Of a stretch of DNA of 64,000 nucleotides, positions 1 to 64,000 are shown piece by piece. The position numbers and the translations under genes are program-made. Each line of letters begins with the position of its first letter. The stretch's first letter is position 1. The DNA comes from an uncultured delta proteobacterium (GTDB taxonomy: Bacteria; Myxococcota_A; Polyangia; Fen-1088). The DNA is taken from NCBI GenBank assembly GCA_963796685.1, contig CAWCMR010000025.1, positions 1,760,001 through 1,824,000 of the forward strand, read 5' to 3'. Below the pieces are notes generated by a model that worked only from the letters and a program-made list of their open reading frames with translations, was not told the origin of the DNA and did not search any database.

Positions 1-296
1 GTGATCGTGGTGGCGCCATACTGGCCGGTCACCGAGCTCGTATAGTTCGCGGTATCCGTGCAGTCCACGGGGCCCGTCGATGCCGAGGTGCCCCCGCTGC
101 CGGTGGTGCCGCCCTTGCTCGTGGCGCCGCCGCTGCCGGTCTTGCCGCCCGTGCCGGTGGTGCCGCCCTTTGCAGTGGTACCGCCCTTTGCAGTGGTACC
201 GCCGTTGCCCGAGCCCCCGCTGCCGGACGATGTGGGGGAAGCGGCACAGGACGTCGCGGCAGCGACGAGAGCGAGAACGAGTACAACCGAGCGCAT
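1..296 (-). CDS. Lipoprotein with Gly/Thr-rich linker, runs off the window edge (possibly GH12-like)
   Basis: ATG at 296 with GGAGG upstream. Translates MRSVVLVLALVAAATSC (lipobox), then GGTTAK repeats, then ...TGQYGATTI, which resembles the start of actinobacterial GH12 domains. Not in the ORF track because it is open at the edge. Confidence 0.7.
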   Translation of the reverse strand, partial: MRSVVLVLALVAAATSCAASPTSSGSGGSGNGGTTAKGGTTAKGGTTGTGGKTGSGGATSKGGTTGSGGTSASTGPVDCTDTANYTSSVTGQYGATTI

Positions 297-523
297 GGAA
301 CCTCCGGGAAACGGTAGATGGCAGGGGGACGGGCAGGAATAGGACACCATAGCCAGAACGGATGGGAAATCCCAGCGATCCCCGCCCTGCCTGTGACACG
401 CCGGTTTCGGGAGCTCCCGCACGCTCTGCTATCGTCAGTTTGAGCGCGGGGCTCCATGTCATTGTGCAAAAAAGCGCGGGGAAAGGCAGCTTCTCCCCGC
501 GCTCGCGGCTGGTGCCGTCCGCC

Positions 524-1618
524 TCAGTTTTTGAGCTGGGCCGATCGCTCGTCGGGCTTGGCGTTCGCGCCGAACTTGCCCCCGAGATAGCCTTTCGCCA
601 TCTCCTCGAGCGTGATGACCGGCACGTTCGGGGCCTGACCGGCTTGCCCGAACTGCTTCATGCGCTCCTCGCACACCTTCTGCATCGCAGCGCGGGCCGG
701 GGTCAGGTAGTAGCGCGGGTCGAACTCGGCCGGCTTCTCGACGAAGGCCTTGCGAATCGCGCCCGTGATGGCCAGGCGGTTGTCGGTGTCGACGTTGATC
801 TTGCGCACGCCGGCGCGGATGCCGCGCTGGATCTCCTCGACGGGCACGCCGTAGGTTTCCTTCATGGCGCCGCCGTGCTTGTTGATGATGGCGCAAAGCT
901 CTGCCGGTACCGAGCTGGAGCCGTGCATGACCAAGTGGCAGTTGGGCAGCTTGGTGTGGATCTCCTCGATGCGCTTCATGGCCAGCACATCGCCGGTCGG
1001 CTTGCGCGAGAACTTGTAGGCACCGTGGCTGGTACCGACCGCGACGGCCAAGGCGTCGAGGCCGGTGCGCTGGACGAAGTCGACCGCTTGATCGGGATCC
1101 GTCAAAAGCTGGGCCAGCGACATCTTGCCCTCGGCGCCATGTCCGTCTTCTTTCTCGCCCATGCCGCTCTCGAGCGAGCCCAGGCAGCCGAGCTCGCCTT
1201 CCACCGACACGCCGAATCGATGCGCGACGTTGACCACCTCGCGGGTCACGGCCACGTTGTACTCGTAGCTCGACGGGGTCTTGCCGTCTTCCTCCAGCGA
1301 GCCGTCCATCATGACGCTGGTGAAGCCGTAGCGGATGGCGCTTACGCAGGTGTCGATGGAGTTGCCGTGGTCCTGGTGCATGACGATGGGCAGCTCGGGG
1401 TAGAGCTCGGCTGCGGCCAGCATCAGGTGGCGCAGGAAGTTGTCGTTGGTGTACTTGCGCGCCCCACGCGAGGCCTGCACGATGACCGGGCTCTTGGTGG
1501 CCCGCGCGGCCTCCATGATGGCCTGGATCTGCTCCATGTTGTTGACGTTGAGAGCGGCGACGCCGTAGCCGTTCTTTGCTGCGTGGTCGAGAAGGGGACG
1601 AAGGGGAATCAGAGGCAT
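524..1618 (-). CDS. fba: Class II fructose-bisphosphate aldolase
   Basis: [42 protein letters not shown] and FDPR motifs. Confidence 0.96.
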
Positions 1619-1751
1619 GACAGAAACTCCAATCGTATTGGGTGGAACGCATCAAATCATTGTCGACAGGTTGTCCTACAACATGGATCGGCCTGTCGGT
1701 AGGGCGATTTGTCCGAGCAATCGGACACTGCGGGAGGAGTAAACTGGCGAC

Positions 1752-3359
1752 ATGAAGAGAAGCGGGCTCACCCGTTGCATCCGTGTTTCCTCGCCAGGGG
1801 CCGTGTCGCTGGCGATCCTGTGCGGGGTCGTGGCGGCAAGCTGCGTCGCAAGCTCGCAGAAGCCCCCTGCCTCGGGAGGCACGCAGGGAAATGGCGGCGC
1901 GCAATCCGGCGGCGGTACGTCAGGAGCCGGAGGCGTGCAAACGACGGGTGGCTCGACGTCACATGGAGGCGCGCAGGGCGCGGGTGGCTCGTCGTTGTCG
2001 GGCGGCTCGCAAGGCTCGGGTGGTGTCTCGTTCATGGGCGGCTCGACGTCCGGCGGAGGTTCGGGCGGCTCGTCCTCGACCACCTCGAACCGCGATGGCG
2101 CTGTCGATGCACCACTTGGGGCTGGGGGCGATGCCGCCGACGGCACCTCCACGACCGACGTACGCACACAAGCCCCGCGTCCCGACGCCAGCCCGGACTC
2201 GTGCGGGGCTTGGGCGTTGACCAACGGGGTGTGCTGCGCCCAGTACTGCAGCAACGACAACAAGTCCGAGAGCTGCGACAAGTGCGGCGGCCCCGGCTCT
2301 GCTCAGTGCGAGGTGGTCAACGCCAAGGCGTGCACCTCGGGGCAATGGCCGGAGGTGCACTCGGTCAGCGACAATGAAGACTGGCATTACTCGCGCTCGA
2401 CCCACTTCGGAACGGCCCCCACGGGCGCCTGCGCCTTCGGCCTGTACGGCATCTGCTCTACGTCCATGAAGCTCGCCAACACGACCCTGCAAGCGCAGTG
2501 CGATACCTTCTGCAAGGCCTATCCCGACCTGTGCAAGGATCCCGGCAACGTCACCCTGCGCGGGAATTTCGCGGCCCCGCAGGGCAACTACTACACGCAG
2601 TTCTGGTCCAGCCTGCCCGGCGACCTCGACAACTATCTCTCCTGCGGCGAGTGCTTCGAGCTCGAGCGTACCCAGGACGATGGCAGCGAGTACCAGTCCG
2701 GCGCAAGCGGCTACACGCCGCCCATCGTGCTGCAGGTGGCGGACTCGTGTCCGTGCTCGGCCAATTCCAAGTGGTGCTGCGGCTCGGGGCGCGACCACTG
2801 TGGCGAGGTCGAGGGCGTCTTCAAGTACGGGTGTCAGCTTCCGCCGTCGCCGCCGCCACCGCCCGTCGACCACGATCCCCTGCCCAACGAAAGCATCCAC
2901 CTCGATCTCTCGGACATCGCCATGGCGCGACTGCAGACCGGCGACCCCAACGGCACCATCAGCGACGGGGTGATCCCGACCAAGTACAAGCGCGTGCCCT
3001 GCCCGGTGGTGGGCAACATGTACATCTGGCTGCGCCCGAACGCCGGTGCCTACTACTTCGCGCTGACCGTGGTGAACATGGCAGGCTTGGGCTCGGCGGC
3101 CAAGGTCGAGGCGCAGCTTCCCTCCGGGGACTGGGTGGCGCTCCAGCGCGACGGCAACTACAGCCTGTCCCGCCCACAGGAGCGCTTCGGCACGTGGGCC
3201 CTGCCGCAGGGCTATGGTCCCTTCGACCTGCCGGTCACCCTGCGCATCAGCGACGGATCTGGCCGCGCCGTGCTTGCCCCGAACGTCATCAAAGCCTGGG
3301 CGCCCACCGACTCGAGCCAGAGCGAGAACTGGTTCCTCGACACCGGGGTGCAGTTCTAA
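1752..3359 (+). CDS. Swollenin-like (GH45-like DPBB + expansin/CBM63-like) lipoprotein
   Basis: GGAGG RBS, signal peptide ending AASC and a Gly/Ser linker. Cys-rich core carries WHYSRSTHFG, GACAFGLYG, TLRGNFAAP, YLSCGEC, DSCPCSANSKWCCG, HLDLSDIAM, YYFALT, RPQERFG and DTGVQF. Confidence 0.85.
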   Translation: MKRSGLTRCIRVSSPGAVSLAILCGVVAASCVASSQKPPASGGTQGNGGAQSGGGTSGAGGVQTTGGSTSHGGAQGAGGSSLSGGSQGSGGVSFMGGSTSGGGSGGSSSTTSNRDGAVDAPLGAGGDAADGTSTTDVRTQAPRPDASPDSCGAWALTNGVCCAQYCSNDNKSESCDKCGGPGSAQCEVVNAKACTSGQWPEVHSVSDNEDWHYSRSTHFGTAPTGACAFGLYGICSTSMKLANTTLQAQCDTFCKAYPDLCKDPGNVTLRGNFAAPQGNYYTQFWSSLPGDLDNYLSCGECFELERTQDDGSEYQSGASGYTPPIVLQVADSCPCSANSKWCCGSGRDHCGEVEGVFKYGCQLPPSPPPPPVDHDPLPNESIHLDLSDIAMARLQTGDPNGTISDGVIPTKYKRVPCPVVGNMYIWLRPNAGAYYFALTVVNMAGLGSAAKVEAQLPSGDWVALQRDGNYSLSRPQERFGTWALPQGYGPFDLPVTLRISDGSGRAVLAPNVIKAWAPTDSSQSENWFLDTGVQF

Positions 3360-3362
3360 CCA

Positions 3363-3761
3363 TCAACCTTTGCGCAGCAACCGCAGGCCGCAGAGAGCGC
3401 TCAGGGTCTCGAAATCACGATCGTGCTCCAAGACTTCCATGTCGCGCTCAATCGCGATGGCCGCGATGAGACAGTCGACGGTCCCGCGCACGGAGCGTCC
3501 TTTGGATCGGCAGCGCCGAAAGAGGTCGGCGGCATGTTCGTAGGTTTCCGGAAAGACCGGCTCGACGTGTTGGCATGTGGCCAGAAGTCGCTGCAACTCG
3601 GTTGCATGCTTGTCGCCGCGAGCACCCTGCATGACCTCCTGAACGATCACGCCCGTGACGAACACGGGATCCCCGCGTTCGAAGGCGAGGGACAAAATAC
3701 GATCGGAAGGCGTGCCGGTTGCGCGCAACCACGCGATCCACGCTGAGCTATCGACAAGCAT
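3363..3761 (-). CDS. vapC: VapC-family PIN-domain toxin
   Basis: LVDSSAW...QEVMQG...VDCLIAA...HDRDF acidic PIN motifs; directly downstream of a small antitoxin. Confidence 0.9.
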   Translation of the reverse strand: MLVDSSAWIAWLRATGTPSDRILSLAFERGDPVFVTGVIVQEVMQGARGDKHATELQRLLATCQHVEPVFPETYEHAADLFRRCRSKGRSVRGTVDCLIAAIAIERDMEVLEHDRDFETLSALCGLRLLRKG

Positions 3762-3773
3762 GGCACGGTCGCT

Positions 3774-3971
3774 CTAGCGTGCTTTTCGCATCTCGGCGAG
3801 ATTTCCGCTCCAGCCTGATCCGCGAAGCTCGACTGCCAGACGCCGTTGTTCTTCGCGGTTGACCAATTCCTCCAGCGCGCGTGCGAGAATGTCGCGGGTG
3901 GTTCGCCCCCCCGTGAGCTTCTTCGCCCGAGCGAGCATTCGCGTGTCGAGAACGACGTTGGTGCGTTTCAT
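3774..3971 (-). CDS. vapB: VapB-family ribbon-helix-helix antitoxin
   Basis: MKRTNVVLD...ARAKKLTG...ALEELV...WSGNLAEMR (65 aa); GGAGG upstream. It is the 3' part of the 3774..5207 ORF. Confidence 0.88.
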   Translation of the reverse strand: MKRTNVVLDTRMLARAKKLTGGRTTRDILARALEELVNREEQRRLAVELRGSGWSGNLAEMRKAR

Positions 3972-4051
3972 ACACATTCTATACACCTCCCATGCCGGGC
4001 CTGCCAGGCTAGGCCGCGATAGCCGCAGAAGGTCGCGGGCGTGGCCGGTTG

Positions 4052-5377
4052 TTACGGCCGCCAGGTCACGAACCACAGACGGTGATTGGCGGCCGCGGTG
4101 CTGATGGAAAACTCGCCCCACACCGGCGCGTAGAAGATGGACACGGCGAGCGCAAGACCGATGTAGCCGACAATCCATCTTCCGTGCTTCTTCTCGAGGT
4201 GCGCGGCGAAGCCGGCCAGCATGACCAGCAGGAAGGCGTAGCAGGGCAGGTAGTAGTGGCTGAAGGTGTAGTTGCCCCGCGTGCCGCGGGTCGCGAGCCA
4301 GGGCGCCATGAAGGAGAACCATCCGAGCATCATGAGCAGGGCACCGCGCGTGGTGTCCGCGCCGAGAAAGCCCAGCCAGTAGCGCTTGAAGCGCGAGCGA
4401 ATGGCGATGACCAGCGTGGTGATGGGAAACGCCACCACCAGCAGCGTGGACGTGGCCCAGAAGACGAGATTGCCGACGCTGGACGAGTAGCGCGACTTCA
4501 ACCCCGAGGTGGACAGCTTGATCACGATGGGGTGCATGAGGATGGGCCAGCCGTACCACGGCGAGGTCAGATCGTTGTGGTAGTGCCCGAGATCGAGATG
4601 ATGCTTGTACAGGCCGATGATGACCTTCCAGGTCGAGATCGGATCGCTGGGCTTGCCGGTGAGACGGAGCGCGCCCATCCAGATGAGGGTGTGCACGATG
4701 GGGACCAAGCCCAGCCACAGGACCGAGAAGATAGAAACCCGACGCACCAGCAGGATGGCCACGGCAGCGGGAATGGCGGTCATGACGCCACTCCATTTCA
4801 CGGAGGTGGAAAACCCAATCAGGATGGCCGAGGCGACCACGCCCTTCCAGGTGCGCGCACCCAGCGCAGCCACCATCCCCCACAGCATGAACGAGATCAT
4901 CATCCCGTCGAGCAGACCCGAGCGGGAGTAGGAGATGAAGAAGCCGTCCGCCGCTACGAACGCCGCGGCCATCCAACCTGCGCGCTTGTCGCCAAACAGC
5001 GTCCGGCCAAGCCAGTAGGCCAAGAACACCGTCTGCAACCCGAACAACAGCGGCACGAAGCGCCAGCCCAGGGAGTTGTAGCCGAAGATCAGCATGCCCA
5101 CGGCGATCAGCATCTTGCCCAAGGGCGGGTGGTCGTTGTTGTCGGCGATGGAAAGCGCGTAGTTGTGGGCGTTCTTGACGAAGGGCTCTTCGTCGAAGGT
5201 GAACCACGTCGGCCAGGGAACGCCCTGAATCCGAATCACCACCCCGCCCACGATCATCGCGGCCAAGAATCCGGTGACCCAGCGCTCTGCCACCGACATG
5301 GCCTGCCAGGTCTGGCGCAGTTGCGCGACCTTGCCGCGCAAGATCTCCCCGATTCCTTGGGCGGCGGCAAGCTTCAT
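4052..5377 (-). CDS. Phospholipid-carrier-dependent glycosyltransferase (GT39/PMT-like protein O-mannosyltransferase)
   Basis: FDEEPF, DHPPLGK, SRSGLLD, SVKWSG, SPWYGWP, GNLVFW and FSHYYLP motifs; many TM helices; ATGA overlap with the upstream gene. Confidence 0.85.
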   Translation of the reverse strand: MKLAAAQGIGEILRGKVAQLRQTWQAMSVAERWVTGFLAAMIVGGVVIRIQGVPWPTWFTFDEEPFVKNAHNYALSIADNNDHPPLGKMLIAVGMLIFGYNSLGWRFVPLLFGLQTVFLAYWLGRTLFGDKRAGWMAAAFVAADGFFISYSRSGLLDGMMISFMLWGMVAALGARTWKGVVASAILIGFSTSVKWSGVMTAIPAAVAILLVRRVSIFSVLWLGLVPIVHTLIWMGALRLTGKPSDPISTWKVIIGLYKHHLDLGHYHNDLTSPWYGWPILMHPIVIKLSTSGLKSRYSSSVGNLVFWATSTLLVVAFPITTLVIAIRSRFKRYWLGFLGADTTRGALLMMLGWFSFMAPWLATRGTRGNYTFSHYYLPCYAFLLVMLAGFAAHLEKKHGRWIVGYIGLALAVSIFYAPVWGEFSISTAAANHRLWFVTWRP

Positions 5378-6015
5378 TGGGGAATTACGCAGTCCGTGAG
5401 GTTGCCGACCGCGACGCTTTGATCGACGGGGCTGAAGTTGCCCGTGGCCGACCAACGCAAGGAAACGGTCCTGAGCACCCCGACCACATGGTAGTTGCAC
5501 ACCACGGTGAATCGCTGCGTGGGCAGGGATCCTTGCAGGATAGGCGCCTCCCACAGCCCCGCGGCCAGAAACAGCTCGTTCTTCACGGTGTTGAAGGGCT
5601 GCAGCACGTTCGGATCGGTATCCGGGCTCGCCCACGGCTGGCTGTTGGCGTGGTAGCCGCAGTGGACCGGGCCAAAGGACTTGTCCGACGCGCAGGCCAG
5701 GTTCTTCTTGTCCTCGCGAACCAGCGTCACCTCGATCATCTTGGTCGAGCCGAGGTGCCAGCCCTCGGTCTGTTGCGAGTACTTCTCCTTGTAGCCGGTC
5801 CAGGCCAGGACCAACCAGAGCGCGACCCCCATGCACAGGAAGCCGAACACCGTATAGAGCAGAAGGTTCCTGGGGGGATCCAGCTTGACCTCGGGGACTG
5901 GGGGCGGGGCTTCCGGAGCCGGCGGCGGTTCCGTGCCGGTTGGCGCCGATGTGGACGACGTGTCTGCTGAGGCGACTTTCGCATCGCCTGCCACCTCTTC
6001 AGGCGAAGGACTCAT
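5374..6015 (-). CDS. Hypothetical single-TM membrane-anchored protein, coupled to the PMT gene
   Basis: Pro-rich N-terminus, one TM helix, extracytoplasmic domain with 4 Cys; its stop overlaps the PMT start. Confidence 0.7.
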   Translation of the reverse strand: MSPSPEEVAGDAKVASADTSSTSAPTGTEPPPAPEAPPPVPEVKLDPPRNLLLYTVFGFLCMGVALWLVLAWTGYKEKYSQQTEGWHLGSTKMIEVTLVREDKKNLACASDKSFGPVHCGYHANSQPWASPDTDPNVLQPFNTVKNELFLAAGLWEAPILQGSLPTQRFTVVCNYHVVGVLRTVSLRWSATGNFSPVDQSVAVGNLTDCVIPQ

Positions 6016-6163
6016 GTCCAGGGACTATTCCATCTCGTGCCTTCCGTCAACTCGTACCTGCGAGGTGCATCAAGCGCACGGAAGCGCAAGGGATCGTGAC
6101 GTGACCCTCGTCACCCCTGACCCTGATCGTCGAGGTGTGTCGCCCCTGTGCTATCGTTGGTCG

Positions 6164-6994
6164 ATGCGATTCGCGCGCCTGCTCCTTCCTGCGGCGCTAG
6201 CCTGCGCCGCGTGTGCGGCGACCTGCGCGCGTAGCGGCCGAACGGCAAGCGCCATGGTGGAAGTCCCAGGCGGATCCTTCGCCATGGGCAGCGACGCAGC
6301 CGAGGCCAACGCGAACGAGAAACCGGTTCACCAAGTGACCGTCGCGACTTTCCGGTTCGACCGCACCGAGGTGACGGTGGGGGCCTACGTCGCCTGTGTG
6401 CGCGCTGGAAGGTGCAGCGAACCGGAGCCCTACAAGGCCGAGCGCGGCAACTACCGCGTGTTCTGCAATTGGCACCACCCCGAGGGCAGGGAAAACCATC
6501 CCGTCAATTGCGTGGACTACGAGCAGGCGAAGGTCTTTTGCGCCTGGGCGGGCAAGCGCCTGCCCACGGAGGAGGAGTGGGAGTACGCCGCGCGGGCCGG
6601 TGCCGAAGGTCGGAAGTTTCCCTGGGGCAACGCCGAGCCCGACCCGACCCGCCTCAATGCCTGCGGCCCCGAGTGTACGAAGAACCTGGTCGCGCAGCGA
6701 TTCCCCGGCGGTAACCCGATGTATCCCGCGAGCGACGGCTGGCCCGAGACCGCCCCGGTCGGCAGCTTTCCGGCCGGTGCCTCCAAACACGGCGTTCTCG
6801 ATCTCGCTGGCAACGTGTGGGAGTGGACGTCGTCCCCGTACGCGACCTACGACGGCCGCACCTCGGAACCCAAGCGCGTCCTGCGCGGCGGGAGCTGGGG
6901 CGGGATGGACGCCCGCACCGAGCGCACCACCAACCGCTTCCGACTGGATCCATCGAGCCGAGCGCAGTTTCTGGGATTTCGCTGCGCGAAGTAG
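6164..6994 (+). CDS. Formylglycine-generating enzyme (SUMF1/EgtB/PvdO) family exported protein
   Basis: FAMGS, EKPVHQV, TEVTV, HPVNCV, RLPTEEEWEYAAR, DLAGNVWEW, RGGSW and GFRCA motifs. Confidence 0.9.
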   Translation: MRFARLLLPAALACAACAATCARSGRTASAMVEVPGGSFAMGSDAAEANANEKPVHQVTVATFRFDRTEVTVGAYVACVRAGRCSEPEPYKAERGNYRVFCNWHHPEGRENHPVNCVDYEQAKVFCAWAGKRLPTEEEWEYAARAGAEGRKFPWGNAEPDPTRLNACGPECTKNLVAQRFPGGNPMYPASDGWPETAPVGSFPAGASKHGVLDLAGNVWEWTSSPYATYDGRTSEPKRVLRGGSWGGMDARTERTTNRFRLDPSSRAQFLGFRCAK

Positions 6995-7006
6995 GAAGCG
7001 CTAGCT

Positions 7007-8773
7007 TCAGTGCTGCGCGCTCAGATCTCGGGCCACGGCGAAGACCCCTTGGATGGCGCCGTTCGGGCCGCGGTAGGGTGTGGCATTGAACGAGACGGGA
7101 ATGTGTGCGCCGGAGCTGGAAACCAGGTCCAGACGATAGTCCCTGACTTGGCCACTGGCAAAGGTGGCGGCTACCCCGGCACGGGCGCGGTCGGTGTCTG
7201 TGAAGTAGGTCTCGAAGCGGGTTCCGACCAGGTGCTCACGCGCAACCCCGGTGAGCTTCTCGGCAGCGTGGTTGACGTCCGTAACGATGCCGTCGCGGCT
7301 GATGGTCACCATGAGGTCGAGCCCGCTCTCGATGAGACCGCGGGCGTAGGCGTGGGCCTGCTCGAGCTCGCGAATGAGCCGGCGAGTTTCGCGGATGTCG
7401 CGAGCCGCGGCGAACACACCTTGCACGACGTCGTCCGCGTCGCGGTAGACGGTGGCATTGAATGAAACCGGGATCGACGATCCGTCGGCCGCGACCCAAT
7501 CGAGCTCGTAGTTGCGGACCTGCCCCGTGGCCAGGGTCTCGGCCAAACCTTGGGCCGCGCGCGCGGGATCCGCGAAGAAATCTTGGAACTTGGCCCGCAG
7601 CAGCTGTTCGCGGGACCTTCCGCTGAGCTCGACGAGAGCCTGGTTGACATCGCTGACGGCGCCGGCAAGGTCGATCACCAGCAACGCATCCAAGCTCGCT
7701 TCGAGCAATCCTCGCGCGTAGGTCTTCGAGCGCGCGAGCTCGCCGAAGATCGCCACCGAGACGCGGTTGATGCACACGATAGCCTCGTGCACGAGGCCGT
7801 CGCTTCGATCGCGAAACACCATGGCGTTGAAGACCACGGGCACCGCTTCGGCGCCCTCGCGGTGCAACTTGCGCGGCACCGCGGTGCTCTTGCCTTGTGA
7901 AAAGCAATGCCCCAGGTCGGCGGCCAATGCCTGCGGGTTGGCGAAGAGGTCCGCCAGGTTGCGGCGAATGAGGTCGGCCCGGCGGTGGCCCACCAGGTCG
8001 CAGAAGGCCTCGTTGAGGTCGGTGATGATTCCTTGCTCGGTGACGGTCGCCTGCGGCTCGCCGAGGCCGCCGAGCAGGCCGGAGGTATAGTGGTGCGCGT
8101 AGTGCAACTGGCCGATGCGCTCTTCGGCGCGCTGAGCTTGCTTCTCGGCCGACGAGTCGACGGCGGCCTGGGACATGAGCTTGAGCAAGCTGTCGACGTT
8201 GGCACGGGTCGGGAACGCCCATTCATGGCGCGTGGGCAGGTATACGAGCTCGTGGATCACGAACGCCCCGTCCGCGTCGTCCTGCTGTTGCCGGCTCAGC
8301 TCGGCCAGGCGCTCGATGGTGCCGGCGTAGTCGACGAGATCGCCTTGGCCGTAGCCGGTACAGTAGGGCTTGATGGTCAACAGCGGCCCCCACGCGCCTC
8401 CGTCGAACAGCCAGAACGGGAACCACTTGCACACGATGTAGCGGTTGTCGTGCTTGGCGCACCGGTTGTGCTCGTCGAGAAACGGGCATGGATCGTAGGT
8501 GAAGGTCGCGGTCTTGCGCGCGTACCTGCAACACTCTCCGCACTGCACACAACGGTGCCGAGTCTTGCCCGGGATGACGAAGTGGCTCTTGGTAACGACG
8601 CGAACCAGCTCAGGGTCGCTGGTGGGCAGCCCTTGCTGCACCAGCCAGTCGCCTCGCGCCTGGGCGTCGAGCTGGTTGTAGGCTTCCAGCTTGGGCCAGA
8701 TGTCGGCCGGCCAGGCGCTGTGCCCTTGCCGGGCGGAAGAGGGGTGTCGTGCGCGTTTGGGTCTATGACTCAA
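7007..8773 (-). CDS. YkgJ-like Cys-cluster domain fused to three PAS domains, no output domain
   Basis: CVQCGECC...CPFL...C..H..R..VCKWFPF...C at the N-terminus. Three PAS repeats follow (ITDLNEAF, VSDVNQAL, VTDVNHAA; C-terminal ARD motifs). The TTG start is uncertain. Confidence 0.8.
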   Translation of the reverse strand: MSHRPKRARHPSSARQGHSAWPADIWPKLEAYNQLDAQARGDWLVQQGLPTSDPELVRVVTKSHFVIPGKTRHRCVQCGECCRYARKTATFTYDPCPFLDEHNRCAKHDNRYIVCKWFPFWLFDGGAWGPLLTIKPYCTGYGQGDLVDYAGTIERLAELSRQQQDDADGAFVIHELVYLPTRHEWAFPTRANVDSLLKLMSQAAVDSSAEKQAQRAEERIGQLHYAHHYTSGLLGGLGEPQATVTEQGIITDLNEAFCDLVGHRRADLIRRNLADLFANPQALAADLGHCFSQGKSTAVPRKLHREGAEAVPVVFNAMVFRDRSDGLVHEAIVCINRVSVAIFGELARSKTYARGLLEASLDALLVIDLAGAVSDVNQALVELSGRSREQLLRAKFQDFFADPARAAQGLAETLATGQVRNYELDWVAADGSSIPVSFNATVYRDADDVVQGVFAAARDIRETRRLIRELEQAHAYARGLIESGLDLMVTISRDGIVTDVNHAAEKLTGVAREHLVGTRFETYFTDTDRARAGVAATFASGQVRDYRLDLVSSSGAHIPVSFNATPYRGPNGAIQGVFAVARDLSAQH

Positions 8774-8852
8774 TGTGGCCGTCGTTCTGCCACGAAGTGG
8801 CCATCCCAGAGTACCACGGAGTGGAAATGCTGCCCGTTGATGGCTGCGGGCG

Positions 8853-10478
8853 TTACTCCGTCACCGGCAATCCGTGCGCCTCGGCGAGCTGCTTGGTCAC
8901 GAACACCACGGCAACCCTGTCCGCGTACACGCGGCGCCAGCGCGGATCTTTGGCCAAGATGTCGGCGGCGCGGGCGAGGACGCCGCGCTGGATGAGGATG
9001 GCGGGGATCTCGTCGGGGCGGGCGTAGTCGATGCCGAGCGCTGCCTCCCAGCCGGGCTGGCCACGCCAGAGCTTGCGGAGGCCGTCGAGGTAACGTTCGA
9101 AGGTCTCTTGCGAGCTCAATTCCAGGCGCGGATCCATGAGCTCTTTGTGCGCCGGCGCGGTGTGGGCGATGCAAACCGCCGCTTGACTGATGTTGAAGGC
9201 CACGATGCGCTCGGGCAGATCGGGGCGCGCCAGGAACGCGCAGGCGTCGTGCGCGTACCATTGCTTGCGTTCGCCGAAGCCGATCGTCCGACCCTCGCCG
9301 GCCCAGGCGTAGAGTCCGCCCGAGGCGGTCGCGATGCCGAGCAGGACGATGGCGGCGAGCAGAAGCGGCTCGAGGTTGCGTTTGGCCGGAGCACCGGCAC
9401 CGGCACGACGAGCTCTCTTCGATGATTTCACGGCCGGTTTCGCCGGATTGGAAGCAGAGACCTCGTCGAAGTTCCACGTCATCACGAAAGCGGCGACCAG
9501 GGCGAATAGGGCGCTGTTGCGCGTGGCCTGCCATCCCAGGTAGGCGGCGGCAGAGAAGAGGAGCAACCGAAAGAGGCTTGGCCGCGCTCGGCGCCCCTGC
9601 AGGACGAAACTGAGGACTCCTAGACCGAGCACGGCGAAGTAGGCGAGAAGGTAGGGATTGTCGATGCCCGCGATGGCCACGAAGTCGCCGATGGTCTTGA
9701 GCTCGCCAATATTCGCCCGATAGATGCCGGTGCTGCCCAGCTTGTGAAACTGCTCGAGAGGCAGCGTGACGGCCTTCGTACCGTAAGGATTCACCAAGCA
9801 CGCCAGCAGCGTCGCGCCGCCGACGAGAAGAACCTGCCCAAGCGGCGGCCGCGCAGGTGCTACCGCCAGCGGCCACCGGCGGTAGGCCAACGACTCAGCG
9901 ACGTAGGCCGAAAGGACCATGGGGCCAAGCACGAAGAAGCCGTGGCAATTGACCCACAAGATTTGAATCGCCGGCAGAAGCCACAACCAGCGCGGTCGCT
10001 CGCCGGCACGGCCGAGCACGGCGAGAAACCCGGCGAGAAAGAGCAGCGAAAAGAGCTCGGGCCTTTCGCACAGCCGCCCCGTGAACATTACGACCCCGGG
10101 CAGCCAGGCGATGACGATGGGCCAAGTCTTGCCGCCACGCCGCCGCGCCGCCAGCGAGAGCGCGACGACGGCGGTTCCGCACGCGGCCTTGAGCAAGACC
10201 AGCGCGGTTGCGCCGCCCATTCGATAGAGCAGGGCAAGTCCGACCTGGAACAGCCAGTAGATATCGATCCACGTCCGGGTCGCATTGGTGTACGTGAACC
10301 AGTCGGTGTGCGGGATCTCGCCGCGCTCGAGGATGAGCTGCCCGGTACGTAGGTGCCACCACACGTCGAAGTCCGCCATGGGAAAACAGCCGAGAAGAAA
10401 CGTCAGCGCCAGCAAAGACAGAAGCACGGCCAGCCGCCACCTCCGCCGAGCGTTCGCGGGCGCACCGGGCGAAGTCAT
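8853..10478 (-). CDS. Multi-TM GT-C-fold-like membrane protein (putative glycosyltransferase)
   Basis: DFDVWWHLRTG, RPELFS, LWVNCHGFF and NPYG motifs; ATGA-coupled to the GT2 gene. Confidence 0.75.
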   Translation of the reverse strand: MTSPGAPANARRRWRLAVLLSLLALTFLLGCFPMADFDVWWHLRTGQLILERGEIPHTDWFTYTNATRTWIDIYWLFQVGLALLYRMGGATALVLLKAACGTAVVALSLAARRRGGKTWPIVIAWLPGVVMFTGRLCERPELFSLLFLAGFLAVLGRAGERPRWLWLLPAIQILWVNCHGFFVLGPMVLSAYVAESLAYRRWPLAVAPARPPLGQVLLVGGATLLACLVNPYGTKAVTLPLEQFHKLGSTGIYRANIGELKTIGDFVAIAGIDNPYLLAYFAVLGLGVLSFVLQGRRARPSLFRLLLFSAAAYLGWQATRNSALFALVAAFVMTWNFDEVSASNPAKPAVKSSKRARRAGAGAPAKRNLEPLLLAAIVLLGIATASGGLYAWAGEGRTIGFGERKQWYAHDACAFLARPDLPERIVAFNISQAAVCIAHTAPAHKELMDPRLELSSQETFERYLDGLRKLWRGQPGWEAALGIDYARPDEIPAILIQRGVLARAADILAKDPRWRRVYADRVAVVFVTKQLAEAHGLPVTE

Positions 10479-11191
10479 GCGCGCCTCTGCTTGCCTTGCA
10501 AGCGAATCCGCAGCAGGACCCACAGTGCGCGCAAACCATCGATGGGTCTGACCTTCTTGCCTTCCTTGAAGGTTCGCGGCTGGTAGCGCACCGGGATCTC
10601 GTGGATGGTGTGGCCCGCTTGCAGCAGACGGGCCACGAGCTCGGGATCGAAATCGAACCCTTCGGCGCCGAGGACGATGCCGTCAAGTGCGCTGCGACGA
10701 AAGGACTTCATTCCGGTGGGCTCGTCTGTGACGTGGCTGCCGAAGAGCAGGTTGGTCCAGGCGCTGAGCGTGCGTCCGCCGAGATAGTAGTGGTAGTAGA
10801 TGCAGCGGGCGTCGTGGCCGAGCAAGCGCGACCCGAACACGACCGACACCGCGGGATCGGCATAAGGCGCAAGCAAGCGCGCGTAATCGGTCGGATCCCA
10901 TTCCTGATCCGCATCTTGGATCACGACGATGTCCCCCGGCGCTGTCGCCAGGCCCCTGCGCACGGCCGCCCCCTTGCCCCGGTTGTGGGGCAGGGTGATG
11001 AGTCGGGAGATATCGGGATTTCGGCTGACGAAGCCGGCGGCGATCCGGTTCGATCCGTCGCGCGAGCCGTCGTCGACCAGCACGAGCTCGCGGGTCATCC
11101 CCGGCGGCAGCGGGGCCTCCGCGACCCGCTCCAGCTGCACGCCCAGGGTCCGCTCTTCATTGAAGAAGGGCGTGATGATGGAGACCAACAT
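10475..11191 (-). CDS. Glycosyltransferase family 2 (polyprenyl-phosphate sugar synthase-like)
   Basis: P.FNEE, VDDGSRDG, NRGKGAA, QDADQE, VFGSR and TDEPTG motifs. Confidence 0.92.
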   Translation of the reverse strand: MLVSIITPFFNEERTLGVQLERVAEAPLPPGMTRELVLVDDGSRDGSNRIAAGFVSRNPDISRLITLPHNRGKGAAVRRGLATAPGDIVVIQDADQEWDPTDYARLLAPYADPAVSVVFGSRLLGHDARCIYYHYYLGGRTLSAWTNLLFGSHVTDEPTGMKSFRRSALDGIVLGAEGFDFDPELVARLLQAGHTIHEIPVRYQPRTFKEGKKVRPIDGLRALWVLLRIRLQGKQRRA

Positions 11192-11350
11192 GCGTCGGAT
11201 CCCTATCCTCGCTGCGGACGTACGGCGTGCATGAGTGGAAGTCTTGCGTGAGCCTCACCCTAATCCAACTTGCGAGGCCCGTCGATGCCTTGCCGGACGA
11301 CTTTTCTACCTGGTCGAATTCACCGACAGTCGTACACTTGGCTTACGAGC

Positions 11351-11812
11351 ATGAAGAATGGCGAGCGAGACAAGGTTGACGGGGTGGTAGGGCTCGTGCG
11401 TGAGACCGCGGATGCCCTAGGGCGGCTCACCGTCCAGCACTTGCGACTCGCTCGTTTGGAAATCAAGGCCGACTTGCGCGTCATGGGGCGGCAGGCCGGT
11501 CTCATCGCGGTGCTGGCCGCGCTGGTGACCGTGGGCTACGGCTTGACCATGGCCGGCCTTGCGTTCGTTCTTGGCGACGGCACAGCGGTCGGCATTCCCC
11601 TGCTCGTCATCGGCGCGGTCCACATAGCGGGGGCTGGCGTGGGCATTCTCATCGCCATGTCTCGCTTGCGCCGACTGCACCTCATGAATGCCACGGCCGA
11701 CGAAATGAACCAAAGCCTGGCGCCGCTCGGGCTCGGCACCACCTCGGAACCGACGTCCGTACCGATGCCCGCTCGCACGGAGGCCAGTCCACGCACGGGG
11801 GCCAATCCATGA
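11351..11812 (+). CDS. Phage-holin-family (holin-X/YqjE-like) membrane protein
   Basis: LARLEIK followed by two TM helices; first gene of a small-membrane-protein operon. Confidence 0.75.
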   Translation: MKNGERDKVDGVVGLVRETADALGRLTVQHLRLARLEIKADLRVMGRQAGLIAVLAALVTVGYGLTMAGLAFVLGDGTAVGIPLLVIGAVHIAGAGVGILIAMSRLRRLHLMNATADEMNQSLAPLGLGTTSEPTSVPMPARTEASPRTGANP

Positions 11813-12054
11813 CCGCGGCCAAGAACGACGACCATGGCGTTCGCGATCCCGAGATCTTGCGCACCGAGGCCGAGATCGCGCGCACGCGCGAGGCGGTCGC
11901 CTCGTCGGTTGCGGCGCTGCAGAGCGAGATATCGCGTACGCTCGATTGGCGCGAGTGGGTTCGCCGACGACCGCTGTTGGCCGTGGCCTTGGCGTTCGGC
12001 GTTGGCGCCTTGCTGGGCGGCTGGCGTCCCCAATTCCGCCCCAGGGGTGGTTGA
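11809..12054 (+). CDS. DUF3618-like small protein with C-terminal TM anchor
   Basis: EIARTREAVASSVAAL...WVRRRPLLAVALAFGVG; overlaps the upstream stop. Confidence 0.7.
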   Translation: MTAAKNDDHGVRDPEILRTEAEIARTREAVASSVAALQSEISRTLDWREWVRRRPLLAVALAFGVGALLGGWRPQFRPRGG

Positions 12055-12080
12055 GCGAAAAGACATCAAGGAGGCTCGAC

Positions 12081-12287
12081 ATGGATACGACGGTTATCGA
12101 GGATCAAGAACGACACGGTGAGGGTGACGATGGCTTGCGCCCGCGCATCCAAGAATTGAAGGAGCGAATCGTGTCGCTCAACGACCGGGCCAAGGGGTTC
12201 ATCAAGGCGCACCCCGCGGCCTGTCTGATGGGCGCCTTGGGGATTGGATACCTCTTCGCGCGCATCGCCCGCCGGGGAGGTAGGTGA
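12081..12287 (+). CDS. ElaB/YqjD-like tail-anchored small protein
   Basis: AGGAGG RBS; FIKAHPAACLMGALGIGYLFAR tail. Confidence 0.7.
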   Translation: MDTTVIEDQERHGEGDDGLRPRIQELKERIVSLNDRAKGFIKAHPAACLMGALGIGYLFARIARRGGR

Positions 12288-12841
12288 CCACCATGCAAGC
12301 AGCCGAGAGCAGTCTTGTCGATCTCGTGAAGGATATCTTGGACATCGAGGGCCGCGTGGACCGCAATCCGTATGGGATGATGGCCGGCGCCATGGCTGCC
12401 GGTTTCATCCTGGGCGGTGGACTTTTCACGCGGATGATGGAAAGGGTGGCGGGCGCAGCCCTGCGCGTCGGCGTGATGGCCGCGCTGCCGCGCCTCGAAG
12501 AAAAAATTCGGATGGTCGACGGGACGCGCCGCAAACGGGGCGAGAACACCTGGCGAAAAAGGAGAATCAACATGAAGCTGCAAGACTTGAAAGACATGGA
12601 CAAGGATGACTTTCTGGGCCTCATCGGGCTACAGACCAAGCGCTCTTTCACAGGCGATCTGCTGGGCACGCTGGGCACGTTCGGCATCGGCCTCTTGGTC
12701 GGCGCCGGTGTCGCCCTGATGCTCGCGCCCAAACCCGGACGCGATCTGCGCCACGACATCCGCTCGAAGATCCGCCACGGCAAAGGCGAAGGCACCGAAA
12801 AGAGCCCCGACGGCGCGGGCGCGAGCACGAGCGAGGCTTAG
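12284..12841 (+). CDS. Membrane protein fused in frame to a YtxH-domain protein (internal start at 12572)
   Basis: N-terminal part has RNPYGMMAGAMAAGFILGGGL. An internal AAGGAG...ATG lies at 12572. C-terminal part has GLLVGAGVALMLAPKPGRDLR (YtxH motif). Confidence 0.7.
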   Translation: MTTMQAAESSLVDLVKDILDIEGRVDRNPYGMMAGAMAAGFILGGGLFTRMMERVAGAALRVGVMAALPRLEEKIRMVDGTRRKRGENTWRKRRINMKLQDLKDMDKDDFLGLIGLQTKRSFTGDLLGTLGTFGIGLLVGAGVALMLAPKPGRDLRHDIRSKIRHGKGEGTEKSPDGAGASTSEA

Positions 12842-12938
12842 CGCTGTGCTTGCCGTGCCGTGCGCAGTGGGGCGGCCGGCGTGCGCAGCGCGCTGGATGG
12901 GGGCCGGTGTGTGCGCGCCGCGCCTCGCTGCGCCGGGG

Positions 12939-14101
12939 TCAGCCTAGGATCTTCGTGAGGAACGATAGGACGAAGAGCAGTCCGCTGATGGCACCGAGGA
13001 CGATGCCGGCCATGGCACCGACCCTGGCCTTCTCGGCCTTGGCGGCAATCCTCTGTGCGGTGTCGGACTCCTTGAGCGATCGCAGGACATAGATCCCGTT
13101 GCCGATGGCTGCGACCGACAGCAGTCCCCAGGGATTGAACACGAAACTGGCCAGGGCGAATTCGAAGGCCTGCAGCGAATGCTCCAGCCCACAGCCGAGG
13201 GTGCCCAGGTTGGTGGCCAGGCACGAAAAAACCGTACCGATGTCCCCGGTGTAGTTCACTCCCAGCCCCTTGTTGTTCTCGAGCCACAAGGCGCTGGCAT
13301 CGGTCAGGCCACAGGCTTGCGCGCCGATCGTCTGGAACCTGCCCAAGTCGCCATAGGCGCTCGACGAGCCGTCCGACAGAGTTTTGGGTCCGCAACTTCC
13401 GTTCGAATAGGCGGCGCCGCTGCCGAGGTCGCTGTCGATCAAGGCGATGCGCAGATCGGGCAAGCTGCCGTCGCTGGGATCCTTGAGGGCGTCGAGCAGT
13501 CGGGGAAACTGCGATTGCAGCTTCGCCTGCTTGAGCGCCATGGACGGCGAGTTGTCGATCATGAAGATGAGGTCGAGCATCCGGTTAGGGGCGACTGCGA
13601 GCTGGAACGGGCTCGGTAACGAACCGTCGGCCAGATCGTCCAGGGTCGTGGCATCCGAGATCGGCAGGGCGGAGTCCTTCTTGAGCAGGGCAGGCGTGTC
13701 CGCGGCGTCGTCAGGCGATGGCATCACCGTCGCGTCGGGCGCATCATCCGTTTCCTGGTCGATGTCTTTCGCGGCATCGGGCGAGATCGCGTCGTAGACG
13801 GCGATGCCCGCGTCCGGTGATTGGCCCGGCCATCGGCCTCGCTGGCCGCGGTCTCGGGTTGGGTCGGCGAAACCTCGACGGCGTCGGCGCCCGAAACACC
13901 ATCCGACCTCGCCGACCAAGTATCCGTTGCGGTGTCGCCAGCCAGCGCACTGTCCATTGTGTTGCCGTCGCTCTTGCCCTGACCGACCTCCGAGGCGTCG
14001 TTCGGCGACATCTTTCCGGTGTGCGTGCCATGATTGCAGCCCGCGAGGGAGAAGATTGGCAGCGCAAGACAAGCGATTTTCAGCGGCGTCGAAATGCTGA
14101 T
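12939..14101 (-). pseudogene. Decayed chimeric lipoprotein gene (vWA-like domain truncated and joined to an unrelated 2-TM tail)
   Basis: GGAAGGGA is followed by ATC rather than ATG at 14101, ahead of the signal peptide ...FSLAGC. Frameshift near 13830. The DLIFMIDNSPSM/DLRIALIDSDLG domain breaks off after GCGLEHSLQAFEFAL. Confidence 0.6.
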
Positions 14102-14196
14102 GGTATCCCTTCCCCAGGGGATCGGAATGGGTGACGACGCGATTCTCTCTCAAATCGAAAAATTCGCAATGAGCCGCTGGAATACGAGACTGGTTG

Positions 14197-14784
14197 CTAG
14201 GGAACGACTTGGATGGCGCCGGACATGGCGTCGCCCTGGGGATCTCCATGGTCGAGGCAGTGGTAACCATAGATGCCGACGGCGTCCATCTCGAAGGAGG
14301 CCGCCGTGGCCGTGTCGCGGTATTCGAGCAACAGCTCGGGGCCGCAGGAAGGCGTCAGGGGATGGCGGATGAAGTCCCCGGAGAAGGTCACGATCTGGCC
14401 CACGCGGACCATGAGACATTTCGGATCGTAGCTGTAGTCTTGAAAATGCACGGTTCGGTCGGCAGCTGCGGCCGTCGCATCCACGAACGACGCACAACCG
14501 GCAAAGGCTGCCTGGCAGGCCAGGCCCGCCTCGGCAAAGGAAGAATCGACAACCGCGCCTTCGGCGTCGAGTGCGAGGGGACCTGACGCCTCGTTGATGG
14601 AATCGTCAAGGCTCGCGTCGACTGCAGCGTTGTTCTGACCCGTGTCCAAGGAGGGGGAAGCATCGAACACGGACAACCCCCGAGGCGAGCTCAGTGAGCA
14701 TCCCGCGAGGATCGGGACCACTACCAGGGGCACCCCCCTGGCAGTGGCGTTGGCAACGAGCATGTGCAGCCGGGTCGGCTTCAT
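14197..14784 (-). CDS. Cupredoxin/plastocyanin-like lipoprotein
   Basis: LAGC lipobox; type-1 Cu ligands RHPL ... YHCLDHG....MSGAIQV. Confidence 0.8.
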   Translation of the reverse strand: MKPTRLHMLVANATARGVPLVVVPILAGCSLSSPRGLSVFDASPSLDTGQNNAAVDASLDDSINEASGPLALDAEGAVVDSSFAEAGLACQAAFAGCASFVDATAAAADRTVHFQDYSYDPKCLMVRVGQIVTFSGDFIRHPLTPSCGPELLLEYRDTATAASFEMDAVGIYGYHCLDHGDPQGDAMSGAIQVVP

Positions 14785-14793
14785 CGAAGTATT

Positions 14794-16179
14794 CTAGGGC
14801 TTGCCAATCTGTCCGCGAATCTCGCCACCCGGATTGGTGGCCGTTTGGACGCTGACATAGAGGTTACCCGCATTGAGATTCGTGAGGTCCCCGGCCGTCA
14901 TGGTCTGGGTACCCGCTGCCCCATTGGCGGTGAGCGTGAGAGGATACAAGACGTTTCCGTTGACACCGGCCGCACCCATGTTGACATCCGAACCCGTCGT
15001 GATGAGCCCGGTGAAGGCGGCTTGGTAGCGAAGGCTCGTGCCCTGCGGGTCCAGAATGAACTGGGCTCCGCCGGTGGCCGAGGTAGTGACCGGAGGAACC
15101 TCGTTCGCACCGCTCAGCGAAGCCGAGTACAGCACCTCCCCCGGCATCATGAGCTGGCCACGCAGCTCGCCGCCAGGGTTCGCGGCCGTGTGCACATTGA
15201 CGTACCAAAGGCCGGCCGCAAGATCTTGTGCATCCGTGCCGGACAAGGCGATCGTTCCATCCATGACGGCGGCGATGGGCGAGAAGGGATGAATGACCGC
15301 GCCGGCAATGGTCGCAATGCCCTTGTGGATGTGCGCATTGGTCAACGTCAGGCCCGTCGTGTTCACGTGATAGCGGAGGCTCGTCTTTGCGGCGTCGAGA
15401 ATGACGGCTGCCGTTCCCGTGCCCGTGCTCGTCACCGGCGGGGTCTCCTGACTTCCCGTCAAAGTCGCCACCCAAAGCGAATCTCCGGGGTGCAGGATTT
15501 GTCCGCGAATTTCGCCGCCCGGGTGGGACGTCGAATGGACGTTCACGTACATCTTGCCCTGTTCCAGGTTGTCGGCATCGGTCGCGGTGATGGTCAGGGT
15601 TCCACTCATGGTCGACCCGAAGGGCGTGAACGGGTAGACGATGGCGCCGTTCTCGCCGGCCGCGGCCAGGTGGATGTGCGAGGCCGTCCCCCCAACCACG
15701 TCGTGGGTCACGAGGTACATCAGCTGCGTCCGGTCGGCGCTGAGCGTGAAGGTGGCCGATCCTGTCGCGGTGGTCACGACGGGCGGCACCTCTTGCGCAC
15801 CCGTCAGAACCGCCGTGTAGGTCACTATCGACCCGGCCTCGCCGCCGCCCTCCGATCCCGCGACATCCACGGTTCCCGCGACATCCACGGCGGAGGCGTC
15901 CACGTGCGCCGAATCGAGCGCGGTTCCAAGGTCGCCACCACCTCCCGAGTCGATGGCGACGTCGGCGATCGCGGCGTCGTGTACCGGCAGGGTATCGATG
16001 CCCGCCGCATCCACGGTCGGCGACGCGTCCGTGATCGGCGCGTCGATCGCGGCGTCATGCTTGGTACCGCCGCCGGCATCGTACGGCATGTTTGCGTCGG
16101 GTGGACTGCTGCTGCTGCTACCGCAGCCCGCAATTGCCAATCCCGTAAACAAGAAACAGAACCAGTATGATCGAATCAT
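14794..16179 (-). CDS. Triple CHRD-domain lipoprotein
   Basis: IAGC lipobox and DA-rich linker. Three repeats of L.GAQEVPPV...HIH...YVNVH...PGGEIRGQ; the third lacks the His residues. Confidence 0.9.
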   Translation of the reverse strand: MIRSYWFCFLFTGLAIAGCGSSSSSPPDANMPYDAGGGTKHDAAIDAPITDASPTVDAAGIDTLPVHDAAIADVAIDSGGGGDLGTALDSAHVDASAVDVAGTVDVAGSEGGGEAGSIVTYTAVLTGAQEVPPVVTTATGSATFTLSADRTQLMYLVTHDVVGGTASHIHLAAAGENGAIVYPFTPFGSTMSGTLTITATDADNLEQGKMYVNVHSTSHPGGEIRGQILHPGDSLWVATLTGSQETPPVTSTGTGTAAVILDAAKTSLRYHVNTTGLTLTNAHIHKGIATIAGAVIHPFSPIAAVMDGTIALSGTDAQDLAAGLWYVNVHTAANPGGELRGQLMMPGEVLYSASLSGANEVPPVTTSATGGAQFILDPQGTSLRYQAAFTGLITTGSDVNMGAAGVNGNVLYPLTLTANGAAGTQTMTAGDLTNLNAGNLYVSVQTATNPGGEIRGQIGKP

Positions 16180-16470
16180 TATTGTCTCTCCTGGTCATTA
16201 TGGACTGAAGACTGCCGTTCGCACGGCAGTGGATCACCGTTCGTGTGGAATTACCCGATGCACTTACCATGCGCCACATTCGGGGCAAGCCGATCCAGGC
16301 CAGGAGGAGAGGCCGATCACACGAGGTCGTGCCTCGGCAATCGAGATTCGTAACTGGCGTGCTCGGCACGCATCTAAATACGGATCGGGTGGTGAAGCGC
16401 GCCACCCTGGTCCGCCTGCCTGGTCCAGGGAGGCACCGCTGTTGGGGTTCCGCTATAGTCTGACCTTCGC

Positions 16471-18847
16471 ATGGCTGAAGCCGACGAAGAAGACCAGAGC
16501 GCGGAAGAGCGCGACGCGATCCCCTGCGAGGAAGAGGGCCATCTTGCGCGCGTAAAGGAGAGTCTTCGCGCGGCCGCACCGCGCACGGGAAAATCAGGGC
16601 GTAGCCACGCCAACGACGAGTTGCTGGCGTTGCGCGACGAGATCGGCGAGGCACGGCTTGAGGACGTGCCCGCCCTGGTGGCGCAGATGGAGCGTTTGCA
16701 GGAGGTGTCGCTCACACGGGCCGAGCTGCAAACCATGCTGGTAGATCCGCGCTCGCCCTACTTCGGGCACCTGCGTTTGCGCGAGCGGGTGGCAGGCCGG
16801 GGCGAGGTCGAGCGCGACATTTTCATCGGCCGCGCCACTTTCACCGACGTCAAGGCGCGCGTGCACATCGTCGATTGGCGGAACGCGCCGGTCAGTCAGC
16901 TCTATTACTGCTACGGCGAAGGCAGCGACTACGAGGAGACCTTTGGTGAGCGTGAAGTGCAGGGCGATATCCTTCAACGCCGTACCCTGACCATCGAGGA
17001 CGGGATGCTGTTGCGCGTGGCCAGTCCGCAAGGGGTTTGGGTCAGGAAGAACACGTCGACGTCGGCGGCTTCACGCTGGAGGCGCACGGATGTGCCGGTG
17101 CGCGAGCTCGGAGGAGGCGAGCAGACCGCCACGCGCCCGGCACCCCGTCGCGGCGTGCTCGGTGCGGCGCCCGAGGACGTGCAGCGCCTGGATCGGCACT
17201 TGCCCGAGATCGCGGCGCTGATCGACCCGCGCCAGTTCGAGATCATGACCGCGCCCCATTCCGGCGTGGTGGTCATCCAGGGAGGCGCAGGGAGCGGCAA
17301 GACCACCATCGGACTGCATCGTCTTGCCTACTTGAGCTTCGCGCACCCCGAGCGATTCCCGTCGAAGCGCATGGTGGTCGTGACCCAGGGTACGGCGCTG
17401 GCAGGCTACATCGGTCAGGTTCTGCCGGCCCTCGGCGTCCCGGGCGTGCGCGTGCTGACCTTCCAGGAGTGGGCCGAGAGAGAGTTGCAGCGGGCGATCC
17501 CCTGGCTACGCGCGACGGTCACCGACGAGGTCGTTCCCGCCGTGACCCGGGTGAAGAGCCATCCCGCCTTGCTGCACGAGCTGGAGCGGCGCGCCCGATC
17601 GCCCAAAGCCAAGCGGGGCAAGAGCGCCGTGGTCGAGCTGTGGGCGGATCTGCTGACCGACCGCGAGTTGCTGGTTTCGCTCATGGGCAACGATGAGGAG
17701 ATGCGTGTTTCCCAGGCCGACATCGAGGAGGCCCATCGCATTCTGGTGACTCGCGTGGGCGCCATCGTCAGCCGCGATCCGCGCGAGCTGCCGCCCAAGG
17801 AGAAGAAGACGTCCCCGGCGAAAAGCCGCGCGGTCGAGAGGGCGCGCAGGGAAGAGCCTCGAAGACATCGAGGCTTGGACCTCTCTCGGCAAGGGCGAGG
17901 GGGCGAAGAAGAAGACCGTGGATGACGAGCTGCCCGAGCACGTGCGGCGCGTGGAGGCGGAGCGCGACGAGGTCGACGACGACGAGAACGTGCGCGGCGA
18001 GATCGGTATCGATGGTCAGCGCACCGAGGACGACCTGCCGATTCTGGACGTCGACGATCTTGCCATCCTCTTGCGCGCCAATCAACTGCTGCGCAAACCG
18101 GAGACGCCGCTGCGCCATCTGTTCGTGGACGAAGCCCAGGATCTGTCGCCCATGAAGCTGGCGGCGCTCATCGGTCGAACCACGCCGAATGGGCACCATT
18201 CTGGGCAGGTTCCGTCGATCACCCTGGCGGGCGACACCGCGCAGCGGCTTTTTCTCGACAACGGTTTCGGCGACTGGCGCGCGGTGCTGGGCCACCTCGG
18301 GCTGGCGCACGTGGCGGTCGAGCCCCTGCGTATCGCCTATCGATCCACGCGCGAGATTCTGTCCCTGGCCCGCCATGCCATGGGGTCGCTGCCCATCGAT
18401 GTGCCGGCCGAGGCCAAGCGATCGGGTGCTCCTGTCGAGGCGTTTCGATTTTCCGCCGCTGGCGCGGCAGTGGGATTTCTGGCCGAGGCCCTGCGCGATC
18501 TTCTGGTGCGCGAGCCACGCGCCACCGTGGCCTTGCTGGCGCGCTACCCCGAGCAGGCCGACCGCTATCACGATGGCCTGCGCCGGGCAGAGGTGGCCAG
18601 CCTGCGCCGCGTGCGGGCCCAGGATTTCACGTTCCGTCCCGGCATCGACGTCACCGACGTACGCCAGGTCAAGGGGCTCGAATTCGACTACGTGGTCTTG
18701 CTCGACGTGAACGCCAGCAGTTACGGGGGCGACGATGAATCCCGTCATCTCTTCCACATCGCCGCCACGCGGGCTGCCCACCAGCTATGGCTCATCGTGA
18801 CCGGGCAACCGTCGTCCTTGATCCCGCCCGAGTGCTTGCGCGACTGA
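16471..18847 (+). CDS. HelD-like/UvrD-family SF1 helicase-type ATPase, split by a +1 frameshift near 17820-17850
   Basis: ORF1 (16471..17925) has SPYFGHL, IVDWRNAP and GGAGSGKT. ORF2 (17918..18847) has FVDEAQD, GDTAQ, YRSTREI, VKGLEFD and ATRA. Confidence 0.85.
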
Positions 18848-18958
18848 AGAGCGCCTTTCGCGGAACCTGAGGCCTCGGGTTGCGGGCAAAGCCCGCGCTA
18901 TGCCAGAGGCCGCCGGGCTTGTAGTATGCGGTCTCACTCTCCGTCGGGTGGTCGATCC

Positions 18959-20366
18959 ATGTCACAGCCCGCCAATGAAAAACGACAATCGGTGTCCGCT
19001 CTCACGGACGTCGCTCGTATGGGACCACGGTCGAGCAGGCTGGCGGCGATGCTATTTGGTGACCCGTCGAGCATCGGGCTCGAACACCGCATCTTCAGCG
19101 GCCTCATGCTGCTCACGACTCTGGCCGGACTATTCGCGACCGTTCAGAATCTGCTCATTGGCACGCAGATGTACATGGTCGCCTCCGGGGTGGTGAGCGC
19201 CGCGGCCGGTGCGACCGGCTATTGGCTGGGACGACGGGTGCGACGGTGGCGACGGATGCTGGCGCCGATCTTCGTGTTCTTCCTCGTCCTGCTTTCGGCC
19301 TGCTGGATCTCGCAGGCCGGTAGCAAGGGGACCATCGGCTACTACTTCTACCTTCTGGTCTGCTACCAGGTCTTGTTCTTCAGGGGGGCGCGCAAGGTCG
19401 TTTCGCTGGCCCTGACCGCAGTGACGATCGTGGTCCTTCTGCTCGTCGAGCGTCAGTTTCCCGCCGTCATTCTTTCCTACGCGACGCCCGGATTGCGATT
19501 CGCCGATGTGGCGTTCACGCTGCCCCTTTGTCTCTTCATGTTGGCGTTGTTCATCCACATCGTGTACGGGGAGTACCAACGCGAGAGGAATGCCAGAGAC
19601 GATCTCCTGCGCATGATGACCACGGAAAGAGACCGGGTCGAGCGCTCCATGCGGGACAAGCAGCGCTTGCTGACGGTCGTGTCCCACGACATCGCCAACG
19701 CCCTGACGGTCCTGCAAGGTGATATCTCGCTCGCGCGACTCGCCCGGCCGCCCGGCGCGCCGCTTGGCCAATCCACCCTCGAGCGGATGGACTACGCCTG
19801 CGCCAACATCGGGGAGATCATCGCCAGCGTGCGCATGATGGAAGCGGTGGAGCAGGGGCTGATGGAATTCAGCCCGAGACCCGTCGATCTGCAGACGGTG
19901 TTCAAGAATGCCGAGATTCTCTTCGCCGAGCGGCTGGCCAGGCGAAGGATGCGCATCGATCTCCCGGAGCCTCTCGAACGAGAACCGATTCGTCCTGGCC
20001 GATGCGAAGATCCTGGCCAATCACGTCTTCAACAATCTGATCTCCAATGCCATCAAGTTTTCCTACCCGGACTCCAGCATCGTGGTGACGGTCCATCGCC
20101 AAGGCGATCGCATCACCATCCAGGTCACCGATCGAGGGATCGGCATGCCGCCCGAGCTGGTGGCCAGCCTCTTCGATCTCGACGCCAAGACCACGCGCCC
20201 GGGAACCGACGGCGAGCCCGGCACCGGATTCGGAATGCGCACCGTGAAGAGCTTCATGGACCTGTTCGGCGGACAGATCGAGATCTCCTCGACCCCCGAG
20301 AGCTTGCGTCCGAACGATCACGGTACGACCGTGGGCATTCGCCTCAGGAGCGCGCAGCCTTTGTAG
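18959..20366 (+). CDS. Multi-TM sensor histidine kinase, split by a +1 frameshift near 19970
   Basis: H-box VSHDIANAL in the first frame; NNLISNAIKFS, DRGIGM and GTGFGM in the 19908..20366 frame. Confidence 0.85.
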
Positions 20367-20378
20367 TTTCCGGGACGA

Positions 20379-21461
20379 TCAGATTCTGCGCGCCGGTTGC
20401 TGCTGGGTCAGGCAGTGCAAGGTGCCGAAGCCGAGCACCAGATCCACGGCATGGATGCCGACGACCGGGCGGTCGCGAATGAGCTCGCCCAAGATGCCAA
20501 GTGCGACGCGATCCGCGGGATCGTTGAAAGTGGGGACGATGACCACGGCGTTGGAGATGTAGAAGTTCGCGTAGCTTGCGGGCAGGCGCCAATCGCCGTG
20601 GTAAAGCGGCGCGGGCACGGGCAGCGCGATGACCTCGGGACGGCTGCCATCCTCGAGGCGCACGTCTTCGAGCCGTTCCCAGTTGTCGCGCAGGGGCCGG
20701 TGGTTGACGTCGTGCTCGTTCTTTTCCTGGATGAGCACCAGGGTGTCGCGATTGACGAAGCGGCACAGATCGTCGACGTGGCCGTGGGTATCGTCGCCCA
20801 CGATACCGTGGCCGAGCCAGACCACGTTGCGGGCGCCGAGGTAGTCGTGGAAGACGCCGTCGTACTCCTCGCGGGTCATGCCGGGATTGCGGCACTGGGT
20901 CTTCTGATCGAGAAAACATTCTTCGGTGGTAAGCAGGGTGCCTCGGCCGTTGACGTCGATGCCGCCGCCCTCGAGCGCAACCATGCCACCGTCCACACCT
21001 GGGCGCGCGACCGGGAATATGCGCAAGCCCAGGCGCTTGGCGATGGTGGGTGCGAGGCGGTCGTCTTTGTGCCAGTTGGGGTACTTGGCCCAGGCCGTGA
21101 ACTTGAACTTGGCGACGGCCACTTCGGGCCGGAGGCCGGCCTTGCGCACGCAGATGGGGCCGAAGTCGCGCGACCAGCCGCGGTCGCTCGGGGTGCGAAA
21201 GAACTCCACGTTGGCCATGTTGGCGTGCGCGCGGACGAGGATCCGCCGCGCCTTGGCCTCGCGGGCCGCGGAATCGATCAAGACTCGGACCTTCTCGCCC
21301 TCGGCGATCTTGCGCACCATCTCGCCATAAACCCACTCGATGGCTGCCAACTTTCCCGGCCAATCGGTGCGGCAGTGGGGCCAGCCCAGCCAGGTCGCCT
21401 CGTGTGGCTCCCACTCGGCGGGCATGGCGAATCCGAGCTCAGCGGGCGGCTTGGCTTTCAT
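20379..21461 (-). CDS. aguA: Agmatine deiminase
   Basis: MPAEWEPH, WSRDFGP, LEGGGI, DDTHGHVDD, SYANFY and GTLHCLTQQQP motifs. Confidence 0.93.
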   Translation of the reverse strand: MKAKPPAELGFAMPAEWEPHEATWLGWPHCRTDWPGKLAAIEWVYGEMVRKIAEGEKVRVLIDSAAREAKARRILVRAHANMANVEFFRTPSDRGWSRDFGPICVRKAGLRPEVAVAKFKFTAWAKYPNWHKDDRLAPTIAKRLGLRIFPVARPGVDGGMVALEGGGIDVNGRGTLLTTEECFLDQKTQCRNPGMTREEYDGVFHDYLGARNVVWLGHGIVGDDTHGHVDDLCRFVNRDTLVLIQEKNEHDVNHRPLRDNWERLEDVRLEDGSRPEVIALPVPAPLYHGDWRLPASYANFYISNAVVIVPTFNDPADRVALGILGELIRDRPVVGIHAVDLVLGFGTLHCLTQQQPARRI

Positions 21462-22363
21462 CGTTCATCTCTGTCCATGAATCGGCGCTCGATCCCGGTG
21501 TAGGCGTCGATGCGGCGGTCGCGCAGAAAGGGCCAATTGCGGCGCACGTCCTCGATGCGGGCCGGATCCACCGCGCCGTAGAGGATTTCCTGACGGTCGC
21601 TTGCAGCCTCGGCCAGGACCACGCCCTGCGGGTCGCACAGGAAGCTTCCCCCCCAGAATTCCAGGCCGGGCGGGCCGGCCGGAGTTTCCGTGCCCACACG
21701 GTTGACCGCAGCCACGTACACGCCGTTCGCGATGGCGTGCCCGCGCTGGACGGTTCGCCAGGCGTCGCACTGGGCCACGCCCTGGGCGGCTTTTTCGGCC
21801 GGGTGCCAGCCGATGGCCGTGGGGTAGAAGATCACGTCGGCCCCGCGCAGGGCCACCAGGCGAGCCGCCTCGGGAAACCACTGATCCCAGCAGATGAGCA
21901 CGCCGAGGTTGCCGAACTCGGTCGGGAAGATCCGAAATCCGAGATCGCCGGGCGTGAAATAGAACTTCTCGAAGTAGGCCGGGTCGTCGGGAATGTGCAT
22001 CTTGCGGTACGTGCCCAGGATCGCGCCGTCGGTGCCGATGACCGCGGTCGTGTTGTGGTACAGGCCGGCGGCACGTCGTTCGAACAGGGAGGCGACGACC
22101 ACCACCGCGCTACGGCGCGCCTCCCAGCCCAGGGCTTCGGTGCTGGGGCCAGGGATCGACTCGGCCAGCGCGAACAGGGACGCGTCTTCCTTCTGGCAGA
22201 AATAGTGCGAGCGGAAGAGCTCGGGTAGACACACCACCTTGGCGCCGTGGCTTGCGGCTTCGCGGATCTTCGCGCAGGCGGCGTCGAGGTTGGCGGCGGG
22301 ATCGGCGGACATCGCCATTTGCACGAGGGCGATCGGGTAGGGCGCGCGGGCTTGCATGGGCAC
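21458..22363 (-). CDS. aguB: N-carbamoylputrescine amidase (carbon-nitrogen hydrolase)
   Basis: E-K-C triad: CLPELF, YRKMHIPDDP, LICWDQWFPE; WPFLRDRR; coupled to aguA. Confidence 0.88.
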   Translation of the reverse strand: MPMQARAPYPIALVQMAMSADPAANLDAACAKIREAASHGAKVVCLPELFRSHYFCQKEDASLFALAESIPGPSTEALGWEARRSAVVVVASLFERRAAGLYHNTTAVIGTDGAILGTYRKMHIPDDPAYFEKFYFTPGDLGFRIFPTEFGNLGVLICWDQWFPEAARLVALRGADVIFYPTAIGWHPAEKAAQGVAQCDAWRTVQRGHAIANGVYVAAVNRVGTETPAGPPGLEFWGGSFLCDPQGVVLAEAASDRQEILYGAVDPARIEDVRRNWPFLRDRRIDAYTGIERRFMDRDER

Positions 22364-22441
22364 TCTTTACCTCAACCGCGAGGATCTTTCTATGTGGTGG
22401 CGTGCTTGACGAAGCCCTGTCCATCGGGGAGAAGGTGCAGG

Positions 22442-23140
22442 GTGAGCATCGACATTCGCGGAAGATGGGCCTTGGTCACGGGCAGCAGTCGCGGCATCGG
22501 CCGCGAGATCGCGCGCGGCCTGGCAGCCAAGGGTTGCAACGTCGTCCTGCACGGCCGCAGGCCGGAACACAACGCCAGCCTGGCCGACGAGCTCGGCAAG
22601 GGGGTCAAGGTCGCCGTGGTCGCAGCCGAGCTCGCCACCGAGGCCGAGGTGGATCGCCTGATCCGCGAGGCACAAGCCGCGAGTGGCGGCATCGACGTGC
22701 TCTACAACAACGCGGCCATCATGACGCCATTCCGCCAAGACTGGGCCACCGTCACCGCCGACGACTATCGGCGCAGCTTCGAGGTCAACGTCATCGCGCC
22801 CATCCGTATCACCCACGGTCTTCTGCCGGGCATGCTGCAGCGGCGCTTCGGTCGCATCGTGCAGGTCACCTCCGGGATCCGCGATCAGCCCGAGCTCATG
22901 GCTTACGCGGCTTCCAAGGCGGCCCTCGACAAGTTCGTGCGCGACACGGTCGTCCGCCTGCGCGACACCGGCGTGACCATGAACCTGCTCGATCCCGGCT
23001 GGCTGCGCACCGATCTCGGCGGCCCCAACGCTCCCAATGCCGTCGAGTCGGTCATGCCCGGCGCCCTGGTCCCCGCCCTGGTCGAAAACGACGTGCAGGG
23101 TGCGTGGTTCAGTGCGCAGGAGTATGCCAAGAAGGCCTGA
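22442..23140 (+). CDS. SDR family NAD(P)-dependent oxidoreductase
   Basis: TGSSRGIG, NNAA, YAASK and PGWLRTD motifs; GTG start. Confidence 0.9.
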   Translation: MSIDIRGRWALVTGSSRGIGREIARGLAAKGCNVVLHGRRPEHNASLADELGKGVKVAVVAAELATEAEVDRLIREAQAASGGIDVLYNNAAIMTPFRQDWATVTADDYRRSFEVNVIAPIRITHGLLPGMLQRRFGRIVQVTSGIRDQPELMAYAASKAALDKFVRDTVVRLRDTGVTMNLLDPGWLRTDLGGPNAPNAVESVMPGALVPALVENDVQGAWFSAQEYAKKA

Positions 23141-23143
23141 GCG

Positions 23144-23944
23144 TTACTTCTTGGGGAACAGATCTGCGACGAGGTCGGTGAAGACCTCGAACGAACGCTT
23201 GTCGGCCTTTTCGTTGTAGGCCGCGCCAGTCTTCGGGTCCGAGCCGGCGCCGATATCGGTGAAGCTGTGCACCGCGCCGCCGTAGACCGTCATTTGCCAA
23301 TCCACGTGGTTCGTGCGCATCTCGTTCTGGAAGGCCGCGATGTCGGCGGGCTTGACGTAGGGATCGTCCGCGCCTTGCAGGGCGACGACCCTAGCTTTGA
23401 TGTTCTTGCCGTCGGCGGGATTGGGGCTGTCGAGCCCACCGTGAAAGCTGACCACGGCCTGCACATCGGCGCCGGCGCGGGCCAGCTCGATCACTCCGGT
23501 GCCGCCGAAACAGTACCCAACCGCCACGATCTTGGCCGGGTCGACTTCCTTTTGCTCGCGCAAGACCTCCAGGCCGCGCAGCACGCGCTGGCGGAACAGC
23601 TTGCGATCGCCCTTGTACTTGCCCGCGAGCACCATCGCATCCTGCGCGCCCTTGGCACGAACACCCTTGCCATAGACATCGACGGCGAAGACCGCCAGCC
23701 CCAGCTTGGCCACGCGCTCGGCCTGCCTCTTGGTCTCGTCCGTCAGGCCGAGCCAGTTGTGCACCATGAGCACGCCGGGGATCTTGCCCTTGCCAGTATG
23801 CGGATAGACGAACAGTCCCTCGAAGCTCTGGTCGCCGATCCTGTACTCGACGGGTCGGCTCTTGACCGCAACCGTTCCGGCCATGGTCATCGGGGCAGCG
23901 GCAAGCAGGCTTCCAGCTGTCAGGATCGCTTGAGAAATCGTCAT
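23144..23944 (-). CDS. Dienelactone hydrolase family protein
   Basis: GYCFGG nucleophile elbow, SFHGGL, GADDP and HSFT motifs; GAGG RBS. Confidence 0.92.
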   Translation of the reverse strand: MTISQAILTAGSLLAAAPMTMAGTVAVKSRPVEYRIGDQSFEGLFVYPHTGKGKIPGVLMVHNWLGLTDETKRQAERVAKLGLAVFAVDVYGKGVRAKGAQDAMVLAGKYKGDRKLFRQRVLRGLEVLREQKEVDPAKIVAVGYCFGGTGVIELARAGADVQAVVSFHGGLDSPNPADGKNIKARVVALQGADDPYVKPADIAAFQNEMRTNHVDWQMTVYGGAVHSFTDIGAGSDPKTGAAYNEKADKRSFEVFTDLVADLFPKK

Positions 23945-24001
23945 CGTGTCACCTCGCTCACCTGCGGATGTAGATGCAGAGCTGTGTGACTTGGTGACAA
24001 A

Positions 24002-25249
24002 ATGCCACGGATGCTGGCCGTCCCGTCGACAACTTTCTTCCGCGCGAAGTGCCCGGCGATGCTCCTGGCCCTGGCCTGTGCGGGCAAACCGGCCGTGGCA
24101 CCTGCGTCGCCGATTTCCTCCGGACCACCCATCTTTCTGCATGCGCCAGAGGTGCTGGCTCGTCACAAGGCGCGCTTTCTGGCCGATCCACGGCATCCCG
24201 AGCCCGCGCTCGCGCGCCTGCTCGACGAAGCCCGCAAGGCGCGGACGGAAAAGCCGTTCTCGGTTACCGAGAAGACCGCGCTTCCACCGAGCGGCGACAA
24301 GCACGACTACCTGAGCCTGGCGCCCTACGCCTGGCCCGATCCCCGCAAGCCGGATGGGCTGCCCTATGTCAGCCGCGATGGGCAGAGCAACCCCGAGCGC
24401 GATAGCATCCCGGACCACGCTTACTTCGCGCGCATCGTGGCGCTGACCGAGACCCTGGGATTGGCCTACTACTTCACCAACGACGAATCGTTCGCCGAGC
24501 ACGCGGCGCTGCTACTGCGCACCTTCTTCGTCGAGCCGGCGACGCGCATGAACCCCAATCTCGACTTCGCGCAAGGCGTGCGCGGCAAGGAAGACGGGCG
24601 GGCCGCAGGCATCATCGACACGGCGGGCATGGCTCGCCTCGTGGATGGGGTCGGCTTGCTCGCGGGCAGCAAGTCGCTGTCAGAAGCGGATCGCGATGGG
24701 TTGCGTGCCTGGTTTCGCGACTACCTGACGTGGTTGCGCGCAAGCGAGCTCGGCCGCAGGGAAGGCCGAGCCGGGAACAACCACGGAACCTGGTACGACG
24801 TTCAGACGGTGTCGTTGGCGCTGGCTACAGGGCAGATCGAGCTGGCGCACGAGATCCTGCAGTTCAGCCGCAAGCGCCGCATCGGCCGACAAATCGACCC
24901 CGATGGCAGCCAGCCCGAGGAGCTGCAGCGCACGAGGTCCTGGCACTACGCGGTCTACAACCTGCAGGCCTTCGTCGAGCTGGCGAATCTCGGCGACTGC
25001 GCGGGCGTGGATCTGTGGCACTACCAAACCCCCGACGGTCGCTCGATCCGCAAGGCCATCGCGTGGCTAATCCCATTCGGCCTTGGCCAGAAATCCTGGA
25101 CCACGCCCGAAATCGGTGGCGTGAAAGCGGACGCCCTGTGGCCCATCCTGCGCGAGGCCGCATCGCGCCTGCAAGACCCGGGATTCGCGGAAGCCGCCGC
25201 GCACCTGGGCCGTCACCAGACCGACCGACTATGGTTGCTTGTCGAGTGA
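24002..25249 (+). CDS. Alginate-lyase-family (alpha/alpha-toroid) polysaccharide lyase, exported
   Basis: PPSGDKHDYLSLAPY.WPDP, TRMNPNL, GIIDT, NNHGTWYD and RTRSWHY motifs. Confidence 0.85.
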   Translation: MPRMLAVPSTTFFRAKCPAMLLALACAGKPAVAPASPISSGPPIFLHAPEVLARHKARFLADPRHPEPALARLLDEARKARTEKPFSVTEKTALPPSGDKHDYLSLAPYAWPDPRKPDGLPYVSRDGQSNPERDSIPDHAYFARIVALTETLGLAYYFTNDESFAEHAALLLRTFFVEPATRMNPNLDFAQGVRGKEDGRAAGIIDTAGMARLVDGVGLLAGSKSLSEADRDGLRAWFRDYLTWLRASELGRREGRAGNNHGTWYDVQTVSLALATGQIELAHEILQFSRKRRIGRQIDPDGSQPEELQRTRSWHYAVYNLQAFVELANLGDCAGVDLWHYQTPDGRSIRKAIAWLIPFGLGQKSWTTPEIGGVKADALWPILREAASRLQDPGFAEAAAHLGRHQTDRLWLLVE

Positions 25250-25301
25250 GGGAGGAATTCGCTGCCCTTGACATGGCGGACTTTGCCGCCATTCTCAGGT
25301 C

Positions 25302-26300
25302 ATGCGGGCATGGCTACTTGATGCGCTCACCGGCGTCGCGGCCTTGCGGCTTGGCGAGGTTCCGGATCCCAGGCCCCAGGCTGGCGAGGCCGTCCTGCGC
25401 ATCCACTACGCGGGGCTGAACCCGGCCGATCGCTATTTGGCCGAGCGCCAGTACCCGGCCAAGCCGCCCTTGCCGCACATTCTCGGCCGGGACGGAATGG
25501 GAACCGTGATCGAGGTGGGCCCCGGCGTGTCGGGCGTCTCCGTCGGCGATCGTCGCATCGTCCTGCGCGGAGATGTTGGCGTCGAGCGCGCCGGGACCTT
25601 CGCCGAACGCGTGGCGGTTCCGGTCGAGAGCCTGGTGGAAGTGCCGAGCGGGTGGGACGAGCCCGAGGCCGCGGGCGCGACCCTGGTCTACCTGACCGCG
25701 TACCAGGCGCTGACCATGTGGGGACCGCTTCCACCCTCTTCGCTGGTGCTGGTCACCGGCGCGTCGGGTGGCGTGGGCGTGGCCTCGGTGCAACTGGCTG
25801 TCGCCATGGGTTTCACCGTGGTTGCGCAATCGCGCAGCGAGGAAAAGCGCCAGCGCTTGCGCCAGCTCGGCGCCAGCCTCTGCCTCGACCCTGCGTTGCC
25901 CGATTGGCGCGTCGCTTTGAAGAAGACCCTCGCACCCCGCCGCGTGGATTTGGCCATCGACAACATCGGCGGCTTGCTTTTGCCCGAGGTCATCGAGACC
26001 CTGGGCGACGCGGGAAGAGTCAGCCTGGTCGGCCGTCTCTCCGGCCCGGTTCCGTCCTTCAACACCGCCGCTCTCTTCTTCCGCCGCATCCGCATGGGGG
26101 GCGTCGCCGTCGGCGCCAACACCAACGCCGAAAGCCGAGCCGGCTGGCAGGAAGTGCTCTCGCTGCTCGCGCGCGCGAACGCGCGACCGCTCGTCGACAG
26201 CGTCCTTCCCTTCGCAGAGCTGCGCGAGGCCTTCGCCCGCCTGGCGGCGGGGCCCATGGGCAAGGTGGTGCTCGAGGTGGGTTCGGCACTTGGGCGGTAG
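25302..26300 (+). CDS. NADPH:quinone oxidoreductase / MDR-family dehydrogenase
   Basis: GLNPAD, ILGRDGMG, YLTAY, VTGASGGVG and MGKVVL motifs. Confidence 0.9.
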   Translation: MRAWLLDALTGVAALRLGEVPDPRPQAGEAVLRIHYAGLNPADRYLAERQYPAKPPLPHILGRDGMGTVIEVGPGVSGVSVGDRRIVLRGDVGVERAGTFAERVAVPVESLVEVPSGWDEPEAAGATLVYLTAYQALTMWGPLPPSSLVLVTGASGGVGVASVQLAVAMGFTVVAQSRSEEKRQRLRQLGASLCLDPALPDWRVALKKTLAPRRVDLAIDNIGGLLLPEVIETLGDAGRVSLVGRLSGPVPSFNTAALFFRRIRMGGVAVGANTNAESRAGWQEVLSLLARANARPLVDSVLPFAELREAFARLAAGPMGKVVLEVGSALGR

Positions 26301-26371
26301 GTCGGCGGGCCCAGGTCGTCAGCCGACCGCCGCGTCGAGCTCCGCCAGAAGGTGCTGGGTCAGAAGGTCAG

Positions 26372-27514
26372 CTACGAGGCGGGGCCGAGCTTCTGTCGCA
26401 GCTGGCCTAGCGGCACATACTCGATCTCGAGCCGCTTTTCTCGTCGAGCATAGGACTTCGTCACCTGCGGGCTTACGACGAGATTTCTGCCTTTGGGGTA
26501 GCTCTGCCGGAAAGCGGAGATTCCTCGCGCTTCGAAGGCGTCAACGGCCCATTTGCACTCGATGATATCCACGTGCGCGCGGCCCCGAGGCAGCACGAAA
26601 TCCACCTCGCGCTGTTGTTTGTCTCGCCAAAACAGGACCGGATCGATTGGAATCGAGCGGAGTGTATCGAGAACCAGGTGTTCCCAGAGCAAACCGCAGT
26701 CCTCCGGGCGCAAGACATCCCACCCGCGTGCGTAGCACACGAAGCCGGTATCGAATCCGTAGAGCTTGGGCTGGGCGATGATCTCGCGACGGCCACCCTC
26801 AGCATAGGGACGAACCAGGTGTGCAACGTGGGTGATTTGAAGAATATCGAGCCATGCCATGGCAGTTGGTCGGCTGACGCCAGCGTGCTTCGCCAACGAT
26901 GTCACCTCCAACATGCCGCCACTTTGGCGCAGAACCAGCTCGACGAAACGCAGAAAGTCGCCCCGCTTATTCAGGCGGAACAGCTCTTGCACGTCGCGCG
27001 CAAAATACGAGTCGAGCCACTCGCCATAGAATTCCGAATCGCGTCCCTTCGCCAGCAGCGCCGGCGGCAGCCCGCCTTTGAGCAGCCGCTCGCGTAGGTC
27101 CAAGACATCGAATGCCGAAAGCTCTTCCGCCAGAATAGGGCACAGCTCGACGCTGCGTTTGCGCCCGGTCAGGCTGTCGCGGAATTTCTGTGTCGCGGCC
27201 AACGTGGACGAGCCCGTTGCCAGAATTCTCAGCTTGGGAAAGGCATCTGCGCCGATCTTCAGAACGCGGCTGGGATCCGAAAGCTGATGGATTTCGTCGA
27301 ACACGACCACGCGGGACCGCAGCGCTCTGTAGAAACTCTCTGGATCCCGCAGGCGCTCCTCCGTGCTGGGAAGGTCGCAATTGAGAAACTCGGCATCGTC
27401 AACGGCGCTGGCGAGCACGGTCTTTCCCGTTCGCCGCACCCCGGTCAGCCACACGATGCGCGCTCTTTCCCAACCCTTGCGCAAGCGCTCCACCCAGACA
27501 GGCCGATCGACCAT
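26372..27514 (-). CDS. AAA_14 + DUF4143 ATP-binding protein
   Basis: GVRRTGKT, FDEIHQ, ATGSS, LTGR, GGLP, KLYGFDTG and C-terminal WRDKQQREVDF...IECK (PD-(D/E)xK-like). Confidence 0.9.
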   Translation of the reverse strand: MVDRPVWVERLRKGWERARIVWLTGVRRTGKTVLASAVDDAEFLNCDLPSTEERLRDPESFYRALRSRVVVFDEIHQLSDPSRVLKIGADAFPKLRILATGSSTLAATQKFRDSLTGRKRSVELCPILAEELSAFDVLDLRERLLKGGLPPALLAKGRDSEFYGEWLDSYFARDVQELFRLNKRGDFLRFVELVLRQSGGMLEVTSLAKHAGVSRPTAMAWLDILQITHVAHLVRPYAEGGRREIIAQPKLYGFDTGFVCYARGWDVLRPEDCGLLWEHLVLDTLRSIPIDPVLFWRDKQQREVDFVLPRGRAHVDIIECKWAVDAFEARGISAFRQSYPKGRNLVVSPQVTKSYARREKRLEIEYVPLGQLRQKLGPAS

Positions 27515-27530
27515 GATAGGACTAGTTTAT

Positions 27531-27546
27531 ATATAGACGTCTATAT
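27531..27546. promoter_or_regulatory. Perfect 16-bp palindrome ATATAGACGTCTATAT, candidate operator
   Basis: Self-complementary and AT-rich; ends 16 bp before the AAA ATPase start; a degenerate copy lies near 28089-28104. Confidence 0.55.
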
Positions 27547-27574
27547 GTCAAGTATGGTTACGAGCCTCGATGCC

Positions 27575-27920
27575 CCCAAGCCGCCCTTGCCGCCCATCCT
27601 CGGCCGCGATGGCATGGGAACCGTGGTCGAGGTCGGCCCAGGTGTTGCGGGAATCGCCGTGGGTGTCCGGCGCATCGTCTCGGCGCCAACACCAATGCCG
27701 AAAGCCCTACCGGCTTGCAGGAAGTGCTCTCGCTGCTCGCGCGCGCGAACGCTTGTCGACAGCGTCCTTCCCTTCGATGAGCTGCGGGAGGCCTTCGCCC
27801 GCCTGGCCGCCGGCCCCATGGGCAAGGTGGTGGTCAAGGTCGATTCGGCAGCCGGGCGGTAGGTCGGCAGGCCCAGGTCGTCAGCCGATCGCCGCGTCGA
27901 GCTCCGCCAGAAGGTGCTGT
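27575..27920 (+). pseudogene. Internally deleted duplicate of the quinone oxidoreductase gene plus its 3' flank
   Basis: 27576-27679 resembles 25459-25562 and is joined directly to a copy of about 26110-26358. Confidence 0.85.
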
Positions 27921-28005
27921 CAGGGCAGGACCTCCACACCGTCGACGATGCGGGGCACACTGAAGCATCCTGTGGTCAAAGTGCGCGGCATCTTAACCGG
28001 ACGCT

Positions 28006-28122
28006 CACACGATGCGCGAACTTTCCCAACCCTTTCGCAAGCGCTCCAACCAGACAGGCCGATCACCGACCGTGGTCGGAATGGTCTCTATATGGACGTC
28101 TATGTGACCAGGTTGGGTTACG
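28006..28122 (-). pseudogene. Remnant copy of the AAA ATPase 5' end and upstream region
   Basis: Resembles 27450-27562 (encodes DRPVWLERLRKGWESSRIV). Confidence 0.8.
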
Positions 28123-28416
28123 GCGGCGTTGTTGGTCTTCTTGCAGCCGTGCTGCTTGGCCAGCTGGTTATGCCATGCCCGCAGCGTCTCGAGGTGCGTG
28201 GCATCCAGCTCCAGCCGCTCGGGTCCGCTCTTCGGCCGCATGGGGCCGCCGTAGCCCGTGCAGCGCTAGCCTGCAAGGGCCGCGCGCATCATATCCACGC
28301 GGCCCTTCAGGCGTTCGGGCGACGAGAACAAAACGCTTGCCACGGAGCCAGCACGCCCTCAAGATCGGCTGCCATGTTGCCCGTCGAGCTTACGAAGAAA
28401 TGAAAGGAAAAGAGCG

Positions 28417-29232
28417 ATGCCGAGGCACAGATGGTTTGGGGTCCTCCTAGTGTTGCCCTTGTTGCTGGTGGCAACAACCAGCAGCGCATCGAGCTCCCGC
28501 CAGGCCAAGGAACGAGCGGCTCGGAAGGCTTGCCTGAACGGCGACTACGCCAAGGGAGTTTCGCTGCTGTCAGATCTGTTCCTCGACACCAGGGATCCGA
28601 CCTACATTTTCAACCAAGGCCGTTGCTTCGAGCAGAACCGGCGTTATGAAGACGCCGTCGCCCGCTTCGAGGAGTACCTGCGCGCGGCGGACAACCCAAG
28701 GCTAGACGAGGCTGATAAGGCTGCCGCCGAGAAGCACATTGCGGACTGCAAAGAGATCCTGGCCCAGCAGTCGGGCAAGGCCCTGGCGCCTGTCGCGTCT
28801 CCGCCGGTAGCACCGCCTCCGGTTGCTCTCACTCCCTCTCCCCCTGCCCAGCCAGATTCCTCCACGGCTATAGTCATCGCGCAGTCGTCCCCACAGCGTT
28901 CCGATGGCGCAAGGTGGCGGACCGCGGGAATCATCACTGCCTCGGCAGGGGCTGCGGCGCTGATCGCAGGCGTGGCTTTGAACCTAAAGGTCAACAGCAT
29001 GGCAAGCGACATGGAACTGCCGGGAAACTACTCCGCCGGGAGGGAATCTGATCGCAAGACCTATGAAACCATGGGCTGGGTCAGCTACGGAGTGGGGGCT
29101 GTGGGCGTCCTAACCGGCTCTGTCTTGTATGTCATGGGGCGGAGCGCCCGGCCCAGCCCGCCGACGCCGTTGGCCATCGTTCCGGAGCTGGGACCGGGAC
29201 ACGCTGGCGCCGTTCTTGAAGGAGCTTTCTGA
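28417..29232 (+). CDS. TPR-like exported protein with C-terminal membrane/beta tail (myxobacterial type)
   Basis: ARKACLNGDYAKGV...YIFNQGRCFEQNRRYEDAVARFEEYL, Pro linker, two hydrophobic segments and a LEGAF end; coupled to the next gene. Confidence 0.75.
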   Translation: MPRHRWFGVLLVLPLLLVATTSSASSSRQAKERAARKACLNGDYAKGVSLLSDLFLDTRDPTYIFNQGRCFEQNRRYEDAVARFEEYLRAADNPRLDEADKAAAEKHIADCKEILAQQSGKALAPVASPPVAPPPVALTPSPPAQPDSSTAIVIAQSSPQRSDGARWRTAGIITASAGAAALIAGVALNLKVNSMASDMELPGNYSAGRESDRKTYETMGWVSYGVGAVGVLTGSVLYVMGRSARPSPPTPLAIVPELGPGHAGAVLEGAF

Positions 29233-31376
29233 TGAATCGCTCGTGCGCCTCTGGCGTGTCTCGGGGTTGCGGTGGCTACCTGATCACCATGTGCGCCTTG
29301 CTGGGTCTCGCCGCCTGTTTCCGCAGCCCGGATCTTTCAAAGATCATCTGCACGAGCAACGAAACCTGCCCTGCGGGCTACGCTTGCGAGCGCTTTGTGG
29401 GGAACCCCTCACAGGGAAAGTGCGTACGGCCTGCTTCCACCCAACCCGTCGATGCAATGGGTGCGGAGACCGGGGCTGTCGATCAGGTTGGGGCGGAAGA
29501 CGCAGCGACTATCACGATTGACCCCGGTCAAGTGGACGGAGGTGGCTCCAAGCCCGACAGTGCCCAGGAATCGCCACCTCAGGGCCAAGACGGGGCGACC
29601 GATTCATCTCTTGACGTACCTTTGCCACCTCCAGACCTATCGCTGCCCTCTCTTGACCTTGCATGCAGCCTTGGCGCGTTGAGATGCAATGGCCTGCAAC
29701 CTCAGACCTGCACCGTAGCAGGAACCTGGCAAGACCAGGGGACTGCCTGCCCCTACGTCTGCTCCGCTGCCACGGGTACCTGCACGGGCGCATGCGCTCC
29801 CGGGAGTAAACAGTGCAACGGGCTGCAACCGCAAATCTGTGACAGCGCGGGAGGCTGGCAGAACACGGGCGATGTGTGCGCCAGTGTCTGCAACAACACG
29901 ACCGGAAGCTGCACTGGCTCTTGCACGTCGGGCGCCAAGCAATGCAATGGCATGCAGCCGCAAACCTGCGACACGGCCGGGGTCTGGCAGAACGCGGGAA
30001 CACCGTGTCCCTTCGTCTGTGATGGTACCATCGGGTCCTGTACCGGCACCTGTGTGCCCGGGCAGAAGCAGTGCAGCGGCTCACAACCACAGCTTTGCAG
30101 CGCGAGCGGTGTCTGGCAGACCAACGGAGCCCCTTGCGCTGCCAGTGCGTGCAACGGAGGCGCATGCACAGGTTCCTGCACACCGAATTCTCTGCAATGT
30201 AACGGTCCTCAGCCGCAGGTCTGCGACGCGAGCGGCGTCTGGCAGAATAGCGGAGCCTCGTGTCAGTACGTCTGCAGCAGCGGCACGTGCACCGGTTCCT
30301 GTAGCCCCGGAAGCAAGCAGTGCAACCTCCTGCAGCCCCAGACCTGTGACACAACCGGAACCTGGCAGAATACTGGCACCGCCTGCCCCTACGTGTGTAG
30401 CGTGGGCGTCTGCACCGGGTCCTGTACACCGGGGAACAAGCAGTGCAACCTCCTGCAGCCCCAAACTTGTGACGCCACGGGTGCGTGGCAGAACACCGGA
30501 AGCGTGTGTTCCTATGTCTGCTCGGCCGGAACCTGTACGGGTTCCTGCATTCCTACTGACAAGCAATGCTCCGGGTTCCAGCCGCAGGTGTGCGACTCGA
30601 CGGGCACTTGGCAAAACAACGGCCTGGCGTGCAGCGGAAGCTGCCAGAACTGTTCTGCGGGCGCCTGCACAGTGGTCAGCGGGACGCCTCCGGCGGGGCA
30701 TTCATGCAGCGGCGCCAGCACCACTTGCGGCGGATACTGCAACGGTTCCAGTACCTCCTGCACATATCCGACTTCCAGCACCTCCTGCGGCTCGGTGACC
30801 TGTAACAGCGCCGGCGACACTGCTCAGCATTTGGCGTGCAATAGCGCAGGTAGCTGTTCGACCACCGTTTCGCAATTCTGCAACGGTTTCCCTTGCGTCG
30901 TCGGCTCCGGCGGCTGCGCAACAGTCTGTACCGCTGGAAGCATTAGCGGCTGCGCGCTCGGCTATCGGTGTTCTGGAGGCAATTCGTGCGTTGCGGCATC
31001 CGTGCCCTGTGGCAGTGCGGGGTCGTGCTCAACCGCGGGTGCTGGCGGCTGCTGTACCGTCGGCGGCTTCTCGTGCAAGGATAGCTTCTTGAGCTGTACG
31101 GGCGGGAACGACTACAGCTTCGCGCCTTGCAGGAGTTCGAGCCAGTGTTTTCCGTCCCAGAACTGCTGCGTGGTCGGCAACAATTTCGCCGCTAGTACCG
31201 GTGGTTGGACGATTGACTGTACCTATAGTGGTTGCGCCGGCGGCTCGTACAGCAGTGCCTACTATATGTGCGACCCCGCCCTCTCGTCCATGGACTGCCC
31301 GTCTGGCATGACCTGCCAGAGTGGGCTCCTCGCTATTTGGAATGGATTGAATTGGGAAATGCACAGGGAAGTCTGA
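29232..31376 (+). CDS. Cys-rich repeat lipoprotein, C-terminus replaced by ISL3 insertion
   Basis: LAAC lipobox and 8 tandem ~42-aa six-Cys repeats (C.PG.KQCNG.QPQ.CD..G.WQN.G..C...C...C). The original tail AAFFTALPGSYVCQ* is at 32738-32782. Confidence 0.8.
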   Translation: MNRSCASGVSRGCGGYLITMCALLGLAACFRSPDLSKIICTSNETCPAGYACERFVGNPSQGKCVRPASTQPVDAMGAETGAVDQVGAEDAATITIDPGQVDGGGSKPDSAQESPPQGQDGATDSSLDVPLPPPDLSLPSLDLACSLGALRCNGLQPQTCTVAGTWQDQGTACPYVCSAATGTCTGACAPGSKQCNGLQPQICDSAGGWQNTGDVCASVCNNTTGSCTGSCTSGAKQCNGMQPQTCDTAGVWQNAGTPCPFVCDGTIGSCTGTCVPGQKQCSGSQPQLCSASGVWQTNGAPCAASACNGGACTGSCTPNSLQCNGPQPQVCDASGVWQNSGASCQYVCSSGTCTGSCSPGSKQCNLLQPQTCDTTGTWQNTGTACPYVCSVGVCTGSCTPGNKQCNLLQPQTCDATGAWQNTGSVCSYVCSAGTCTGSCIPTDKQCSGFQPQVCDSTGTWQNNGLACSGSCQNCSAGACTVVSGTPPAGHSCSGASTTCGGYCNGSSTSCTYPTSSTSCGSVTCNSAGDTAQHLACNSAGSCSTTVSQFCNGFPCVVGSGGCATVCTAGSISGCALGYRCSGGNSCVAASVPCGSAGSCSTAGAGGCCTVGGFSCKDSFLSCTGGNDYSFAPCRSSSQCFPSQNCCVVGNNFAASTGGWTIDCTYSGCAGGSYSSAYYMCDPALSSMDCPSGMTCQSGLLAIWNGLNWEMHREV

Positions 31377-32730
31377 AGTCCAGTTTTGACAGCAGCAGAT
31401 AAATCAGGCTCCTCGCTATTTGGAATGGATTGAATTGGGAAATGCACAGGGAAGTCTGAAGTCCAGTTTTGACAGCAGCAGATAAATCACAGTCTTCATT
31501 TTGCGCGCGGAGCGAAAGCCACGCGCCCGCGCCTTGGCCGCCTGGATGAGGCTGTTGAGTCCTTCCAAGAGACCATTCGTCAGGCCTGACATGAACCATC
31601 TCATCACGCCTGCCTGGTGCGCCTTGAGGGTCTTGGCGGCCCTGATGACGGGTTCCAATCGGCTATGGGTGGCCCAGAAATACCAGCGCTGAAACCACGC
31701 CTCCGCTTCATCCGCACTCAGGCTATACAACTCCTGTAGCATGAGCTTGATGTGGTAGGCCCGCGCAGTGGCCAATTTGGAGGAGCGCAAGACCGCGAAG
31801 TGCTCCCTGTTCTCGGATTTGATGTTGGCCTCGTTCCTCAGCCAGTCGTGGCGCGTGCCCTTCAACTCCGGAGAGGACTTCTGCTCCTGCCTTCGCACCT
31901 CATCGATTGCGTCGTTCATGAGTTGGATGACATGGAACCTGTCGAAGGTTAGGTGCGCCGCCGGAAACGTCTCCAAGATGCCCTTGATGAATGCCTGCGA
32001 CATGTCGAGACTGAAGTCCGTCACCTTCTTCACGTCTCCACCGTGAGCGAGCAGATCGTCCTTGAAACAAGCCACCGTGCCGTGATCTTTCCCCTCCGTG
32101 ACGAACAAGACTTTCGCCGCAACCATGTCGGCAAAGACCGTGACATAGACGTGGTTCTTCTGCCGCGAAGTCTCGTCGACGCCAACCTCGGCGACCTGGC
32201 TGTAGTCGGCTCGCTCACGGGCCTCGTCCACGTAGTGTTCCAGGATGCGCCACAGGAGCGTGTCATGCTCGCCGACGATGCGACCGACCGCCGCCACCGT
32301 GAGGCCGTTGCGTGCCAGTTCCACCACCATCGCCTCGAAGAGAAGGGTGAAGTTCGACCCGCCACGAGCCCATGGCACATCGACCGTCAAGACGCCGTGC
32401 TTGTCACACTTGGTTCGAGGTTGTCTTGCCTCGACATAGGTGAGGTACTGGAAGAAGTTCAGGTGTCGCCATGTCTGCGGCGAGGCATCGTGTACCTTGC
32501 AAGCATCGCCACACGTAGGGCAAGGGAAGGTGCTCCCCGGCTTGAAGTCGACTTTGATGTCGAGGCGCTTCTTCTCGGCGTCAAGGTTCAGCTCTACGAC
32601 CTCCCATGGATTGACCATGCCGAGAGCCACTGTAAAAAGCGCATTGACGTCAAGACCAGAACTTGGATTTTGCACCACGGAAGATTAGCGGAACAACCAA
32701 CCTCGCGTCCATTTTAGACAGCGAGGAGCC
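31324..32730 (-). mobile_element. ISL3-family insertion sequence with an 83-bp duplicated right end
   Basis: IRs GGCTCCTCGCTATTTGGAATGGA / GGCTCCTCGCTGTCTAAAATGGA. 8-bp TSD CCAGAGTG at 31316-31323 and 32731-32738. 31324-31406 is identical to 31407-31489. Confidence 0.93.
31416..32678 (-). CDS. ISL3-family DDE transposase
   Basis: CPTC zinc finger, WRHL, GVDETS, SLDMS, FDRFH and NGLLEGLNS..Q..K..ARGFR motifs. Confidence 0.95.
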   Translation of the reverse strand: MVQNPSSGLDVNALFTVALGMVNPWEVVELNLDAEKKRLDIKVDFKPGSTFPCPTCGDACKVHDASPQTWRHLNFFQYLTYVEARQPRTKCDKHGVLTVDVPWARGGSNFTLLFEAMVVELARNGLTVAAVGRIVGEHDTLLWRILEHYVDEARERADYSQVAEVGVDETSRQKNHVYVTVFADMVAAKVLFVTEGKDHGTVACFKDDLLAHGGDVKKVTDFSLDMSQAFIKGILETFPAAHLTFDRFHVIQLMNDAIDEVRRQEQKSSPELKGTRHDWLRNEANIKSENREHFAVLRSSKLATARAYHIKLMLQELYSLSADEAEAWFQRWYFWATHSRLEPVIRAAKTLKAHQAGVMRWFMSGLTNGLLEGLNSLIQAAKARARGFRSARKMKTVIYLLLSKLDFRLPCAFPNSIHSK

Positions 32731-33454
32731 CCAGAGTGCTGCCTTCTTCACTGCTCTTCCGGGCAGCTACGTATGCCAGTAGTACCAGCCATTTGATATC
32801 GCCAACCCATCGTCTGGCAGATTGTGATCCAAGCGTCCAGCTAGCTCTCGAAGGCCAGTTCACTCGACCATTTCTCTATTTCTTGCATATGAACCCGAGT
32901 TTTCCCTCGGATTGGGCCGAGCCTTGGAGCAAAGCCACCGCGCCTGGCGCATGCTGGCTGCAACCTGCGTCCATCAGGTCGAGCTGCCAGACAACATCGA
33001 GAATCTCGCCTCACGCCCTCCTCGAGGAGGTATCAGAATGAGAGCTACATCCTCAGGTTTTTGCTTTGGCGCAGGCGTTGCTGGGTCGTGCGATGGAATC
33101 TTCGTATGGCCACGATTTGTTCGACGCAGCGTTCCTGGTTGAAAACGTGAAAACGCACGCAGGGTCCTTCGTGTCTATGAAGAGATCCGAGGATATGGAA
33201 ACACATTTTCACGTAGTTGCCCGAAAGGCATGCCTTTCTGGCCGCGCGCTCTTGTGCTTGACGGTTAGAGGCTTGCGCTGTTCCGGAGACGAACAGGCGA
33301 GGCGAGAAGCATTGGGGCTATTGCACCGAGGCTGGCATGGGGGCGGCTTTCGACCACGGGCGTCGCTTGCTGCGATGGCAAGGACCTCGTCCCCTCGAGC
33401 GATTCCAGAACATGATCGAGCGTCACCGGTCCTGCATCATCGCGGGCCAAGCTC

Positions 33455-34912
33455 CAATGCCGATCGGTTAGCGCGTAAGTGATCGAAATTGATCAGGAAT
33501 TCCTGTGGATAACTTCGCTTCTTGCCTTTAGGCAAGAAGCGAAGTCACCATGCATCGATCTTCGATGGAGAAGGTCATGCATCTGGATAGTTCCCTCAAG
33601 ACGGTAAGCGTATTCACGGCGCCCGAGCAGTTCGAGAGCATCAGGCAGCACATTGACCCTGCGTGGGTGGCCGAGGCTCTGGCGGCGACTGGAACAGCCA
33701 CGGTGCGAAAGCGACGGCTTCCGGCCGACCAGGTGGTGTGGCTGGTGATTGGAATGGCCATGTTTCGGAAGTGGCCTATTGCGGACTTGGTTGGGAAGCT
33801 GAATTTGGTTCTGCCTGGACCACGAGCAACGGTTGTTCCCAGCACGGTCGCTGAGGCTCGGGCGCGCGTTGGTGCCGAGCCGCTGGAACGGATCTTCGAG
33901 ATGAGCGCTCAGAAGTGGGGCCACGAGAGCGCGCGCAAGCACGCATGGAGAGGCCTGGCGCTCTACGGTGTGGATGGGTCCACGCTTCGCGTGGCAGACT
34001 CTCCGGAAAATCGCGCTCATTTCGGTGGAACCCGAGGCGACCGAGGCGACAGTGGCTATCCGCTGGTTCGAATCGCCGCGTTGATGGCGTTGCGTTCGCA
34101 CATTCTGGTGGCCGCCGAATTCGGCCCCTACGAAGACAGTGAAATCACGCTGAGCGCGTTTCTGTGGCGAGCCGTGCCGGACAATGCGCTGGTGATGGTC
34201 GACCGCGGCTTCCTGGCAGCCGGAATCCTGGTGCCGCTGGCCCGCGATGGAAAGAATCGCCATTGGCTGACTCGCGCCAAGTCGACCACAAAATGGCGCG
34301 TCGTGGAGCACCTCGGGAAGAACGACGACCTGGTCGAGTTGACGGTTTCGCGCGAGGCGCGAAAGCAGGACCCAAGTTTGCCAGCGACCTATCTGGCACG
34401 TGCGATCACCTACCAGGTGAAGGGATTCCGTCCTCAGATCGTGCTCACCTCGATGCTCGACCCCGACGCCTTCCCCGCTGCCGAGGTCGCCCGCCTTTAT
34501 CACGAGCGCTGGGAGCTGGAACTGGGCTATGGCGAAATCAAGACCGATATGCTCGACCGTCTCGAAAGCATCCGCTGCCGCAGCGTCGCTGGCGTCGAGC
34601 AGGAATTGTGGGGCATTCTTCTCGCGTACAACTTGATTCGCCTCGAAATGGAAAGGACTGCCGACGATTTCGGCGTCGAGCCCACCCGCATCAGCTTCGT
34701 CACGTCACTTCGGATCATCTGTGACACCTGGTCATGGTGTGCGCTCGCCTCGCCCGGCGCTTTGCCTACTCGCCTCAAGACCATGCGAGAGCTCTTCACC
34801 AGCCTTGTTCTCCCAGAGCGGCGCACGGCCCGCAGATATCCACGGGCCGTGAAGATCAAAATGAGCAATTTCCCGAGAAAACGGCCTTCAAATGCTTAAC
34901 CGACTGGCATTG
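33455..34912 (+). mobile_element. IS4-family insertion sequence
   Basis: Imperfect IRs CAATGCCGATCGGTTA (33455) and CAATGCCAGTCGGTTA (reverse strand from 34912); the flanks are not identical. Confidence 0.85.
33550..34899 (+). CDS. IS4-family transposase
   Basis: RKRRLPA, GVDGS, VDRGF, YHERWELELGYGEIK (YREK) and YPRAVK motifs. Confidence 0.95.
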   Translation: MHRSSMEKVMHLDSSLKTVSVFTAPEQFESIRQHIDPAWVAEALAATGTATVRKRRLPADQVVWLVIGMAMFRKWPIADLVGKLNLVLPGPRATVVPSTVAEARARVGAEPLERIFEMSAQKWGHESARKHAWRGLALYGVDGSTLRVADSPENRAHFGGTRGDRGDSGYPLVRIAALMALRSHILVAAEFGPYEDSEITLSAFLWRAVPDNALVMVDRGFLAAGILVPLARDGKNRHWLTRAKSTTKWRVVEHLGKNDDLVELTVSREARKQDPSLPATYLARAITYQVKGFRPQIVLTSMLDPDAFPAAEVARLYHERWELELGYGEIKTDMLDRLESIRCRSVAGVEQELWGILLAYNLIRLEMERTADDFGVEPTRISFVTSLRIICDTWSWCALASPGALPTRLKTMRELFTSLVLPERRTARRYPRAVKIKMSNFPRKRPSNA

Positions 34913-35757
34913 TGCCTAGCACGGTCTCTCGAAAGCCGTCCTCGAAGGCAACAATTCATGTATGGGCGGCCTCGCAGGCGCGGCAAAATCCCTTGCGTCT
35001 ATCGGATCCTTGGCCGCTCACCAGAAGTAGGCCACCCTTGCTCGCCAAAAGGGAGCCACCCTCAGAACACGATTTGAACCAGGAACGCAAACCCGCAGGA
35101 CGGAATCCGGGCTTGGAAGAGCGTCCGCCCTTCGGATTCGCCGACAAAGATCCTTGGAATGAGGGTGCAAGGAGCACGCGAAGGTGCTGTCACCACGGAT
35201 GCACCAGCCGGGCTCCCCGAGAGAGAGGCCCTGCCGGCCCGAGGCACCCCCGCTGTCATGCGATTTGGTGGCGCAGGCTAACCCAGGAACGCCTCGCACC
35301 GGCTCGGGCTTCAGAGAGAGCCATAGGCTCTGGCTGGGCACGTGCCGGGACATCAGCCTCGCCGTCGCGGCTGATGGCCACCACGCAGAGGTCAAGCACC
35401 CGCCACGCAAAAACTGCGAAGCGCGCGTATGCCTGATTTGTTCGAGCACGAGCCGAGGCTCTTGCTCGTGGCCGGGGGTGCGGGCATCGCACTCGTTGGC
35501 GCGCGCCAACGAGCCCTCTCCCCGCACCCAATAGCCGGAGTAGCAATCCTCCATTTGCCCCTGCTTCGTCAAGCAAAAATCCAACAGTGCCGAATCTTTG
35601 CTAAGCGGCGATGTGCTGCAATCTGCGCCACCTGGCTCCCTTTTGGCGAGCAGACCCGGACTACTTTTCGAGAGCGGCTAAGATCGGATCTGGCCATTGC
35701 GGTATCCTGTGGCCGAAGCGCCTGCTCAGCATGTGGATTTGGAGGGTGCGCAGACGC

Positions 35758-35796
35758 AAAAAGGGCCGCGAGGATGCGATCCGCGCGGCCCCTTTT
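35758..35796 (-). terminator. Intrinsic terminator, possibly bidirectional
   Basis: AAAAAGGGCCGCG...CGCGGCCCCTTTT stem flanked by A/T runs, 15 bp after the 35811 stop. Confidence 0.75.
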
Positions 35797-35810
35797 CTAG
35801 CGGAAGTCGG

Positions 35811-37751
35811 CTACTGAACTACGCAGGTGAACGTCTCCTGAAGACCCTTTGCATCGCCGCCGCTCCAGATCTCAAAGCCAGCGAACACGTCGGTCAGGTA
35901 CCAACTGCTGGAAAAAGCCTGAGTGATGCCATTTGCAGTGTCCGCCTTGCTCACGGCATCATCAACGAAGTTCTTCAGGTCGAACGTGAGGCTGGTAACC
36001 GGTGAATCCTGCGCAACGTACGAAATGACAGGCCTCGTAGCCACATCCGTACCTTTTGCGGTTGTATTCCGAGTGCCTGCCCAGACATCCCAGTTGTGCC
36101 CGGCAATTCCTGTTGCTGTGCGCACTTTGGTGCCGATGGGTTGCGCGCTTCCTGGCTTATAAAGCCAGACCATGAGCAGACCAGAAACGCCATCGTCGTA
36201 CCCCCCCTCGGCGGGTGGTGTCTTGGCGAACCAAACGTCGTAGGCTGCGTTGTAGTTGCCTCCGCTGGTACCACCAGACCACTTGAACGAGGTCTGGACG
36301 CTCTTCATGGCGCCGATTTGCTTCGGCAAGCCGCTGTCACTCCATGTGCTGGTTGTTCCGCCAGTGATCTGCCCGTTACCGCCAATATAGATCGACGGAA
36401 ACGATACGACGTTGGCGCCGCCGCCGCTGCCGCTGGTGACCGTGTCCGTGAAGCTGTTGCCCACGTAGCTGAGGGATTGATAGGTGGTAGTCTCATTGCC
36501 CCAGTTGTTGTTGTTAATGATGTACTTCTTACAGTCGGTTCCGGTGACGGCCGCACGCTGAGTGGACGCGGCCGTGGCTGCCGTCGCGTCAGAGAGAAGC
36601 GAAGTGGTGCCAACGGTGCCGGTGGTCGTGCCACAACTGCCCGAGCCACCAGGCGCATCCGCTTTGCTGGTGCCGGGAGCGAAGCCGGTAATGGTGAAAT
36701 CGAAAGGCGCCTTCGCGGTGGTCGTGCCAGGCACAAGGAAGACCACGGCGTCGATGGGCTGGCCAGCGTAGGGCGTGCCGGGATCCTGGCCAGAGACTCC
36801 AACATACCAACATGATGGGTAGAAGTCCGAGAACTTGACGAAGCTCGGTCCCGCCGCATCTGTAATCGTCGCACACCAGCGATCAGTCGCATCGGTGGCG
36901 CCATTGACGCCTTGAATCTGGATGCGGAATGAGGTGACCGGCGCTACCTTGGCGCTCCAGCTGACCGCGATGCCAGTCGCCGAGCCCGGAATGGTCGCCA
37001 CGGGCGGTCCTTCTGCATTCGCGGCGGCCGGGTCGTATTTGCACTGGTCGCTCTTGCCGTTGGTGGTCTCGTTCAAATTGAAGCCCAGCATCGCTACCGC
37101 GTTGTAGTCATTGAAGACCGTACCGCTTACCTCGTACGGACCGCCTTCCTTCGTGGCAGCTGTAAAATCTTTCGGCGTAATGCTTGTGGTGCTACCGGAA
37201 ACCGTACTGTCGATGCCAGTCCATACGCAACCGTGCCAATCCGCGGAGGTGACGTTCCAATCTTTGGTCATGTAATATCCTGCAGGATTGCTGCCGCCCG
37301 CGCTCGATCCGCCGGAGCTGCCGCCGGAGCCGGTGCCAGCCGCACCACCCGATCCGCTGCCGGCTGCGCCACCCGAGCCGCTGCCGCCGGAACCGCTGCC
37401 GCTTGCGCCGCCAGCGCTGCCACCGGAGCCGCTGCCGCCGGAGCCGTTGCCGCCGGAGCCGCCCTTGGCAGAGGTGCCGCCCGAGCCGTTACCGCCGGAG
37501 CCGTTGCCGCCGGAGCCGCCCTTGGCGGAGGTGCCGCCCGAGCCGCTTCCGCCCGAGCCATTACCGCCGCTGCCGCCGTTGCCCTTGCCTCCAGAGCCGC
37601 CGGCGGGGGTCACGGCCGCGGGTGCGCAGGCGATCAGCGCGAAGGCCAGGCTTCCCGCGAGGAGGGCTCGTGGCGCCAAGTGACGGGTTGTCGGGTTGCT
37701 AGCCGATCGGCCAGAATCTAGTCGAGCGGCACGGGAATTGGTCGAGAGCAT
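35811..37751 (-). CDS. Lipoprotein: Gly/Ser linker + CBM-like beta domain + GH12-like domain
   Basis: LIAC lipobox and GGAGG RBS. GH12 motifs YIINNNNWG, SFPSIYIG, YNAAYDVWF, LMVWL and WYL..V.AGFEIW.GG. Confidence 0.82.
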   Translation of the reverse strand: MLSTNSRAARLDSGRSASNPTTRHLAPRALLAGSLAFALIACAPAAVTPAGGSGGKGNGGSGGNGSGGSGSGGTSAKGGSGGNGSGGNGSGGTSAKGGSGGNGSGGSGSGGSAGGASGSGSGGSGSGGAAGSGSGGAAGTGSGGSSGGSSAGGSNPAGYYMTKDWNVTSADWHGCVWTGIDSTVSGSTTSITPKDFTAATKEGGPYEVSGTVFNDYNAVAMLGFNLNETTNGKSDQCKYDPAAANAEGPPVATIPGSATGIAVSWSAKVAPVTSFRIQIQGVNGATDATDRWCATITDAAGPSFVKFSDFYPSCWYVGVSGQDPGTPYAGQPIDAVVFLVPGTTTAKAPFDFTITGFAPGTSKADAPGGSGSCGTTTGTVGTTSLLSDATAATAASTQRAAVTGTDCKKYIINNNNWGNETTTYQSLSYVGNSFTDTVTSGSGGGANVVSFPSIYIGGNGQITGGTTSTWSDSGLPKQIGAMKSVQTSFKWSGGTSGGNYNAAYDVWFAKTPPAEGGYDDGVSGLLMVWLYKPGSAQPIGTKVRTATGIAGHNWDVWAGTRNTTAKGTDVATRPVISYVAQDSPVTSLTFDLKNFVDDAVSKADTANGITQAFSSSWYLTDVFAGFEIWSGGDAKGLQETFTCVVQ

Positions 37752-38126
37752 GGACTACCTCCAGGGGGCGGATGAGGGGCGCGCACTTATACCCCAGGAG
37801 CGGGCCCTTGAACTTCCTAAATTGAGCACTTGATGCAGTATGGTGCGAGCGATCTCGCGCACAGGTGGTCACGGACGGGATGTACTGCCGGATCAAACAC
37901 CTGAGCCGCCGTAGATGCGAAAGGCACTGATTGAAGCAGGTCGTATACTTCTTTCTCTTCTTTGGTCGGTGGGCGTTGCACGGGCAAGATCGACTCGTCC
38001 TGGAGGCCGCAAGTGAATCATTTTGGGTTGATATGGAAAGGCTGGGAGGGTTTCCATGCCGGAGGCTCCTGCCCGACCGCCACCATCCCGCTCGCTTCGC
38101 TCGGCCTCGCGCGATGGTACGCGCCG

Positions 38127-39236
38127 ATGAGGGTGAGAGCCGAAGGCCCGAGGGGCGTGCAGGGTGAGAGGCGGGTCCCGAGAGCTCGGCGGCTCCCCAC
38201 GCGACTAGGGTTTACGGCCCTGCTGGTCATGACCGCATGCAACGGCGCTTCGTCCGGCCGCGGCGGGGGCGGTGCGACGGGAAGCGGTGGCGCGGATGCT
38301 TCGGGTGGGACTGGGGGTGGCTCCGGGCAATCGGGCGGGGTGGCGGGCTCGACAGGGATCACGGGCGCGGGCGGCGTTTCGGCCAGCGGCGGCGCCGGTG
38401 GCACGGGGGGCGCGAAGTCCGCGGGTGGTACAGGTGGAGCTGGTATCGTGATCGGTATCGGCGGCTCGCCGGGAGCCGGCGGCGCGGCCACGGCGGTCGA
38501 CGGCGGCGCGGGCGCACAGCCCTACAAGGGGGTGGCCAACTGTACCTGCGCCGAGCGCACGAGCCTGAAGGTCTCCTGGTACTACAACTGGACGGTGAGC
38601 CCGGACAATTGCAGCACGGGCGGCGAGTTCGTGCCCATGTATTCGAACCACCCGAACAACAACCCGACGCCCGATGCCGTGGCCGCGGAGATCACCAAGC
38701 TGGTCAACGCCGGCTACAAGTACGTGCTCGGCTTCAACGAGCCCAACAAGAGCGACCAGGCGAACATGACCGTCGCCGACGCCCTTGCGCTGTGGCCGGC
38801 CATGACCAGCAATCCGAATATTCTGGTGGGCAGCCCGGCCACCTCGGCCGACGGACAATCGTGGTTCAACGACTTCTACACCCAGGCCAGGGCGGCCAAC
38901 CTGCGCATCGATTTCATCGCTCTCCACTGGTACGGCTGGAACAGCGGCTCGTGCGACGCCAAGGCCGCCAACCTGGAAAGCTACATCAAATGGGCGGAAG
39001 GCCTGCCCGGCAACCTGCCGCTGTGGCTGACCGAATGGGGCTGCATGAACGCCAGCAATCCCGACGTGGCGACGGTGCAAGGCTTCTACACCGGCGCGGT
39101 GGCCATGTTCGCCAAGCACCCGCGCCTGCAACGCTACGCCTGGTACCAGTGGGATCCCAACAACGAGCTCACCAACAGCGACCACTCGCTGACCCAGCTC
39201 GGAACCGTGTACGCCTCGCAGCCTTCGACGCGTTGA
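38127..39236 (+). CDS. GH128-like (putative beta-1,3-glucanase) lipoprotein with Gly-rich linker
   Basis: MTAC lipobox; SWYYNW, EFVPM, LGFNEP, DFIALHWY, LWLTEWG and RYAWY motifs. Start codon uncertain. Confidence 0.82.
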   Translation: MRVRAEGPRGVQGERRVPRARRLPTRLGFTALLVMTACNGASSGRGGGGATGSGGADASGGTGGGSGQSGGVAGSTGITGAGGVSASGGAGGTGGAKSAGGTGGAGIVIGIGGSPGAGGAATAVDGGAGAQPYKGVANCTCAERTSLKVSWYYNWTVSPDNCSTGGEFVPMYSNHPNNNPTPDAVAAEITKLVNAGYKYVLGFNEPNKSDQANMTVADALALWPAMTSNPNILVGSPATSADGQSWFNDFYTQARAANLRIDFIALHWYGWNSGSCDAKAANLESYIKWAEGLPGNLPLWLTEWGCMNASNPDVATVQGFYTGAVAMFAKHPRLQRYAWYQWDPNNELTNSDHSLTQLGTVYASQPSTR

Positions 39237-39237
39237 C

Positions 39238-39674
39238 ATGGGAACCCTGGGAGGGTTCCCAAACCCTCCCGCGCACTGGCTCCGGCGAGCAAAGCTCGCC
39301 TTCGCCTACGCGATTTGATGGGAACCCTGGGAGGGTTCCCAAACCCTCCCGCGCACTGGCTCCGGCGAGCAAAGCTCGCCTTCGCCTACGCGATTTGATG
39401 GGAACCCTGGGAGGGTTCCCAAACCCTCCCGCGCACTGGCTCCGGCGAGCAAAGCTCGCCTTCGCCTACGCGATTTGATGGGAACCCTGGGAGGGTTCCC
39501 AAACCCTCCCGCGCACTGGCTCCGGCGAGCAAAGCTCGCCTTCGCCTACGCGATTTGATGGGAACCCTGGGAGGGTTCCCAAACCCTCCCGCGCACTGGC
39601 TCCGGCGAGCAAAGCTCGCCTTCGCCTACGCGATTTGATGGGAACCCTGGGAGGGTTCCCAAACCCTCCCGCGC
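39238..39674. repeat. Perfect tandem array of an 80-bp hairpin-rich REP-like unit (5 full copies + 37 bp)
   Basis: Units start at 39238, 39318, 39398, 39478, 39558 and 39638; identical, with no spacers. Confidence 0.97.
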
Positions 39675-39682
39675 GGACAGGC

Positions 39683-40162
39683 TCAGCCGGCGATCGCGAA
39701 TCCAAGGCCTCGCGCGGCTTTCACCAAGCCGCTGTCAAAGGCAAGAAAGCGCAACTCCCCCTCGAAGACGCCTCGCAACATGCGCTTGGCTTCTCTGGCC
39801 GAAGCCAGGTGGATTGCGTCGTAGGTGCGCAAAGGAAAACGCTGGGCCAGCTGCCGGGCATCCTGCAACACCTCTTCGCTGAGAGCCACTTCTTGGATGG
39901 ATTCCTCCCAATAGGCGTCGAGAGCCCCCAAGTGTTTGGGTAGGTCCGCAGCTGGGATTCGTCCGAAGTGGACCATGCGCGCAAGGCTGACCGAAGCCTC
40001 GGTGTAGCCGAGCCGACTGACCAGCAGAATCTCGGCCGGCGCTGGGCCGCCGACGAGATCGCGCGCTTGTGCGCTGCCCTCCTCGTCGGCAAAGACCTTC
40101 ACCAGCGCGGAAGTGTCGAGATAGAGTGCGAAGGGGTTCGCGGTGACCGGCAACTCAGCCAA
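39683..40162 (-). CDS. vapC: VapC-family PIN toxin
   Basis: YLDTSALVK...EE.S...TEA...LRTYDAIHLASA...FLAFD..L..AA. Confidence 0.9.
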   Translation of the reverse strand: MAELPVTANPFALYLDTSALVKVFADEEGSAQARDLVGGPAPAEILLVSRLGYTEASVSLARMVHFGRIPAADLPKHLGALDAYWEESIQEVALSEEVLQDARQLAQRFPLRTYDAIHLASAREAKRMLRGVFEGELRFLAFDSGLVKAARGLGFAIAG

Positions 40163-40424
40163 CCCTGTCCTTCAAGACCCAATCCGACAAAGTGGGACCT
40201 CTCCCCTTCAGCCGGAAGAGTCTCGGCAATTGCCCTGGACGCTTGAAGCGAATCGGAGGGACCGCACCGGTCCCATGCGCCACCAAATCCGCCACGGGGG
40301 TTCCATGGTTCGTGATGACGACGCGAAGACCGGCCCTGGCCTGTTTGGTGAGGCTACTCAGCGTTGCTTTCGCGACGCGGAGGCTGACGGTTTCTTCGGC
40401 GGAAAGACGTGCGGCTTTTGCCAT
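40155..40424 (-). CDS. Phd/YefM-family antitoxin
   Basis: VSLRVAKATLSSL...AG.RVVITNHGTPVADLV; overlaps the toxin start. Confidence 0.88.
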   Translation of the reverse strand: MAKAARLSAEETVSLRVAKATLSSLTKQARAGLRVVITNHGTPVADLVAHGTGAVPPIRFKRPGQLPRLFRLKGRGPTLSDWVLKDRVG

Positions 40425-40507
40425 GTGCCTCGTTTCCAGAGGCTAAGACTAGTACGAATGTGGTCACCGTGCAACTACATTGCGCTGCCTGCCTGGCGGC
40501 GACCAAC

Positions 40508-41421
<914 letters not shown>

Positions 41422-41425
<4 letters not shown>

Positions 41426-42318
41426 TCCGCGCCCTCTGCGTTCTCGGTGTTTGAATTCCCTCGGCGCAGATCGGACGGGCATAGACGTCCGGCGGCGACG
41501 CGCAGAAACGCCTCGACGTTGTCGTGACCACGACATTCGGGAATGGACCGCATCGCAAGGCCCAAGAGCTCGTCGAGCCGGCGGATGGCGCCTTCGAGGC
41601 CGAGGCTCTTCACCACGCTCGGTCGCGCCTTGTTCCCGTCCTGGTGGATGGGCTTGCCGAGCACTTCCGATTTTCCGAGTGCGTCCGCCACGTCGTCGGC
41701 GACCTGGTAGGCCGAGCCCAGGGCGGCCCCGGTTCGCCGCCAGGCCGCGGGATCGCCGCCACCGGCGATTGCGCCCGCCACGGCCGCGGCTTCGAACAGG
41801 GCCGCGGTCTTGGCGTGGTGGTAAGCGGCCACATCCACGCTGGGTTCGCTCTCCCACGCCTGTCCGGCCGCGATTCCGGCAGGCGCGCCCGCGGCCGCGG
41901 CCAGCGCGCACAGGACTTCCGCGCCCGCCCCCGGCCGCCTGGTCGCCTGGGCCGACACCGCGCCAAAAGCTGTCACGATCAAGGCGTCGCCCACCAGGAT
42001 GGCGACGGGTTCACCGAATCGCTTGTGCAGCGAGAGCTGCCCCCGTCGCAGTGGGGCGTCGTCGAAGCAGGGCAGGTCGTCTTGCACCAGCGAGGCGCAG
42101 TGAAGCAGCTCGACCGCCACCGCCGTCGCGTTCGCCAAGGCGGGCTCGCCGTCGCCGCAGGCCGTGGCCACGGCCAAGCACAGACCAGGCCTGACCCGTC
42201 CGCCGCCCGGAAACACGGCATAACGGATCGCCTCGGCCAGGCCCGTCGGACAAGGCGCTGCCGTGGCCTTGGCCACGACTTCCGCGAGCGCTGTCTCGAT
42301 TCTCGATTCCGTTTCCAT
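41422..42318 (-). CDS. crtE: Geranylgeranyl diphosphate synthase
   Basis: YAVFPGGGRVRP, HCASLVQDDLPCFDD..RRG, AGQAWE, KTAALF and YQVADD motifs. Confidence 0.88.
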
Positions 42319-42404
42319 GGGCGAAGAAATAGGGAAGCTACTATGCCCGAATTGTCGTCAGAAGAGGACCACGAGAAGCCGTAATCCCGCGATAGCCGCG
42401 GGAG

Positions 42405-42497
42405 GTCGCGGTCGTGGTCTTGGTCGTGGCCGTGGCCGGAGCGATCTTCGTGGGCCACGGCCACGGGAACGTCCACGACGACGTCTACGACCACCAC
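42405..42497. repeat. Hexamer-periodic imperfect inverted repeat (GTCGTG)n...(CACGAC)n
   Basis: gtcgcg gtcgtg gtcttg gtcgtg gccgtg gcc ... ggc cacggc cacggg aacgtc cacgac gacgtc tacgac caccac; a small hairpin TCCCGCG-atagc-CGCGGGA lies at 42385-42403. Confidence 0.7.
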
Positions 42498-42679
42498 TCG
42501 CCGCTCCGATTGGGTGCGAGCCTCTATCGTGGAAAGGCGTCTCTTTCTTCTGCCTTCCGCGACGTCACTGCGCTTGTCGCGGGATTAGGGGTCTTCGCGC
42601 GACGCATCCCCGATCGCTCGCTGCGCCGGGATGATTTTCTTGACACTTTTCTCTTCGGGCTCAACCTACTGTCAGTCAC

Positions 42680-42919
42680 ATGGCTAATTTCAAATCAAAC
42701 AAACCAAGCAAGGCGGCGCCGGCCCCCGCTCCTGCTCCTGCTGCCAAACCGGCCAAGGCTTTTGCTGCTCCGCAGGCTGCCAAGGCCCGCTCTTCTTACG
42801 AGCCGACCCAAGAAGAGATCCAGACCCGTGCCTTCGAGATCTACGTCAGCGAAGGTTGCAAAGAGGGCAACGATCTCGAGTATTGGCTGCGCGCGGAACA
42901 AGAGCTGCGTGCGCGGTAG
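42680..42919 (+). CDS. DUF2934-domain protein
   Basis: EEIQTRAFEIY..EG...G.DLEYWLRAEQEL. Confidence 0.88.
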   Translation: MANFKSNKPSKAAPAPAPAPAAKPAKAFAAPQAAKARSSYEPTQEEIQTRAFEIYVSEGCKEGNDLEYWLRAEQELRAR

Positions 42920-42943
42920 CCGAAGCCTCTCGCTCTCCGCAAA

Positions 42944-43921
42944 CTAGGTCTCGCGCATCTGTTCGGCGGGCACCGCCGAGGGGGTGGCCTGCAAGGTGGC
43001 CAGCGCCAACGCCAGCAGCCCGCACAAGGCGAAGAGGGCTGGTCTGGGCGAGCTGATTTCCATGCCCGCTGCGGCAAGCAGCAGCAGGGCCCAGCCGGCC
43101 ATCCGCGACGGGCCCTTCTCGACGAGGCAGCCCACCGTCGTTGCACCAAGGCAGGCATAGGCTGCGATGATGGCGCCCGCGTAGAGCTGCTCGGTCGACG
43201 ACCCTAGCCCCGTGAGGTCGATGCGCAGCCCGTAATACGCCACCGCTTGTACGAGATCGAAGCGCAGGGTGGTTGCGGCGCCGAGCACGGTGGCCACGAT
43301 GGTTCCGGTTGCGATGGTGACCGCCATGCGAGCCTTGCGCCAAGGCCAGGGGGAAACCAGCACCGGCGTGGCGGCCATGGCCGCCAGGGTGATGGCGTGG
43401 CCGACCCGCACCATCTCGGCGGGATCCAGGCGCGACCAGGACATACGAAGGGCGAACATCGCGGCGGCCTGCAAGACGATGGGAAGGGCGAACAGGGTGA
43501 TGCCGAGCTTGGAGCGCCAGGGGCGTGCCCCGTGCCAGATGCCGAGGACCAGGAAGAAGACCAGGAAACCGTGGCTGATGCGCATGTGAACCTGGTACCT
43601 GGGCGCGAGGATCCAAAACACGCCAAGACCTGCGAGAACGGCGAAGAACAAGCCCACCGTGCTGACGGTGATGCGCATGGAGCGGGGAAAGATCCGTTCC
43701 GAACGCAGGGCGTGCACCATCGCCACCACCGCGAGCAGCAGGGCCAGGATGCCCGAGAAATTCGAGACGAAGAGCGCGGCGCCAGCGGTCCAGCGCTCGA
43801 GGGTCGTGCCCTGGTGGCTGGGCAGAAAGATCGCGTTCACGATGCGATAGAGGACAAGCTCGCCGAGCGCGGAGAGCGCGAGCAGGGCGGTCAGATTCAA
43901 TCCGGCGAGGAGCCTACGCAT
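42944..43921 (-). CDS. Hypothetical multi-TM membrane protein
   Basis: About 10 hydrophobic segments; ATG at 43921. Confidence 0.7.
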   Translation of the reverse strand: MRRLLAGLNLTALLALSALGELVLYRIVNAIFLPSHQGTTLERWTAGAALFVSNFSGILALLLAVVAMVHALRSERIFPRSMRITVSTVGLFFAVLAGLGVFWILAPRYQVHMRISHGFLVFFLVLGIWHGARPWRSKLGITLFALPIVLQAAAMFALRMSWSRLDPAEMVRVGHAITLAAMAATPVLVSPWPWRKARMAVTIATGTIVATVLGAATTLRFDLVQAVAYYGLRIDLTGLGSSTEQLYAGAIIAAYACLGATTVGCLVEKGPSRMAGWALLLLAAAGMEISSPRPALFALCGLLALALATLQATPSAVPAEQMRET

Positions 43922-44090
43922 GGTTCTCGAGTTCCTGCTCCACTTGGTCGAAGCAGTATATTCCCTCGGCCATCCATGTGCTCGCTCATGCGCGCTCTCG
44001 CGGAAATTTTCCAGGGTGGTACGATTTGGCAAAAAGCGCGGTCGGGCGACTCGGGTGCCACGGCCGGGCGGAGGGCCCAAAGGAACCAGG

Positions 44091-47000
44091 ATGCACGGCG
44101 GTGACGACTACCTCGCGGGACTCGCGCAGATCCACACGCGCGACAGCCTGGACGATCGTCGGTCGCTGTGGCGCCAGGGCATGGCGAGCCTGGCGGCGGC
44201 GGCGGCGGATCAACAGCCCACCCCTCTCGAAGGCATGGCCACGGACCAATTGCTGGCCAGCGTGCGCTCCGCGCTTTCTTCCGGTTTGGTCGAAGATCTG
44301 TCGTTTCTGTCCCGGCCCGTGGCGGCGGCGGCGCTCTTCGAATTGGCGGGCGCCCTGCCGCAAAGCCCCGAGAAGCGGGAATTCGGCCGCCGCGTGTTGG
44401 TTTCGCTGCACGAGGGCGACGCTGCCACCTTCGTCACCCTGGCCACGGCCCTGGCGCTGTCTTCGCCGCGGGCACTTGGCGGCGCGCAGATTCGGGCCCG
44501 GGTCGCGCTCTCGCTGCGTTTGCCCCTGTCGACCGGCGCGAACGTCGACGGGCTGGCACTTGCCCTGGTGTCGCGGCCTGAGCTCGAACGTGGATGGCTC
44601 ACGGCGTACTCCATGGGCGCCTTGCCGGCGCGGCGCCTGGCCGCGCGCCTTCTCGAACGGGCGGCGCGAGAAGCCGCGCGCAGGGCCAAGGAAGGCGACG
44701 ACAGCGGGGTTCGCGTCTTCGAGCGCGTGCCGGTGCGTACCGCATGGTCACGGCTCATCACCGATCGCGAGTCGCTGGTGTGGCGGCACGTGGCGGTGGC
44801 CCGCGGTCTGCTCGCGGTGGTAGCCCCCATGCGCGCGGCGGAGATCGACCGCGATCTGTCGCCCCGCCTTGGACCGAGCGAATGGCGGCGCGCCGCCGCG
44901 TCGCTGGCCGCGACCGTCGTCCACGATCCGGACACGGCCTTGCCCGCGTGTCTCAAGCTTCTGCAAGGCGAGGTCCAGAGCCGCGACAGCGGTATCGCCT
45001 CGGCCATGATTTACGGGTTGTCCCGCGTGGTCGAGCAAGAGCCCGAGGCCGCCGACGAGCTTCTGGCCAAGCTCGTGCCCTGCGGGGGTATCGAGGCCAT
45101 CGAGGCCCTGGCCGATCTGCGCGAGGAGCTGGCCGGCCACCCCATCGGGGCCCAAGCCGCCTTCGTGGCCATCGATCGCCTGCGCGCCGACCAGTCCTCG
45201 GCCGACGACGGTACCGTGGCTTTGATCCAGGCCCTCATCGACGACCTCGACATGGGCGCGGAGAGGCCGCACGGCTCGTTGCGCTTGCACCTCGGCGACG
45301 CCTTGCAGGCCTTCGCCGAAGGGCGCGACCTCGGGCCGGCGACCGACCTGGCCTTGCAGGTCGCGGGCGTGGCCATGGATGTCCTCGAAGGCACCGGCGA
45401 CGAGACGGCGGCCGAGCGTCAGGTTACGTTTCGCTCTCTGCGTGCAGCTCGACGCCGGACTGCTGGTGACGTCGGTTCTGTCGGACCTGCTCACCGTGCG
45501 CGCGCGCAGCCAGAGCGGGCCGAGCCCGCTGACCGGGATCTTGTGGCGCCTGGGTAGCTGGTTGCTCGTACGCGAATACCAGCCGGTCACCAGCGAGGCG
45601 ATTCCGCACCTGACCTTGCGCTTTCGCCAATTGCGCACGCTCTTGCACCTGGTGGATTCGGACATCGTGGACAGTGAAGAGCCCATGCCCGAGTCGCGCG
45701 GTCGCCGCCTGCATGTGTTCAAATTGCTGGCCCAGCGAGCGCAGGCCGACGTGCCCTCGCCGTTGCGCCGACTTTTGTGCGCGACGCTCGCGCGCACGGC
45801 GGACGCCCTGGCACGCGAACAGGTGGCCGAGCTGTCCGACGTGTTCGTGGCCACGCTGTGGAGCCTGAGCAGCGCTGCCGATCTGCGGGCGCTGTCCGAG
45901 GCGTGCATGGTGCCGGAGTTCAAGGAGGTGTTTGCTTCGGCCGCGCAGGTGCCGCGCGTGCTGGCGGAGCGCGGCGGGCAGGCCGACGAGCACGCCCTGG
46001 TGGAGAACCTGCGCGACGTGGCCGAGGCGTTGCCACCGGGCAGCTCGGCGCGGGTCGAGGGGCTGCGCCGGGCGATTCTGGGCATCACGCGCGTGCTCGA
46101 GACGCTGAACGAGGCGGTGTCGCTGACCGAGCTGCGCCGGGGCGACAGCAGCGCCGCCCTCGACCGGCTGGCCAGCGCCATCACCTACGCTGCGCGCCTG
46201 TGCGGCGGGGCCATGCGGCGGACGGGCCTGCGCGAGAACTATTTTCCTTCGTCGTCCACGCGGGCCTTGCGTCGCTTGGAGGCGTGGATCGAGCGCGCCT
46301 TGCAGGAACGCGACGAGGGGGTGGGCGCCGCCGCCGCCGCCGCCGCCGAGGCGGTGCGCCAGGACTTGCCGCCGCTCTTTGCCGAGGTCGTGGCGCGGGT
46401 GCTCATGCGGGTGGGACGCCTGCCGCGCGTGCCGCGACCGTCGGGCGAGGTCACGCACATCACCAAGCGCAGGAGCCAATTGCACCTGCCCCCGTGGCTG
46501 CCGCCCAGCCGCATCGTCGGCGGCTTCTTCATCGTGCGTCCCATCGGGACCGGGGCCGGTGGATTGGTGTTCGTGGCCCGCCGCTCGGAAGAGCGCCACG
46601 AGGAAGGCGCCGAGATCTTCGCGCTCAAGGTGCCCGCGTATACCGGCGCCGCCGCGCACACGCTCTCGGAAGACGAGTTCATGCAGCTCTTCCGCGAAGA
46701 GGCGGGCGCCCTTTTGACCCTGCCCCGGCACGCCAACATCGCGGGCTTCGTGACCTTCGACGCCGGCGCCCGGCCCAAACCGATCCTGGTCATGGAGCTG
46801 GTGGAGGGCAACACGCTGGAGCGGTTGGTCGACCGCCGTGCCCTGACCGTCAAGCAGGCGATCGACGTCCTCGACGGCATGGCGGCGGGACTGCAGGCCA
46901 TGCACGACGCCGGGCTGGCCCATCTCGACATCAAACCGGCCAACGTCATCCTGCGCACCCAGCGCGACCTCGCGTCTCCGCGGCGGCCACGCGGCTCTGC

Positions 47001-47424
47001 GCGCCAGGCACCGGTGCTGGTGGACTTCGGTCTGGCCGGGCGCAAGGTCCGGCCAGGTTGCGGCAGTCCCTACTATGGGGCGCCCGAGGTTTGGGACATG
47101 TCCGACTTCGGCGATCGGGTGGACCCGCGCGCCACGGACGTCTATGCCTTCTCCTGCCTGGCCTTCGAGCTGTTGACCGGAAACCCGCTGTTCGCCGGAG
47201 AAACCCTGCCGGCGATCTTCGCCATGCACCTTGGCCACGACGGCGATCCGCCTGGGCTCGAATGGATGCGCAAGCACGAGCGGCACCGACCGCTGGCCGA
47301 CCTCTTGTCCGCCGGGTTGGCGCGCGAGCCGAGCAAGCGGCTTGGCATCGCGGTCATGCGCGCGCGCCTGCTCGATCTCGCGAAGGAAAGCCTGTCCGCC
47401 GCTACCTGGCCGCTGCGGCCTTGA
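44091..47424 (+). CDS. Large Ser/Thr protein kinase with long helical N-terminal region, +1 frameshift near 45445
   Basis: IGTGAGGLV, ALK, HLDIKPANV, DFG, YGAPE and DVYAF in the 45379..47424 frame; the N-terminal part is in the 43920 frame. Confidence 0.85.
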
Positions 47425-47448
47425 GGCGGCGGTGTGCTTCGGACGAGC

Positions 47449-47925
47449 CTATCCGCTCGCCTGCTGCAGGGCCGACTGGATGATTTGGGCCAGGTCGAGC
47501 CTTGGTTGGTTCTGGCCGCTCGTCGTGGCGTCCGATCCCTGCTGGTAGCTCTGCACTTGATGATGGTGATGCTGGTGGTGGCCCGAAGCGCCCGGTTGTC
47601 CCTTGGGTTGCAAATCGGGCATCTGCCCCGTCTGGGCCGCCTGGCTGAATTTGTCGGCGAGCGCGTTCAAGCGCTGCGCCTGGGGGCCGGTCGCACTCTG
47701 GGCATCGGTCTTGAGCGTGTCGGCGATGCTCGACATGACGGACTTGAACTTGTCCGGATCGGTCTGCTGCAACTGCTGAAGCTGGTTGAGCAGGTCGGCC
47801 ATGGGCGAGAGCTGGGCCGAATCGGTTGCCACGCTGTTGCCGGTGCCCGTGGATTGGGTCGACGTCGCCTGGCTTGCCGTGAGTGCGTCGATACCGTAAC
47901 CATTGCCGATACTGTTGATGTCCAT
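47449..47925 (-). CDS. Hypothetical Ser/Gln-rich protein with His tract
   Basis: GGAGG RBS; MDINSIG start, DSAQLSP and GHHQHHHH. Confidence 0.7.
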   Translation of the reverse strand: MDINSIGNGYGIDALTASQATSTQSTGTGNSVATDSAQLSPMADLLNQLQQLQQTDPDKFKSVMSSIADTLKTDAQSATGPQAQRLNALADKFSQAAQTGQMPDLQPKGQPGASGHHQHHHHQVQSYQQGSDATTSGQNQPRLDLAQIIQSALQQASG

Positions 47926-47973
47926 GGAGTCCTCCGAAATGTGTTTCCCCCGGGGGCCCGAAGGCCTGATGGG

Positions 47974-48002
47974 TTCATCGGTACGACGCGAAGGTTTCCT
48001 GA
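47974..48002 (-). promoter_or_regulatory. Possible sigma28/FliA-type promoter
   Basis: TCAGG-N15-ACCGATGA upstream of the 47925 start. Confidence 0.4.
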
Positions 48003-48390
48003 GAAGCCATTTTGGCACCTGTCGAGCGGCGTCCCCGAGCCGCCATTTTTGCAGTCGAGGCTGCGGACTTTGCACGCTCCAGAGCCAAGGATCTCGAAAA
48101 CACGACCCGCGCGCTCCGGTATAAGACTTGCAGCTTTCGTGAATGTCGCGTCGGAGGCGAGACGCATCGAATTCACCATTGGAAATTCCAGCCGCATGGC
48201 CGCGGCCCTGCTTTGACGGTATCTCCCCCGGTCGCGCCATGGTTGGGCGCGGGCAAGGTCCGTTCATGCGACTGGAGTTCCTTTTGGTGAGCTCCGCGGG
48301 CGTTACATGCATAGAGGAGCCAAAAAACTTGAGTGTTCGTTCCGCTTCTCGTTGCATCTTGGTTCTCTCCGGCTACGCTGCCGAAGCAAG

Positions 48391-49125
48391 ATGATCCAGA
48401 TCCGCCAGCGCCTGTCTGTTGCCGCCGTTCTTCTTGGTGTTCTTTGGGCCCCTCTTTCGGCCCGGGCACAGGAGTCCCCTCCTGCGGGCCAGGACCTGCC
48501 GGCCGCGGAGAGCCCACCCGCGAATCGCCCGGTGATCGCCCCTTCAGGACCCTTGCCGAGCGCAGCCCCTGCGCCCGCCGCCTCCGACAAGCCCGCGGGT
48601 CTCGATTTCCAGTTCTTCGGCCCCGAGGGCGCGGCATCGACGACCCATTCCGCCGAAGAGATCGCGAACGCCTCCGAGTTGTCGAAGACGCGTCGCCACC
48701 GCTTGGTGGTCCATCAGGTGCTCGGGCTCACCACCTGGGCGTTCATGGCCGCGACTTGCGTCATCGGACAGCTCAACTACAACGACCTCTATGGCGGAGG
48801 CAGCGGAAGGGGCGCCTACATGATGCCCCATCGCCTGCTCGCCTATTCCACGGCGGGTCTCTTCACGGCGACCGGGATCTACGCCCTCTTGGCCCCTCAG
48901 CCCTACAAGAAGCCGCTCAAGCTCGACACCGGTCTCATCCATCGCATCGCCGCCATCGGTGCCACGGCAGGAATGGTCGCGGAGGTCGTGCTGGGGTTCA
49001 TCACCGCCCGCACCGCGGACGCCGGCAATTCGAACGGAATTGCACAAATGGCGAAGGCCCACCAGGTGGTGGGTTGGACGACCTTCGGATTCATGACCGT
49101 CGCCGGCACGGCTTGGCTCTTTTGA
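48391..49125 (+). CDS. Signal peptide + 4-TM protein with one His at the start of each helix (possible heme-b binding)
   Basis: VVHQVLG, MPHRLL, LIHRIA and KAHQVVG. Confidence 0.65.
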   Translation: MIQIRQRLSVAAVLLGVLWAPLSARAQESPPAGQDLPAAESPPANRPVIAPSGPLPSAAPAPAASDKPAGLDFQFFGPEGAASTTHSAEEIANASELSKTRRHRLVVHQVLGLTTWAFMAATCVIGQLNYNDLYGGGSGRGAYMMPHRLLAYSTAGLFTATGIYALLAPQPYKKPLKLDTGLIHRIAAIGATAGMVAEVVLGFITARTADAGNSNGIAQMAKAHQVVGWTTFGFMTVAGTAWLF

Positions 49126-49147
49126 CCTGCGGGGAAGGATTCCACCC

Positions 49148-49540
49148 ATGCTGAGGAAATACGTGACCGTCTGCGCACGATTCGCAGTCGTCCTGGCAAC
49201 CATCGCATTGGCCACGACGGCCTGCTCGTTCGGCAAACCCGACATCGCGACCGTGCCGGACCATCCGACGTTCGAGATCGACGTCAAGCCCCTGCTCGCG
49301 GACCACTGTCTGCTCTGCCACGGGTATCCCGCCACGCGGGGCGCACCGACCAATTTTCGACTCGATGTCTACGATCCACCGCTTGGGACCTCGACGCCAG
49401 CGGCCCATCAAGAGGCCGATCGTTTCATCCGCAGCATTGAAGACGACAAGATGCCGCCGGCGGCGGCGTGGGGCGACGGCGTGGGCCCCAACGGCAAGAA
49501 GATGTTGCAGAACTGGCAGAACGACGGGTATCCGGACTAG
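49148..49540 (+). CDS. Monoheme c-type cytochrome lipoprotein
   Basis: TTAC lipobox, CLLCH heme motif and KMPP distal Met. Confidence 0.82.
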   Translation: MLRKYVTVCARFAVVLATIALATTACSFGKPDIATVPDHPTFEIDVKPLLADHCLLCHGYPATRGAPTNFRLDVYDPPLGTSTPAAHQEADRFIRSIEDDKMPPAAAWGDGVGPNGKKMLQNWQNDGYPD

Positions 49541-49635
49541 CTCTAGCCTAGCCCTCCGAAGTGGCAGCCCTATCGAGGTGGGGGCAGTGGGGCTTTCAGG
49601 ACCTTGAAAGGGCTGCTCCTGAAAGGAGAAGAGAT

Positions 49636-50460
49636 CTACTGCTCCGCCAGCTTGCGTACCACGTCGGCGTCGAGTTTCTCGATCGAGCTCCAACCGCGGC
49701 AAGGCACGCCAGGGATCTCCGCTCCCAACTTGGCTACGAAGAACTTGAGCGCACCATCAATGTCTTGTCCTTGCTGCTTCAGCTCGACTTGCTTCGTTGA
49801 TTGACCAAGCCGCACGGAATAGAGGTAGGCGGTCAGTTCCCACGATCCTTTGTCGTGCGCGGCGTGCTGGGCGGGCGCGGACGGTGATCTTCGGCCGCCG
49901 CCACGGCCCATGCCGCCACCGCTGCGCCCCATGCCGCGGCCGCCGCCGAAACCGCTGCCCTGACCTGCGCCAGAGCCGCCATATTGTCCGGAGGATGACG
50001 GATCTTGCGCTGGCTTGGCGGGTTTGTCCGGGCTTGCTGCAGCGGGCTTGGGGAGTTGCCCATCGATCGCGAGGACAAGGATGGTGTCGCCCTTGGCCAA
50101 AGGCGCGAGCTTTTCGAGGAGCTCGTCGGAAACGCCATTCTCTTTCGTGTAGTCGTCGATGGCATCTGCGAGCTCGGGGTTTGCGTCGGTGAAGACCACG
50201 TCGTACGCAGCCTTGCAAATGCCGCCGCTGAAAGGCGTGGAGAGGACCTTTCCGAGATCTTCCCAGGCCTCCGGGCTCATGCGCCCGTTGCGAAAGATCC
50301 CGAAGACCGAAAGGGCCTCGGGCTTCGTTGCGTCGGGCTTTGGCACGATGGGGATCTGTGGCTGGCCTTCACCAGGTGTCGCGCAAGCGGCGATGGCGCA
50401 GGACAAGAACAGCCCCGAGGTTCGCGTAACCAGGGTCTGGCGGTGTTGGCGATGGTTCAC
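49636..50460 (-). CDS. Hypothetical lipoprotein with Gly/Arg-rich insert
   Basis: GGAG RBS + GTG; IAAC lipobox; LSVFGIFRNGRMS. Confidence 0.65.
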   Translation of the reverse strand: MNHRQHRQTLVTRTSGLFLSCAIAACATPGEGQPQIPIVPKPDATKPEALSVFGIFRNGRMSPEAWEDLGKVLSTPFSGGICKAAYDVVFTDANPELADAIDDYTKENGVSDELLEKLAPLAKGDTILVLAIDGQLPKPAAASPDKPAKPAQDPSSSGQYGGSGAGQGSGFGGGRGMGRSGGGMGRGGGRRSPSAPAQHAAHDKGSWELTAYLYSVRLGQSTKQVELKQQGQDIDGALKFFVAKLGAEIPGVPCRGWSSIEKLDADVVRKLAEQ

Positions 50461-50680
50461 GCATGCTCCAGTTGTTGGGTGACAGGTTCGTGACAGCCCG
50501 AGCGGACATCCACAAGCAGGAAGTATGCCGTTGCAGGCCGGTATGCGATTGCTGGGCCCTTTTTTGTCGGGCACTATTCCTGCAGACCCGCAGCGCATGT
50601 CCAGCTCGCCTTTCCGCTCGACCGGATACGTCGAGCGCCAAACGCTCATCCCGGCTCGCGAAGTTGTATGGTCCGCGGTC

Positions 50681-52010
50681 ATGAACAGGCGACCACCCTT
50701 TCTTTCGTGTGCGTCTTTTGCATCGATTCTTCTAGTTGTCTGCGGTTTCTGCAGCGAGGCGCGGGCTGCGTCCACGAGGCAGACCGTCACGCTCGACGAG
50801 GCGATTGACCTGGCTCTGCGCTCCCATCCTTCGGAGGCGCAGGCCCGCGCCAACGTGGACGTAGCCTCGGCCCGGGTCGAAGAGAGCCGCTCGCAGTACC
50901 TGCCACAGGTGGTAGGGACGGGGCAGTACCAGCGCATGACCGCCAATCCCACGCACCGGCCCAACACGCCTCAGTCTGGGTACCCAGTCGTGGACGCAAA
51001 GCTACGACTACTTCACCTTCGGCGGCACGGCCTCGCAGCTCATCTACGATTTCGGGCAGACCTCGGATCGCTGGAGCTCGGCGCAGGCGACCGAGTCCGC
51101 GGCCGCGCACAGCGAGCACGCCATCCAAGTGCAAATCATCACCAATGTGCGCAAGGCCTATTTCCAGGCGCGTGCGCAACGGGATCTCATCGACGTCGCA
51201 GCCGAGACCGTGGCCAATCAGAAGATGCACCTCGAGCAGATCCAGAAACTGGTGCTGCAAGGCATGCGACCGGAGATCGACCAGGTCACCGCGGAAACCA
51301 GCCTGGCCAACGCGCAGGTGCAGCTCATCGGCGCGCAGAATGCCTACGACCTGGCCTGCGCCGCCTTCAGCCAAGCCATCGGTCAAACCTCTGCCAAGGG
51401 CTACGAGCCGGGCAGCGAGGACATGCCGCCGCTCGTGGATGAAGACGCACCCATCGATCGCCTGCTCGAATCCGCGTTACGCGACCGGCCCGAGCTTGCG
51501 AGCTTCGCCAAGCAGCGGGAGGCCCAGGAGAAGGTCATCTCCGCCGCGCGTGGCGGCTTTGGCCCGAGTCTCCAGGCTCAAGCCAGCCTCACGGGAACAG
51601 GGGCGGAGCTCGACAACCTCGCGCCCAACTGGTGGGTGGGCGCGCTGTTGACTTGGCCGATCTTTCAAGGCGGCTTGACCCAGGGCCAGGTCGCCGAGGC
51701 CAAGGCCACTTTGCGCGCCATCGACGCGCAGGAAGACGCCTTCCGGCTGCAAGTTCGCATCGACGTCGAGCAGGCCGCCCTGGCGGTGCGGGCCGCGCGC
51801 GCCAGCCTCGGCGCGGCGGTGTTGGCGCTCGAGAACGCGAAGAAGCAATTGCAGTTGGCAGAAAAGCGCTACGCCACCGGCATGGGCAGCGTCATCGAGC
51901 TCTCCGATGCGCAGGTGACCCGCACCTCGGCCGCGGCTCAGGAAGTGGGCGCGCGGTTTTCGCTCGCCAGCTCGCGGGCCGCGTTGTGGGGCGCGCTCGG
52001 AAGGCGATGA
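50681..52010 (+). CDS. TolC-family outer membrane factor, +1 frameshift near 50950-50990
   Basis: TLDEAIDLAL, QLIYDFG (second frame), RPEL, WPIFQGG and RYATG.GSVIELSDAQ. Confidence 0.87.
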
Positions 52011-52025
52011 GAGAATGAAAGTCGC

Positions 52026-53228
52026 GTGGAAAGGAAGATGATGAAGTTTTCTCGTTGCTTGGTTTTCTCGTTTCTACCGTTGCTTGGGATCGGATGTCGC
52101 GGCGCGGATGGCAAGGACAAGGCCGGGCCAAACGCTGGCGACAAACACCCGGTTTCCGTGGTCGCGACCAAGGTGATTGCCCGTGACATGCCGGTGACCC
52201 TCGACGGGCTGGGCACGGTGACCGCCTTCAAGACCGTGACCGTGCGTACGCAGGTCGACGGTCGCCTCGACAGCGTGGCCTTTCGCGAGGGTCAGTTCGT
52301 CAAGCGGGGGACGATGCTTGCGCTCATCGATCCGCGGCCCTTTGCCATCCAACTTCACCAGGCCGAGGGCGCGCTGGCCCGCGACCAGGCCCAATTGCGC
52401 GGCGGCAAGGTCAATCTCGAACGCTACACCCAGGTGGCCAAGGACAAGCTCATCGCCCAGCAGCAGGCGGACGATCAGGGAGCTCTCGTCGGACAACTGG
52501 AAGGGTCGGTGAAGGCGGATCAGGCGCAGATCGAACAGGCCAAGTTGATGCTCGACTACGCCCACATTCGTTCGCCCATCGACGGCATCACCGGCGTGCG
52601 CCTCGTGGACCCCGGCAATATGGTGCACCCGGCAGAGGCCGCGGGGATCGTGGTGGTTACGCAAATCGATCCCATCGCGGTGCTCTTCACGCTGCCGCAG
52701 GATGATCTTGGTCGCGTGCAAAAGGCGCTGGCCGAGGGCAAGCCCGCGGTGGATGCCCTGTCTCGTGATGGCAGCAGCGCGCTCGCCACCGGCACGCTCG
52801 AGGTCATCGACAACGAGATCAACGCCACCACGGCCACCATTCGCCTCAAGGCCATCTTTGCCAATCCCGACCGTTTGCTGTGGCCCAACCAGTTCGTGAA
52901 GGCTCGTCTGCACCTCGGCCTACGCAAGGGCGCGCTGGTGGTGCCCGCGGTGGCCGTGCAGCGTGGCCCCGCGGGTGCCTTTGCCTATGTCGTCGGCGAA
53001 GACAAGACCGTCGCGGCCCGACCCGTCGAGGTGGAGAGCACCGACAGCGAGCTCGCCATCATCCGTTCGGGCTTGAAGGCTGGCGAGACCGTGGTCACCG
53101 AGGGGCAGTTCCAACTCAAGCCCGGCGCCCTGGTCGAAACGCGCGAACCGGGTGAAGGCAAGCAGCCCGGCGCCCGCCAGGGCAAAGCAGCAGGCAAAGG
53201 ATCGGTTCGCGAGGCGAAGAACCCGTGA
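52026..53228 (+). CDS. mdtA: RND efflux periplasmic adaptor, MdtA-like
   Basis: VRTQVDG, IDPRPF, SPIDG, IDNEI and LWPNQFV motifs. Confidence 0.9.
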   Translation: MERKMMKFSRCLVFSFLPLLGIGCRGADGKDKAGPNAGDKHPVSVVATKVIARDMPVTLDGLGTVTAFKTVTVRTQVDGRLDSVAFREGQFVKRGTMLALIDPRPFAIQLHQAEGALARDQAQLRGGKVNLERYTQVAKDKLIAQQQADDQGALVGQLEGSVKADQAQIEQAKLMLDYAHIRSPIDGITGVRLVDPGNMVHPAEAAGIVVVTQIDPIAVLFTLPQDDLGRVQKALAEGKPAVDALSRDGSSALATGTLEVIDNEINATTATIRLKAIFANPDRLLWPNQFVKARLHLGLRKGALVVPAVAVQRGPAGAFAYVVGEDKTVAARPVEVESTDSELAIIRSGLKAGETVVTEGQFQLKPGALVETREPGEGKQPGARQGKAAGKGSVREAKNP

Positions 53229-56200
53229 GCATCTCCGAGCCCTTCATCCGGCGCCCCATCGCCACCACGCTGCTCATGATCGGCGTGCTCCTCGCCGGCC
53301 TCATGGGGTATCTGCAACTGCCGGTCGCTGCCCTGCCCCAGGTCGACTACCCGACCATCGTGGTGACCACCAGCCTGCCGGGCGCCAGCGCCGAGACCAT
53401 GGTCTCCTCGGTCACCACGCCGCTCGAACGCCAGTTCGGTCAGATCCCGGCGCTCAGTCAGATGACCTCGGTATCGAGCCTCAACTCGTCGCTCATCACC
53501 CTGCAATTCAATCTGGACCGCGACATCGACTCGGCCCAGCAGGACGTGCAGGCGGCGATCAACGCGGCTTCGAACCTGCTGCCGCGCAACTTGCCCACGC
53601 CACCGACCTACAGCAAGAGCAATCCCGCCGACACGCCGATTCTCACTTTCGCCATCACCTCGGACACCTTGCCCCTCAACAAGGTCGCCGACTACGTCGA
53701 CTCCATCCTGGCGCAAAAGGTTTCGCAGGTGGCCGGCGTGGGGCTCGTCACCCTGGGTGGCGGCGTCAAGCCGGCGGTCCGCGTGCGCGTGGATCCCGAG
53801 GCCCTGGCAGGCCGAGGGCTTACCCTGGAGGACGTGCGCACCATCCTGGTGGCGGCCAACGTGAACCAGCCCAAGGGATCGCTCGATGGCCAGCGCCAGA
53901 ACTACACCATCAACGTCGACGACCAGATCGAAAAGCCGGCCCATTACCGACCCCTGCTCCTGGCCTACCGCAATGGCTCGCCGGTGCGCCTGTCCGACGT
54001 GGCCGTCGTGCTCGACGACGTGGAGAACGCGCAGCTCGCAGGCTGGGCCAACCAGCACCGGGCCGTGATCATGAACGTACAACGCCAACCCGGCGCCAAC
54101 CTCATCCAGGTCACGGACCGGGTGAAGGCCCTTCTGCCGCAACTCGGCGCGTCCATGCCCAAGGGCATCGACATTTCCATCCTCTCCGATCGCACCGAAA
54201 CCGTGCGCGCCTCGGTGGACGACGTGCAATTCACCCTCGTCCTCACCATCCTGCTCGTGGTCGGGGTGATGTACCTCTTCTTGCGTTCGTTTCGCGCCAC
54301 CATCATCCCGGGCGTGGCGGTGCCGCTCTCGCTCATCGCCACGTTCGGGGTGATGCAGCTGTGCGGCTACAGCCTCAACAACCTGACCCTGATGGCTCTC
54401 ACCATCGCCACCGGCTTCGTGGTCGACGACGCCATCGTCATGGTGGAAAACATCGCACGCTACATCGAGGAGGGCCTGCCGCCCTTCGAGGCCGCACTCA
54501 AAGGCGCGCGCCAGATCGGCTTCACCATCGTTTCGCTGACCGTGTCGCTGGTGGCAGTGCTCATCCCCCTGCTCTTCATGGGCGGCATCGTGGGGCGGCT
54601 GTTTCGCGAGTTCGCCGTCACGCTGGCCATCGCCATCGGCATCTCGGCGTTTCTCTCGCTGACTCTGACCGCCATGATGGGGGGCCACCTCTTGCGCGCG
54701 CACGAGACGCCCGGACGCCTGGGGCGCAGTCTGGAGCGCGGCTGGGACGCCATGGCGCGCTTCTACGACCGCGGCCTGACCTGGGTGCTGCGCCACAAGC
54801 GCTTCACCCTGGCGGCCACCTTGGCCACCCTGGGTTTGACCGTGTTTCTGGCGTGGATCGTGCCCAAGGGCTTCTTCCCGCAACAAGACACCGGACTGCT
54901 CGTCGGCGTTACCGAGGCCTCGCCCTCCATTTCCTTTCCCGCCATGATGGATCGCCAGAGCGCTGCCGCGGACGTGGTTCGCACCGATCCCGACGTGCAG
55001 GCGGTGGCGTCCTTCATCGGTGCCGACGGCACCAATCCCACGCTCAACGTGGGCCGGCTCTCCATCACGCTCAAGCCGAGGCGGTTGCGTTCGGCCGACG
55101 CCGACGCCATCATCGCCAGGCTCGAGCCCCGCTTGCGCCAGGTCCCGGGCATCGCGGTCTACCTGCAATCCGTGCAAGATCTCCAAGTCGATACACGCAC
55201 GAGCAGGACGCAGTTCCAGCTCACGCTCGAAGACGCGGATCCCGGCGAGCTCGACGTGTGGGCGCCGCGCGTGCTCGGCGCCATGACGGATTTGCCGGTG
55301 CTTCGTGACGTGGCCAGCGATCACCAATCGACCTCGCTCGGGCTTTCCCTGGTCATCGACCGCGACACGGCTTCCCGCCTCGGCGTCACCGCGCAGGCCC
55401 TCGACGACACGCTCTACGATGCCTTCGGCCAGCGCCAGGTGTCGACCATCTTCACCCAGCTCAACTTGTATCGCGTGATCCTGGAGGTCGCGCCGGCATT
55501 TCAGCAGAACCCCACCGCCCTGCGCTCCATCTATGTGCGTTCGGCCAACGGTGATCCAGTTCAGCTCGATACGCTGGCGCACTACGAGCAATCGCCCCAC
55601 ACCCCGACCATCGCACACCAGGGGCAATTCCCTGCCGCGACCCTGTCGTTCAACCTGGCTCCCGGCGAGGCCCTGGGCGACGCCGTGTCCGCCATCGACG
55701 CCGCCATGCAGTCGCTCGATCTGCCGCCCGGCGTACACCCCTCGTTTCAAGGCACGGCCAAGGTCTTCTCCGAATCGCTCGCCAACGAGCCCATCCTCAT
55801 TCTCGCCGCGCTCATCACCATGTACATCGTGCTCGGCGTTCTCTACGAGAGCTACATCCACCCCATCACCATTCTCAGCACCTTGCCCTCGGCGGGCGTG
55901 GGGGCCTTGCTCGCGCTCATCATCTGCCGCATCGAATTTTCCATCATCGCGCTCATCGGCATCATCCTGCTCATCGGCATCGTCAAGAAGAACGCCATCA
56001 TGATGATCGACTTCGCCCTCGAAGCCGAGCGCGAGAGGGGGCTCGATCCCGAGAGCGCCATCCATCAGGCGTGTCTTTTGCGCTTCCGTCCCATCATGAT
56101 GACCACCATGGCGGCCTTGCTCGGCGGCTTGCCCATGGCGCTCGGCCGGGGCACAGGCGCGGAGCTTCGCCGTCCGCTCGGCATCGCCATCGTGGGCGGG

Positions 56201-56338
56201 CTGCTCATCTCGCAGGTGCTGACCTTGTACACCACGCCCGTCATCTACCTGGCCATGGATCGTCTGCGCCATCTCGGACGAGCAGGTCATCCACGGACGA
56301 CGGTCGCGCAACCGACGCTGGGAGAGCCGGTGGCGTGA
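53225..56338 (+). CDS. mdtB: RND efflux permease, MdtB-like
   Basis: FIRRPIATTLL, GFVVDDAIV, IVKKNAIMMIDF and RFRPIMMT motifs. Confidence 0.92.
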   Translation: MSISEPFIRRPIATTLLMIGVLLAGLMGYLQLPVAALPQVDYPTIVVTTSLPGASAETMVSSVTTPLERQFGQIPALSQMTSVSSLNSSLITLQFNLDRDIDSAQQDVQAAINAASNLLPRNLPTPPTYSKSNPADTPILTFAITSDTLPLNKVADYVDSILAQKVSQVAGVGLVTLGGGVKPAVRVRVDPEALAGRGLTLEDVRTILVAANVNQPKGSLDGQRQNYTINVDDQIEKPAHYRPLLLAYRNGSPVRLSDVAVVLDDVENAQLAGWANQHRAVIMNVQRQPGANLIQVTDRVKALLPQLGASMPKGIDISILSDRTETVRASVDDVQFTLVLTILLVVGVMYLFLRSFRATIIPGVAVPLSLIATFGVMQLCGYSLNNLTLMALTIATGFVVDDAIVMVENIARYIEEGLPPFEAALKGARQIGFTIVSLTVSLVAVLIPLLFMGGIVGRLFREFAVTLAIAIGISAFLSLTLTAMMGGHLLRAHETPGRLGRSLERGWDAMARFYDRGLTWVLRHKRFTLAATLATLGLTVFLAWIVPKGFFPQQDTGLLVGVTEASPSISFPAMMDRQSAAADVVRTDPDVQAVASFIGADGTNPTLNVGRLSITLKPRRLRSADADAIIARLEPRLRQVPGIAVYLQSVQDLQVDTRTSRTQFQLTLEDADPGELDVWAPRVLGAMTDLPVLRDVASDHQSTSLGLSLVIDRDTASRLGVTAQALDDTLYDAFGQRQVSTIFTQLNLYRVILEVAPAFQQNPTALRSIYVRSANGDPVQLDTLAHYEQSPHTPTIAHQGQFPAATLSFNLAPGEALGDAVSAIDAAMQSLDLPPGVHPSFQGTAKVFSESLANEPILILAALITMYIVLGVLYESYIHPITILSTLPSAGVGALLALIICRIEFSIIALIGIILLIGIVKKNAIMMIDFALEAERERGLDPESAIHQACLLRFRPIMMTTMAALLGGLPMALGRGTGAELRRPLGIAIVGGLLISQVLTLYTTPVIYLAMDRLRHLGRAGHPRTTVAQPTLGEPVA

Positions 56339-59300
56339 ACATCTCCGGGCCCTTCCTTCGCCGACCGATTGCCACGTCGCTGCTGGCCGTCGCGCTCATC
56401 TTGGCGGGTCTGGCTGCCTACGCCAACCTGCCGGTGGCGCCCCTGCCGCGTGTGGATTTTCCCACCATCAACGTGCAGGCGGCGTTGCCCGGCGCCAGCC
56501 CCGAGACCATGGCCAGCGCGGTGGCCACGCCGCTCGAACGTCGCTTCGGCCGCATCGCGGGGTTGACCGAGATGACCTCGGCCAGCTCGCTCGGCGCCAC
56601 CAGCATCACCATGCAGTTCGATCTGAACCGTGACATCACGGGCGCCGCGCGCGATGTGCAGGCGGCCATCAATGCGGCGGGCGGCGAGCTGCCCCCGAAT
56701 TTGCCGAGCCGTCCCACCTACCGCAAGGTCAATCCCTCCGACGCGCCCGTGCTCATCGTGGCCCTCTCCTCGGACACCTTGCCGCTGGCGCAGGTCTACG
56801 ACACGGCCAACACCATCTTGGCGCAGAAGGTGTCGCAGGTCGACGGCGTGGGCCAGGTCTTCGTGGGCGGAGGACAGCAGCCCGCCGTGCGCGTGCAGGT
56901 CGATCTCGACGCCCTGGCGGGGCTCGGTCTCGGCATGGTGGACGTGCGCGCCGCGCTCGCGCAGGCCACGGTCAACAGCCCCGAGGGTGCGCTGGCCGAC
57001 GATCAACGCACGCTGGTCTTGTCGTCGAACGATCAACTCTTCGGGGCCGAGGCCTTTCGCAACGTCATCGTCGCCTACCGCGGCGGCGCGGCGGTTCGCC
57101 TGCGCGACGTGGCCAAGGTCTTCGACGACGTCGAGAACAACCGCGTGGCGGGCTGGTTCGACGGCAAGCGGGCGGTGGTCCTGGTCATCCGCCGGCAACC
57201 GGGGGCCAACATCCTCGACACCATCGACCGGGTCAAGGCCCTGCTGCCCACCTTGGCGACCTCCATCTCTCCCGCCATCAAGATGGAGATCGCCCTCGAC
57301 CGCGCCAACACCATCCGCGCCTCGGTCCGCGACGTGGAGGCGACCTTGCTCCTCAGCATCGGTCTGGTCGTGCTGGTGGTGCTGCTGTTCTTGCGTCGGC
57401 CGCGCGCCACGCTCATCCCCGCCGTGGCCATCCCGCTGTCGCTCACGGGAACCTTCGCGGTCATGTACCTGCTCGACTACAGCATCGACAACCTGTCGCT
57501 CATGGCGTTGACCATCGCCACCGGGTTCGTGGTCGACGATGCCATCGTGGTGGTGGAAAATATCATGCGCCACGTGGAACAGGGCATGGCGCCTCGCGAG
57601 GCCGCGTATCTCGGCGCGAAAGAGATCGGCTTCACCATCGTGTCCATCACCGTGTCGCTGCTCGCGGTCTTCATTCCGCTCTTGCTCATGGGCGGCTTGG
57701 TGGGTCGCCTGTTTCGGGAATTCTCGGTCACGCTCAGCATCGCCATCGTGGTGTCGGCGGTGGTGTCGCTCACCCTCACTCCGACCATGTCCGCGCGCCT
57801 CCTGCGGCAGTCCGCCCATGACGAGCCCTCGCGCTTCGCGCGGGTGTCCGAGCGCGGGTTCACGGCGCTGCAGGGACTCTACGCCCGTCTTCTCGACTGG
57901 ATCTTGCGCCACCAGGTCGCGGCGCTCGCCCTCACTCTCGGCACCCTGGCCTTCACGGTCTTTCTCTACGTGGTCGTGCCCAAGGGCCTCTTTCCCCAGC
58001 AAGACACCGGCATGTTGGCCGGCTCGACCGAGGCCAGCCAGGACGTGTCGTTCTTGGCCATGAAGGCCTACCAGGAGCAGGTCAATGCCCTGGTCTCGGC
58101 CGATCCCGACGTGGAGCACGTGGTGTCCTTCATCGGGTCGTCCAATGCCTCGACGGGCAATACCGGGACCCTGTTCATCTCCTTGCGACCCAAGCCCGGA
58201 CGCAAGTCCACCGCCGACCAGGTCATCGCCCGTCTCCGTCCCAAGGTGGGGCGGGTGCCAGGCATGCGCCTGTTCTTGCAATCCGTGCAGGACCTGCGCC
58301 TCGGCGGGCGCTCGTCGCGCACGCAGTATCAATACACGCTCCAGGACGCCACCCTCGACGAGCTCAAGGAATGGGCGCCGCGTGTGCTGGAAAAGCTGCG
58401 CACCCTGCCCGCGCTCAAGGACGTGAACACGGACCAACAGACTGCCGGGCTCCAGCTCGGCGTGACTTTGGACCGCGAGCGCGCCTCGCGCTACGGCATC
58501 CTGCCCCAGGCCGTGGACGAGGCGCTCTACGATGCCTTCGGCCAGCGCCAGGTCGCGGTTTCGTACACTCAGCTCAACTACTACCGCGTGGTGCTGGAGG
58601 CCAGAAGCGGGCAACAGAGCGGTCCCGAAGCCCTTCGGCGCGTCTACGTATCCACGCCCACCGGCGCGCAGGTGCCGCTGTCGGAGATCGCGAGCTTCGA
58701 CCCCGGCAACGCTTCGCTCGCGGTCAATCACCAAGGACAATTTCCGGCTACCACGATCTCGTTCAACCTGGCCCCCGGCATTGCGCTCGGCGAAGCCGTC
58801 GAGCTCATCCACAAGGCCGAGGGGCAGCTCCACTTTCCCGCCAGCCTGCGCGGCAGCTTCATGGGAACCGCGCAGGCCTTCAAGAGCTCCACCGACAGTC
58901 AGCCTTTGCTCATTCTCGCCGCGCTCATCACCGTGTACCTCGTGCTCGGCATGCTGTACGAGAGCCTGATCCATCCCATCACCATCCTGTCGACGTTGCC
59001 GTCGGCGGGGGTGGGGGCGCTCCTGGCCCTTCTCGCGTTCCAGATCGAGTTCAGCATCATCGCGCTCATCGGCATCATCCTGCTCATCGGCATCGTGAAG
59101 AAGAACGCCATCATCCTGGTCGACTTCGCCATCGAGTCGAGGCGCACGCGCGGCACCTCGGCCGCGGCGGCCATTCGCGAGGCCAGCCTGCTACGCTTCC
59201 GTCCCATCTTGATGACCACCATGGCCGCGCTCCTCGGGGCGTTGCCGCTGGCCCTGGGGGGAGGCATGGGGTCCGAGCTGCGTCGGCCACTCGGCATCGC

Positions 59301-59448
59301 CATGGTGGGCGGGCTCTTTCTCTCCCAGCTCGTGACCCTGCTTACGACCCCGGTCATCTACCTTTGGCTCGATCGCATCTTTGCGCGAAAGAAGGCACCC
59401 GCGGTGGCGGTGGTGGAAGTGGGGCGGCCAGCCGGCGAGACGGGGTAG
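56335..59448 (+). CDS. mdtC: RND efflux permease, MdtC-like
   Basis: GTG overlapping the mdtB stop; GASPETMA, YRKVNPSD and VVDDAIVVVEN motifs. Confidence 0.92.
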   Translation: MNISGPFLRRPIATSLLAVALILAGLAAYANLPVAPLPRVDFPTINVQAALPGASPETMASAVATPLERRFGRIAGLTEMTSASSLGATSITMQFDLNRDITGAARDVQAAINAAGGELPPNLPSRPTYRKVNPSDAPVLIVALSSDTLPLAQVYDTANTILAQKVSQVDGVGQVFVGGGQQPAVRVQVDLDALAGLGLGMVDVRAALAQATVNSPEGALADDQRTLVLSSNDQLFGAEAFRNVIVAYRGGAAVRLRDVAKVFDDVENNRVAGWFDGKRAVVLVIRRQPGANILDTIDRVKALLPTLATSISPAIKMEIALDRANTIRASVRDVEATLLLSIGLVVLVVLLFLRRPRATLIPAVAIPLSLTGTFAVMYLLDYSIDNLSLMALTIATGFVVDDAIVVVENIMRHVEQGMAPREAAYLGAKEIGFTIVSITVSLLAVFIPLLLMGGLVGRLFREFSVTLSIAIVVSAVVSLTLTPTMSARLLRQSAHDEPSRFARVSERGFTALQGLYARLLDWILRHQVAALALTLGTLAFTVFLYVVVPKGLFPQQDTGMLAGSTEASQDVSFLAMKAYQEQVNALVSADPDVEHVVSFIGSSNASTGNTGTLFISLRPKPGRKSTADQVIARLRPKVGRVPGMRLFLQSVQDLRLGGRSSRTQYQYTLQDATLDELKEWAPRVLEKLRTLPALKDVNTDQQTAGLQLGVTLDRERASRYGILPQAVDEALYDAFGQRQVAVSYTQLNYYRVVLEARSGQQSGPEALRRVYVSTPTGAQVPLSEIASFDPGNASLAVNHQGQFPATTISFNLAPGIALGEAVELIHKAEGQLHFPASLRGSFMGTAQAFKSSTDSQPLLILAALITVYLVLGMLYESLIHPITILSTLPSAGVGALLALLAFQIEFSIIALIGIILLIGIVKKNAIILVDFAIESRRTRGTSAAAAIREASLLRFRPILMTTMAALLGALPLALGGGMGSELRRPLGIAMVGGLFLSQLVTLLTTPVIYLWLDRIFARKKAPAVAVVEVGRPAGETG

Positions 59449-59546
59449 CTACCGCCTGGCAACCCGCCTGTCGCAGGCGTCCCATCCCCGTAGTGTCCGG
59501 GAATTCATCGCCGCCGGTCATGTAGCCTCTCGCAACCCGTACGAGC

Positions 59547-60416
59547 TCACGCATCGAGAGCCGTAATCTGCATCTCCGCGAGACTCGAGCGATCCGCGAC
59601 CGCCTCGATGCTGCTGACGCGATCGCCGTCGAACGTGAGCGCGAGAATCAACAGCAACTTACCCTTCGGTGCCACCGTGATGCCCAACTCGCCGTCGATG
59701 AATGCCAGGGCTGCCGCTTGAGCGCGACCAGAAAACAACTTGGCCACCGCCTCGGCTCCGCGGACCTCTTGCTCGCCGCCCATCTTGGCCGCGACCGCGT
59801 CGGCTCGGAACACGATATTGGGATCGAGTGCCGCGAGCAAAGCCTGAAAATCGCCATCCTTCGAGGCCGCAAGAAATGCCTCGGCGATCGCTTGCCGGCG
59901 GCCGCGGTCGTGCTCGTCCGCTACGGGAACGCCTTGCACCCGACGGCGAGCGCGACTCGCGAGCTGCCGCGTAGCCACCGAAGTGCGCCCGATGATCGGC
60001 GCGATCTCGTCGAAACCGAGATCGAACATGTCGTGCAACACGAAGGCAACGCGTTCCGCGGGCGTCAGAGTGTCGAGCAAAACCAACAGAGCCAACCCAA
60101 CGGATTCGAGCAGTGCACGCTGATCCGGATCCCCGTCGTTGGCGGTGGCCGTGGGCGTCGGCGGCTCAGCATCATAGGATTGCTCGCCCCGCGTCTTGCG
60201 AGAACGCAGCATATCGAGGCAAATACGCGCCACGATCGTCGTCATCCAACCCCCGAGATTGTGCACCGCTTCGCAGTCCGCGCGGCTCATCCGCAACCAC
60301 GCCTCCTGAACGGCGTCATCGGCCTCTGCAGCCGAACCGAGCATACGCACCGCCACCGCTTGCAAATGCCGGCGCTGACTCTCGAATTGCTGGGCCAAGA
60401 AATTTCGTTCGTTCAT
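59547..60416 (-). CDS. ECF41-type sigma factor with SnoaL-like C-terminal extension
   Basis: EADDAVQEAWLR, LTPAERVAFVLHD, RQLASRARRRV and FL.A...GDF..L...L. Confidence 0.9.
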   Translation of the reverse strand: MNERNFLAQQFESQRRHLQAVAVRMLGSAAEADDAVQEAWLRMSRADCEAVHNLGGWMTTIVARICLDMLRSRKTRGEQSYDAEPPTPTATANDGDPDQRALLESVGLALLVLLDTLTPAERVAFVLHDMFDLGFDEIAPIIGRTSVATRQLASRARRRVQGVPVADEHDRGRRQAIAEAFLAASKDGDFQALLAALDPNIVFRADAVAAKMGGEQEVRGAEAVAKLFSGRAQAAALAFIDGELGITVAPKGKLLLILALTFDGDRVSSIEAVADRSSLAEMQITALDA

Positions 60417-60443
60417 CGTCACACTCCAAGCTGGCATTTCGTC
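60417..60443 (+). promoter_or_regulatory. ECF41-type promoter for the CMD gene
   Basis: CGTCACA-N16-CGTC; the consensus is TGTCACA-N16-CGTC. Confidence 0.75.
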
Positions 60444-60451
60444 ATCCGGTT

Positions 60452-60478
60452 GACGAGGCCATCACGAGCTTCGTGACA
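60452..60478 (-). promoter_or_regulatory. ECF41-type autoregulatory promoter for the sigma gene
   Basis: TGTCACG-N16-CGTC on the minus strand. Confidence 0.75.
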
Positions 60479-60491
60479 AGGAGAACGAAGA

Positions 60492-61010
60492 ATGACTCAA
60501 GTAAGCCCAAATTTCGATAACCTGGGTGCTCTAGCCACCACCGCGCAACCCTCGAAGCACCCCCGCATCAAGAACCCCGCAATGCTGCTGCCTGGTGCGA
60601 TGCAGGGGATCCAAACCGTCATGGGTGCCATCTACAAGAGCGGCGTGCCCGCGGGCACCCTCGAGCTCTGTCACCTCAGAGCTAGCCAAATCAACGGTTG
60701 CCACCTATGCATCGCCACTGGTCTCGAGCAAGCCAAGCGTGCCGGTGAAACCGAAGAGCGCCTCGCCGCCATATCCACTTGGCGTGACTCCACAGTCTTC
60801 ACCGAGCCCGAGCGTGCCGCCCTCGAGCTCGCCGAATCCGTCACCCGACTTGCCGATTGCACCGATCCCGTCCCCGACGTGATCTGGCAACGCGCCACTC
60901 GCCATTTCGACGAGCAGAGCCTCGCCGCGCTGGTCCTCATGATTGGTCTCACGAATGCGTTCAATCGGTTTAACGTGAGCACGCGCCAAGTGGCTGCAGA
61001 GTGGGGTTGA
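60492..61010 (+). CDS. Carboxymuconolactone decarboxylase/AhpD family protein
   Basis: LRASQINGCHLC, ERAAL.LAE and NAFNRFN motifs; AAGGAG RBS. Confidence 0.9.
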   Translation: MTQVSPNFDNLGALATTAQPSKHPRIKNPAMLLPGAMQGIQTVMGAIYKSGVPAGTLELCHLRASQINGCHLCIATGLEQAKRAGETEERLAAISTWRDSTVFTEPERAALELAESVTRLADCTDPVPDVIWQRATRHFDEQSLAALVLMIGLTNAFNRFNVSTRQVAAEWG

Positions 61011-61070
61011 GTGGGGGAGTCGGGTTGGTTAATTGGGGAGCCAGCAGGGGCGTGCCCGGCTCCCCTACAT

Positions 61071-61086
61071 TGGCAACTGGCGTGCA
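61071..61086 (+). promoter_or_regulatory. Possible sigma54 -24/-12 promoter
   Basis: TGGCAACTGGCGTGCA has GG-N10-GC spacing and lies upstream of the Spy/ZraP-like gene. Confidence 0.5.
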
Positions 61087-61138
61087 AAGTCACCTTCGTC
61101 GTGCCAGAACCCGCCGGCACAATCCACGGAGACAACCC

Positions 61139-61726
61139 ATGAACCAGCTCGCAAGAACCCTCGCAATCGCGGCTCTGTTGATGACTGCCACCAGCGCCCA
61201 GGCCGGACCGCACGGGCCGAAGGGCGATGGTCCCAAGGCCGGCGGGCCGATGGCCGACCTGAACCTCACCCCGGAGCAGAAGCAGAAGATCGAGCAGATC
61301 CACGCCGCTGCCGTCAAGCAGGCCGAACCGTTGCAAAAAGAGCTGGGCGCCAAGATGAAGGAGTTGCAGGCGCTGTGGGCGGTCGACAAGCCCGACAAAG
61401 CCGCGATCGAACGCAAGCACGACGAGATGAACCCCATCTTCGCGAAGCTGCGCAACATTTACATTGACAGCAAATTGCAGATCCACGCGGTTCTCACGCC
61501 AGAACAGCGGGCCAAGTGGTCGAGCCACCAGGACATGCACGGCATGATGATGGGGCCGGGCATGGGCATGGGGTACGGCGGGGGAATGGCCGGTCCGCAC
61601 GGTGGCGCCTACGCCGGCATGGGCGGTGACTGTCCGTGCATGCACGGTGACTGCGCTGTCAAGCAGGGCGGCGAGTGCCCCTGTAAGCAAGCTGCGGGCA
61701 AGGGGCCCAAGCCGGAGAAGAAGTAG
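61139..61726 (+). CDS. Spy/CpxP/ZraP-family periplasmic protein with Met/His/Cys-rich tail
   Basis: Signal peptide, LNLTPEQ and VLTPEQR motifs; tail CPCMHGDC...CPCK. Confidence 0.85.
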   Translation: MNQLARTLAIAALLMTATSAQAGPHGPKGDGPKAGGPMADLNLTPEQKQKIEQIHAAAVKQAEPLQKELGAKMKELQALWAVDKPDKAAIERKHDEMNPIFAKLRNIYIDSKLQIHAVLTPEQRAKWSSHQDMHGMMMGPGMGMGYGGGMAGPHGGAYAGMGGDCPCMHGDCAVKQGGECPCKQAAGKGPKPEKK

Positions 61727-61899
61727 CTCGCTGTCACCTCGACGAGCGCGCCAGGCAGTGCCGGCCTTCGGGCAACTGGCGACACTGCTTGTCCGCACTT
61801 CTTGTCCACGGAAGGTCGGTGGCGGGAGCTGCGGCCAACCAGCGTGTCGCTCGAGATGCTGAAGATCTGCGTCCGGAATGGCCAGCTCGGACTCAGCCT

Positions 61900-62673
61900 T
61901 CACAGGGCGTCGATGGCCTGCGCGCAGGCGCCAAGTTGCGCAAGCGCGCCGGTGAGCGCAGTGGCCGATTCGGGATTGCGGATGAAGCGTTCAATCTCGC
62001 CGCCGTCGACTTTCATGCGCGCGACCAGGCCCGCGGGTGTGGTCTCGAGCAACCATCCCGAGAGCCGCTCGCGGCAGGTCTGCAAGGGGTCTGTGCTCTG
62101 CGGCGGCAGCGCCGCCTCGTCCGCATCGCTCACCCCAGGAATCCAAGCGGCCAGCAGCACGTGCACACTGGGGGGCTGGAGATGGAGTGGCTTCAGGTTC
62201 AGCTCGATCAGCGCATGGTAGGGCCCCACCGTGGTCCGCACCGAATAGAACCAGAGACCGAGCGAGCGCACGCGCCAGAAGAAGTCGAGCCCCCCGTACA
62301 TGAACAGGTAAAGGCCAATGGCGACAGGCGCAGCCGGGAAGCTGTCGCCGAGGAGCTTGTAGGCTGCCAGTGCCAGAAGGATGGGGAGCGCCTGCGCGGC
62401 CACGAAGAGAGCGATGCCGAACTGTCCCCATGTTCCAACGCTCGCCGTGGTGGCGTCCCAGTCCGCCTTGGTGGCCACCGCAGCGTCTGCGGCGACCTGC
62501 TGATGCGCGAACTTCTCTCGAAACTCGCGCAGCTCCGCGAGGAGCTGCGCCGGCACCGGCTGGTGCAGGCTGCAGAACGGACAATCCACCTCCGGCTCTG
62601 GACGCGCGATCGTGAAGCTTGCACCGCATCCGGCGCAGGCGATGAGCCGCGCCGTGGTCACCGTCTCTGCCAT
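61900..62673 (-). CDS. Hypothetical membrane protein with N-terminal zinc ribbon
   Basis: CAGC...CPFC and two TM helices; coupled to the upstream gene. Confidence 0.7.
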   Translation of the reverse strand: MAETVTTARLIACAGCGASFTIARPEPEVDCPFCSLHQPVPAQLLAELREFREKFAHQQVAADAAVATKADWDATTASVGTWGQFGIALFVAAQALPILLALAAYKLLGDSFPAAPVAIGLYLFMYGGLDFFWRVRSLGLWFYSVRTTVGPYHALIELNLKPLHLQPPSVHVLLAAWIPGVSDADEAALPPQSTDPLQTCRERLSGWLLETTPAGLVARMKVDGGEIERFIRNPESATALTGALAQLGACAQAIDAL

Positions 62674-63116
62674 CAGGACTTACCCGTCGTGGAAGCTGCA
62701 TCTCGAGCCGCCTGGTAGGCCTGTCCGACCGTAGGCGGCGCTTGATAAACAATCGGCACATCGCGGTTCACCCGCATGGCCAGGGGAATCTTCGCATGCA
62801 CCCCGGGAACGTACTTGCGCCCCAGGGGGCCGTGGCTGGCGCCATACACGAGCTGCAGCTTCTTGCGTCCGGGCAGCAGCAAGACGCTGTGAAGACGAGG
62901 GGTGGCAGGTTTCCAGGGCTCGTCGAGGGAAAATGCGAGGGTGGGCGGAGGGGGCACGAGGAAGCTGAACGTGGGGATGTCCGGGTGCATGCCGGTCAGG
63001 ACGATCGTGAAGGTGAAGGTGGCCTTCGCCACCGCCATCCCGCCGCGAGACGGCTCGTCGGGCATCTCGCTGACCAGCAGCTGCGCCGGTACTTCCGTCT
63101 GATTAACCAATTGCAT
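62673..63116 (-). pseudogene. Internally deleted DUF2169-like (T6SS accessory) gene
   Basis: N-terminal MQLVNQT...VAKATF is joined directly to C-terminal VLTGMHP...F.VP...LHSVLL.P...LQLVY; only 147 aa. Confidence 0.55.
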
Positions 63117-63483
63117 GTGAGATGATTCCCGGAATGCGGCCATCCTACTCCGCTCAGACGCCGGGTGCCAAAGGCCGAAGTGTTGAACCCCCAAGGCGCT
63201 GGAATGCGCCTGGCGGAGAGCGTTCGGGTCGACAATCCTTTCGAGTACGATCGCATGCCCTGACCTCGATGCCTGCCGCGGTGCGAGTATTCACTGGCAA
63301 GCCGTGGGATGCTTTCGCTGAGGGGGTCCGGCGGGGGCCAAGGGAACGGGGTAGCCCGTGCAGAAATTTGGCATCGAATGCCCTTGTGGCGACATCTCAC
63401 TCAACGACCTCAACGCATGGGGTGCAGGTGGCCGAGGTGGGCCACTCGAATACGATCACGTGAAAATACGGAGGAATGATTCT

Positions 63484-64000
63484 ATGAGGAGACTGGCACT
63501 CGCAGTGGGGGCGTTCGTCATGCTACTTGCGGGCTCGGCGTATGCGCAGTACGGGGAGGCCGGCTGTGGATTGGGCGCCTTGGTCTTCGGGCAGGACAAC
63601 GCGCCCGGCAAACAGATCCTCGCGGCTACGACGAATGGCATTGGCGGGCAGACCTTCGCCATCACCTCGGGAACGTCCAACTGTTCCGCGGGTGGCGTGA
63701 TCAAGGCCCAGCGCGAGCAGGCCGCGTTCGCCGAGGTCAACTTCCAGGATCTCAAGGCCAACATGGCCGCCGGCGGCGGTGAGTTCCTTGCCTCCTTCGC
63801 GACCCTCCTCGGCTGCGAGGATTCGAGCAAGGTGAAGCTTGCCAGGATGTCGCAGGAGAAATTCGAGGTCATCGTGCCCAGCACCTCGACGACTCCGATC
63901 CAGATGCTCACGGCCATCAAGCAGCAGATCAAGGCCTCGCCGGCCCTGGCCACGACCTGCACCGACGAGCGCGCCATCGCGCGGGCCGAGGGCAGGCCGA
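63484..64000 (+). CDS. DUF3015-family exported protein, truncated by the window end
   Basis: GGAGG RBS, signal peptide, AGCGLG, QILAATTNG, QTFAITSGTSNC and GGGEFL...LLGC. Confidence 0.85.
   Translation, partial: MRRLALAVGAFVMLLAGSAYAQYGEAGCGLGALVFGQDNAPGKQILAATTNGIGGQTFAITSGTSNCSAGGVIKAQREQAAFAEVNFQDLKANMAAGGGEFLASFATLLGCEDSSKVKLARMSQEKFEVIVPSTSTTPIQMLTAIKQQIKASPALATTCTDERAIARAEGRP

What the first reader, a model, noticed from the sequence alone, without database searches (positions are those of the whole stretch)
1752..3359. Bacterial swollenin: a fungal SWO1-like protein rebuilt as a lipid-anchored lipoprotein
Seen: an intronless, GC-rich ORF with RBS, probable lipobox, Gly/Ser linker and a ~385-aa Cys-rich core. 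Knowledge (recalled, not aligned): the core follows Trichoderma swollenin SWO1 motif by motif. Matches include SCGxW..xxVCC..YCxND.xSESC, PEVH.VS.NE.WHYSRSTHFG, TLRGNFAAP.G.YYTQFWSSLPG.LDNYLSCGEC, DSCPCSANSKWCCG, SIHLDLSDIAM.RLQ, YIWLR, YYFALT, SRPQER.G and D.GVQF. Swollenins are described from ascomycete fungi and differ from the short Cys-poor bacterial EXLX expansins. Here CBM1 is absent and a Pro-rich loop (PPSPPPPPVDHDP) is inserted. Inference: an old cross-kingdom transfer in either direction, giving a cell-tethered cellulose/beta-glucan loosening protein.
Basis: partly seen in the sequence, partly recalled or inferred. Interest (0 to 1): 0.92.

Follow-up and report, generated by a model that had tools for sequence, protein, structure and literature searches.

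The report
Fungal-type swollenin in a bacterium
A soil bacterium related to myxobacteria carries a true relative of the fungal cellulose-loosening protein swollenin, apparently fastened to the cell by a lipid anchor and a long flexible tether like most of this bacterium's plant-wall-degrading enzymes.

Summary
ORF 1752-3359 (+) encodes 535 aa: a signal peptide with lipobox (Cys31), a 113-aa Gly/Ser/Thr/Ala linker and a 391-aa core with 22 Cys.

The core is 53% identical over about 405 aa to named Trichoderma and Talaromyces swollenins (E 6e-154, 1e-145). It fails the bacterial EXLX1 model (24.8 bits against a cut-off of 100). The predicted fold is a two-domain expansin.

The gene is bacterial: native composition, a >2-Mb contig, and hundreds of relatives in uncultured Polyangiaceae-type MAGs. 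Other bacterial relatives carry CBM3, CBM2, Fn3 or dockerin modules instead of the lipid anchor.

In the tree the bacterial sequences are not nested in Ascomycota (AU p=0.025). They share a Pro-rich insertion (44 of 45 rows) that all 38 fungal rows lack. The direction of transfer stays open.

Distribution is patchy: 2 of 19 genera of the host family, and 0 of 400 other genomes sampled from the phylum.

In this genome 21 of the 32 lipobox-plus-linker proteins are carbohydrate-active, including a GH12 1.45 kb away. Lipidation and activity are inferred. I found no paper describing a bacterial swollenin.

The parts
1732..1739 (+). Shine-Dalgarno-like GGGAGGAG, 12 nt upstream of the ATG
   Evidence: read directly from the sequence; function not tested
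1752..3359 (+). swollenin-family gene, 535 aa plus TAA stop
   Evidence: 53% identity to named fungal swollenins
1752..1841 (+). signal peptide (aa 1-30): K/R-rich n-region and hydrophobic h-region
   Evidence: sequence; rule-based scan; SignalP/LipoP not available
1830..1844 (+). lipobox VAAS|C, with Cys31 as the predicted lipidated first residue of the mature protein
   Evidence: strict PROSITE-style rule met here and in 56 of 107 close homologues, 0 of 28 fungal controls; a ..[AGS]C box precedes the linker in 22 of 29 high-GC loci
1845..2183 (+). low-complexity Gly/Ser/Thr/Ala linker (aa 32-144), the predicted flexible tether
   Evidence: G35 S21 A12 T12 of 113 residues; the length ahead of the core varies from 72 to 201 aa among lipobox-bearing homologues, apart from CBM2-bearing P0121 at 354 aa
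2184..2363 (+). N-terminal Cys-rich module of the swollenin core (aa 145-204; SCGAW..VCC..YCSNDNKSESC), boundaries approximate
   Evidence: aligned with fungal swollenins from aa 138 onward; pLDDT 78-92
2364..2960 (+). enlarged expansin domain 1 (GH45-like double-psi beta-barrel; aa ~205-403), with invariant T217 (SRSTHFG), D331 (VADSCPC) and H383/D385 (SIHLDLSD)
   Evidence: Foldseek top hits are two-domain expansins; profile alignment to the HFD motif of EXPB1, TlEXLX1 and Clavibacter expansin; these columns are invariant in 41 sequences
2835..2891 (+). Pro-rich loop QLPPSPPPPPVDHDPLPNE (aa 362-380), a bacterial-clade insertion just before the HLD motif
   Evidence: 17-20 residues in 44 of 45 bacterial rows, 5 residues in all 38 fungal rows; lower pLDDT of 61-69
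2961..3356 (+). expansin domain 2 (CBM63-like beta-sandwich; aa ~404-535), including YIWLR and the YYF aromatic pair
   Evidence: Pfam Expansin_C at aa 430-513, E 1.3e-3, below cut-off; profile alignment with D2 of EXPB1, Phl p 1 and bacterial expansins; pLDDT mostly above 90

Best explanation
The gene encodes a genuine member of the swollenin family (SWO1-type, enlarged two-domain expansin-related proteins). It resides natively in the chromosome of an uncultured, cellulase-rich Polyangiaceae-type bacterium.

Proposed mechanism:
1. The precursor is exported by Sec. It is diacylglyceryl-modified and cleaved at Cys31 (lipobox VAAS|C) and becomes a membrane-anchored lipoprotein, probably in the outer membrane and possibly surface-exposed.
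2. A ~113-residue disordered Gly/Ser/Thr/Ala linker lets the 391-residue, disulfide-rich swollenin core reach out from the cell.
3. The core binds cellulose or beta-glucan through the D1 groove (T217, D331, D385) and the D2 aromatic platform. It loosens or amorphises the substrate, perhaps with weak hydrolysis as reported for fungal swollenins.
4. The cell's own tethered glycoside hydrolases then act on the loosened substrate.

Shown: family membership, fold, conserved motifs, conserved lipobox and linker, bacterial residence, co-occurrence with a tethered CAZyme set, deep separation from the fungal clades.

Inferred: lipidation, localisation, surface exposure, substrate, activity.

The gene reached bacteria, or left them, by an old inter-kingdom transfer. 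I weakly favour eukaryote to bacterium.
For: Family membership:
- BLASTP gives 53% identity over ~405 aa with Trichoderma camerunense (CBM1-bearing, E 6e-154) and Talaromyces pinophilus 'swollenin Swo' (E 1e-145).
- Identity is 47-56% to 38 fungal rows and 31-33% to Mastigamoeba.

Not an EXLX:
- NF041144 scores 24.8 bits against a cut-off of 100.
- Identity to solved expansins is 12-17%.

Fold and motifs:
- AF2 gives pLDDT 87.8 and pTM 0.88.
- The top 10 Foldseek hits are all two-domain expansins, E 4e-13 to 8e-10, TMt 0.61-0.76.
- The Thr/Asp/HxD motif columns are invariant in 41 sequences and align to the expansin HFD motif.

Bacterial residence:
- The window lies in a 2.12-Mb contig.
- Core GC3 is 0.90, against 0.89 for the adjacent aldolase gene.
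- 38 loci were found in prokaryote MAGs, on contigs up to 1.56 Mb.
- Relatives are fused to bacterial CBM_3, CBM_2 or Dockerin_1.

Lipoprotein:
- The strict rule is met in 56 of 107 homologues and 0 of 28 fungal controls.
- 22 of 29 high-GC loci have the box right before the linker.

Context:
- The genome has 11 GH5, 6 GH9 and 5 GH6 matches.
- 13 of these 22 pass the lipobox rule, against 139 of 1337 coding-like frames genome-wide.
- 21 of the 32 lipobox-plus-linker proteins are carbohydrate-active.
- A GH12 with the same N-terminal design starts 1.45 kb away.

Age of transfer:
- Ascomycota+Chytridiomycota form a 100* clade that excludes bacteria.
- Bacteria+Ascomycota as one clade costs 45 lnL units, AU p=0.025.
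- The clade-specific insertion is present in 44 of 45 bacterial rows and in 0 of 38 fungal rows.
Against: - There is no experimental or expression evidence.
- Pfam Expansin_C (19.3 bits against 24.6) and EXLX1 are below their cut-offs, so family assignment rests on pairwise and profile similarity and on the fold.
- The lipobox is not textbook: Ala, not Leu, at -3. SignalP/LipoP could not be run.
- 51 of 107 homologues fail the strict rule. Many of these have visibly truncated starts, but CBM3- and dockerin-type relatives are ordinary secreted proteins.
- Surface exposure of a lipoprotein is not predictable from sequence.
- Twenty-two cysteines require oxidative folding in the periplasm.
- Neighbourhood is only partly conserved: the aldolase is adjacent in 2 of the 38 related loci examined (L003, L026), and the PIN and PMT genes in none. 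There is no cellulase operon.
- GH6 also occurs in 42 of 66 swollenin-negative genomes of the family, so the swollenin is not required for the cellulolytic gene set.
- Direction of transfer is unresolved. Neither bacterial monophyly (AU p=0.55) nor fungal monophyly (p=0.40) is rejected. The outgroup rows have long branches.
Confidence: 0.78

Rival explanations
1. It is an ordinary bacterial EXLX-type expansin, as reported for most sequenced myxobacteria, with only patchy similarity to SWO1.
For: Weak hits to Expansin_C (E 1.3e-3) and the EXLX1 model (E 1.2e-5). Passages of bioRxiv 10.1101/637728 report expansins in 22 of 26 myxobacterial species.
Against: 24.8 bits against the 100-bit cut-off. 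The core is 391 aa, against about 200 aa for solved expansins, at 12-17% identity. Identity to fungal swollenins is 53% and colinear over the full length. A separate weak EXLX1-like locus lies elsewhere in the genome.
Confidence: 0.02
2. The gene is eukaryotic (fungal) DNA mis-binned or mis-assembled into a bacterial MAG.
For: The closest named relatives are fungal. The genome is a MAG with 6.5% estimated contamination.
Against: It is an intronless ORF inside a 2.12-Mb contig, flanked by class-II aldolase, VapBC, and PAS genes. GC3 matches its neighbours. It has a bacterial lipobox. Orthologues occur in 22 of 88 other genomes of the family, and on contigs up to 1.56 Mb. Relatives are fused to CBM_3, CBM_2 or Dockerin_1.
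Confidence: 0.01
3. The core works mainly as a low-activity glycoside hydrolase (GH45-like, acting on beta-glucan or amorphous cellulose) rather than as a non-lytic loosening protein.
For: The GH45-type acid equivalent (D385 in HLD) and D331 are invariant. GH45 subfamily structures are significant fold hits (5xbu E 6e-5, 3x2j E 9e-5). Papers report sugar release by fungal swollenins: TlSWO in the abstract of PMC8039133 (listing), and SWO1 weak hydrolytic activity in a passage of PMC12954947.
Against: Expansin structures match far better than GH45 (E 4e-13 against 6e-5; TMt 0.6-0.76 against 0.45-0.50). A catalytic base could not be assessed with these tools. Fungal swollenin hydrolysis is described as weak.
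Confidence: 0.25
4. The tethered swollenin serves adhesion to, or attack on, the walls of prey or partners (oomycete or algal cellulose, fungal beta-glucan), or remodelling of the cell's own exopolysaccharide, rather than plant-litter cellulose degradation.
For: Myxobacteria are predators (recalled). The same tethered format carries GH16 (two), GH18 chitinase-family and a beta-glucan-related protein. The abstract of PMC13524027 (listing) reports a Trichoderma swollenin promoting attachment to roots.
Against: Most of the tethered set targets plant-wall polymers: GH5, GH8, GH9, GH12, GH28, GH53, pectate and rhamnogalacturonan lyases, arabinofuranosidases. Of the 23 swollenin-positive genomes, 22 have GH6. 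Relatives carry the cellulose-binding modules CBM_3 and CBM_2.
Confidence: 0.15
5. Direction rival: swollenin arose in bacteria and was passed to fungi, possibly more than once (anaerobic fungi separately from chytrids and ascomycetes).
For: Bacterial rows have short branches and lie at the unresolved base of the swollenin clade. In the free tree the Neocallimastigomycota-like clade sits next to a bacterial row (support 85), and bacterial P0271 stands alone at the base. P0271 lacks the bacterial insertion and shares the loop YGCPIPKDSIHLDL-type with the anaerobic-fungal rows. Fungal distribution also looks patchy: the named fungi among the 120 hits listed are Ascomycota, Chytridiomycota and Neocallimastigomycota only.
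Against: The nearest outgroup found is eukaryotic (Mastigamoeba). The gene is rare in bacteria: 38 loci among genomes of 185,579 species, 2 of 19 genera of the family, 0 of 400 other genomes of the phylum. Fungal monophyly is not rejected (AU p=0.40). Dense disulfide content is more typical of eukaryotic secreted proteins (general knowledge).
Confidence: 0.35

Closest known systems
Fungal swollenins (Trichoderma reesei SWO1 type; here represented by tool-fetched Trichoderma camerunense P0269, T. asperellum P0264, Talaromyces pinophilus 'swollenin Swo' P0273 and Penicillium oxalicum P0274)
   Same: The whole ~390-aa core is colinear at 50-56% identity. It shares the N-terminal Cys-rich module, the enlarged D1 with SRSTHFG / DSCPCSANSKWCCG / SIHLDLSD, and D2 with YIWLR / YYFALT / SRPQER.
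   Different: There is no CBM1 and no O-glycosylated Ser/Thr linker. Instead it has a bacterial signal peptide, a lipobox and a Gly/Ser linker. It has a 12-15-residue Pro-rich insertion before the HLD motif. The host is a bacterium.
Bacterial expansins EXLX1 (Bacillus subtilis YoaJ, PDB 3d30; Clavibacter, Xanthomonas, Streptomyces expansins)
   Same: Same two-domain fold, D1 double-psi beta-barrel plus D2 CBM63-like (Foldseek E 7e-11 to 8e-10). The conserved Thr and Asp motif positions align.
   Different: Only 12-17% identity. The core is about twice as long, with 22 Cys. It fails NF041144 (24.8 of 100 bits).
GH45 endoglucanases, subfamilies B/C (EG27II 5xbu, PcCel45A 3x2j)
   Same: D1 resembles the GH45 barrel (Foldseek E 6e-5 to 4e-4). 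The local sequence match DSCPCSANSKWC ~ TNACPINGNEEWC appears.
   Different: GH45 has no D2. The fold match is much weaker than to expansins. Catalytic competence is not established.
Cellulosomal and dockerin-bearing expansin-like proteins (Clostridium cellulosomal expansin, known to me only as reference-list titles in PMC12954947; Neocallimastix dockerin-containing expansin-like protein, PMC12954947, listing abstract and passages seen)
   Same: Low-GC bacterial relatives of this gene carry an N-terminal type-I dockerin (P0112, P0124, P0321; loci L027, L030, L032, L033). This is the same logic of delivering a loosening protein to a cellulolytic assembly.
   Different: Those bacterial relatives have a swollenin-type core rather than an EXLX-type core. 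The window protein itself uses a lipid anchor, not a dockerin.
Lipoprotein glycoside hydrolases and glycan-binding proteins of Gram-negative polysaccharide utilisation systems (Bacteroidota Sus-like systems; recalled, not tested)
   Same: Carbohydrate-active modules tethered to the cell envelope by an N-terminal lipidated Cys. In this genome 21 of 32 lipobox-plus-linker proteins are carbohydrate-active.
   Different: No SusC/SusD-type context was looked for or seen. The long Gly/Ser linkers and the swollenin module are not features I know from those systems.

Membership tests
Swollenin (SWO1-type expansin-related protein) | Two-domain expansin core: D1 GH45-like double-psi beta-barrel plus D2 CBM63-like beta-sandwich | tested here: met
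   AF2 model pLDDT 87.8. The Foldseek top 10 are all two-domain expansins, E 4e-13 to 8e-10. The family profile hits EXPB1 at 7e-13 and Phl p 1 at 8e-12.
Swollenin (SWO1-type expansin-related protein) | Full-length colinear similarity to characterised or named fungal swollenins, including the swollenin-specific enlargements of D1/D2 | tested here: met
   216/405 identities with Trichoderma P0269 (E 6e-154) and 216/404 with Talaromyces 'swollenin Swo' P0273 (E 1e-145). Groups with fungal swollenins to the exclusion of Mastigamoeba-type relatives (96*).
Swollenin (SWO1-type expansin-related protein) | Extra N-terminal module ahead of D1 (called fibronectin-III-like in the literature; passages of PMC12954947, PMC12779228 and PMC12632131) | tested here: met
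   The alignment with fungal swollenins starts at aa 138-139 and covers the Cys-rich SCGAW..VCC..YCSNDNKSESC module. No Pfam fn3 hit on it, so its fold class was not confirmed.
Swollenin (SWO1-type expansin-related protein) | N-terminal CBM1 plus Ser/Thr linker | tested here: not met
   No CBM_1; it is replaced by a lipobox and Gly/Ser linker. Several fungal family members also lack CBM1: P0255, P0126, P0257 and P0305 have no PF00734. CBM1 is therefore an accessory, not a core requirement.
Swollenin (SWO1-type expansin-related protein) | Conserved D1 groove residues (Thr of the T-x-[FY]-G motif, Asp of the VxD-x-CP motif, Asp of the H-[FL]-D motif) | tested here: met
   T217, D331, H383 and D385 are invariant in the 41-sequence alignment and align with the corresponding motifs of solved expansins.
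Swollenin (SWO1-type expansin-related protein) | Cellulose-disrupting activity (fibre swelling, filter-paper weakening) without much sugar release | not testable with these tools
   Needs recombinant protein.
Bacterial expansin EXLX1 (NCBIfam NF041144) | Score at or above the curated cut-off of the family model; ~200-aa two-domain protein | tested here: not met
   24.8 bits against a cut-off of 100, matching only aa 376-474. The core is 391 aa.
GH45 endoglucanase | Catalytic acid and a catalytic base (Asp, or Asn in subfamily C) in the D1 groove; no D2 | tested here: inconclusive
   The acid-equivalent Asp is present. The base could not be assessed. D2 is present. The fold match to GH45 is weaker than to expansins.
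Bacterial lipoprotein (PROSITE PS51257-type precursor) | Positively charged n-region, uncharged h-region, lipobox [LIVMFWSTAG](2)-[LIVMFYSTAGCQ]-[AGS]-C within the first ~45 residues | tested here: met
   VAAS|C31 passes my implementation of the rule. So do 56 of 107 close homologues, against 0 of 28 fungal controls. The genome-wide base rate is 139 of 1337 coding-like frames. The rule is written from memory of PS51257.
Bacterial lipoprotein (PROSITE PS51257-type precursor) | Actual acylation and signal peptidase II cleavage; membrane localisation | not testable with these tools
   Needs labelling, globomycin and fractionation experiments.

The most novel reading that the evidence does not exclude
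Swollenin, long treated as a fungal invention, belongs to a family with a large and old bacterial branch. That branch may be the donor of the fungal genes (bacteria to anaerobic fungi, and to chytrids/ascomycetes). In these uncultured Polyangiaceae-type bacteria it is one component of a previously undescribed cell-surface plant-wall-degrading apparatus. In that apparatus dozens of glycoside hydrolases, lyases and the swollenin are each held on the cell by a lipid anchor and a long Gly/Ser tether.
Probability: 0.3. Interest if true: 0.78.

Novelty: new variant of a known kind. Interest (0 to 1): 0.62.

Why it matters
In the papers I could search, swollenins are treated as fungal accessory proteins for cellulose 'amorphogenesis'. 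All functional work I saw there used fungal proteins.

A large bacterial branch matters for three reasons:
1. It changes the evolutionary picture. This is an old inter-kingdom transfer of a plant-wall-loosening protein, with bacteria, chytrids, ascomycetes and anaerobic fungi all about equally distant from one another.
2. It offers intronless variants, presumably free of fungal-type glycosylation, for biochemical and structural work on a family with no swollenin structure among the solved structures I searched.
3. It shows one core delivered by interchangeable, host-appropriate modules. These are CBM1 in aerobic fungi, CBM10 in anaerobic fungi, and CBM3, CBM2, type-I dockerin or a lipid anchor with tether in bacteria.

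The genome-wide lipobox-plus-linker CAZyme set also points to contact-dependent plant-polymer degradation by uncultured soil and peat myxobacteria-like organisms.

Tried and rejected
- Pfam, NCBIfam and PDB sequence searches with the single protein gave only sub-threshold expansin/GH45 hints. They could not decide the question.
- The first homologue search listed only close unnamed relatives. Named fungal proteins were reached only through the representative search and a second search seeded with a chytrid relative.
- No RNA holder was listed by the look-up of sequencing runs, and read laying was therefore not used.
- The sigma-70 promoter and intrinsic terminator scan found 0 sites of each kind (shuffles 0.3 and 1.0). 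This is uninformative.
- The genome search by handles gave no kinship for the CBM3-type and dockerin-type host genomes. Their different origin rests on record titles and GC content of 0.29-0.42 against 0.57-0.76.
- The 'order' search returned the same 89 genomes as 'family' and added nothing.
- AU tests did not resolve the direction of transfer. The bacteria+Ascomycota group was named after seeing the tree, so its p=0.025 is indicative only. Only the 'quick' tree (SH-aLRT) was built; no bootstrap tree was run.
- Six rows were dropped before the tree (unk_P0154, unk_P0178, two Talaromyces marneffei fragments, Aspergillus lentulus_b, L005) because they lacked part of the core. Loci covering fewer than 360 query residues were also left out.
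- Literature: searches found no description of a bacterial swollenin. Searches were swamped by unrelated papers (no listed paper held 'swollenin').
- The phrase 'bacterial swollenins' in PMC8039133 is loose wording for bacterial expansins.
- Subscription papers were not available and might bear on novelty: Nikolaidis et al. 2014 Mol Biol Evol, Cosgrove 2017 Annu Rev Microbiol, and Georgelis et al. 2015 (PMC4427351, 'not held'). Supplements such as the taxon tables of bioRxiv 10.1101/637728 were not seen.
- PMT adjacency as a clue to linker O-glycosylation was rejected as evidence, because the PMT gene is not found next to the gene in the related loci.
- Complex prediction, the protein-atlas search and the viral fold library were not used. 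No claim needed them.
Full report
**1. What is there**

The ORF listing, get_sequence and translate confirm an ORF at 1752..3359 (+) of 535 aa with an ATG start and TAA stop. An SD-like GGGAGGAG lies at 1732-1739.

The product has four parts:
- An N-terminus, MKRSGLTRCIRVSSPGAVSLAILCGVVAAS|C31, with a charged n-region, an uncharged h-region and a lipobox-like VAASC.
- A 113-residue low-complexity stretch, aa 32-144 (G35, S21, A12, T12).
- A 391-residue core, aa 145-535, with 22 cysteines.
- Inside the core, a Pro-rich loop, aa 362-380.

The ORF has GC 0.677 and the core has GC3 0.90. The window has GC 0.649, and the adjacent class-II aldolase gene has GC3 0.89. There is no compositional sign of recent import.

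**2. What the core is**

Library models barely see it. Pfam gives only Expansin_C at E 1.3e-3, 19.3 bits against a cut-off of 24.6. NCBIfam EXLX1 gives 24.8 bits against a cut-off of 100. PDB sequences give at best E 0.017.

An exhaustive search of 1.84 billion cluster representatives found 116 proteins at E<=1e-3. Full-length relatives outside the close family turned out to be eukaryotic:
- Chytrid proteins from Entophlyctis and Physocladia, one named 'Swollenin' by UniRef.
- Three Mastigamoeba balamuthi proteins.

Searching with the chytrid relative P0129 brought in named ascomycete swollenins.

Direct BLASTP of the window protein gives:
- 216/405 identities (53%), E 6e-154, with a CBM1-bearing Trichoderma camerunense protein.
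- 216/404 identities (53%), E 1e-145, with Talaromyces pinophilus 'swollenin Swo'.

Both alignments run from aa 138-139 to the last residue.

In-box BLASTP of the core gave these identities:

| Group | Rows | Identity |
|---|---|---|
| Ascomycota | 23 | 50-56% |
| Chytridiomycota | 10 | 47-56% |
| Neocallimastigomycota-like | 5 | 54-55% |
| Mastigamoeba | 3 | 31-33% |
| Other bacterial proteins | 12 | 60-69% |

**3. Fold and functional residues**

AlphaFold2 on a 41-sequence alignment gave pLDDT 87.8 and pTM 0.88. The lowest confidence (61-69) lies around the Pro-rich loop.

Foldseek against the PDB ranks two-domain expansins first:
- Maize EXPB1 2hcz, E 4e-13.
- Phl p 1.
- Clavibacter, Talaromyces, cotton, Bacillus, Xanthomonas and Streptomyces expansins.
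- These have TMt 0.61-0.76 and only 12-17% identity.

GH45 enzymes follow at E 6e-5 and weaker.

A profile of the family aligns three elements with solved expansins:
- SIHLDLSD with the HFD motif of EXPB1, TlEXLX1 and Clavibacter expansin.
- SRSTHFG with the conserved Thr motif.
- The D2 'YYF' with the aromatic pair of bacterial expansins.

T217, D331, H383 and D385 are invariant across the 41 sequences.

The protein is therefore an expansin-superfamily member of the enlarged, Cys-rich swollenin type. It is not an EXLX.

**4. It is really bacterial, and the family is large**

The window lies in a 2.12-Mb contig of a 7.3-Mb, 26-contig genome and holds a single copy.

The neighbours are ordinary bacterial genes: a class-II fructose-bisphosphate aldolase, a PIN/VapB pair, a PMT-family glycosyltransferase, an FGE-sulfatase-domain protein and a PAS protein.

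The word-indexed search found 340 proteins (90% clusters) at E<=1e-3. The 120 listed are 65-97% identical. They are unnamed or called 'hypothetical', and two carry Polyangiaceae MAG names.

In one-genome-per-species prokaryote contigs there are 38 loci. By record title:
- 28 are labelled Myxococcales, Polyangiaceae, Polyangiales or delta-proteobacterium.
- 5 are labelled 'Proteobacteria'.
- 4 are labelled Spirochaetales.
- 1 is labelled Clostridiales.

The last five have GC 0.29-0.42, against 0.57-0.76 for the rest.

**5. Three bacterial delivery formats**

(a) Lipobox plus Gly/Ser linker.
- Among the 29 high-GC loci whose match reaches the start of the core (upstream frame read; several over-long), 22 show a ..[AGS]C box within the first 90 residues of the longest upstream ORF, right before the linker. 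None of the 5 low-GC loci does.
- With a strict PS51257-style rule, 56 of 107 close homologues that have an N-terminus pass, against 0 of 28 fungal controls.
- Many of the 51 failures visibly have the box behind a start codon called too short, for example MAAGC at residue 5.

(b) Ordinary signal peptide plus CBM_3 or CBM_2, Fn3 and sometimes CBM_X2 (P0090, P0121, P0109). One truncated protein, P0131, adds a GH30-like module.

(c) Signal peptide plus type-I dockerin in the low-GC group (P0112, P0124).

Fungal members carry CBM_1 (P0129, P0269) or three CBM_10 (P0313).

**6. Phylogeny**

The tree was built with IQ-TREE, LG+C20 PMSF, 'quick' search and SH-aLRT support, on 87 rows and 401 columns. 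It was rooted on Mastigamoeba-type relatives.

Main features:
- The swollenin clade proper has 96* support.
- Ascomycota plus Chytridiomycota form a clade at 100*. Within it Ascomycota are monophyletic (99*) and sit among chytrid lineages.
- Neocallimastigomycota-like rows plus the unknown P0128 form a clade at 100*.
- The 44 bacterial rows fall into several short-branched groups in an unresolved basal polytomy.

AU tests gave:

| Hypothesis | Result |
|---|---|
| Bacteria as one clade | Not rejected: p=0.55, constrained tree 1.9 lnL better |
| Fungi as one clade | Not rejected: p=0.40 |
| Bacteria plus Ascomycota as one clade | 45 lnL worse, p=0.025 (group named after seeing the tree) |

An independent character agrees. 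The loop between YGC and SxHLDL is 17-20 residues and Pro-rich in 44 of 45 bacterial rows. It is 5 residues in all 38 fungal rows (37 by regex, one by eye). The outgroup has a different loop of about 12 residues.

The single bacterial exception, P0271, has a signal peptide, CBM3 and Fn3 and stands alone at the base of the ingroup.

Conclusion: the bacterial and fungal genes separated long ago, and this is not a recent pick-up from a Trichoderma-like fungus. The topology does not give the direction.

**7. Distribution**

In the window's own GTDB family, which is also its whole order (89 genomes), 23 genomes have the gene. All 23 fall in 2 of 19 genera: 11 of 12 plus the window's genome, and 11 of 11. 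The other 66 genomes, in 17 genera, have none.

In 400 other genomes sampled across the phylum (70 families) none has a match at E<=1e-30. These are mostly incomplete MAGs, so 'not found', not 'absent'.

This rarity in bacteria, the presence in three fungal phyla and the eukaryotic outgroup make me weakly favour eukaryote to bacterium, about 55:35. The basal, short-branched bacterial rows and P0271 keep the reverse direction alive.

**8. Host context and likely mechanism**

The genome has 11 GH5, 6 GH9 and 5 GH6 matches.

GH6 occurs in 64 of 89 genomes of the family. That is 22 of the 23 swollenin-positive genomes and 42 of the 66 negative ones. The swollenin is thus an add-on within an already cellulolytic lineage.

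A GH12 gene (Pfam 2.7e-22) starts at about window position 296 on the - strand and runs off the window's left edge. It is 1.45 kb from the swollenin start, with only the aldolase gene in between. It has the same design: MRSVVLVLALVAAATS|C followed by a Gly/Ser/Thr linker.

Applying one rule to the whole genome:

| Set | Lipobox | Lipobox plus linker (>=80% G/S/T/A/P/Q/N in the next 60 aa) |
|---|---|---|
| GH5/GH6/GH9 hits | 13 of 22 | 6 of 22 |
| Coding-like frames genome-wide | 139 of 1337 (10%) | 32 of 1337 (2.4%) |

Paralogues are not independent, so I give no p-value.

Of the 32 lipobox-plus-linker proteins, 21 carry a carbohydrate-active module:
- The swollenin.
- GH3, GH5 (two), GH8, GH9, GH12 (two), GH16 (two), GH18, GH28, GH30-like and GH53.
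- Two arabinofuranosidases and two 'Glyco_hydro_cc'.
- Pectate lyase, rhamnogalacturonan lyase and CBM9.

Of the remaining 11, two are DUF4215 proteins, three are arylsulfotransferase-like, and six have no Pfam family.

The most economical reading is that this bacterium presents its plant-wall-degrading proteins on lipid anchors with flexible tethers. The swollenin core has been fitted into that host format in place of the fungal CBM1 and linker.

What is inferred, not shown: lipidation at Cys31, outer-membrane or surface location, and loosening activity. The absence of Lys at +2 fits a recalled Myxococcus sorting rule, which I did not test.

**9. Novelty**

Full-text searches found no description of a bacterial swollenin orthologue. 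The searches used swollenin with myxobacteria, with horizontal gene transfer, expansin and bacteria, 'bacterial swollenin', 'swollenin-like' with bacteria, and with 'Expansin Engineering Database'.

The passages I read treat swollenins as fungal: bioRxiv 10.1101/637728, PMC5072189, PMC8039133, PMC12632131, PMC12954947 and PMC12779228.

The source names I saw for the bacterial proteins are 'hypothetical protein', 'Expansin C-terminal domain', 'chitodextrinase' or 'expansin (peptidoglycan-binding protein)'.

The novelty claim is therefore limited to what I could search.

I rate this a new variant of a known kind: a known protein family in a new kingdom, with new delivery modules and a clade-specific insertion.

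**10. Verdict**

- Observation: confirmed.
- Interpretation: supported, with corrections. Swollenins are not ascomycete-only. The bacterial family is large and multi-format. The lipoprotein format is a host-wide convention.
- Confidence that this is a bacterial swollenin-family gene: about 0.95.
- Confidence that it is a lipoprotein: about 0.8.
- Confidence that it acts in cell-associated cellulose or beta-glucan loosening: about 0.6.

Noticed in passing
window 1-296 (-), continuing left of the window (G000:C25:1759316-1760296; L042:5316-6296): GH12 glycoside hydrolase (Pfam 2.7e-22) with lipobox MRSVVLVLALVAAATS|C and a Gly/Ser/Thr linker. It has the same design as the swollenin and lies 1.45 kb from it, with the aldolase gene in between.
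   Followed up: yes
whole genome G000; loci L043-L069; one member in the window at 38127-39233 (+) (L067, Glyco_hydro_cc): 32 proteins have a lipobox plus a Gly/Ser-type linker, and 21 of them are carbohydrate-active (GH3, 5, 8, 9, 12, 16, 18, 28, 30-like, 53, arabinofuranosidases, pectate and RG lyases, CBM9, swollenin). This suggests a lipid-tethered plant-wall-degrading apparatus. Three arylsulfotransferase-like proteins, two DUF4215 proteins and six with no family share the format.
   Followed up: partly
window 4052-5836 (-): PMT-family protein O-mannosyltransferase homologue 0.7 kb downstream of a gene with a long Ser/Thr/Gly linker. The adjacency is not seen in the related loci, so it is probably coincidence. 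Linker glycosylation remains an open idea.
   Followed up: partly
window 3363-3761 (-) and 3774-3968 (-): PIN-domain (VapC-like) toxin and VapB antitoxin pair, convergent with the swollenin gene.
   Followed up: partly
L025, L027, L030, L032, L033; proteins P0112, P0124, P0321: Low-GC (0.29-0.42) MAGs labelled Clostridiales or Spirochaetales encode swollenin-type cores behind an N-terminal type-I dockerin. These are candidate cellulosome-borne swollenins. They form their own 100* clade.
   Followed up: partly
P0271 (668 aa) and P0131 (1130 aa, cut at contig end): P0271 (signal peptide, CBM3, Fn3, core) is the only bacterial row without the Pro-rich insertion and sits at the base of the swollenin clade. 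P0131 joins a GH30-like module, Big_2, CBM3, CBM_X2 and Fn3 to a swollenin core.
   Followed up: partly
P0138 (Mastigamoeba balamuthi, 743 aa): Two tandem copies of a swollenin-like core in one protein. Mastigamoeba-type proteins (31-33% identity) are the nearest outgroup found.
   Followed up: no
tree: Ascomycete swollenins form one clade (99*) inside a 100* clade with chytrid sequences. Among the 120 hits listed, the named fungi were Ascomycota, Chytridiomycota or Neocallimastigomycota. This hints at patchy inheritance or fungus-to-fungus transfer.
   Followed up: no
G000:C20:62739-63293 (+) (L040): A weak EXLX1-like match (53.6 bits, below the 100-bit cut-off) elsewhere in the genome. It may be a divergent ordinary expansin coexisting with the swollenin.
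   Followed up: no
L042:1-2097 (-) (G000:C25:1754001-1756097): An RCC1-repeat protein with a lipobox-like LLAAPGC N-terminus and a Cys-rich middle region, about 4 kb left of the window.
   Followed up: no
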